This document shows, piece by piece, positions 1-64,000 of a stretch of DNA of 64,000 nucleotides. Both the position numbers and the translations under genes were made by a program. The notes beneath the pieces were generated by a model, which was not told the DNA's origin, ran no database searches, and saw nothing but the letters and a program-made list of their open reading frames with translations. Source of the DNA: Raja brachyura. Taxonomy: Eukaryota. The first letter of the stretch is position 1, and each line of letters starts with the position of its first letter. The stretch is from assembly GCA_963514005.1 (NCBI GenBank), contig OY740814.1, positions 15,314,001 through 15,378,000 of the forward strand. Reading direction: 5' to 3'.

Positions 1-12869: not shown

Positions 12870-14130
12870 TCATCATGACAGAGTAATGCAGCACAGAAAC
12901 AGGCCAACTCATCCGTGCCAATGAAGGTACTTACCTACGCTAGACCCATTTATCTATGCTAGGCCCACATCCTTCTAAACCCATCCAAATGTCTTAAACG
13001 TTGTAATTGTATTTGCCTCTACTACTTCCTATGGCAACGCATTCCATAAACCCAACCTCTGAATGGCAAACCTGCCCCTCAGATCTCCTTTAAATCTTCA
13101 TCTTTATACTTTAATCCTATGCTCTTTAGTCTTAGACTACCTTATCCTAAGAAAATGACTGTGACTATCCAATCTATGCCTCTCATAATATTATAAATGT
13201 CTTTAAGGTCTCCCCTCAGCCTCCTTTGTTCCAGGGATAATACTCCCAACCTGTCTAGTCTCTCATAACCCAAATTCCCCATTCCAGGCAACATCCTGCT
13301 GCATTTATCCTGCACTTCATCTAGCTGAATCACATTCTTTCTAAAGTCTGGTGATCAGAAATGCATAGAAGACTCCAATTGACTTGTACCATTGCATATT
13401 GTCCCAGTGTTGTTCTTAATATCTCTACTTATGAAGGTAAGCACTACCCTGTCTACCTGTGTCACCAGTTTCAGCGACTGTGTCACCAATTTCAGGCAAC
13501 TCAATTTCTCTGGTCAACGATATTCCCCAGACCCCAGCCATTTACTGTGTATGTCCTGCCCTGATTTAACCGACCAAAATTCATCACCGCACTTACTAAG
13601 TTAAACTCCATCTGCCATTCCTTTGCCCATGTACTCAGTTAGTCTAGAACCTGATATAACTATGGACAACATTCTTCACTGTCCATTAAAGTACCAATTT
13701 TGGTGCCGTCCACAAATATACTCATCATGCCACTTAAATTCTCATCCAAATCATTGATGTGTGACAAATAACAGGAACACAACACTAATCCCTGTGGCAC
13801 ATATTTGGTCACCAGCTTCCAATCTGAAAAACAACCATCCGACACCACCCTCTGCTTCTTACCATCTAATTAATTTTGTTTCCATTTGGCTAGTTCTCCC
13901 TTTATGAGTAAACTTACCTTCAGACCAGCATACCATGCAGGACCTTGTCAAAGGCCTTGCTGAGGTCCATGTGGACAACATCTATCGCCCTACATCATCA
14001 ATCCTCCTGATCGCATAAAGAGACACGTTTTCTCACGCACAAAGCTATGCTGACTATCCCTAATCGGTCCTTGCCTTTCCAAAAGCAAATATATCCCATC
14101 TCTCGGAATTATTGCCAACAATTTTCCCAC
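12870..14130 (-). mobile_element. Degenerate CR1-like LINE 3' portion
   Basis: Minus ORFs RMLPGMGNLGYERLDRLGVLSLEQRRLRGDL and VPQGLVL...INDLDEN...FVDGTKI. Confidence 0.85.
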
Positions 14131-14889
14131 CACTGATGTCTTGCCCTAAACTCATCTGCCTACCTGTCAGGCTTCATGCAATAAGATAAATGCAATTTAG
14201 TTACTCCAACCTTTCTGTCTCCTGCCAACTTGACTTGATCATTTTTATAGCTATATTTGCTTCAATTATCCCATCGGCTACGTTACTGCTTTGGGTCTCA
14301 CTCCCTACCAAACTAATTTAAACCCACCTAAGGTCATTAGTTTTTCTTGATCTTTTGCTTTAATATCTTTATTGATACCAAACTCAAATGTTAATTAAAA
14401 AAACATCACTTTTATTTTCAAACCATTCAAGCAAATTCCATGGACAATCGTCCTTAGAATCATAAACAAAGTTTACCAGATGTGACCAAAGACAGAGAGG
14501 AGGTTTAGAATCATTTCACGTTTACTCAAGTTACAGTGTCCATGAGTATCAGTGACTGCTCTATCTGTCACCTGATACTTAAGGTATCAAAATCCATTTC
14601 CAATCTGTAGATCTCATTGAAGGAGATGACTGCCAAGCCTTGCTGCTATGCTCCTAGCCTTAATACGAATAGGAATACAAATTGGAAGTAGTTGATATTG
14701 CATCCTGTTTTAACTCTTCCATCGCAATTTTCATATGCGCTGAATATGAATTATTTCTTGCTGCAGCTTTACAGGCTCAATAGATGCAACAACGACAACA
14801 AAATATACAGTAAATTAAAAGTCATTTTAAGCAAACTAGACCATGATAATGCAAAAAAACAAAGTATTGCAAAATCTGTGGCAGTGTGC

Positions 14890-15330
14890 TGTTGATGCCG
14901 GGTTGTGCACAGTTGTTCAAGAACCTCATGGTTAATGGGAGGAAGCTGAGGTAATGTTTCTCATGCTTCTGTACCTTCTTCCCAATGGTAGCGGTGAGAA
15001 GAGAATGTGGCAAGATATTAACTGGCTTCTTGAGGCAACACTTCCTGTAGATCCCTTCAATGGTGTTGACTGCTGAGTCATAGAGTGATACAGTGTGGAA
15101 ACAGGCCCTTTGGAACGAACTTACCCACACTAGTCGATATGTCCCAGCTACACTAGTCCCACCTGCCTGCGTTTGGTCCATATACCTCCAAACCTGTCCT
15201 ATCCATGTACCTGTCTAACTGTTTCTTAAATGTTGGGATAGTCCCTCCCTCAACTACCTCCACTGTAAACCTATGTCCTATGGGCACCTGGAAGGTCAAT
15301 GCCTGTGATGTCCACTAGTGTATCACAGAT
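14890..15330 (-). mobile_element. Rex1/L2-like LINE remnant with a nested CR1 tail (about 15078-15265)
   Basis: CR1 tail GGAAACAGGCCCTT...CTATCCATGTACCTGTC inside older LINE-like sequence resembling 44510-45150. Confidence 0.55.
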
Positions 15331-16004
15331 AGCTGCACAGGGAAAACAGCTCCAGCGATGCTCCCTTCATTACCAAAGCTGCCCGTGTTGAGGCTGTGGG
15401 AAGGTGATTTGTTCATATAACCATTTACCTTATATAGCCACACTGTTTTGGACCCTTTCCCACATTGCCATAATTAGCAGCTTCGCAAAAATACCTAAGA
15501 AATTCCCACCATCAAAAATCTTTTGATACCAGTGCATTATAAAAAAAGTGACTAAAGGAGAAGGTTTAAATGCAAATGGTTACTTTCTTCAGCTGCATTT
15601 AGAGAATCATCTGCCTAAACTCTGCAGCCTGCTTTGTGATTGTTGGCTCATTGAACATTATCTTGCCTCAACGGCCATGTATATCACTGAAGCCACATCG
15701 GGTTCAAGTGAGGAAAACTGGTGTTTAATGCAGTCTCCGTGTATGCCTGCATATCATTAGAATTCCTGGGCTAATAAGATGACAAACTGAAATATTGTAT
15801 AAAGCCGACAGACAATTCTGCTTTGCACATGAGCTTTACAGATAACAGACAGTCGGCAATGAATAATTTTAAGATAAATGACATAGCAAATAGCAAACTT
15901 ATCACTGGTAATGACCTGAGTGCCCTCATCTCTTAAAGTTCCTTCTGTTTATGACTATGAAGTATTTGCAATAGGTAAAATACTTTGACAACTCAGCTGC
16001 ATGT

Positions 16005-16122
16005 CTGAAGAAGGGCCCCGACCCAAAATGTCACACATTCTTTCTCTTCAGGGATGCTGCCTGAGTTAGCCCAGCACTTTGTGTCTATCTTCAATATATA
16101 CCAGCACCTCCAGTTACTTTCT
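16005..16122 (+). mobile_element. Penelope-terminus-derived mini-element with degenerate hammerhead core
   Basis: Starts CTGAAGAAGGGCCCCGACCCAAAATGTC; flanked by ACTCA(G/A)CTGCATGT direct repeats (15991-16004, 16123-16136). Confidence 0.8.
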
Positions 16123-16337
16123 ACTCAACTGCATGTATCACTTTTAAAAGTATTTACAAATGATTACACTTTTCTAATAAAATAAGCAGAATGTAAAGAC
16201 CACCTCAATTTTTAATCCCTAAAGCCCTTATCCCTAAAGCCATTATCTATATTGAAGCTTGGTTCTCAAGAGTCCTCCTCTAACTGTCACTGCCTCCAGT
16301 GATATAAACTCCGAAAAAACAACAAACTGCTTGAGGA

Positions 16338-17030
16338 CAGACACAAAATGCTAGTGTAACTAGCGGGACAGGCGGCATCTCTGGAAAGAAGAAATGGGTA
16401 ACGTTTTGGTTCGAAACCCTTCTTCAGACTGATGTTATGGGATTGGGCGGGACAGAGATGGAATGTAGTCGGAGACAGTAAGACTGGTGGGAGAACTGGG
16501 AAGGGGAGGGGATGGAGGGAGAGGGAAAGCAAGGGCTATTTGGAGAAGTCAATGTTCACACCGCTGGGGTGCAAACAACCCAAGTGAAATATGAGGTGCT
16601 GTACCTCCGATTTGCACTGAGTCTCACTCGGACAATGGAGGAGGCCCAGGACAGAAAGGTCAGATTGAGAATGGGTGAGGGATTTAAAGTGCTGAGCAAC
16701 CAGGAGATCAGGTAGGTTAAAGCGGACGGAGCAGAGGTGTTCAGCGATCTTCAGAGGGCAGAGAGCCGGAAGTGATGAAATCAGAAATGGTGTGTGATAT
16801 TAAGGTCTGGTGCTCGTCTGTGGGGTCATGGTGCAAGGATGAGTACGAGGAGGTGTCTGAGAGTTGTCACCTGGACTCAGCGCGCCAGACTATCACGGCA
16901 ACTCCCTTGTCGGTGGGTTTGATTATCACATCGGGGTTGCTGCAGAGTGAGCAGAGGGCTGTACATTCTGGGGGGGAGAGGTTAGAGTAGGTAAGGGGAG
17001 TGGAAAAGTTGACGCGGTGATGTCCTGCCG
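16338..17030 (-). mobile_element. Internally deleted Penelope-like retroelement
   Basis: Minus strand reads SNLSPPECTALCSLCSNPDVIIKPTDKGVAVIV (PLE IKPADKG motif) followed within about 150 bp by the GIY-YIG C-terminus (LLVAQHF...) and the terminal repeat; the 3' part is homologous to 48590-48975. Confidence 0.8.
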
Positions 17031-18494
17031 GCAGTTGGAAATGAAAAGGTCTAAAGATCTGCTTGAGGAACTCGGTGGGTCAGGCAGCATCTGTGGAGGC
17101 AACGCAACAGTCAACATTTCCAGTCAAGAAACTGCATCAGGATTCTTCCTGAGCAGCCAAGTTCCTTAAACAGTTTGTATTTATTCTAGTACAGATTCAG
17201 CGGTCTCTTGTGTCTCCAATATCAATTCTAAACCCTGCACTCTGCTGCCATCAACTATTAGAGTGACCCTTTTGGCATTTAAGGCTCCAGCATATCACTC
17301 AAACTTCTCACGTGCTCCTTTACCTTGCTGTGTCTTTCTGGAGTTATTCTTCTCCTGCCGTTATACCCCAGTCCTCACTCATCACTCCTCCAATTCCAGA
17401 TCATTGCTCTATCTCATCATCAGAAGCCAAGCATTCACACACTGAAGCTCCGAGCAGCTGTGATCTAAGGTATTGACAGAACAGCCTTGAGGGCTGAATA
17501 ATATGTTCCTGAATATCCGAATAAGTGAAAAAATATGTACTATACAAGCAATAACAAGCTACTGTTTTCTTTATGTAGAAAAATGTAGCAGCCTATTATA
17601 AATTATCAAAAATATAAGAAGTTGAAATTGAGAACATTTGGGGATAAATCCTCTGAGAGAGAGAGAGCAATATAGGACAATGTTTGTTAAAGAGAATGGC
17701 AAGAAGCAAAATAATGTGGTAAATTGGAAGTAGTTGCATTCAGCTGCTGTCCAGAAGTCTGATGCATACACTCTCAAACACCCCGGCCATACTCTCATTC
17801 GCTGCTACTGTTGGGAAAAAGATGCAGGAGATCAGAGAACAGTGACTCCCAAATTCAAGAACAGCTTATTCCCATCAACCATCAGGCTCTTGAATCATAC
17901 TGCAGGTCCCTGACCAGAAACCCTACCCCAACAACAACATTCTCTGGATTTTGTACGTACTTCTGTTTTGCACAATTTTGGTCTAGTTACCCAGTACCTC
18001 TGATTATATTGCAATATTCATTTGTTGTGTTATTCCATTCATCAGTCTATAAAGCTGCAGCAGTGGAGAAGAATTTAGATGTTCTGTTCCCAGTACATAT
18101 GACTTGACTCTCTTGACGTGCACACTGGCAAATGACTGACACACTCAGAAGGCTGAACTGAACTTGCTTTGCCTCCACAGTTCACCTTGTCGCTGGACTC
18201 CCCAGACAATCTTGCTGGGATTCTTGCAGGAAATGCAACAGATCTTGTGCCAGGGTTGATGTGGCAAAGAATCGTAGATCCCACGACTGTAACTTCAAAG
18301 AGGATTATGAGGGACAGAATTATGAGTTACTTTAAAAAAGACACTTTAAGTTACTTCACTTTTTGTTTTTTTTAATATATGTTTCCAATATCAATGCTTT
18401 TAGATATTTTTTCTGTTTTCATTGTTTTAAAACATCCGAGAGAACCAAACCACACACAGCATTTACAACCAGCAAAGCTTGGTATGTAGTATGT

Positions 18495-18585
18495 CTGAAG
18501 AAGGGTCTCAACCCAAAACGTCGCCTATCTCCTTCACCCCTTAGATGCTGCTGCACCCGCTGAGTTTCTCCAGCTTTTTGTGTAA
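18495..18585 (+). mobile_element. Penelope terminal fragment with degenerate hammerhead core
   Basis: CTGAAGAAGGGTCTCAACCCAAAACGTC...GCTGAGTTTCTCCAGC. Confidence 0.75.
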
Positions 18586-20269
18586 CCCCCAAAAGGATTT
18601 CAGGATTGTGATAGACAGAGGATCTCCTCATACTGTGGCCCAGGTCTTGTTGTCGCTTAAACTACAGACCTGGAGGTCAGGGTGAAGTTTGTAACAACTA
18701 CAAGCAACAAAAGCTTTTCACTGTGCTTTGGTACACGTGACGATAAACTAAACTCAACTGAACTGTAACATGAGCAGGTTTGGATGGATGAATGTGTTTT
18801 TACGGAACTTGAAACATTATTAACACTCGAGTAAGAGAGCCTTGTGTTTTTAAATTGAGATCTTGCGTAATGCAAATACCAAGAGTGGTGGGTTGCTGAT
18901 TGTCATACTAATATTATTGAAAACAGCCTTGAGCATGTGTTTTAAATACCAAAGGAGAGTATTTATTGGGAAAAAAAGACTAGAGTAATACAAATGGCCA
19001 ATAGGTCATTCAATTTAATTTTGCTTAAATATTTTTTACAGCGGCACAGAATTTAATGCTAGTAAGATGAACATAATAAAGGTTTTTCATTCTGTGTTAT
19101 TATAGTTGCTTTCAAGTGGCAGACACGAAACATGAAATGATTCATCGGGTAATTGTAATTATTCTGCTAAACATGATATTCTAAAGCAAACAAAAATTAA
19201 TATGCTGGAAATCTGAAAAAGAAAATACTGAAAATATTCAGCAGATCAAGCAGCATTTGTGAAGAGAAACACAGTATTAACATTTCTGGTCAATGAGGTT
19301 TCATCAGAACTAGTTTGTGGAGAGGAAAACTGATCTTGCATGAGGCCCATTCAACATGTAACATGAAACATTTTTTCTCTCTCTGCGGATGTACCTGACC
19401 TGCTGAGTAGTTTCAGTATTATTTTTTATTTAAGATTTTTAGAAAAGGCAATGCTCTGCATTTCACAATTCCAGCACCATCTTTTGCATTTTCTCATCTC
19501 TCCTGTCCTCACTCATCTCCCTCCATTTATACCTCCTCCACGCAGCCCCTTTTAACTCCCTTGTACATCACCTGGGCAATCTTGGCTCCAACCAGTCACA
19601 GACATTCCCTCTGTTTTGTCCAGACCTCCCTTCCCCTGCACTTTAAAACCCACTTGTTTGCTCAAGGTTTAAAAGTGCATCAAACTGAAATATTAACTGG
19701 ATTTATCTCTCCCGACCTGTTGATGCCTGGTGATGTATGGCAGACCATTAAGTGTGAAAAGTTCTATGATTTTTGCGAAGTTTACCCACATTGTATGAAT
19801 AAATATTTTCTTTAATTGACAAAATAGGTTTTATTCGCAGTGATATAATGAGTGAACACGTTAAAATAGTGTGGATCAGTTGGACTGAATGGGATGTGAA
19901 ACTAACCTTTTTTAAAGGTTACATTTCTTGCTCAGTTATTTAATTTAATCTTAGATCATGAGGATTTTAGCCCAGCTGTTTTGGTGCTTTGTATCGTGAT
20001 TATTGTCAAGTTTTTTATATCACTGCCCTGTGTGCTCTTCCGGTAAATGGCGTGTTTGTAGGTGACCTATTTTGTCAAGAAGTAAAATTATTAAAGAGCA
20101 ATGCATCCTTCATCCACACGATGGCACCAACCTCAATCATTCCCGCTTACTAATTGAAAACATACAGTTTGCAACTTTCTCTGTTCCAGCACAGACCAGG
20201 GGTTGTAAAATTCAACATTTACCGCATTAAGAAAACGCGCTTCATAGTCCCCTCCCACCTTTTCGCCGA

Positions 20270-20457
20270 ACAGCCACCAATTAGAAGTAGGATATTCCGT
20301 CATTGGTTCACAGATCTGCGATGACTTCTCTCCCCAAGTTAACAGCTGCTTGTTGTTCTGGCAACTGCTTTACAGTAAGAGGAAGTAGAAGCAGTGAAAT
20401 TCAGCAGAGGAAGGGGGACAGTGCTAGACTTCTCCTCAGTCAAGGCGCCTCCTGAAA
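20270..20457 (+). promoter_or_regulatory. Putative CTSH proximal promoter and 5'UTR
   Basis: CCAAT (20277-20281), ATTGG (20302-20306), RFX-like GTTGTTCTGGCAAC (20352-20365), ETS/PU.1-like AAGAGGAAGT (20377-20386) upstream of ATG 20458. Confidence 0.45.
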
Positions 20458-20530
20458 ATGTCGGGAATAGTTATCCCGTTACTCCTGTTTTTTCATTCCG
20501 TCTGCAGCTTGCCCGAGTTTTCTTTCAAAG
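20458..20530 (+). CDS. CTSH: CTSH exon 1 (signal peptide [24 protein letters not shown])
   Basis: aaaATG context, hydrophobic stretch, G|gtaagg donor, phase 1 fits exon 2. Confidence 0.8.
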
Positions 20531-23500
20531 GTAAGGAATTTTCTTCAGAAGCTCCGAAACGGGAATCATTATTTCTGATTATTCCGGAACCTCTGGCATG
20601 AATTTTCCAATAAATGCGACGGGAGTTTTTGTGCAAAGAGAGCTTTTGATTTAAAAAAAACTTGTTTAACACGGCAAATTATTATCTAGAAATCACAGCC
20701 CGGGGGTTTGGTGGATTTCAGCAGGTTTTCAAGAAAAAGGAAGTAGATATGCTTACAATATCTTTAGGGCTGCGGTTATAGAGCAAAGGAGTAATTGGAA
20801 ACCTTTCAAAAATCGCTGACACAATGGGCCAAACTATCTTCCGTTCCACATTATCTTATGATTTTTAACTCAAATTGCTGTGTGTGGTCAGACCATTCGG
20901 CATTAACCAGTCTCATAGCTCACGTTTAATTTTTAGTCGATCGCAAGTTCGAACGATACCAACTTGTTTCAAGATATGTTGGAAACCCCCTTGTATGTTT
21001 CCTCTGGGTGCTATGGCTGCTCTCCCATCGTTTCCTCTGCTATTGTTCCTGGTGGCTACAGAAAAATAAAGACATGTTTTTCCATTGCATCATTCAAATC
21101 CCTTTCAGAACAACCCAACGCGCTTTAACACTAATTGAGGATTTTTTTAAAAAAAGTTGTCATTACCGTTAGGGAAATAAAATCAGGGCCTGGGACTGTT
21201 TGGTTTCAAGTGCGGAACATTTTTCACGCTGTCCTTCTTCAGAAGCCAGGGCACAAAAACCCAGGCTGATGCTGCTAGTAATTGCACGATTGGCGGGTTA
21301 ATACGTTAAACAGAAATGTCCTCCTGTAGACCACGGGCAGCATCCTGTCGATATTTTTCCACAGAACCCTTTGAGAACTGTCTGGCCTTTGTTGTGTGTA
21401 ATATTGGTGGGGTTACCTTGTACTAGGTTGTGCTGCTGGCGAACTTAATATTCACAGGACACAGGAACTTAAGAGCGACGAGAGTAGACAAAAATGCTGG
21501 AGAAACTCAGCGGGTGAGGCAGCATATATGGTGCGAAGGAAATAGTCAACGTTTCGGCTCCATAGATGCTGCCTCACCCGCTGAGTTACTCCAGCATTTT
21601 TGTCGACCTTAGATTTTCCAGCATCTGCAGTTGCTTCTTAAACGTAAGAGCAATGTTAGGTGCTTTAAACCCACTACAAGAGACACCAACACATGGCAAG
21701 ATGTCGCTGGAATTTTGTGGACAATGTATTTGAGATTCTCTACGGGTTGAGCATTGATGAAAATAAAGTAATGGAACAGCTAGCTAACTGAAGTGGATGG
21801 AGCACCTCCTTCGGATGGAATGCATCCTACGTTTCTGAGGGGAATATGGCCAAAGCCCTCCATACAATTAACCTCCTTAGTCTTCCAAATGGATGGATGG
21901 ATGGATGGAATGAGAGGTCTGAAAAATGTAAATGTTGTAATCTTTAATGAATAGACAGTGTATGAAGAAAGCCAAACAGCAGACCAAGTAGTTTAAGACC
22001 AGTAATGGAGAAAATTAAAGGTCCTTCAATCAAATGGGTCCATGCCCATCATTGAACAAACATTTATACTCCTATTTGTTCTCCCCCCCCCCCCCCCCAA
22101 ATGCAGGTTATATCACTCATTTACAGTGGCCAATAAACCTATCAAATCAATTTGCACATCTTTAGGATGTGGCAGGAAACGGAACCACAAGGGGAGTCAT
22201 GCACACTACACACACAACACCAAAGGCTAAGTTTGGGCCCTGATTTACCGCAGCTGCTCTACTGCACCGTAGAAAAAAAGCATGCTGGCAGTATTAAAGA
22301 TAAATCACACCCACGTAACAAAATGTTCTGAGAAGTTAAGCAGTAACGTGATTGATGTATATATGGACTTCCACAAGGTATCTGATCATGTGCCATGTAA
22401 TATACTTGTCACCAAGAATGAAGGCTGTGGAATAAAAGCATGAACAACATCTAAATGAATTTGCAAGGCTGTAGGAAGGATATGGGGACTGGGGCTGGCT
22501 GGATTGTTCTTGCATAATCAGGGCAGCACAGCAGCGCTGCTGGTAGAGCTCTTACCACACAGCACTAGAGACCTGGGTTTGATTCTTGCCTTGTGTGTGT
22601 GGAGTTTCCACATTCTCCCTGTGACCATGTCGGTTTCCTCCCATATCCCCAAGATGTGCGGGTTTGTAGATTCATTGGCGTCTGTAAATTGCCCTTCATA
22701 TAGTGGATTAGAAAGAGGGATAGCATAAAGCTAGTGTGAATGAGTGATAAATGGTCAACATGTATTTGGTGGACTGAAGAGCCTATTTCCATGCTGTATC
22801 TATAAACTGAACTAAACCGACAGCACAGGACCATGTGGCTTCTTTCCATGTTGGTACAATTCTGCGATGACATCATTTATATTTTATGCATAAATGCACC
22901 ACACTCCAAACGTTAAAGCACATAATCTGGGCATTTGGAAGTTTGTACGTTTTGTTAAACCTCCATTTGATTATTAAAGGCTCCAAATGAATCACCCATT
23001 CACTGACAGTCACTGCTAACTTGTAACAGCTAACGCACTATGAGAGAGATAGGAGTTGGCTTTTAACTTGAATGGAATGTGATCAGAGAGTGTTGTGAAG
23101 GATTCCTGATCCAAAAGCCTTCACTTATATCCAGCACCATACATCCGTCATGGCTTCTTTAGGCAGTGCAATTAATAATGTTATAGATTGGTTGGCAAGG
23201 ACGAGTTGCACTGAAGGGTTTTGTCTCCAGGCTGTACTAACTCTCTTTGATTTTTATTCATTAATTCAAGGTTCAAATGACAACAAATAAATTGTATCAA
23301 GGTGCTAAATGCAGGCAAATAAGACTAACTCAAGGGCGGCACAGCAGTGGAGTTGCTGCCTTAAAGTGCCAGAGACCTGGGTTTTGATCATGACTACAGG
23401 TGCTGTCTATGTGGAGTTTGCACATTCTCCCTATGGCCGCATGCGTTTCCTCGGGGTGCCCTGAGACGTGCAGGTTTGTAGGTTAATTGGCCTCTGTAAA

Positions 23501-26500
23501 TGTCCGTAGTGTGTAGGATAGAACTAGTGTACTGGGTGATTGCTGGTCAGGGTGGACTTGGTGGGGCGAAGGACTTGTTTCCACACTGTATCTCTAAGCT
23601 AAACAAAAGGATGGGCAACTTTGTTCGTATGGCCAAGTGCACAACTCTTTGGCTACAATCTCGGTCCTGACAAGTGGGACAGCATTGATTTGGATGAACG
23701 AATTCCAATTGGGGAGAATTGATAGAAATAGGATTTTTTGATACAAACAGTACTGGTAACATGGAGACCTTGGGAATGGAAGGAGGGCAATAATTTAAAT
23801 GCCATAACTGGAGTTAATTTTCTTTATTTTGTTTTACAGAAATAAGCAATTTCAAAGAATGGATGATAATGGTAATTATTTCTGTGCTGCGTTGATCCTT
23901 TCTGCCATTCCGTCAGAACCAATCGTACTCGTATTGCTGCCGTGTTTTATAGCTTGGTCCCTCTACCCAAGATGGATTCCAAGGCAGAGTTTTGACTGAG
24001 TCGCCCATGTACCAATTACTTGCGTTAAGCAAGATCCCTCTTGTATTTTAAAGAAAGCCTATGTGGGAATATGACATTTAAAAATAACATTTCGCAGAAT
24101 AGGAACAAGTTTTGCTAAGGCCTTGTAGAATTCTTGCTCTTGATTTGTCAGCTACTGGATAGAATTAAGGGGACTTTCCGTCAGACAAAATTAGTTCCTT
24201 CATTGTGGGAAGACTGGAATTAGACAAAGCTACTAAAGGAATTCAGTAGTTCATGTTGTCTTCACAGTTAATCCTTTACACTTGAATGATTTTTTTTTTT
24301 TTTAATTCAAGCCTGTCTTCCTGCTCTGATGCTAAGGTGGATGTTAAATATCCCCCAGCCTCTTTTGGAAGATCAGTATAAAACCAGATCTTAAACTGCA
24401 GAGGAAAGTAGGTAGGAGTAAAGAACAAATGTGAAGGTCCATTATAGAAAGGTCCAAGGTAGAAAAACAAGTAATGATAATGGTGCTGTGGGGTCAAACT
24501 GCATTGGCAATAGGAAAATAAATAAAAGACGGTTGTAGAGCAAATGTAAATACAAACAGAACCCATACCTAGCCAAAACCGTTAAACTTGCTGTTTGGTT
24601 CAAAAGGATGTAAAATGACTAGTGAGTTAAAGAGAGCTTTATGGTAGCAGAATGGGAGGCTGTGGAAAGGGAGGTCAAGGTGGAAATGGGACAGAAAATT
24701 AATGTTATCAGAAACTCAGGGTCACAATTGGGCAACAAAGGAGAGCATTCCATAAATTTGTCAGTCTATGTGTTACTGACCATTAAATATATAATCGCAG
24801 GTCAGCAAAGCAATTCATGTTGAACTGCACAACACGTGAGCCTTGTTGGCTTGTAAGATTTATTATGGCTAGATTAGCTGTTATTGCCCATCAATCTCTA
24901 ACCTTGTACAAAGTATCAGGCTGAGCCACATCAGAGAACTGTTAAGAATTAATCACATTGCTGGGATTTAGCCGAGACCTCTGGATTACTAGTCTAGTAA
25001 TAAATACATTTTTTTTTAAAATGCTAACATAATACAGATTTATTTAAGGGAGAATAGAATTTAAATGTAATAAAGTTCTATAAAACTTGGGAAGGACACA
25101 CATTAGACCCCCATGGAGACATGGCACGGAGTCACAGCAGTCTTGTATCTCCAGAGACCCAGCTTCAGACCAGACCTCAGATGCAGTCTATGTCTGCCCA
25201 GTTCTCCAATTTCCTACCAATCTCCAAAGATGTGCAGACACAAAAAGCTGGAGTAACTCAGCGGGCCAGGCAGCATCACTGGAGAGGATGTGTGATGTTT
25301 TGGGTCGAGACCCTTCTTCAGACGTGAGATTCCAAAGATGTGCAGGTGGATTAACTGGCCCCTGTAAAGTAATCTCTTGGAGTAGGTGGCAAAAAGAATC
25401 AAAGAGGCCTAATTAGATGTGGGAGAAAATGAGTGCAGAGTTGTGGGGAGATAAATAGCTGGTGAATGGGGACTAATGGGATTGCTATGCTGAGTGCACC
25501 ATGGACCCAATAAGCTGACTGACCTCCTTTTGCTTCAGAGTAAGTTTAGTTCCACCACTGTTGTGTAACATAGAATGGAAGCTGTGGAGAAAGTGCGTGA
25601 ACGTGCACAAAGCAGACTGAGAAAATAATTGTTGTAACAAAAACAGTGAGTAGATCGGGCTTTGTTTCCTTTAGAAAAGGCTTAAAAGTGACATGGTAGA
25701 AATCTAAAATTATGAATGATAAGTCAAGGTTGTTAAAGAGCGAATGCTTCTATTTGTTGGTGAACCCAAAAACATAGCCTGATAAATGCAAGATCGTCAC
25801 TAATAAATTCAATGGGAACTTCAGAATACATTTCTCTTGGAGTGTAATTAGAAGTTGGAACTCTCTGCCTCTGGGAATAATTAACTTGAATACTTTGGAT
25901 GCTTTCTGAAGGAAATTAGATGAGCATTTGAGAGAAGAGGAATGTTGAGAGAGTTTGATGTGAGTTTAGATAGAAGATTCCTTAGGTTTATAAAACCAGC
26001 ATAAATTAATTGGGCCAATTGGCTTATCATTGTGCTGTATATTCTATGTGTATCTATATTATAAATGAACACATTCAACTCTCTATTGAAAGTGATTCCA
26101 TTTACAAAGGGATACAAATCAATAACTGAGAACATTGATTTGAGATAATTGGCAAGAGATCAGAGGATGGATTAGAAGATGGTATTTAATTCAGCAATTT
26201 GTTGAAATCTGGGTGGTATCATGTGAAAGAGTATTAAAATCATTCAATAGCACACAAAGGAAATTGAACAAATACTTGAAAAGGAATTGCAGGTCCATGT
26301 AAAAATAGAATACAGCAGATGGTTGGGGAGGGGCAGGGAGAGAGGACTTTGAAAAGCTAAAGTCTTTGGTATGTTGTTTGGCAAAAAGATCTTTTGGGAT
26401 GCAAGAATATATGGTCTACAAATTTTGTGACCTTTCTCATGTATTTTGCAATTTTGTTTGTTTCAGACATTTAGGTAAATGAATAGGAAAGAGTAGAGGG

Positions 26501-29500
26501 ATATGGGCCAAATGCAGGCAAATGGAAATAGCTCAGATAGATGTCTTGATTGGTATGGATGATGTTGGGCCGAAGGGCCTGTTTCCATGCTATAGAATTA
26601 AATGACTCTGAATACAATTCATAATAGTGACTTAACATGGAGTTTAGTAATGCATTTTATTTGATTATGCTTTCTGGGATGTTTTACTGCATTATAAGAT
26701 GATACATAAATCAAAATTCTTGTTGATTCAAGATAATATTTTGCTTGATTCCATTTCTCGCGAGCAGTACAACAGAGACTACAGCTCGGAGGAGTACACC
26801 CACAGGCTGCAAACCTTCATCCAGAACAAGAGAAAGATTGATGACCACAACAGAAGCAGTCGTACCTTTCGCAGTGAGTTCACTCGAATATATTTACAGC
26901 TGGATATTTGGACCTTCTCCCTTCAACTATACAAAGAGCTGCGTGCTGATCACAGCAGAACAACGAAGCACGTTTAAAATTTAGATTGAGACTGTTCAAC
27001 AGAAAGCTCTCCTTCACACAAAATGATAGTCATCTCACTCCCTCTCCGTCTAACAAAAGATGGTTGGATGCGGCAGGGGAACAATATTAATGGACATAGA
27101 ACTAAAACAGATGGATGGTGTTGAGGGTCAGATTAGTGAAGATTTAAACCTGTGGCAGAATGGATTTTATAGACATGTCATCCAACCCTTATTCAAGTTC
27201 CTCCACTTCATCTGTTCCTAAATACCCTACACACTTAGATTGGATGGAGAGCACTGTCATGAGGCAGAGATCAACAGATTATAAAAAAAATAGTTTATAG
27301 TTATTTTTATTAACCATTTGATAAAACATCATGGATTAAAGTAGCTTCATTTTAACGATTGCCGTGCTAATTATAATCTCCATGTACAACAGCTGAAGGA
27401 ACATCACAGACTTAGTACAACAGTTTGGAGAAAAGCACTGCACTCTGTTAACTTTAAGGTTGTGAAGAAATACCATCAATATAAATGTTTAAAAAGGAAC
27501 TGCAGATGCTGGAAAATCGAAGGTAGACAAATATGCTGGAGAAACTCAGCTGATGAGGAAATGGGCAACGTTTCGGGTCTGAAGAGGGGTCTCGACCCGA
27601 AACGCCACTTATTTCCTTCGCTCCATAGATGCTGCCTCACCAGCATTTTTGTCTCCCATCAATATAAATGTTGTGTTTTGCATGCAAGCGTTACTATTTA
27701 CACTGTAATACCATTTTGGAGGAATAATGTCAAAACTTTAACTTCTCATATTTTGAATTCCCTTTCTACAGTGGGTCTCAACCAATATTCTGACATGACC
27801 TTCAGTGAGTTTAAGTCACTGTACTTGATGAAAGCACCACAGGTAACAGCTTCTTTCAGCTCTTTGCTGCTAACTTTCTACCTGGATTTCATGTTCATTC
27901 ACTGCCATCAAGCTTCTCTGCCCATTACTTATGGTTTCCCTTAAAAAAGGCACCATTGTGAAAAGATAAGGTCAATAGAGTAATTTGATATCCATGTATA
28001 AAACGCACAAAAAATATTGAGGAAGGCACAAATTAATGGCAACTACAGAGGGTCTTGATGGTATGTTTAACCTCAAATGAACTTTGTCTCCGACGCTTGC
28101 TCCTTCAGTTTTGTACAATTTTCTTTTGAAATGCTTCTCTGGTGGGCACCTCTCTTGTGTCTCGTTTAGATGATCATGAGTTCATTATGTGAACATGTGT
28201 CCATCTACATACACAATGTCAACATTCCCAATCCCAGTACAATGGAGGGCATTAGAAGCACTATCGATTAAATTTGTTTTAACCCAAATCAATCCACCAA
28301 GACACATGGTCAGAAGATGAAACAACACAATTTCAAAAATAAAACCCATAGCCCTGGCCCCTACTCTCAACTTTATCACATTGACATCTCCAAATTGGCT
28401 GCAGCCTTTCCTACAAAGTAACTTTTTCAAAAATACTTTGTTAAATGTAAAACATTTTGAGACACCCCTAATGCTTTAGAAATGCAAATGCTTTCTTTCA
28501 CTTGCTCTATAGTTGGCTTCAAACGTTCATGGCTCATTCATCCACATACTGATTTAAATCCTCTGTCATGATATTGTAGAGAAATTACCAGAGTTATGCT
28601 TTATATATATTTTTTCCCAGCTGTGTGGTTACTGCTGAATCTTATGTTGTTTCAGTAGTAACCAACTAACTAGGTTATACAAGTCAGGAAGCTTGTCAAA
28701 TGTGTAATTAATATCTTCACAATTATGAAACAAGAAAATCCTTGTACTTCACAGTGGAGAAACTCTTTAAAACTAACAGGATTATCTTGAACTTAAGAGT
28801 TGATGATTCAGCATGTACTATCACATGAAACATCCAGGTGCCTCACTAGAAAGAAAAGTGCAATGGTGCGGGTAGGATGGGATGCAGAATGATTCAAGGT
28901 ATTATTTTTCGAATTAGATCTTAAACTGTCCCCCAGCCCACCCTCCTTCTCAGTTGCAGACAATAGATTCCAAGGCACTATTTGCAGCAAGTTCCACCAG
29001 TGGCAAAGTGGACATTTGATGTCATTGTTCAACTTCCCCAATATATTGATGGATAGGACCGGTTTGGAGGGAATGGACGAAATGCAGGCAGGTGGAACTA
29101 GTATAGCTGGGACATGTTGCCGGTGTGGGCAAGTTGGGCTGAAAGGCCTGTTTTTACACTGTATCACTCTATGACTCTATTAGGAACCGACACTTGTCGC
29201 TGAGCTAAAAAAAAAAGTTTGATATAAATCTGAGTGATCTGCCTGTAGGCATTACCCTGATGAGGTATTTCATGGCAAAAGGGGCTTCCATCTGTAATGT
29301 GTGGTAAAATGTCCCATTCACAGGAAAAGTTGATAGCAGGCTAAACCATGCCACCTTAATTAGTTTGATTGTCAAGACTATCAATGCTTAATACAGTTGA
29401 CCTCTTCAAAATATTCCCAAACTTTTCAGAACTTTTAGCAAAACAAAGAAAAAGTCAGAAGTAAAAATTCTAAAATGCTTACATTTCTTAACATTAAAAA

Positions 29501-32500
29501 AAAAACAATTAAATGTTAAAGATTTTAAAAATGTTAAGATTATATGGTTTTATGTAAATAACATATGTATGTCTTTATATAATATCACTTATCCAAGGCT
29601 CTTCCATTCAAACCACTGGGTTTCCTGTTAATATTCCCTGTTTTCAGCTAGTCTGTTTGTTGTGGTCTTCATATGGAGCCTATAGTTGGAGCTGGGGGCT
29701 TTCCAGTGCCAAATTGCTTGATGGGGCATTAGTTCTTCTATTCACACATGTACAGAAGCCTTGCGCTTGCTGCAATTTCCAATACTGGAATCATTGCTGT
29801 AAACTTACTGGAAAATCCAAACCCCAAATACAAAATTAAAATATTTCAGGTGCTGGGAATCTGAAATGAAGAGCTAGTTCCAGACTGCAGTGAATAACAA
29901 TCCTTGTGCCTTGATAGTTTTGGGTTTATCTTTTCAAAATATAAATTGTTCTCTCTGCCTTGTAGAACTGCTCAGCTACACGAGGGAACCATTACTCAAA
30001 AGACGGCCCGTTACCCAAATCCATAGATTGGAGAAATAAAGGAAACTTTGTCACGCCCGTGAAAAATCAGGTAAAGACAAATGATTCACTCGATCAGGTA
30101 CTGAAAGAATAATAAGTTAACAAAAGTGGATGCTGGAAACCTGAAATAGAAACAAAATGCTGAGAGTATTAATCTGGTTATACAGCATATATCGGGGAGA
30201 AACAGATATAACATTTCTTTATAATCAATTGCAGATAAGGATAAAGCACACCGTGTCTATCAGCATTGTGTTGTTAGCTACTGAATTGGTGCTGAAGTGG
30301 ATTCTAAAGCAAGATGCACAGAAAGTAGTCTGATTTTACAGCTATGTCCCTTTACTCGGCAAAATGTCTACAGCCAACAGATGGCCAAAACTGTAGAAAA
30401 GCATACTATATTACAGCAAACTGCAAAGCTTAGAAGATGAAAGCAGAATACAAAATGATGGTTATAACATACACTTTCATGCATTTAGAACAGGTGATGG
30501 TTTTAGATAAAGTTCCCAACTACCTTTTTTTTTAAACCAGGAGAGAGGTCAATTATGTAGCCTTAACGTAATGTAATTCGCCCCTGCATGCCCAACTCAG
30601 AATTGATCATACACAATGGTGACACTATTGTCCTAAACTCATTGAGTTTCTTGAGCAAGAGTTTCAGGCAGTATTTACTCTCAACACACAGACTAAGATG
30701 GTGGTCAGGGCAGTGTCTACAGTCCTCGTCAGAAACTGATCCAGCTTCTCCTTGAAGACAGTGAGTCAACAACTACAGCAGCAGGTAGCAACACATTTCA
30801 ATGTTTAATTTCTCTCAGGAAAACAACTGGCCATCATCGCAGTACACTTACACCAATGGAGTTTAAGCTCAGTATCTTTCGTCTTCATTTGTTAAAATGA
30901 AATAATCTATAATTATATCATACAACTATGGCAGTTTGCCTTTAATTTGTATGTATCCAATCCCTAAAAAACAATAGTTCCCTAAACTGCTTCACACGCT
31001 TGTTATTAAAGTATATTTCTCATTTAACGATACATTATGGCAAATTGGTCAGAGAGGTAGATTTTTAAAATGAAAGGGGTAGAGAGGGAGATTGCCTTGG
31101 GTTTAAGGGCCTGTCCCACTTTCCCCAGTTATTCACGAATTGTCCCGAGTTTTCAAACTCGCAGAATGTTTGTAACGAGTCAGTGAATATATCGTAGCGG
31201 CTCGTTATGCCAGCCGTAGGTACTTGGGGCATCAGGTAAGTCGGGAAGCTTTTTCAGCATGATGAAAAATGTCCACGAGTAAACAAATAGCCCCGAGTAC
31301 CTACGGCTGCATAACGAGCCGCTACGATATATCCACGGACTCCTACAGACTCGTTACGAACATTCTGTGAGTTTGAAAACTCGGGAGAATTCGTGAATAA
31401 CTCTGGGAAAGTGGGACAGGCCCTTTCGGGTGTGAGCCCTCTAAGGAAGGTCTAAGTGGGATTGAAGGAGCAACTGCACTGACAGCAAAAGTACTTTTAG
31501 CTTGCAATCATGTCTATTTTCTGGTTTGAGTAAGGTTAATTACAGATTGCCATCTCTACAGGGTGGGTGTGGAAGCTGTTGGACCTTTTCTACTACAGGA
31601 TGTTTGGAATCTGCAATTGCAATACATTCAGGAAAACTGTTTTCACTGGTAAGTGTTGTTCCCAAACTTTGTTTATCCGAGTTATTGGACAACTTTCCAA
31701 AAATTGCATGAGGCTAACATATTTTCAAACTTCTTGTAGGCAGAACAGCAACTTGTAGACTGTGCTCAGAACTTTAACAACCATGGATGCTCTGGGTGAG
31801 TGAATGAGCTATGTGTTACACATTTTCAAATGGGACTTCTCGTATGTGGAACTAAGAAATTATTATCTGGTTCTTTTTTTAAGGACCTACCATCCTTATC
31901 ACAAAGCCTTTCTAAGGAAGAATTTATCTTCACACAATCTTTATTCCATATCTCTCACTTCTCAGAGGGATGGGAGAAATCTCTCTCCTAGTTCTGAAGA
32001 ATTCAAGTACTCTGCATGAAATCAAAATTGGATCACCATGATAAGTCTACCCAAAAGTAAAGAATACTGTGCTTTATGATTGTAATGCTTTTGATCTAAA
32101 ATAGGGACTCATTTTGTAACAAACTCCATGGCTATTTCCTATTTTACACTATTGTTTTCAATATTTCACCAGGGGCCTACCAAGTCAAGCCTTTGAATAC
32201 ATTAAGTACAACAATGGGTTGGAATCTGAAAAGGATTATCCTTATGAAGGAAAGGTGAGATTTTACATTTGTAACTACACAGTTGAATAGAATTGATTAA
32301 CTATCAAAATAGAATCACTTAACCTTTGCAAATGGACAAATAAATTGCTGGACGAGTTTTATAAAATGGCACTCCAAAATATACCTGTAAACTAACTTGG
32401 AGGATAGTAAAACCCGAAGTGAAAATAATGTGAATGTTGAAATTGAAGCATGTAATTAGTTGACTGATACTCTTCAGCATGTGCACTTTTATGATATCAG

Positions 32501-35500
32501 CAAGCAAGTCTCGTGCAACTATTTCCTTCTGGACATGTCACTGAATTATTATGTTTTTCCAATAAATGAGAGCGGCAGTGCAAGGGAGGGGAGAGGCCCA
32601 TGATTTCATGTTAGACCCATATTTAATCTTGGCTAGTGCTCATTTGGCTGATCTTGGTCAGGGTCTTAAAAAAAAAATCAGTTTAGTTTACTGCGAGAGC
32701 TCAAATAAGCTAAAGAAGATTTATGTACAGATTGTGTACAGTTTTGCTCTCCTAATTTGAGGTAGGACATCCTTGTGATTGAGGCAGTGCAGGGTAACTT
32801 CACGAGATTGATCTCTGAGATGGCGGGACTGTCATATGAGGAAAGAGTGAAAAGACTAGGCTTGTATTCAGTGGAGTTTAGAAGGATGAGGGGATATCTT
32901 ATAGAAACATATACAATTATAAAAGGACTGGACAAGCTGGATGCAGGAAAAATGTTCCCAATGTTGGGCGAGTCCAGAACCAGGGGCCACAGTCTTAGAA
33001 TAAAGGGGAGGTCATTTAAGACTGATGTGAGAAAAAACTTTTTCTCCCAGAGAGTTGTGAATGTATGGAATTCCCTGCCACAGAGGGCAGTGGAGGCCCA
33101 GTCACTGGATGGATTTAAGTGAGAGTTAGATAGAGCTCTTGGGGCTAGTGGAGTCAAGGGATATGGGGAGAAGGCAGGCATGGGTTATTGATAGGGGACG
33201 ATCAGCCATGATCACAATGAATGGCGTTGCTGGCTCGAAGGGCCGAACGGCCTCCTCCTGCACCTATTTTCTAAGATTTCACTAGAAGGCCTCATTTAGG
33301 AAGGCCAGCATTCATGCCCATCAATAAACGCTCATGAATGATTGGCTTGCTTGGCCCTTTCAGAGAACAGTTAAGATTCAATTGCATTGTGTGTGGGTCT
33401 TGAGACACAAAGATCAGACTGGGTTAATATGATGCACTTTCTTCTGTATTGAAATAGATGTGTTATTGTAACAACCAATAGTACAGGACACAGGAACGTA
33501 CATTATTTATAGTTCAAGCTGGTCACAGAAACTAATGCTGAATTACAGATGTAGTTAATTGATTTGACATTGATTCTAATGCAATACTCCAAATGTGGAT
33601 GAACCAAAGTCCTGTAAAGCTGCATCAGAACTCTCTGACTCTTGTACTCAATGCCCTGACCTATGAAAGCATTTGCCTTCTTTGCCACTTTCAGGGAGCT
33701 ATAAACAGGGACACCACATCAATGCTGTTAAAGTCAAGCCATTAATATATATTTTCCCCTTAATTTTGACCTCACAAAGCGGAATTTTGGCTTGCATTTT
33801 AATGGTTTGGTTACCGCGTATGGCTATTAATAATTAGTGTATATTTATTTGTTTTGTTATTGCATGAATGCGTCTGTAAAGCTGCAGCAAATAAGAATTG
33901 CATTGTTCTGTTCACAGTGTATATGATAATTAAACTCTCTTCACTTATCTTGAGATTGGATAGGCTGGGCTTGTTTTCCCCAGAGCAAAGGCAACCGAGT
34001 GACATTAACAAAAGGCATAGGTTTAAGTTGCGAGGAAGTAATTTTCAAGGAGATTTGAGGGAAAAGTTTATTTTTACAGAGAGTGGTTGAAAGAATCCCA
34101 GCCGCAAACACGCCTCGGACTACGTATAAATCCAACCCACATGATTACAGGCAGATAAAATTTAAAAGTAACTGGTTATGGTTATAACATACTAGGTTAA
34201 GCTAAATGGCTACTACATCTGGAACTTATTGCCAGAGAAGGTGTGGAATCGAATACAATCACTACTTTGAGATACTTAGACAGACACTTCCATAAGCAAG
34301 GATATGGTCTTAATAGGCGCACATAGGATGTGTAGGTGGGCAAGAAGGTCGACTGGCTTGGATGAAGAGCAAAAGGAACTGTTTTCTTGCTGTAAAACTA
34401 CGACTCACAAAAGGCATAGAATCAGGGGCACAAAGTCACAATAAAACTAAGCAGAATCAGCATGGTTTTAAAGAACAGAACTTGCGCTTCACTAACCTAT
34501 TACAGCTTCTAAAAATATAACTAGCAGGGGGCATTTAGAAGACAGGAGCGAGCCAGAGGGCATGTAATTTTGCATTTGCAGTAGGCCTTTGATCAGATGT
34601 CATGCAGTGGACTATTGAACAAGTTTAAAATTTGAGGTTGTGTATATATGTTGAAAACAGCATGAATTTGGATTCAGCACACTGACAGGCTGCAGGGTAA
34701 GAATACACAATCCATCCTTGGGGTAGCATAGATTAAAATAGTTACATGCCACAAGGACATGGTTGGGTCTATTTTTATAATTTATTTTCTTCAATGAGAG
34801 GACAATGTAGTATATTCATGATACATTATTGATCATAAAACGCTAGGTAAGATTATGAGGAGTCTACAAAGATGCATTTTGAGTGGGCAAAATTATAGCA
34901 GGTGGAGAATAAGGTGGTGAAATGTGAAATTTTCTGCTGCAGCAAGATATGGAAATGTAGGGGTTTTTTTTTAAAGTGTGAGACGGAGAAATGCAACTTG
35001 GAGAGATGTCTGTGCTCTTGTGTATAAAGCATAGAAGAATAACAACTAGATTCAGCAAAAGAGAGAAGTGATATGTAGTGGATTTGGATGTTACCATAAG
35101 GAAGGCTGGTTGCACCTATGCAGAGTTTTGGTAAACCTAGAGATCACAGGTGCTGGAATCCAGTACAAGAAGGATCTCGACCCAAAACATTACCCATTCC
35201 TTCTCTCCAGAGATGCTGCCTTGTGCTTGAGTTATGCCAGCATTTTGTGTCTATCTTCGGTTTAAACCAGAATCTGCAGTTCTATCCCACATGAAAAACA
35301 AACTGCTGGAAGAACTCAGCAGGTCACGATGTGGAGGCAGAGGTGGGCCAACATTTCAGGATGAGATCCTGCATCAGAACAAGATGCTAGGTCTTGACCC
35401 AAAACATCAACCATCCCTTTCGCCGCTGATATTGCCCGGCCCTCTGCCTTCCTCCAGCAGTTTATTTATTACTAGGTCCAACCATGGAGTACTTTGTACT

Positions 35501-38500
35501 GCTTTAATCTCTCCATTTACGATGCAAGTTTTTGAAGGGGTGCAATGGAGATTAACTAATCTCACAAAGTAATAAAGCTTAATACATTCATCTTCAAAAC
35601 TCAGACCCAAAATCTTAGAGTCTGTCCAACTTAAGCCGAGTGAAAAAGCAACCAAACTGCAGTTAATATTCCTATTATAATCTTCTTTCACCGCTCATGT
35701 TTCTACCAGAATGGATCTTGCAGGTTCCAGCCAAGCAAAGCAGTTGCATTTGTCAAAGATGTGGTGAACATTACAGAGGTAGGTTGCAAATCTTCCTGGA
35801 CGACAACACTCACTCACTCCTTTATAAACACAACTGAATTAAATTGGACCAGAACTCAATGCTCAAATTAATTTCAAAGCAAGAAGGACGGAATGACCTT
35901 GTATTTTTTCCATTGATCAAAAGGGGGCCATCGTAGCTTCAGAAGGGATGGACCATGCTTGACTATAATTATGGACAGGGAAATAATTATGGATGTCCGC
36001 ACAGATTTCTACAAGCCATTTGATAGTCTTTAATGTTATTAATTTATAGGATGTGGGCAGTGTTGGCAAGAGCAGCATTTATTGCCCACGCATAACTACT
36101 TAAGAATGTGATCTACATCAATGATTTGGATGAGAACATACAGGGCAAGATTCGCATGATTATCAGTCATTATGAGTATTGAGTATAGAAGTTAGGAGGT
36201 CATGTTGCAGTTGTATAAGTGATTGGTGACACCGCATTTAGAATATTGTGTTCAGTTCTGGGCACCATGTTATAGGAAAGATATTGTCAAGGTTGAAAGG
36301 GTTCAGAAAAGATTTACAAGGATGTTGCCAGGACTAGAGGGTGTGGGCTGTAGGGAGTGGCTGAGTAGGCTGGGTCTCTATTCCATGGAGCACAGGGGGA
36401 TGAGGAGGAATCTTATAGAAGTATACAAAATCATGAGAGGAATAGATCGGGTCGATGCACAGTCTTTTGTCCAGAGTAGGGGAATCGAGGACCAGAGGAC
36501 ATGGGTTCAAGGTGAAGGGAAAAGATTTAATAGGAATCCAAGGGGTAACTTCTTCACACGAAGGGGGGTGGGTGTATGGAACAAGCTGCCAGAGGAGATA
36601 GCTGAGGCTGGGACTATCCCATTGTTTAAGAAACAGTTAGACATGGATAGGACAGGTTTGGAGGGATATGAACCAAGTGCAGGCAAGTAGGACTAGTGTG
36701 GCTGGGACATTGTTGTCCCGGTGTGGGCAAGTTGGGCCGAAGGGCCAGTTTCCACACTGTAACACTCTATGGTGGTCACTATCCTCGTCCTTCTGCAGAG
36801 GGCTCAGGATAAGATGCACAGGTAATTCTTGCAACAATTTCAAACAAGATTGACAAAACCATCTCTAAACAGCATGTGAAAGGCAGCACATTGATGTAAT
36901 GTTAAAAGTTACAAAAACAGTCTTTGATCGCTCGAGGTGTAGCTGACATAATAAGTGACGGTTCAAAAGAACATAGAAATAGAAGTAACTTTCTAATTCA
37001 ACCCATTTTTTCCCTTTCTGAAAAGTTTTGTAGATTTATGTATACAAAATTAGTACACAATTTTTAAAATAATAAAGACCCTGGATATAAAGATTAACGG
37101 GAACAGTTGTGCTTCAGTTGTACACAAACACTTCTGACCTTGTCAAATTCGTATGCATTGGTCTTGAAAAAAGACCAAAAAGAGTTGTTTTTACCAGAAT
37201 GAGAATCTCGGGAAATTAAGAATCAAGCTTTTTAGTACTTAATAAACAAATACACACAAAAGGAATAATAAGTTTGAGACCAAATGTAAATTGATGCTCA
37301 ATTATTAATTTGAAACATGACCATTATGGCTTATTGGTGATCAAAACTACCAAAGAATATGTCATTATTTAACAGAAATATTATGATTCATTAGACAAAA
37401 CAGACCCAACAGGTTGAAAGCCTTAATTACAATTCCATGTCTAGTGTGTTATTATAGTACTTGTGGAAGTACATCAGTCTAACACCTTGTTTGTTTACAG
37501 TATGATGAAAATGGCATGGTGGATGCTGTGGCCAGATTGAATCCTGTCAGTATTGCATTTGAAGTGACTGATGATTTTTTAAGTTACAAAAGTGGTGTTT
37601 ATTCCAAGTAAGTTTCTTGAAGCCATAAGTACACAGTTCAGTTTCAAACGGCTCGGGTGTCACAAAAGACGTTTTGCTTATCAGCGTAAATAGAAAGTCT
37701 GAATTGCCTTAACGTCCAAGTGTAAATGCTGGGAGATCTGCAGGGAATTCGGCATCTCCCGGAAAGTTAATGCATTTTTGTAATGAAGTTGGTGGAAGTA
37801 AAATTATTATAGGCAAGTACTCCCCTCCACTGGATCCAGTATAACTGCATGCTAGTTCCGATCTTGCTGACCGTAGTGTCTCCAGCGATCCAGGGCCACT
37901 GCTGAGTTTTGTGTTCTCAGCAAGTTCATGTCACATTTAACTAATCAATAGACATTGTGGGTAAAATCTCTCAGTAATTATTAAATACCTTAGAGTCACG
38001 GTCATCCCTCATGTTTCCCATCTCCAATCCTCAAACCCCATTATTATGATCAAGCCAATCCCTCCAACCTACCTCTTCATCCACACTAACACTTTATGGC
38101 CTTGTCCATGTAAGGTGCACTCACGACCATGTATTAATAATGCAGAATTTTGAGCTCAATTTATTATAACTGGAAGGCTTCCATTTTTTAACAAATATTT
38201 GGTTACCAAAATACACCAACTATACCAAATAACACCAACATCACGACAGTGGGGTTGAATGCCCGTTTTGGTCTGTTCATAAATGCCTGTGTCAATCATG
38301 ATTGCTCTGCACATCAACATACCCTTTTATCCCTTTGCTTCTTTGATTATATAGATTCATGGAGAATCATGAGAGGCTTAGTTATGTCAATAGTTAAAGA
38401 CTTTTTCCCCCGAGGAGTCCAGAACTAGAGGGCATAGGCTTAAGGTGATTTGGGAAATATTTAAGTGATCTGAAACTAACAGTTTCTCCACACAGACCTC

Positions 38501-41500
38501 GGTGCGTATATTGATTGAGCTGCCAAAAGGTTTTATTGAATCGGGTATGCTGGCCATGTTTAAAAAACATTTAGTCAGGCACATGGATGGAAAGGTTTAG
38601 AGGCTTATAGGCCAAATGCAGGCAAATGGGACCATCTCAGCTGTAAAACCTGATTGGCGTGGACATGTTTGGCAAAGGGCTTGTTTCTGCACTGTATCAC
38701 TATACTTGCGTAACTTCCTTTTAAGTGCTTCTGAACTGATGGCAGTCTTGTAGTGGTGAACTCCATATTCTCATAATCCCTTATGTATAGAACTTTCTCC
38801 TGAATTACTTAATTAGATGTATTAATGATTTTCTTAAATTTACGGTTACTAGTCTCTGGCTTCTCCACAATGGAAATATCTTCTCCATGGCTACTCTGTC
38901 AAACTTTTATTTAAACTTAAAGATCTCCATAAAGTTATCCTTTAACCTTCTGTTTTTGAAGGGTGGGTCTGGAATCCCAAGAGAGGATTTTGAGAGAATA
39001 CAAACATCCAACAGGCCCATGTATTTGGAATAATAAATTCAATGAATTGGTCTCACTCCTTGTCTCAAACATTTTCACTTGTCCTCTAAAGCATGCAATT
39101 GAGTTGATGCCTCCTAACCCAGTGCATTGTCCTCTCATTCTTCAAGTGAAAAGATTCAACTTAGCAAAAATCCTCTCGTGTTCACTTCTGGGTTATTTGA
39201 TGTTTTAGATACTTTTAGTAGGTTTGCCTTTCGAAATAACTTATTTTAAATATATATATTTAGCTGACCTCGTGTTTTGCATACAAGGATTGAGGGTACA
39301 AAAGATGTTTAAACTGAACCAGGTCACCAAAATTCAGTGCAAGATCCCAGCATGAATTTCTAAATTTATAATGAAGAATCCCCATCTAAACCTGTCATCC
39401 TGCAATGAAATCTTCTGTCACTGGCGATGTTGTAATTAGTGTGTTAAGTTTCCGGGGACAATTCCCATTGTAACTATTGACAAAGCAATTTATACTACAA
39501 TGGGAAATGTTAACCTATGCACAAATATAAGAATTTTATTTTTTCAAGTTATTGAAACTTATGGTATTTAAACAATTCTTTTACAGCAAAAACTGCGAAT
39601 CGACGCCAGACAAAGTGAACCATGCTGTGTTAGCTGTGGGCTATGGAGTATCCAATGGGACCAAATACTGGATTGTGAAGAACTCGTGGGGACCCCAGTG
39701 GGGAATCGATGGGTCTGTAAATTTCTTCAACGTCTTAAGCAATAGTTTTTTGTCAAATAACTGCATACTTGAATCAATGAGATTATGATTAACTGGCAGT
39801 AACATATACCAAGAACACTGTTTAATAGCTGAGCAATGAATACGGGAAGGTTACTGGCCTGCAATTTGATTCGCTTTGTGTTGCATTTTCAATGCCTGGT
39901 CCCATATGTTGATCAGTCTGTACGAAGGTTCAAAGACAATTTTGTCAAAGTCTCTAAACCCCTCAAAATATCATTCAATAAGAGCATGAGTGGTCTTCTC
40001 CTGCCTAATCCCCAATTTAAAAGTATATATATTTAGTCTTCAAAAATGTAAGTTCGTACCAGTGCTGATTTTTGCACTGTATTTTAGCGGTGATCTGCAG
40101 TGATAAAATAAACTAAATCTAGGACAAGAGGCCATTAGGTTCGTGCAAGCCTTGCTCAGACATGGGGAGCATGAGATGGGGGCTTGAAGTCTGAGCACTG
40201 GAGTCAATAATCTAATTCAACACTGACTGCAAAGGGGAATGTGGAAAGATGAGGTTGAAAGACATGCCTTCAAAGGACACGGATTCATTCAAGGAATGTG
40301 CCCTAGCACAGTTAAACTGAAGTCGAGGTGCATAAGTCCAGATGGACAGAGAGAGGAAAAGCAGATGGCTGTAAGACAAAGATCAAAATTGTGCCTATCC
40401 ATGAAAGGCAAGATTCTTCCCAACAGAAAGGTTCAGCACCGGAGATCTTATAGAAACTTATAGAATTCTTAAGGGGTTGCACAAGCTAAATGCAGGAAGA
40501 TTGTTCCCGATGTTGGGTAAGTCCAGAACAAGGGATCACAGTTTAAGGATAAGGGGGAAGTCTTTTAGGACTGATGAGAAAAAGAAATTCACACAGAGAG
40601 TGGTGAATCTGTTGAATTCTCTGCCACAGAAAGTAGTTGAGGCCAGTTCATTGGCTATATTTAAGAGGGAGTTAGATTGTGGCCCTTGTGGGGGTATGGA
40701 GAGAAGGCAGGTACAGGGTACTGAGTTGGATGATTAGCCATGATCATATTGAATGGCGATGCAGGCTCGAAGGGCCGAATGGCCTGCTCCTGCACCTATT
40801 TTCTAAGTTTCTATTCAGCACATCATGGTTTGTTGGTTCTTTGAAAGGCCTCCATTAATGTTGCTCTTCACCACAGTGCCATGATTCCCTTTTCAACTAT
40901 TCAATTCCCTTAGATCTGTCTACTACTACTAGGTGTATCCCACCTGCTTCCACCCCCACTTGCACGCACACACAACTCTTGTATGTCAGTTGTTAAATCT
41001 GTGTTCTCTAGTTAGCCATCCTTCTGTCTGCTAACACCCTTTATAACTACTCTGAAGTGTCCAGGATCCATGTGTTTTTGAAATAAATATTTTAAATGTA
41101 TATTGGTTTCCACATCACTTGTCAATCATCATTATGAAGAGAGTATTGTGGAAACTGTAACAACTTAATTTAGATTGTATCCAGTGACCACTGTATTCTG
41201 CAGATTTAGCCATGTCCACTGTTGCAAAAGTGCCAGGCCTTGACTATATGAAAGTGGTCAAAAATCACAGACAGAAGATTCCTCCAACATATCTGCATCT
41301 GTCTCTTGATACCTAGTTCAGACAATAAATATTTTCCCTGTCCCTTCATTGAGAAGATTCCCAACTCTGTATTCTCCCTACTAGAGCAGACTTTCAGAGA
41401 CCAGGAGTGCGTGATGACTAAAGATTGGATTCGAGCTACAGGCCTGTGAGATTTTGAAACGGGAGCTGTACCTTGATTGAAAGATACAGCATGGAAACGG

Positions 41501-42313
41501 GCCATTCAGACCATGGAAACATATCAAGTCCACACCGACCTGTTCACACTAATTCTACATTACCATACCTTCCTTCCACTCCCTACATACTAGGGGCAAT
41601 TTTACAGAGACCAATTAACCTGCAAACTTGTTTGGGACATGGGAGGAGCATCTGTGGGGAAACCCACACGGTCAGAACGTGCAAACTCCAAACAGACATC
41701 ACTTGAAATCGGGGTCGAATTTGCGTCTCTGATATTCTGAGGCAACAGTTTACCAGCAATGTCATTGTGTTGCCCAAACTTCTCAAACTGCAGGTAAATG
41801 TGAAAGACAAGCAGCCTGACAATGAAGCGTCAGAGTTCTTTCATAGCAAACACTCCTGAGACATTGATTTGCAAGAGTTTTATTTTGGAGAATAATAAAA
41901 ATGTAGGGGAGTGTAACTGACCTTGATAGATTGGTTTAGTGGATGCAAAGATTTTAATGCAATAACAAAAAGCTGTTTAGCCACAAAGGCATGGATACTA
42001 AAATGTACTTGCTCAAAAGACAATGTCTGCATCCTGCAGTTTATGGAAGTTTGGTATGCGCAACACTGGCAGATGTATATATGAACATATGAAATGGGAA
42101 CATAAGTTGACGACTTGGCCCTTCTGCCATTTAAGAAAAGCGTGATATGATTGTTAATTCCATTACAACTGTAACCACATTTCAAATTAACTTAATTTGT
42201 TATCTGACACTTAAATCTGTGTTTTATTTAGCTATTTCTACATTGAAAGAGGAAAGAACATGTGTGGATTGGCTGCATGTGCATCCTACCCCATCCCCCA
42301 GCCCCTGAAATGA
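20458..42313 (+). CDS. CTSH: Pro-cathepsin H, complete, 331 aa; join(20458..20530,23840..23871,26768..26873,27772..27842,29966..30070,31562..31648,31740..31795,32173..32254,35710..35778,37501..37607,39587..39712,42232..42313)
   Basis: Twelve GT-AG exons sum to 996 nt in frame. Signal peptide, ERFNIN motif ([20 protein letters not shown]), GLNQYSD, mini-chain APQNCSAT, catalytic [30 protein letters not shown] and C-terminal [14 protein letters not shown]. Confidence 0.97.
21483..21643. mobile_element. Palindromic Penelope-terminus mini-element (ribozyme core largely deleted)
   Basis: Inverted arms AAAATGCTGGAGAAACTCAGCGGGTGAGGCAGCAT / ATGCTGCCTCACCCGCTGAGTTACTCCAGCATTTT. Confidence 0.8.
22521..22817 (+). 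mobile_element. HE1-like V-SINE
   Basis: Same head, core and tail as 1116-1417. Confidence 0.8.
23334..23604 (+). mobile_element. HE1-like V-SINE
   Basis: Same family as 1116-1417. Confidence 0.8.
23840..23871 (+). CDS. CTSH: CTSH exon 2 (32 nt, [11 protein letters not shown])
   Basis: ttacag| acceptor, |gtaatt donor; FKxWM propeptide motif. Confidence 0.88.
25238..25330 (-). mobile_element. Penelope-terminus mini-element inserted into a SINE
   Basis: 15-bp TSD TCCAAAGATGTGCAG (25223-25237, 25331-25345); minus strand CTGAAGAAGGGTCTCGACCCAAAACATC. Confidence 0.88.
26768..26873 (+). CDS. CTSH: CTSH exon 3 (ERFNIN region)
   Basis: gcag| acceptor, |gtgagt donor; ORF 26699..26977. Confidence 0.92.
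27490..27655. mobile_element. Palindromic Penelope-derived mini-element with hammerhead core
   Basis: 17-bp TSD CCATCAATATAAATGTT (27473-27489, 27656-27672); GGGTCTGAAGAGGGGTCTCGACCCGAAACGCCACTT at 27575-27610. Confidence 0.9.
27772..27842 (+). CDS. CTSH: CTSH exon 4 ([11 protein letters not shown]...APQ)
   Basis: tacag| acceptor, |gtaaca donor. Confidence 0.93.
29966..30070 (+). CDS. CTSH: CTSH exon 5 (NCSAT...[15 protein letters not shown])
   Basis: tgtag| acceptor, |gtaaag donor. Confidence 0.95.
31106..31424. mobile_element. PIF/Harbinger-like palindromic MITE
   Basis: Termini AGGGCCTGTCCCACTTTCCC / GGGAAAGTGGGACAGGCCCT; about 125-bp inverted arms; flanks TTA / TTC. Confidence 0.85.
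31562..31648 (+). CDS. CTSH: CTSH exon 6 (catalytic Cys, [10 protein letters not shown]...)
   Basis: tacag| acceptor, |gtaagt donor. Confidence 0.96.
31740..31795 (+). CDS. CTSH: CTSH exon 7 ([19 protein letters not shown])
   Basis: tgtag| acceptor, |gtgagt donor. Confidence 0.95.
32173..32254 (+). CDS. CTSH: CTSH exon 8 ([13 protein letters not shown]...YPYEGK)
   Basis: accag| acceptor, |gtgaga donor. Confidence 0.95.
32765..33275 (+). mobile_element. Young 5'-truncated CR1-like LINE
   Basis: ORF 32775..33122 ([27 protein letters not shown]...[14 protein letters not shown]) plus GGCTCGAAGGGCCGAA tail. Confidence 0.92.
35710..35778 (+). CDS. CTSH: CTSH exon 9 ([23 protein letters not shown])
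   Basis: accag| acceptor, |gtaggt donor. Confidence 0.93.
36110..36770 (+). mobile_element. CR1-like LINE 3' fragment
   Basis: ORF 36223..36690 [12 protein letters not shown]...[10 protein letters not shown]. Confidence 0.9.
37501..37607 (+). CDS. CTSH: CTSH exon 10 ([10 protein letters not shown]...GVYS)
   Basis: tacag| acceptor, |gtaagt donor. Confidence 0.95.
38355..38705 (+). mobile_element. Degenerate CR1 3' end
   Basis: AGAACTAGAGGGCATAGG...GGCCAAATGCAGGCAAATGGG tail. Confidence 0.7.
39587..39712 (+). CDS. CTSH: CTSH exon 11 (catalytic His and Asn)
   Basis: tacag| acceptor, |gtctgt donor; [23 protein letters not shown]. Confidence 0.93.
40440..40812 (+). mobile_element. CR1-like LINE 3' fragment, same subfamily as 57108-57627
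   Basis: ORF 40477..40737 [21 protein letters not shown]. Confidence 0.88.
41481..41775 (-). mobile_element. HE1-like V-SINE
   Basis: Reverse complement of the 1116-1417 family. Confidence 0.75.
42232..42313 (+). CDS. CTSH: CTSH exon 12 ([26 protein letters not shown])
   Basis: tttag| acceptor; TGA at 42311-42313. Confidence 0.95.
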
Positions 42314-42714
42314 GGAATGATCCAGCTGCAACATGGAATGTCAAAAATTGAGTGCTGATTACTGCTTTAGCAAAATGCATTTATATTTCCAAATCAATTT
42401 AGTACTATTTACACTTTTGTAAAAAAGTCTGAGTTTTCACACAATTTCAGATTTAAGGACTCTTATGAGTGCAAAATAATCGATTGCGTCCAGATTTTAA
42501 ATTCTTCATGCACTAAAATCAGTCAAACTGAATCAAATGCACATTTTACAAAATGAATCTCAACTGACAAATGAATATTGATTTTTTTATTTCTTAAATC
42601 TAAATCCTGACTGACTTGTTGAATGAAAGATTAATAGCAGCAAAGAAGGGACAATGCGAGTTGGAAGTCAACAAAACAGAGTCATCTGATCCGGATTCCG
42701 TTCAGGATTTAGTA

Positions 42715-42720
42715 AATAAA
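42715..42720 (+). other. Candidate CTSH polyadenylation signal (alternative at 43015-43020)
   Basis: AATAAA about 400 nt after the stop in an AU-rich 3'UTR. Confidence 0.4.
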
Positions 42721-43621
42721 TCCTAAGATTAAAAAAAGTGTTGTAAATTTGAAGCACAACTAAGAGCTGTTTGAAATCGACAACAAAATCTCAACACCCT
42801 GAGAGGTGCAAAAGCACTTTAAAGTTTCAGAATGTAGACCTGTTAACAGAACTGGAAAAGAGGGGTGACATAACCCGCTTCATGAAACTTTCAAGGAGAG
42901 AATTCAAAAGGCATGGGATGAGAACACACACACAAATCAATATAACAAATAATATAACCATTTTATATAATTCCTGTAGTTCCTTTCTCTTACACCAGCA
43001 GTAACCAAACCCCAAATAAAAATTACTCTGCTCGCACGCTTTCAACAACCAATTAAAGAAAATCTTAAAAAGGAAGGAACCTTTATAAAACTAAATAGTT
43101 AGATTTTAAATCAAAAAGCAAAATATTTCTGGTTAAAAAATCTGAAATAAAAATGGAAAATGCTGGAAATTCACAGTGGAAATGTACAGGATTAATGTTT
43201 TGGGTTGGTTATGTTAGAACCATCAGAATCTTGTTACCCTTGTCGACCATACTTTAAATCCTCCATTATCCAATGGGTGTGAGATTCAAGTTTCATGATG
43301 GACTTCATGTCGTCTCCCCAAGCTAATTTGGCATGAAAGAGCGGTAGGAATCTGAGTGTGGCACAAACAAAAAGCCTGTGAACGGTACCATTAGGTAGTA
43401 CATGAATGGCACTTCAATCAATTGATAACTAGTTTGTTGCAGTTGTCATGCATTTTCTGTTTTAATTTTCAAATGCAAAATGTGAACCACATTTACACTG
43501 CAAATACTCTTGCTGTGTGTGGCAAGGAAAGTATACATTTACATTTGCTGTAATTTGATCATAACGCCAGTTTGCTATTCTGTTTCAATTGCGGCTTCCA
43601 ATCAGTCATGCAGGATACCTT

Positions 43622-43805
43622 GGGTAGAAAGGAACTGCAGATGCTGGTTTACACCGAAGATGACACAAAATGCTGGAGTATCGCAGCCTCTCTGGAGAGA
43701 AGGAATGGGTGACTTCTGAAGAAGGGTCTCAACCTGAAAAGTCATTCATTCCATCACTCCAGAAATGCTGCCTGTCCCGCTGAGTTACTCCAGCATTTTG
43801 GGTCT
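43622..43805. mobile_element. Palindromic Penelope-derived mini-element with degenerate hammerhead core
   Basis: 14-bp TSD ATGCAGGATACCTT (43608-43621, 43806-43819); CTGAAGAAGGGTCTCAACCTGAAAAGTC at 43716. Confidence 0.88.
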
Positions 43806-44509
43806 ATGCAGGATACCTTAATGTTTGCTGTTAGTTATATTCATTAGTTGAAAGATTACAGGTTAGAATCTTGAATCAAAATTGCTTTTATTGAAATGCT
43901 TAAGAACAGTGACCAGAGGAATCAATTCTACCAATTGAGGCTTTTGATTTAAGCTTGATCTATATTAGTTCCAACCTGCTTCAATAACACTTAATATCCT
44001 TCAATAATACATCGATTTAATATTTATATTTTCAATTGACTCCCATGCTCTACATCTTTTAAAAAGGGTGTGATCCAGATTTCTAAGACCTGCTTAACGC
44101 TTTCAATTATCCTCAGTCAAGCAGAGTTTTAATTGTTAAGTATTTGTATGCAAATCATATTTCTTTCACGGAAATAAAGATTGTATCTTTTTGAGAACGT
44201 GCTGGGTTTTTTTCATGCATGAAATGACATTGTCATTATGTTAAATTGTATATTTCCAACAATTGTTATTTAATGTTTATATTTCTATTGTTCAGTCAAC
44301 AAATGGAAAGCATTTTCAATCTCAATTCTGCAAGTTTCATGCAGAGTTCTCCCTAATTTGTACCAACAGTGTATTGCAATTCCAACCCCAAAACATTGTG
44401 ACTTTCCAGTTTTCTATACAACTATTTGTGTTCTCTGCAAATATGTTGATGATGCTGCTGTAAAGAATGATGAAAATCCTGATGTACAAGTTTGAACTGT
44501 TTTAAACCA

Positions 44510-45845
44510 TCAAGAGCGTTTAATTGTCAAATGTATTTGCAACAGAACAATGAAATTCTTACTTGCTGCAGCTTAACAGGCCCATAAATGCAATAGCACA
44601 AAATATATAATAATTAAAATAAATGACTAATACTAGGCAATCATTAGTGCAAAAGACCAAAGTCCACAATTCAACCAAAGACAGTCCATAGAAAATCATA
44701 GTTGCTGAGGTTAGTGTTGTGTAGTGTTCAAGATCCTGATAGTTACGTGGAAAAAGCTGTTTTTAAACCAGGTGTTCATGGACCCGTCTCTTGATAATAG
44801 GAGCAAAATTAGAGCGTGTCAGGGTGGTGTGGTCTTTGATGATATTGGCTACATTTTTGAGGCAGCTCCTCTAGATCCATTCGATGGTGGAGAGGTCAAT
44901 ACCTGTGATGGACTAGGACTGTTCATCATTCTCTGTAGTCTCCTTTGTTCCTGGGGTTTCCAGGGCAAACCAGACTGTGATGCAACGAGTAGGTTTGCTC
45001 TCGACCGTACACCAGTAGAAGTTTGATAAAGTATTTTTCGACAAATGTAATCTCTTCAATCTTCTAAGGAAGTAGAGGCATGTTGCGCTTTCTCTATCAT
45101 TGCATCATTGTTCTACACCCAGGACACAACTTTGGACATAAGTAGGCCCAAGAATTTAGTTTAAAGATACAGCATTGAAACAGGCCATTCAGCCCACCGA
45201 ATCCACGCTGACCATCTCTTCACACTAGTTCTATGTTATTCCATTTTCTAATCCACTCAAACACTGGGAGCAATTAACAGAGGCCTACAAACCCATACGT
45301 CTTTGGGATGTGGAAGGAAACAAGCACCTAGAGGAAATTCATTTGGTCACAGGGAGAACGTGCAAACTCCATACAGAGGTCAAGATCGAACCTGGGTTTC
45401 TGGCACTGTAAGGCAGCAGCTCAACAGCTGTGCCACTTGAAGCCATTGATTCTGTCCACCACCATCCCATTGATAAAGGTAGATTCCTGGATCCCCAGGT
45501 TGCTGCTCCTGAAGGCAACAATCAGCACCTTGGTCTTGCTAATATTGCAAGCAAGATTCTTGTTATGGAGTCCCATCTTATTCAATAAGATTATCAATCT
45601 CCCTTCCGTACTCTGTCTCATTGTTACCCGTTATTTGTGCAACAACGGTGATATCATCAGTGAATTTAAAGATGGTGTTGGAGCTGTGTCTAGCTACGGA
45701 ATTATGGGTATAATAAAGAGCAGGGAACTGAGCACAAAGCCTTGAGCTGATTCTGTGTTGATGATTATCGAGGAGGAAGTGTTGTTGCCAATTTGTACCA
45801 ATTGTGGTCTGTTGATGAGGAAATTGAACATCCAATTACACAGTA
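44510..45845 (-). mobile_element. Rex1/Babar-like LINE fragment interrupted by an HE1-like SINE (about 45156-45436, minus)
   Basis: Minus ORF 45578..45835 IFKFTDDITVVAQITGNNETEYGREIDNL (RT FADD region of Rex1 type); LCNWMFNFLINRPQLVQIG. Confidence 0.7.
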
Positions 45846-46439
45846 ATAATTCTAATGTAATTGATTTACAATGAATTTTCTCAATGCAACTAATAACCAT
45901 CTGCACTTCAACATAGCTAAGAACACACAAATAGCTTTTACAATTACATTTCTAATTTTGCCTCAGAAGATTTAAAATAAGCTTTTTTGAGGATGAATTT
46001 CAGGAAACTGCATTTTGCACAAATTACAATTCTATTGAAAGCAAAAATACAACACCATTAGTTAATAGCTTTATTCTGATTTTTTTTTTCACTATCAACC
46101 ATGACTTGTATAAAATTATCTAAGTCTCACTCCTGAACACTTGGAATAAAAACCCTGACTGACAGTACAGAGAGAATGCTGAACTGTCAGAGATGCCCTC
46201 TTTCAGCTGAGATGTTAAGCTGCCCTCATGGTGAACGTGAGACATCTCACAGCATTACTTCACTGAAGACGTCCCATGGATGTGGGCCAAACACCCAACA
46301 TCCGTCAGGAACATTATCTGGGAAGCGATGTTTGTGGGAGCTTGCTATGTACAAATTGGCAAAAAAAAGCTTGCTTCTTGACAGCATTTGGAAAACATGT
46401 CATGAACTGCAAAACTACAATCGTTCCTTTAACAAACTC

Positions 46440-49270
46440 TCGTGGGAAGTATAGACCAGTAAGCCTAACATCTGTGGTAGGCAAGTTACTGGGGAGTATT
46501 CTGAGGGTTAAGATATTTATGCATTTGTATAGTCAGGGGCTGATTAGGGATTGTCAGCCATGGTTTTTTATATGTGAGATCATGTCTCACAAATCTCTCA
46601 GAGCTCTTTGAAGATGTAATCAAAAAGGTTGATAAGGGCAGAGCTATTGACCTTGGCTATATGTATTTCTGCAAAACTTTTGATAAGGTTCTACACGGTA
46701 GGCTGCTCTCGAAGTTTAGATCCAAAGCAATCCAGGGAGAATTGGTTGACTAGATAGAAAATTGCCTTCATGGAAGGAAGCAGAGTGTGATGGTGGAAGG
46801 TTATTTTTTATATTGGAGGCTTGTGACTAGTGGTGTGCCTCAGGGATTGGTGCCAGGTCCATTGCTGTTTGTAGTTTTGTTTCAACAATTCAATGAGAAT
46901 GTATAAGATATGATTAGTAAGTTTACAGATGACACTAAAGGGGTGGTTTGTAGATGGTAAAGATTTTTATCAAAAATTACAGCAGGACTTTGATCCGTTG
47001 GACAAGTGGGCAGGGAAACGATTAATGGAGTTTAACGCGGATTAGTGTGATGTGTTGCATTTTGGGAAGTCAACCCTTCACAGTGAATGGCAATGGTCTG
47101 AGAAGTGTTGTAGAGCAGAGGTATTTAGGTGTGCAGGTACATAGTTAGTTGAAAGTGTCATCACATGTAAAGAGGATGGTCAAGAAGACCTTCAGTACAT
47201 TGTGTTCATTTTTGATCACCCTACTATAGGGATGATGTTAAGTGGGAATATTTATAAGGATGTTGCCAGGACGTGAAGGCTTGAGCTATTGGGAGAGACT
47301 GGGCAGGGTAAGACTTTATTCCTTGGTGTGCAGGAAGATAAGGAGTGATCTTACAGAGGTGCATAAGATCATGAAGGCCATAGGGTAAATCACAGTCTTT
47401 TAGATGTATACTTTGTATGCTTGTGTATTGTAGGCAAAACAACGAATTGCACTGTACCAAGTACATGTGACAATAAAGTACACCTCCATCCCCCACCAGG
47501 AGGGTCTTAAAGCCCTCCGTTTCTTCCTCGACCGCAGAACCAACCAATCCCCAACTGATACTCTCCTCCACCTAGCAGAGCTGGTCCTTACCCTTAATAA
47601 CTTTTTGTTTTGACTCCTCCTATTTCCTCCAAATACAAGGCACGTGCATGGGCCCCAGCTATGCCTGCCTCTCTGCAGGGTACGTCGAACAATCCTTGTT
47701 CGAGGCGTACCAGGGCCCTATCCCCAAACTCTACCTCCACTACTTCGATGACTGCATTGGTGCTACCTCCTGCACCCATACACAACTCACTGACTTAATC
47801 CTTTTCACCACTAACTTCCATCCGGCACTCAAATACACCTGGATCATTTCCAACATTTCCCTACCATTTCTAGACCTCACTATCTCCATCGCAGGTGACA
47901 GACTACTGACCGACATCCACTATAAACCCACTTACTCCCATGGCTTTCTGGACTACACTTCTTCCCACCCTGCCTCCTCTAAGAACTCCGTCCCATACTC
48001 CCAATTCCTCCATCTATGCCGCATCTGCACCCAGGATGTGTTCCAAACCAGGGCATCGGAGATGTCCTCATTCTTCAGGGAACGGAGATTCCTCTCTTCT
48101 ACTATAGATGAGGCTCTCACCAGGGTTTCTTCTATACCCCGTAACTCTGCTCTCGCTCCCCATCCCCCCACTCGTAACAAGGGCAGAGTCCTTGTCCTCA
48201 CCTTTCACCCGACCAGCCATCACATAAAACAAATAATTCCCAACATTTTCGCCACCTTCAACGGGATCCCACCACTGGCCACATCTTCCCATCTCCTCCC
48301 CTGTCTGCTTTCCTTAGAGACCACTCCCTCCGTAACTCCCTGGTCAATTTGTCCCTTCCCACACAAACCACCCCTTCTCCTGGCACTTTCCCTTGCAACC
48401 GCAGGAAATGCTACGCTTGTCGCTTTACCTCCCCCCTTGACTCCATTCAAGGACCCAAGCAGTCTTTCCAGGTGTGGCAGAGGTTCACCTGCACCTCCTC
48501 CCACCTCATCTATTGCATCTGCCGCTCTAGGTGTCAGCTGTTCTACATCGGTGAGACCAAGCGTAGGCTTGGCGATCGCTTCACCCAACACCCCCGCTCG
48601 GTTCGCAATAACCAACCTGATCTCCTGGTGGCTCAGCACTTCAACTCCCCCTCCCATTCCGAATCCGACTTTTCTGTCCAGGGCCTCCTCCATGGCCAGA
48701 GTGAGGCCCACCGTAAATTGGAGCAGGACATCATATTTCACGGGGAGTTTACACCCCAGCGGTATGTTCATTGACTTCTCTAATGTCAGGTAGTCCCTTT
48801 TCTCCTCCCCTTCTCAGCTTTCCTCAGCCCACTGTCACCGCCTCTTCCTTTCTTCTTCCAGCCCCTCCCACCCTCACATCAGTCTGAAGAAGGGTCTCGA
48901 CCCGAACTTTGCCTATTTCCTTCGCTCAATAGATGCTGCCTCACCCGCTAAGTTTCTCCAGTACTTTTGTCTCCATTCAATTGTAGAAAGTTGGGAAATC
49001 AAGACCCAGACAACATAGGTTTAATGTGAGACGGGAAAGATTTAATAGAAACCTGAAGGGGGACATTTTCCGCACAGATGGTCGGTATATGCAGCAAGCT
49101 GCCAGAGGAGGTAGATGAAGCAGGTACAATAACAACAGTTGAAGGATATTTGGAAAGGTAGAAGATGGGTGGGGAAAGTTTGAAGGGACATGGGACTAGT
49201 GGAGATGGGGCATCTTGCTCGGCTTGTCAGGTTGGGCCAAAGGGCGGGTTTCCGTTCTGTTTAGACTATG
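46440..49270 (+). mobile_element. Degenerate CR1-like LINE, split by a nested insertion (about 47400-48985)
   Basis: YRPVSLTSVVGKLL, GTGCCTCAGGG, GATGACACTAAA; the 3' part resumes after 48985. Confidence 0.85.
47481..48975 (+). mobile_element. 5'-truncated Penelope-like retroelement (RT plus GIY-YIG endonuclease, frameshifted) with hammerhead-like terminal repeat
   Basis: TSIPHQEGL, MGPSYACL...YLHYFDDCIG, LPFLDL, HYKPT (PLE RT); CNRRKCYAC, LIYCIC...FYIGETKRRLGDRF..H...VAQHF (GIY-YIG); CTGAAGAAGGGTCTCGACCCGAAC at 48884. Confidence 0.92.
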
Positions 49271-49273
49271 ATT

Positions 49274-49930
49274 TAGGTATGTTACAATACGTACTTTCAG
49301 TGGCGCTGCGGTTCTGCCACTGGCCGTGTGCGCGACTTTGGCGCCTGTGTGGTGGGAGGGGTGGGGGGAGCGGGATTCTCTTTCTGCCGTTTCTCTGCCG
49401 TTTCTCTGCCGTTTTCTCCTGCCTGTCCGAGATATATTTTCTCAAATTGCTACCTGATGCTGAAAAATCTTACCGACTTGCGTTCTCGGAAGTTTAAAAA
49501 AAAATCGCGGGACAATTTAATCCCTGGAGTAAAATAAAAAAGCGATTTCTAACGCCGACAACGCGATGGATCTCACGTAGGGGACAAAACATATGGTAAG
49601 TCGTTTAATTTACACATAAACTTGCTTCTTAGGATTACTTTAATCCAAATTTCATTGACGAAAATGTGATTATGACCCCATATGAGCCAGCAGTGTTTTT
49701 CCTGCCGATATGGGGGTTCAAATTCACTGCAAACCGCAACGTTCTAATCGATCGCGTTCCACAAAAACCCACTGGAAAGATGTTTTAAATGGCCATTAAT
49801 TTACAGGAATTAAACATTAAATTCCTTCCATTTGGCCTATAAAATCATGACAATGAGATTTAAAAATCATGTTATATTGTGAATTCTTGTGTGAATATTA
49901 TTTGGACACTTAGGCTATTTAAAAATGTTA
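49274..49930 (+). mobile_element. 3'-truncated copy of the TAG-ended DNA transposon seen at 58773-59806
   Basis: Same 5' end TAGGTATGTT(A/G)CAA; shared CGTGTGCGCGACTTTGGCGCCT and AAATGGCCATTAATTTACAGGAAT blocks. Confidence 0.85.
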
Positions 49931-49939
49931 TTGGTGGTC

Positions 49940-50231
49940 TTTTTCCACCTGGCGCCATGTCTTTATCCTGCCTGCTGGGGGCGAGAGAGAGTTCCCGGAC
50001 ACGGCGGGCGAGCGGGCGCGGGAATTTGATCGCTGGAGAGAGGTCGCGGGCGCTGGGCCTAGCCGGGAGCACTGGGCCTAGCCGGGAGCACTGGGCCTAG
50101 CCGGGAGCACTGGGCCTAGCCGGGAGCACTGGGCCTAGCCGGGAGCACTGGGCCTAGCCGGGAGCACTGGGCCTGTCGATTACTTGGGACGGTTTGCAGG
50201 CGAGCAGCTTCAGCTGAGATGCGGTGTGGAG
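49940..50231 (+). promoter_or_regulatory. BLM: Putative BLM CpG-rich core promoter and non-coding exon 1
   Basis: Strongest non-repeat CpG-rich patch upstream of the BLM ATG; GGCGCGGGAATTTGAT E2F-type site (50015-50030); strong GAG|GTAAGT donor at 50231/50232. TSS not determinable. Confidence 0.7.
50053..50174 (+). repeat. 19-bp GC-rich minisatellite (CTGGGCCTAGCCGGGAGCA) x6.4
   Basis: Six perfect copies plus an 8-bp partial copy, read directly. Confidence 0.97.
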
Positions 50232-50285
50232 GTAAGTTTTCATTCTTGCGGACAGCAGCGGGCGGGTAAGCAAGCAGCAAGCTCA

Positions 50286-50482
50286 CAACAAGCTGGAGTA
50301 CCTCAGCGGGCCAGGCAGCATCTCTGGAGAGAATGAATGAATGGGTGGCGTTTTGGGTCCAGACCCTTCTTCAGCCTGAAGACGGGTCTCGATCCGATTC
50401 CTTCTCTCCAGAGATGCTGCCTGTCCCGCGGAGTTACTCCAGCTTTTTGTGTGGAAAGCAGCATCTGCTGTTCTTTCGCACA
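50286..50482. mobile_element. Palindromic Penelope-derived mini-element with back-to-back hammerhead-like cores
   Basis: 11-bp TSD CAGCAAGCTCA (50275-50285, 50483-50493); centre GACCCTTCTTCAG-C-CTGAAGACGGGTC. Confidence 0.88.
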
Positions 50483-51199
50483 CAGCAAGCTCAGGCCCAT
50501 GGTCTCTGCAGGGCATGCGAGGAATAAATTAGGGTAACTACACTTTGTATTATTATTATTTTTAAAAAGCATTTACTAGCAGGTCTGTTAGCTCTTCTGC
50601 TTCAGCAAACGGCTACAAACAGTCCTCACGAACCACAGCAGAATTCCCCAAACACCCCGAGCTATTTTGAGCGAGGGGAACTGGCTACTGACATTTAGCT
50701 CCCAACTATATCGCGACACAATACTAAAAATCCTAACACATTCATATACTGAAGCAGGGGTTGTTTGGCAGATGTATGCCATGACAGGTTTACAGAGAGG
50801 AAAGGGAGAGAAGCTGATTTAGGGGGGGGGGGTGTTAAATGTTTAAAGTGAGTGGCTGGAGTGGCGTGAGCAACATGCAGATGTTGTTGTAATCTAATAA
50901 ACATTACAATTTTCACACAGGAAACTCCTGATATGATATTATTATGGGCAGGACAGTCGGGTCGTTTCAGTGATTTCAAGGGATCTCTTGCTTTTGTATA
51001 TGATAAATGATAGTTTGTTATGGTCATATAGCAGGAAGCAGAAGTTAAAAGTGGTGACAGAAGGAACTGAACCTAAGGTCGCAACAGGGAATAGATCTGT
51101 TGATGCACGCTTGGCTCGGGTGTGATCTTTGTAGGGACATTGTTCAAAAACGTATAGTTTATAACGGTAGTTAAGACTCTGGTTGTAAATTGGTTGACA

Positions 51200-51556
51200 A
51201 TGAGAGAACTCATGATGAGCATAGGTAAGGTAAATGGACACAGTCTTTTTCCCCTTGTAGTGTGAAACTAGAAGGCATAAGTTTAAGGTGAGAGAGGAAA
51301 GACGTAAAAGAATTTGATGGGCACCCTTTTTCTTTTCAGAGAGCGTGGTGTGTATATGAAACAAGCTCCCAGAGGAAGTGGTAGTGTCAGGTACAATTAT
51401 AGCATTTAAAAGGTGCTCGGATAGGTACATGCTTAGAAAAGGATTGGCAGGATATGGACCAGCTGCAGGCAAGAGAGACTGGCTCAGTTAGGCAAATTAT
51501 TCAACATATACTTTGGGCCGAAGGGCCTGTTTCCGTGCTGTATAACTCTCTGACTC
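51200..51556 (+). mobile_element. CR1 3' end
   Basis: GGGCCGAAGGGCCTGTTTCCGTGCTGTATAACTCT tail. Confidence 0.75.
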
Positions 51557-51649
51557 TGAGCATGTCTCGTCCTGTATTATGTGATTTAATAATTGAAATA
51601 AGCCTTGAAATCTAAATCTGCATATAGCTGTAGAGAAATGACATTCAGA

Positions 51650-51855
51650 CTAAATGTGTGGGAAGGAACTGCAGATGCTGGTTTAAACCGAAGATAGATA
51701 CAAAAAGCTGGAGTAACTCAGCAGGTCAGATGGAATTTCTGGAGTAAAAAAAATAGGTGATGTTTTGGGTCTGAAGAAGGTTCTCGACTCGAAACGTCAA
51801 CTATTCCTTTTCTGCAGAGATGCCCTCTGACTCGCTGAGTTCCTCCAGCTTTTTG
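51650..51855. mobile_element. Palindromic Penelope-derived mini-element with hammerhead core
   Basis: 11-bp TSD TGACATTCAGA (51639-51649, 51856-51866); GGGTCTGAAGAAGGTTCTCGACTCGAAACGTCA at 51767. Confidence 0.88.
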
Positions 51856-52619
51856 TGACATTCAGATTATCTGTTCAAATCTAAAGCTATAGAATTCTGA
51901 CTTGGTGGCGATTAAACTCATCATGTACAGTTTGATTGGAGTTCTGTGAGACTCTCTGTGACTGCTTCCTCTCTGTGATTCCTACTGTTCTCCTGCTCCT
52001 TGACCATGTTCTTACCTAGACTTGCTCCTTCCGCAGTTCTTTGCTGGCATCTTATTGCACAAGGCTTTCCAGCTCCATTTCCAGGTGTTCTGGTTCATGC
52101 CCAGTCAGTATCTAAACTTCTTCTACCGAATATCCATCCCTTTGGATTATATTTTACTCCCTTCCATCCTTATCAGATTTCACCCTTTTGTCTTCCCCAC
52201 TTATTAGGCCTAGCCTTGGTTACGATCTCCACACTTTTCTCCCCCTTCTCACTCATCTGTAAATCCACCTATTACTTGCTAACTCTTTCCCCGCCCGTGC
52301 CTCTCGCCTCATTCTATCAGTTATCTCTTGTTTACTCCATCAGGTTGAGGAAGGATCCCGACTCCAACTGTCATGTCCATTTCCCTTGCAGATGCTGCCT
52401 GATTTCCTCCAGCTGTGTTTTAGAGATAACAGTGCTTGGAAAATGGTAGAAAACCAGATGGGAGTTCAGTTGCTTGGATCAAATTGCTGCATTGTGATAC
52501 AAATCCTCGGCTAGCAACTTTTGGTAAACACCTGGATGTGATTACCAAAGTGTAAAATAAGCCAAACTCTAAAAATGTGATCACAAATTATTCTTATTTG
52601 ATTTGATTTGTTCTGCAGA

Positions 52620-52717
52620 ATGACTTGCTTACCACAGAACAACCTCCAGAAACAGCTGGAGCTTCACTCAGAAAAAGGAGTCCAAAATAAACTTTCACTG
52701 GGGAAGAACAAACAAGG
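52620..52717 (+). CDS. BLM: BLM first coding exon (98 coding nt)
   Basis: tgcag|aATG; GG|gtaagt donor. Confidence 0.93.
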
Positions 52718-55700
52718 GTAAGTAGTAAAATTATCTATTTATTTCAAAGCAATATTTATATCTGACTGCCCTCCATGCAGTTCCAAATTTAGTTTAATTT
52801 AAAGATTCAGCATGGAAACAGGCCCCTTGGCCCGTCAAGTACACATCGACCATTGATCACCCAAACACACTGGTTCTATGTGCTCCCACTTTCACTTCCA
52901 ACCCCTACACATTAGCGGCAATTTACAGAGGGCAATTAACCTACAAAGCCATACGTCTGAGATTTGGGAGGAAACCAAGGCACCTGGAGGAAACCCATGT
53001 GGTCACAGGGAGAACGTGTAAATTCCACACAGAAAGCACTTGAGATCAGGATTGAACCCCGGTCTCTGGAGCTGTGAGGCAGCAGCTCTACCTGCCTGTG
53101 ACCTGCTTACTCTGCCTGTGCAGTCATAACACCACTGTGCTGCCCTGATTTATTCCTCACAAGCACTCTTCCCTGACTTGCCATAAAGCAAAGCAAGTCT
53201 CCAAATAGTACTAACTTTTAAATGCAATTTATTAACAGGGCATTCACATTTAAGAAGATTCCCCCCGGTACTATTGGAACTCCCAGTTTACAGAGATTTA
53301 CCAGTGCTCTCAAGGACAGAGATGTCAATGTTTTCAAACAAGCAACCGTGCGTAAGCCTGAATCTACACCACGTTTACCAATACCTAATGAACAATCACT
53401 CAAAATCAATAACTTTCTTGAACATGCTGCCAAGCAGTTGGATCCAACATCCCAATTTGCTGCTTCTTTGACAACATCCCCATCTCTGAGGCAAACTGCA
53501 ACAGCTGCCCTGATTTCTAAGAAGCTTGATGCAGATGAGTCCTTAGGCTCTGTTATCAGCCTGGATGATTGGGATGATCTGGAAGACTTTGAAACCCCAA
53601 GGAAAGAAAAAAGTGGTTTGAAATCAAGTTTGCCCACGAGCACAGAACAGTCAACACAGGAATCAAATAAAGTGAAACATTCAAACACCAATGGATTGAC
53701 TTCACACAAAGATCTAAATGGAGGTGTTCGTAACGTGAAACATGTCAATGGAGAACAGAATTTGTCTTTCCTCGCCAAGGAGAGTGCAATTATTCAGGCT
53801 CCAAGGAATTGCTTTACAGAGTCAAAGCAGGTCAACGACCTTGAAATCTGCCTGGTCAGTTCTCAGGAGCGTCCCCACTGTGAGGATGAAGATTACACCA
53901 GGTCTTTTTCTCCAAAGAAGAAAAGGTCTTCAGGTCCAAGGATCATCTTAAGTGACGATGACTCGGATGGCATTGGGAAGGAAGATATAGAAGAGAAAAG
54001 TAAGAATTATTGGGTTTGTAATGATTTGTCTTAAATCTAATACATTTCTTAAACATGGCACTAGTAAAAGATTAGAGGCTCTGGGGTACCAAGAGGAAGT
54101 GAATTATTTGCCACAGTAACACAATTTTAATTTCTCTTATAAATACGGTATTGATATAGCTCATCAATAGTGACCCCTTGGATATTAGTGATGAGTTTTC
54201 GTCAGTGGTTATGCCATTAAATGTCAACAGTGGGTGGTGAGATGCTCTCTGGTTGGAAATGGTAATTGTCTGTCACTGGTGTGGTCTGAATGTTACTTGC
54301 CATTTATCAGGCCAACGCTGAATATTTTTTCCATGTAGGCAATGGCTGTTTCATTTGCTGAGGAGTTGCAAATGGAATTGAACATTGTGCAATCATCAGT
54401 GAACATTCCAACTTCAGATCTTCTGGTTGAAGGGAGGTCATTTAAGAAGCAGTTGAATGTTGTTGAGCCTAGGAGATAATCCTGAGGAACTCCTGCAATG
54501 ATATCCTCAGGCTGGGCTGACAGCCACAGCCATTCCCTTTGCGCGAGATATAAATCCAACCATTGGAGCATTTTCCATTTTGATGCCTATTGACTTCGTT
54601 TTTATCAGAGCACCTTAATACCACATTACTGCATTGATATCAAGGGGAGTCACTCTTACCACATCTTTAGAATTCCACATTACAGAATGTAAAAATTAAT
54701 GCTAAACATAAGGATGAAATAAATAGGAAGATCAGGCCTGTGGTACCTCCACCACCATCACCATTACCTTGACCTGCTCTGTTAATTAACGTAATGCCAT
54801 AAGACCATTAATTTCCTGCCTGGTCTCCACATATCCAACAATCCATTCATTTTAGCCTTCAATAGGCCCAGTAGCTGAGCGTCATGGGGTAAAGAATTAC
54901 AAAGGTTTACTGTTCCCTGAGTGAATAGATTTTTTCAGTCATCATTCCTAAATGGCCAGTCTGGAGATTACAGCACCTAGACTCTCATCATAAGGAAATG
55001 GTAGCCTCTGACACCTGTCTGAGAATCTTGTATATTTCAATGAAATTGTTTCTTGTCTTCTAAAATCCAATAATTGTGAGCTCATCATCCTCTTTTTGTC
55101 ATTTTTAGAACAATCACATCTGGAATCCACATCACACATTCCCCATGGCAAATATAACCTTATTTTCGAGATCAGGACTGTAAACAATTCTCCAGATATG
55201 ATCTTAAAGCCCTTGTTAGGAAGACATCCTTGCCGTCTCCTCTAGCCCTTTGTAATAAGGACATTCATATTCCTAATTACTTACTTTATCTACTTTCTAA
55301 CTTTCTGCAACTGTAGTTGACCTTACAGATGCTGACAGCCCTCGGAGTAGCCAGCCACAACTTGATGCCATTTTCACTGAGGGCAGAAACCCCGATCACC
55401 TGGAGAATGAGGACAGTGACATTGATTTTATTCCACCATCCCCTGAAAGTGATCAGACATCTCTGCCATCCTTCCTCAATTGTCTCAGGTTTGTTTGTAC
55501 AAGTGATTTTAGTTTACATTGAAGATTATATAGGAGACTTTTTAATTTCTGTCACTGTCCATGGGAAGATCATCATGAGTAACTGTAGGTAGAAGTTTAA
55601 CAGCTCAAAATTTGGTTCCCAATTCAAGTAAGTTTAATATTGCTCACTGTTACTTGTATCCAGTGACTTATGCAAGAAAGAATGAACTGCAAATTGCTAC

Positions 55701-58700
55701 AAGCTCCATAATGGTCTGCTGTTAATCTTCTGAAAGTTAAACTTAGTTCTATCCTTCCCCTGGGATCTTATGATTTGCTATAATTTTAATATTAATTTTG
55801 TAATGCAGCTGAGAACCAATCTGAAAAGTTATCTGAGCTTGCAGCCAGTCATTCCTGCAGGTAGTGAATTGTTCTTAAGAGTTTTCTTCTTACTTTTTTT
55901 GATGTTTTTGCTTCCTCAATCTGGTATGACTTTATGATATTCTAAACTTGATTTAGCTCCAATCACATTTCTTTCTCTCGTCTTATTTATTTTTCTCACT
56001 GTTTCGGAAGTTGCACCTTGTGTTTCAACAATCACGATGGTTCCAGTTCGCCTGTGTAGTTTGAGTTATTTCATTGCACATGAATGATATTTGAGTTGCA
56101 GGTGGATCTTAATCTTTGGAATGGCCCTCTTTAGTGAAATCACTGCCAATGTTTACATCCAATTGTAATTTTCTAATCTACCTTGTCTCACGAGTTCTGC
56201 ATTGAAGTCATCACTAACATAACGAATTTGCCATTCAGGTTTATCCCATCTTTGGTTTGGTAATAGGAGTTGTGGATTGATAATGGGGAGTTGATTGCCT
56301 GGTTTGAAGGCTGTTTGATCAGTGATGTACTTTGAGAATCGATATTCTACCTGTGACTGTTTGTTGTAGACATTAATAACTTGGATGTGAATGTACAAGG
56401 TATCATTAATAAGTTTGCAGATTATATGAAGATTTATGGTATTGTTGTTAGTGAAGCGTGTAATCTTTGGCTACAATATGATTATTGTTCAGTTGGTATG
56501 TTGGATAAACAGTGGCAGGTGGAATTTAATTCTGAAAAGTGATGCATTTTGAGAGTACTAATAATGCTAGGCTATAAAAAAAGATTGGGAAGTCCCAAGG
56601 GAATATTGAGGAACTGAGGGATCTTGTATATACAAATCCAAAAGCCCATGAAGCTGGCAGAATGGATGGAAGAGGTAATTAAGAAGCCATATGTGATAAT
56701 TGTTTTCGTTAAGACGGGGCATAGAATAGAAAAGCAAAGCAATTACAACAATGTAAAATATTGTTACGGCCACAACAGAGTACTCTGGGCTGAAGTATTT
56801 CAATTACAAGGAAAGACCAGGTGGGCTGTGCTTACTTTCTTGGAGAAGAGGAGATTAAGAAATCCTGATTGAGGTATACAACATTTATGGACAGGCTTGA
56901 TAGTACAAAGAGAAGCTTTTTCCCACAGCAGAGGTGTAAAAAAACAAGAGGGTGTGGGTTTAAGGCAAGGAGTCGGGGATTCAAGGGACCCGAGTACTTT
57001 ATAAATTTGGAATACTTTGCCTCAAGGGTGGTGAAGATAGGAAGATGCTGTCAGAAGTATCTTGATCTGCACCTGAACACTGGACGCATGATGGTGGAGA
57101 TGCTGGGTCATAGAAATTAGGTGCAGGAGTAGGCCATTCGGCCCTTCGAGCCTGCACCGCCATTCAATATGATCATGGCTCATCATCCAACTCAGTATCC
57201 CGTACCTGCCTTCTCTCCATACCCTCTGATCCCCTTAGCCACAAGGGCCACATCTAACTCCCTCTTAAATATAGCGAATGAACTGGCCTCAACTACCCTC
57301 TGTGGCAGAGAGTTCCAGAGACCCACCACTCTCTGTGTGAAAAAATTCCTTCTCATCTCGGTCCTAAAGGATTTCCCCCTTATCCTTAAGCTGTGACCCC
57401 TTGTCCTGGACGTCCCCAACATCGGGAACAATCTTCCTGCATCTAGCCTGTCCAACCCCTTAAGAATCTTGTAAGTTTCTATAAGATCCCCTCTCAATCT
57501 CCTAAATTCTAGAGAGTATAAACCGAGTCTATGCAGTCTTTGTTCATAAGACAGTCCTGACATCCCAGGAATCAGTCTGGTGAACCTTCGCTGCACTCCC
57601 TCTATGGCAATAACGTCCTTCCTCAGAGTCAAATCCTCAGGGTCAAATGGCCTTTGTTTTAAAATCTTGTATCACCGTGAATCTGTGCCTCTGAGCATCT
57701 TCACTACATACATCGTAAAGTTAACTCTCCTTTTTCCTGTGGGTCAACGTGTTCCTGTTTCTATGTTCTATGTTTTCAAAGACTCCAAGCACAGAACCAT
57801 CGTTCCAGTGCTTGCACCACTATGCACCTCAAGTAAGTGCTCAAGTTTTATGTATGAAAACAGACAGTGAAACTTAACCAAATGTTTACACTTCAGAGGC
57901 ATTACTGCTGAAGCGGTGATTGCAAATACATTGCCAAGTGGAGTTGGAGTAGGATGGGGATGCAAATTATATCAGCTGGTTATTCTTACCACAGCATCGT
58001 AACGACATAGCACAGAAACATGCTTTTCTGCACACAAAATCTGTGGTGACCATAACAAATACCTGTTTATACTAATCCTACACTTTTTATTCTCTGCATC
58101 TTTGCATTCCTCTCATTTTGCCCCCTTCTGCCCCCATCTCACTTTTTTTTCTGAACCCTTCATCCGTATCTGTGCCCCAATAGTGCAACATTTCTGAGGC
58201 AGTTTGGTTCTTTATCTGCTTTGCTGCTTGAGATCAGTTAACAAACCACAGACCAGAAACGTGACCCGTTTTTTTAAGTAGCTGTGGCTTAGCAGTACAT
58301 CAAGCTCTGCTTTGAGATTCTAGTAGATAAATCATTTGGGAAGGAATTTTCCTGATGAATAATTACCATCTCAGGAAGTAATTCAGTGCTGAGGTATTGT
58401 AATGTTCATGAACTGATTAACTGGTTAAATTATTCTGAAATTGCATGACTAACAACCTGATCTACCATTCTAGAATGGCGCGATGTTTATGGGGGAAATG
58501 TCAGCAATGACCCCCCAGAATTTGGTCGCAATACAAGTTTAATAGCACTCACTGTTACTTTTCAGGACAGTAGTCCAAGGTGTTGTGAAATATTTGAGCA
58601 TTCTAAGTAGTGATCCCAAGTAATGACAACCAAAGGTATTCAATTCAAAGATAGTGCATTGTTAACAATTATTGATTGAAGCAGAATTTCTTAGCATTTA

Positions 58701-61700
58701 AAGAAAAAGAGGAATATGGAGTGGAAATTCCAAAGTGCATGGATTGTGGGGTGAAGTTGGGGCAACATGATATAGGTATGTTGCAAAACTTACCTTGTGC
58801 AGCGCTGCACTTCTGCCGCTCCCCGTGTGCGCGACTTTGGCGCCTTTCAGAGGGGGGCGGGCTTAAAGTGCCGTTTTTCAACAGGCAGGACAAATCGATG
58901 AATGTCGGGCGATTTGGTTGCGGAAGAAAAATCGCTCCGACATTTCATGAATGAAGGTATTTTTAAATTACTCTAAGTTATTTATTAACTAGAGTAATTT
59001 AAAAATCACCTTCAAAAGCCGTGAGCACCGACAACCGGAAGGATTTAGCGTAGGGGAGAAGAAAAGGTAAATAGTTTATTTTTATATTAAAAGTTGGTTT
59101 TTCGGGAGGCGTTAATAATATTTTTATGTTGCGAAATGGGCTCCCAAAAAATGTATGAACAAACAGTATTTTTCCCCCCGACTTCACCGCTAACCGCAAC
59201 GTTCCAATCCACCGCATTCCACTAAAACCCACTCGCTAGTTGATTTAAATGGCCATTAATTTACAGGAATCAAACACTAAATTCCTTCCATTTGGCCCAG
59301 AAATTCATGAAAATAAGATTTAAAAATTATGTTATATTGTGGATTATTGTGTGAATGTTATTTGGATACTTAGGCAATTTTAAAAAAGTTTATCTTTTCT
59401 TAAGAAATGGATAGATGTTTAGATCTACTCATTGAATTTTGTAATTAGCTACAATTAGATAACTAACTAATTATATGCTTTAATTTCAGGTCATCCAAGT
59501 AAGATTGTTTCATATTTGTTTCAGAATGCTTCAATCTATAATAACTGAAAATTTCATTGAGTTCTCTTAATTTTTAAGAAAGTTATGGACTTTTAACTTT
59601 TCCAGATCACAGCTTTTGAGTTAAGTCAATTGAAAGGCAATGGGGAGCAAGATGCTAATTTCTGAGTATGAAAATGGCCATAACTTTCTTAATACTGAAG
59701 ATATGAAAGTAAATTAGGTGTCAAATTAAACTTCTTTTTATGCTTTATCTGATGGGATAAATTGCAGATTTGATTTTTTAAATCTCAAAATTTTGTAACA
59801 TTGCTACATGATAATGAGGGAGAAATGAGTCGGGCATAATAAGATAGATCAGGAACAGGCAATGAAATATATTTTTAGAAATTGAAAATGTGGAACAACA
59901 TGAGGGCCAAATCTCAGCGTACTTGTCCCACCAAGGACTTTGACAAGGTACCACTTGGTCTGGTGTTGGAAGGTTGTTTTTCAGACTGAAGACCTGTAAT
60001 TTGTGGCACAGGGATCAGTGTTGGTTTAGGTTTATTATTGTCAAATGTACCAAGATGCAGTGAAAACCGTTGCTCTGCATGCTATTCAATAATACATTGG
60101 ATAATACTGTAGATAAAATCGAGCCAAACTCAAGTACAACGGGTAGAGTCAAAGGGAAAGATTCAGTGCAGAATATAGTTCTCAGCACTGTAGTGCAACA
60201 GTTCAAGAGACAAAAGTATAATGTCTGCAATGAGGTAGAAGTGAATCTGATTGCACTCTAACTTATGAAAAGACTGCTCAGAAGCCTGATAATAGAGGGG
60301 AAGAAGCTGTTTCTGACTGGTGCAAGTTTTCAAACCTCTGTATCGTCTGCCTGACGGAAGCGGGGAGAAAAAGGAATGGCTAGGATGGGACGTTTTTGCT
60401 TTTATTTGCTGCTTTACTGAAGCGATGTTTAGTGTATATGGAATCAACGGTGAAGAGTCGACTGTGTGATGGACTGGGCTACATCCTTTGCTATTTCTTG
60501 CGGTCTTTGGCAGTGCTGCTCCCAAACTAAGCTGTGATGCAATGTGACAATATACTTTCTATAGTGCATCTGTAGATGTGCCAAATATTCTCAGTGTCCT
60601 GTGGAAGTAGTGGCGTTGGTGTGCTGCCTTGTTTGAGGAAGAGGAGACATTAGGTCCACTGCTGTTTGTAATTTATATTAAAGATTTGAATGAGAATCTG
60701 GGTGGCATGGTTAATAAGTTCGCAAATGACACTGAAATTGGTGGTATAGGTGGTACATTTGTGATCAGGTGAATGGTCTGAGGAACGAACGGCAGACGGT
60801 GTTTAATTCGGAGCTGTTGAATTTTGGTAAGATAAACCAGGACAGGATTTGCACAATAAGTTATAAGACCCTGTGGAGGTTTGTAGAACAGAGAAACCTA
60901 GGGGTGCAGTTGCTTAGTTCCATAAAAGTGACGACATGGGTGGATAGAGTGAGTGGTGAAGGTACTTGGTACGAGTGCCTTCGTTGATCTGTGTATTACG
61001 GACATGGGTTGGAAAGTCACGTAAGAGCTGTAAACATTGGTAAGGCCACATTTGGAGTAATGTGTACAGTTCTGGTTGCCCTGCTGTAAGAAAGATGTTA
61101 AACTGAAAAGGGTGCACGAACGATTTATGAGGATGTTGCTGGCAATAGGGGTGGGGGTTGAGTTATAAGTAGAGGCTTGGATTTTTTCCCTTGGTGCATA
61201 TAGGAGACTAAGGGGTGCCCTAATCATGGTTTAAAAAATAATCATGAATTGCATAGATAAGATGAGTAGTCACAGTCTTTGCCCCGTAGTCGAGCAAACC
61301 ACCTGAGAAAGTGCTGGAAATGTGAAATTTCAAAGACACTTGAATAGATATGTGAATAGGAAAGATTTGGAGGGATATGAGCCAGACAAAGGTAAGCAAC
61401 TTGGTCAGCATGGACGAGTGGGGCAAGGATCTTGTTTCCATGCACCATATAGCACCATTCATAATCAGTACTATGGGTTCTCTCAAATTCACTTTAGAGA
61501 ACAATCTTTGGTTCTTTGCCACTGGTCGGAATTGACATTAACAGGGGGACCAACAATTGGTTAACATCTTGTACAAAGTCTAAGGCTCCTCTGCCTGAAC
61601 TGTCATCACAAAAACTGAACTTGTTTCTCTGGAGTGGGGCTTGAACCCCCAACCCAGTGAGTCGGAGGTTAGAGTGCTAACAATGAACATGACAGACGGC

Positions 61701-61869
61701 TAAATACTTTTGTCAGGTCAGTATCTGGAGAACAGTTTGAGTATCTTTAATAAGATGTTCTTCCTCCACAGTAATTCGGCAGAAACTGAGCGATTCGTCC
61801 CCTCACCAAATCCACAGCCATGCAATGAAGATGTAACCAAAACACTATCAATGACTAGAGTAGATAATG
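52620..61869 (+). CDS. BLM: Bloom syndrome RecQ helicase, N-terminal part; join(52620..52717,53239..53999,55317..55488,[possible small exons],61772..61869); continues beyond the window
   Basis: MTCLPQNNLQKQLELHS...NKLSLGKNKQGAFTFKK resembles human MAAVPQNNLQEQLERHS...NKLSLSKPKFSGFTFKK; DDWDDLEDF and DIDFIPPSPE motifs; exon phases match the recalled human BLM structure. Confidence 0.9.
52788..53144 (-). mobile_element. HE1-like V-SINE
   Basis: Reverse complement of the 1116-1417 family. Confidence 0.8.
53239..53999 (+). CDS. BLM: BLM large N-terminal exon
   Basis: aacag| acceptor, A|gtaaga donor; ORF 53222..54034. Confidence 0.9.
54170..54690 (-). mobile_element. Old LINE RT fragment (CR1/L2 group)
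   Basis: Minus ORF 54293..54571 GVPQDYLLGSTTFNCFLNDL...MFTDDCT. Confidence 0.7.
55317..55488 (+). CDS. BLM: BLM exon with DIDFIPPSPE motif
   Basis: tgtag| acceptor, |gtttgt donor; phase 1 in, phase 2 out. Confidence 0.88.
56160..57060 (+). mobile_element. Old degenerate CR1 fragment
   Basis: AAGTTTGCAGAT, TGGCAGGTGGAATTTAAT and GAAGAGGAGATTAAG remnants. Confidence 0.65.
57108..57627 (-). mobile_element. Young 5'-truncated CR1-like LINE
   Basis: Uninterrupted 146-aa ORF 57192..57632 (LRKDVIAIEGVQRRFTRLIPGM...LWNSLP) and intact 3' tail. Confidence 0.93.
57782..57832 (+). CDS. BLM: Candidate 51-nt symmetric BLM exon
   Basis: Pyrimidine-rich tract plus caaag| acceptor, |gtaagt donor; open in the required phase; no recognisable homology. 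Confidence 0.4.
58773..59806 (+). mobile_element. Full-length non-autonomous DNA transposon (about 1034 bp)
   Basis: Imperfect TIRs TAGGTATGTTGCAAAA / TTTTGTAACATTGCTA; TSD CATGATA (58766-58772, 59807-59813); no transposase ORF. Confidence 0.85.
59930..61460 (+). mobile_element. Degenerate CR1 LINE interrupted by a Rex1/L2-like fragment (about 60020-60640, minus)
   Basis: CTTTGACAAGGTACC, AAGTTCGCAAATGACAC, GGCCACATTTGGAGTA; the insert resembles 44510-45150. Confidence 0.7.
61772..61869 (+). CDS. BLM: Probable BLM exon (NSAETERFVPSP...RVDN)
   Basis: ttcctccacag| acceptor, G|gtaaga donor; phase 2 in, phase 1 out as expected; low sequence similarity. Confidence 0.62.
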
Positions 61870-63177
61870 GTAAGAGATTATCTTGTTGTTAGTCCATTGG
61901 AACTCCTTGTGTAGGCTGCATTAAAGGAGTAAATCATTTTAAATTGTTGTCATACTGTTAATAAATTTAAATTGAGAATTAAAAAAATATATCTACTGCA
62001 TGCTTTCCCCATTGTAAATTACTGTGAATATGTATCATATGAACCCTGTCACTGGAGTTGTAACTGGTTTACTCAGATTTGCCCATTGTAAGTATGAACA
62101 TATGATTTGTAAATTAGGAATAAAAGGCTGTACTAAATTTGCTCACTCTGCTTTCTTTGTTGCAGTGTGCACACGTTCTTCTATTTCTGGAACATCATGA
62201 GAATACATACAATATGAAACTGAGAAAATAGAATATTTATCAGAACCACTCTGTCTGAATGCAATGCTTCATATGAATTTCCTTTCATTTTACCTTGCTT
62301 AACTGCATCATATTATTCTTCACATTTCTCCATAGAGTTTTCTCTGAACCTTTGCTTTTATCCCAATTTCTTTTTGTGGTAGAGTGCCAGGGAAAAGATG
62401 TGTGAATGAGATTTATTGAACGAGGGTTGGAGGATATTTATGAGGAGCATTAACACTGAAGTAAATATTTTTGCTTGAATAGATGTTTCAGTTTTTTATT
62501 AAATGTAGAGCAAACAAGAGGAATAAAACTGCACTAGGAACAACTAAAGAATGCAGCAACGGTGCAAGGTGACCTCTTGTGGGATCCTGCCAACATTACA
62601 ATGCAGCTGGTGTTGGTAAACTTTGCTTAGAATGTTAGAGAGGCTGCAGTGGTCTACTTTGTGTGCATTAGGTATATTTCTAAACATGCAAACTGCGAAG
62701 TTGTGAATATTAAGATGCTGGTTTTGTCCCTTAAACAGATAATTCAATGAGGTATAGCAAGCAACTGATCCAAGTGATGGAAGATATCTGTATCTTAGTT
62801 GACCAGATTCCTGTGAGTGAACTGCAAGCTTTGTCTTGTGCAAGCCAATTGCTTCGGCAGAGAGAGCTTCGGTAAGTACTGGCTCCACAGACTTGAGTTA
62901 TTGGACCACCACAGTGAGGTGTTTAGTTTGAGATTATTCCACTGATTTTCACTATCAAACATTCAAAGCACTCCCAGCCCTCCTTCCATCATCTTTCACA
63001 ATTAAGGCCATCACAACCTTTGCTTATCTGCTTATATATCACATAATTTTACATATTATACACTATATAATATTATTATATATTTGATAAGATACCACAT
63101 AGATTTGTCTTCCGGACTATAAAACATAGAATGCATGGGGTTGTATAACCATGAATTGCAAAGATTCTCCAAATATG

Positions 63178-63882
63178 GATGGCAGCCTCGCCAACCGTCT
63201 GTCTTTTTTGGTATTTTTAGTGTGTTTTAAAAAGTTCGTGTTCATGTTCGCTGGTTTGTTTTATGTGGGTGGTGGTGGTCTGGGGAAACTTTTTTTCAAT
63301 CCCTTACCTTGCCAGAGATGCGGTTGTTTTCCGGATCGTACCTCCGGTTGCTCTGCGGCCTCACATCATGGGGCTGGCGGCCTTGCTCGAGACTGACTTT
63401 GAACCCCACTGCGGGGGCGTGGACTTGCCATCGGAGCCTGCGATCCCTTGCCTGGGATCAACGGTCCAACTGCGGCCTGCGGATTTCAACATCGAGGAGC
63501 TCGCAGTCTCGGGTAGAGACTGATGTCGGGAGGCTCCAAGTCGCGGACGGTTCGACTAGCCCCGACCCAGGGTCCAATCGCCCGTGCTGGGAGCTGAGAT
63601 CCCCCTCCGATGCGGAGGGCCCGACTGCCGGCTACGGTAGCCAAGATCGTCCCATCAACAGAAGGCTCGAGGCCCCCAACAGCAGGGGGACAAAGAAGGG
63701 AAGAGCTTGAACTTTTTTTTGCCTTCCATCACAGTGAGGAATGTGGAGAAGTCACTGTGGTGGATGCTTATGTTAAAATGTATTTTCTGTGTCTTGTTTC
63801 TTTTTATTGGTATGACTATATGGTCAATCAAATTCCTCGTATGTTGCAAAACATACTTGGCTAATAAAGTATGATTATGATA
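63178..63882 (+). mobile_element. CpG-rich interspersed repeat, probably a non-autonomous retroelement
   Basis: Abrupt GC/CpG-rich block inside an AT-rich intron, ending AATAAAGTATGATTATGA (short tandem tail); no coding homology recognised. Confidence 0.5.
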
Positions 63883-64000
63883 ATAGGAAAGGGATTTTCG
63901 TAATGGGCTGGAGGGAAGTGTTCGGTGAAGCTCCCAGAGATCATTATGGATTGCTGGTTTTCTTAATACACACTGGGCGTTCAGGGAACTTTTTTCAAAA

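Follow-up and report, generated by a model that had tools for sequence, protein, structure and literature searches.

The locus at 27473-27672 of the window (the whole stretch of DNA analysed, 64 kb in length) contains a short insertion without an open reading frame (ORF), hereafter a stub. It consists of two copies, one inverted and one direct, of a Penelope-like element (PLE) terminal repeat (pLTR), joined head to head and flanked by target-site duplications (TSDs). The pLTR is numbered with the C of CUGAAGA as +1. The insert itself spans 27490-27655, and the locus is organized as follows:

27473..27489, + strand: left TSD, 17 bp, same sequence as 27656-27672
27490..27579, - strand: inverted pLTR arm, PLE subfamily 2, about +16 to the tail end (+129), with an internal deletion
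about 27490-27522: tail of the inverted arm, about 35-40 nt
27575..27579, + strand: head-to-head junction with a GTC overlap of 3 nt, setting GGGU ahead of CUGA
27577..27655, + strand: direct pLTR arm, tail-less, -1 to about +92, with an internal deletion
27579..27606, + strand: minimal hammerhead core with U16.1 mutated (GCC for GUC)
27656..27672, + strand: right TSD, 17 bp, perfect match to the left TSD

Within the core, CUGAAGA (27579-27585) is followed by an extra G (27586), stem II (27587-27598) and GAAAC. GGGU occupies 27575-27578 and the cleavage triplet 27604-27606; position 27605 is a T in most other copies among the sequencing-run contigs. Contigs of three DNA runs, listed under three organism labels, enter the insert from both flanks, so the insertion appears to be old and shared. 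No empty site was seen between 27100 and 28100 in contigs of four sequencing runs. Further downstream, 27772-27843 corresponds to a papain-family protease propeptide exon (best matches cathepsin L1, E = 0.002, and pro-cathepsin H, E = 0.03). The stub lies upstream of this exon on the same strand and is probably intronic; the hairpin would then be present in the pre-mRNA and could be an editing substrate.

Related insertions and a longer PLE copy are found elsewhere in the window:

16003..16122, + strand: single-arm stub, begins at the hammerhead, tailed, 14-bp TSD with one mismatch
21484..21642: head-to-head stub, subfamily 2, right-hand tail, junction +19/+41, CUGAAGA lost, 11-bp TSD with one mismatch
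25238..25330, - strand: single-arm stub, begins at the hammerhead, tail-less, 15-bp TSD
43622..43805: head-to-head stub, subfamily 4, junction +26/0, 14-bp TSD
47481..48975, + strand: PLE copy, 5'-truncated and frameshifted, with the end of the reverse transcriptase (RT), a Cys-rich linker, a GIY-YIG nuclease, the 3' UTR and a tail-less pLTR
50286..50482: head-to-head stub, subfamily 4, right-hand tail, symmetric junction on a TCAG-N-CTGA palindrome, 11-bp TSD
51650..51855: head-to-head stub, subfamily 5, junction as in the 27490 copy, 11-bp TSD

The first-pass annotation had described these hairpins as built from the end of the element at 47481-48975. Five copies of 159-206 bp, each made of an inverted and a direct PLE terminal repeat, are indeed present. 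The five hairpins span three subfamilies (2, 2, 4, 4 and 5), and the subfamily of the 47481 element is therefore common to only two of them. Their arms are unequal, with a tail of about 40 nt on one, and four different junctions occur. The clean TSDs reported for four copies are perfect repeats of 17, 14, 11 and 11 bp. The minimal type I hammerhead with an extra purine and a palindromic 15.2-16.2 segment is as described, except that the copy at 21483 lacks CUGAAGA. All window copies were said to be mutated, and a strict intact core was found nowhere in the 64 kb. Of the two copies for which GGGU had been proposed to form stem I with the sequence following the cleavage triplet, the one at 27575 allows four pairs on paper, whereas the one at 51767 has a G-A mismatch at the second pair of helix I and a broken stem II. 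The suggested Rfam scan of the window returned no hammerhead match at E up to 10; its nine weak matches, mostly to microRNA and plastid hairpin models, lie under the gathering scores, and the minimal type is known from the literature instead.

Several other repeats were observed. Older, more diverged kin of the same PLE terminal repeat are located at 17062-17140, 19217-19427 (inverted arms separated by 147 nt) and 35298-35331. Nested inverted repeats of 65 and 34 nt at 31120-31409, possibly a DNA-transposon remnant, are unrelated to the PLE end, and a GC-rich 19-nt unit is present in about six tandem copies at 50050-50175.

The parent element

In the broken PLE copies the GIY-YIG domain reaches E values of 0.004 and 0.0002, short of the Pfam cut-off, and the Pfam search recovered an RT domain in none of five broken translations. 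A better-preserved copy has 16 longer homologues, of which 13 have RVT_1 and five GIY-YIG on record. The order of an RT followed by a C-terminal GIY-YIG nuclease is that of an endonuclease-bearing (EN+) PLE. The translations carry C-x4-C-x2-C ahead of GIY-YIG, corresponding to the Cys motif between RT and nuclease of Neptune-type elements; a zinc-finger-like motif at this position is given as a Neptune-type feature in the available portion of PMC8557442.

The front of the element was reached by walking upstream in three successive searches. At 7 of the 19 loci extending this far, as judged by eye, pLTR and tail continue straight into the element body ahead of the long ORF; hammerhead and tail thus form the front of the PLE unit, as they do in the Anolis element (PMC11167929). 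An arm upstream of the ORF on the + strand at one locus (L201) was discarded as an unrelated older insertion that is not the element's own. Among 19 other long copies bearing the ORF, 16 stop at the tail-less point and three at the tail end. Two long copies consist of an inverted pLTR and a truncated ORF, tailed at one end and tail-less at the other, within TSDs of 12 and 14 bp. Further traits of EN+ PLEs were also found, namely pLTRs in direct or inverted orientation, partial tandems, 5' truncation, and a 30-40-bp tail on one end only, with two end modes about 35-40 nt apart.

The subfamily consensuses show the traits of minimal type I hammerheads (CUGANGA, GAAA, NUH, an extra base after position 9, palindromic 15.2-16.2), from which the featured copy departs at U16.1. 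An intact consensus core, one of the checks listed in the first-pass annotation, is present in four of the five subfamily clusters, so the parent PLE may be able to cleave.

Hairpins in unselected genome sequence

A sample of 98 stretches of 10 kb at round coordinates (980 kb) was used to characterize the insertions independently of the window. It yielded 436 arm matches in 336 clusters: 239 single arms, 86 head-to-head pairs, two tail-to-tail pairs and nine others. The abundance assumed in the first-pass annotation is thus evident, with 86 of 336 insertions head to head; same-strand arm pairs numbered only six. Scaled up from the 980 kb, the genome would hold about 900,000 insertions and about 240,000 hairpins. 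TSDs of 9-17 bp flank 27 of the 84 hairpins located away from stretch ends, compared with 0-1 in five shuffled pairings, and 18 of the 30 best-preserved ones, in agreement with the claim that the hairpins were inserted as discrete units. With narrow search settings, TSDs were found for 13 of 188 single arms and 27 of 84 hairpins. The outer ends are fixed at about +87..98 and +126..132 overall: in the 84 hairpins, +122..130 is the end point of the longer arm in 60 cases and +83..100 that of the shorter in 61, and both sides are tail-less in 11.

The junctions are diverse. There are 74 distinct junction calls in 86 hairpins and 26 in the 31 best preserved, counts that are too high because calls were taken from local alignment ends, which blur in old copies; near-perfect young copies likewise differ in junction. 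Deletion of the tips of long palindromes after insertion could be an alternative source of this variety. The most common junction, symmetric on the 9-nt TCAG-N-CTGA palindrome, accounts for eight of the 86. Both arms belong to the same subfamily in 71 of 86 hairpins (shuffled mean 22.6, maximum 40), and a strict core is kept on either arm in only seven. The first-pass annotation had named beforehand differing junctions in every copy as grounds for rejecting a propagating family, and this is largely the situation encountered.

The junction of the featured copy was examined separately. It occurs in 4-5 of the 86 unselected hairpins, second in frequency to the symmetric one, with two of them apparently a local duplicate. 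A similarity search that favours its query's own junction was left out of the frequencies. An exact 18-mer spanning the junction has 1,053 matches and its reversed control none. Among the first 30 of these matches, both arms belong to one subfamily in 24, across subfamilies 1, 2, 4 and 5, and a left-hand tail is present in 18, a right-hand tail in two and no tail in 10; in 18, each arm holds sequence absent from the other. By eye, the flanks look unique apart from local duplications. Its recurrence across three or more subfamilies, and with either side tailed, indicates a joining hot spot: descent from one founder would require the two arms to have changed in parallel with the parent subfamilies, and repeated joining at a 3-nt overlap is simpler.

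GGGU|CUGA provides four contiguous helix I pairs, compared with two in the native context. The long stem of the hairpin pairs GGGUC with GACCC, and the same bases are thereby drawn from helix I. In equilibrium predictions, adopting a hammerhead-competent fold costs the featured copy 19.6 kcal/mol and six other hairpins 21-33 (19.6-33.4 in all seven), with stem I and II probabilities near zero, as against 5-8 kcal/mol in three native contexts. The hammerhead is therefore predicted to be buried inside the hairpin. The hammerhead fold is thus predicted to be disfavoured in native contexts as well, which agrees with reports of such motifs requiring a dimer or protein.

Some unusual loci were recorded alongside the census. 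On contig C1, a hairpin with arms of two subfamilies is located inside an inverted duplication of its flank (L177 and L178, about 89255700-89256000), and another hairpin is found three times, about 3.5 kb apart, at 3050000-3058000 (L298), a tandem duplication of host DNA. At about 660000-660350 (L240-L242), an inverted arm, a tailed pLTR with about 100 nt of body and a second pLTR follow one another, an arrangement that resembles a template jump returning to the start of the RNA. In L155, L166, L171, L244 and L325, the hammerhead region stutters briefly at junctions or 5' ends.

Arm starts and the origin of the hairpins

The genome contains 60,709 exact matches to a 26-mer from the youngest subfamily. 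From the start of contig C1, 104 arms of this subfamily were read, six of which derive from one triplicated locus; their outer ends fall at +87..98 in 68 and at +126..132 in 28. Upstream element sequence is present in 32. Of the 72 arms without it, 55 start at -6..+3 and two at the cleavage site, so that the pile-up of 5' ends sought at the latter was not found among the young arms. The modal start is the A at -2 inside CCAGTCT, which we take to resemble an initiator motif. The base preceding this A is a G in 8 of 11 young single arms, an excess noted post hoc. Genome-wide, G precedes it 7,103 times, A 5,928 times and T 4,057 times (1.49, 0.96 and 0.66 times the base composition). The excess is weak in the unselected sample (8/17, p = 0.07) and, given 5 of 15 at other starts in a small control, not clearly above control. 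A TSD was found for seven of 30 such loci; three loci (L320, L329, L330) read TSD, one non-target G, element, while the G comes from the target, by eye, in L316, L317 and L324. TSD-anchored 5' ends could be placed for 31 of 139 single arms (about eight expected as background), and the four at -6..+6 carry little power. Short arms starting at -6..+3, often behind an extra G, suggest run-off copies of a capped, uncut RNA start, and judging from these positions the edges of the stubs likely mark the RNA start of the PLE. An extra G marks capped full-length L1 5' ends in the available text of PMC11702581. A start at the hammerhead is not general, as the Penelope element of D. virilis starts well upstream, 46 bp ahead of a 75-bp intron ending at the hammerhead, according to the accessible parts of PMC2377424 and PMC4209133.

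With a probability of roughly 0.7, each hairpin is an ORF-less insertion of an endonuclease-bearing PLE, consisting of an inverted and a direct terminal repeat, likely assembled anew at each integration and likely a dead end. This reading draws on features observed directly: the layout, the TSDs, the fixed outer ends, the junction diversity, the subfamily match of the arms, and repeat and tail as the element front. The PLE nuclease would make a staggered cut of 9-17 nt, and PLE RNA would be reverse-transcribed from both target ends, in most cases with one end priming at each of two internal start sites. The two cDNAs may then extend 90-130 nt toward the RNA 5' end, probably the capped start at the -2 A, or stop earlier. 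Their 3' ends would be joined by short complementarity (TCAG-N-CTGA, or GTC/GAC in the featured copy) or by trimming and filler, and the hammerhead would be carried along uncut. The more specific proposal, that the stubs are integrated pairs of run-off, strong-stop-like cDNAs, is put forward tentatively, at slightly less than even odds. Here, a dimeric PLE protein would prime both ends of the staggered cut at two internal RNA sites, copy to a capped start three bases before the hammerhead core and join the products head to head. If so, several hundred thousand copies would record, to the base, where the RNA starts, where the two primings occur and how the products are joined, and a capped monomer would be nearly devoid of helix I and copied without being cut.

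The run-off step alone would be altered if the inner boundary reflected splicing at an acceptor (a pyrimidine tract followed by CAG|T, as in D. virilis) or an RT stall at the hammerhead fold. The sequence upstream of the boundary is pyrimidine-rich and ends in CAG, and the D. virilis intron ends at helix I (PMC4209133). The 72 short arms, however, show no shared first-exon sequence in front when inspected by eye, the start mode lies at -2 and the three loci with a non-target G run directly into the element, so this variant is unlikely, though it deserves some weight. Rather improbable is fold-back self-priming, in which one cDNA folds on the palindrome at the pLTR start and copies itself, with other junctions arising from later tip deletions. 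Fold-back has been proposed for inverted PLE junctions (in the portion of PMC3846280 available), it would place the most common junction on the 9-nt palindrome, and it explains the subfamily match of the arms equally well. Yet the shorter arm stops at a fixed point common to single-arm and ORF-bearing copies, which is a start site in Anolis in the available text of PMC11167929 and no obvious stop for self-copying. Fold-back also needs a further deletion step for the 18 of 30 featured-junction loci with private sequence on each arm, and a few hairpins, such as L177, have arms of two subfamilies.

The first-pass annotation favoured a propagating retrozyme-like or MITE-like family. This was not supported: the junctions are diverse, recurrent ones occur in several subfamilies, ORF-bearing copies have the same layout, and the ribozyme is predicted to be sequestered. 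A self-propagating hairpin whose junction completes helix I, which cleaves, perhaps as a dimer, and is mobilised in trans by PLE protein, would make sense of the four helix I pairs, of the at least 1,053 exact copies of GGGU|CUGA and of the recurrence of this junction in almost all 30 top matches of one copy, a selected set. In the unselected sample, by contrast, the junction is rare; it is found in several subfamilies with matching arms, a tail on either side and unique-looking flanks. There is also no tandem same-strand hammerhead pair for circle release, strict cores are scarce, and the GGGUC/GACCC pairing predicts the folding penalty given above, which leaves this explanation very improbable. 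Least probable is a MITE, i.e. DNA moved by a cut-and-paste transposase recognising inverted ends. Short non-coding units with inverted arms and high copy number would fit, but the TSDs are not of fixed length, the ends are asymmetric with a one-sided tail, one end wanders over some 10 nt and the junction inside differs between copies; inconstant ends and TSD length already largely refute it.

Architecture and hammerhead motif have both been published, and the stub is the shortest form of a known PLE insertion layout and ordinary as an element. In a search of the main texts of openly accessible papers, neither PLE hairpins lacking an ORF in cartilaginous fish nor a capped start at the hammerhead were found to be described. 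The stubs represent a dense natural record of the PLE transposition pathway, with a possible bearing on the origin of inverted pLTRs and the tail and on the role of the hammerhead, and give sharp predictions for the existing in vitro PLE system. Such stubs are frequent in introns and call for annotation as PLE rather than as MITEs, microRNA-like hairpins or retrozymes.

Comparison with known systems

EN+ PLE insertions with an inverted pLTR, a one-sided tail of 30-40 bp and a TSD are described for Adineta Pen2a and D. virilis Penelope in the available parts of PMC3846280 and PMC8557442. The stubs share with this layout the head-to-head pLTRs, a short overlap or palindrome at the junction, the tail on one end and the TSD around the unit. 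They differ from the layout, as far as it is covered there, in the lack of an ORF between the arms and in their very high number (the extrapolated 240,000 or so hairpins).

The hammerhead agrees with the published minimal motif in its conserved core, the extra base between positions 9 and 10.1, the palindromic 15.2-16.2, the lack of helix III and a short helix I. The native helix I of the stub parent, however, has two contiguous pairs only, unlike the published motifs. Pairs on opposite strands have been noted 100-700 bp apart, whereas in the stubs the two members are fused head to head, in most cases with one core truncated.

The Anolis PLE protein cuts and extends both target strands, initiates at two internal sites that flank the tail and works preferentially on uncut RNA, as far as the available text of PMC11167929 describes. 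The elements studied here resemble this Poseidon element (PAc) in the hammerhead at the pLTR-ORF junction, and would resemble it further in the two tail-bounding start sites, the extension of both strands and the uncut template. In contrast to PAc, the RT-nuclease linker is Cys-rich, as described for Neptune and Nematis, and the long ORF appears by eye to begin after the tail instead of in stem II. Two-strand priming and two start sites are supplied by the Anolis in vitro system, but head-to-head joining is not, within the same portion of that report.

In the available text of PMC7229834, metazoan non-LTR retrozymes consist of 150-450-bp units repeated in tandem on the same strand, which carry canonical hammerheads and give circular RNA. 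Like these, the stubs are short and non-coding with a type I hammerhead; unlike them, they are inverted pairs with minimal cores that are predicted to be buried. Same-strand tandem repeats bounded by hammerheads are not the arrangement of the 336 clusters, a hammerhead foldable in the unit RNA is disfavoured in the equilibrium model, and the 74 junction calls in 86 hairpins do not point to descent from a master unit with a fixed junction. Nor do the one-sided tail, the wandering end and the 9-17-bp TSDs correspond to the fixed symmetric terminal inverted repeats and short TSDs of fixed length of MITEs.

In L1 twin priming, two target-primed cDNAs are joined by microhomology, resulting in an inversion within the TSD. 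The stubs likewise carry an inversion within the TSD. While the two L1 cDNAs copy different parts of one RNA, both cDNAs of a stub would copy the same 90 nt. The extra G at full-length 5' ends would be a further likeness to L1, based on the available portion of PMC11702581.
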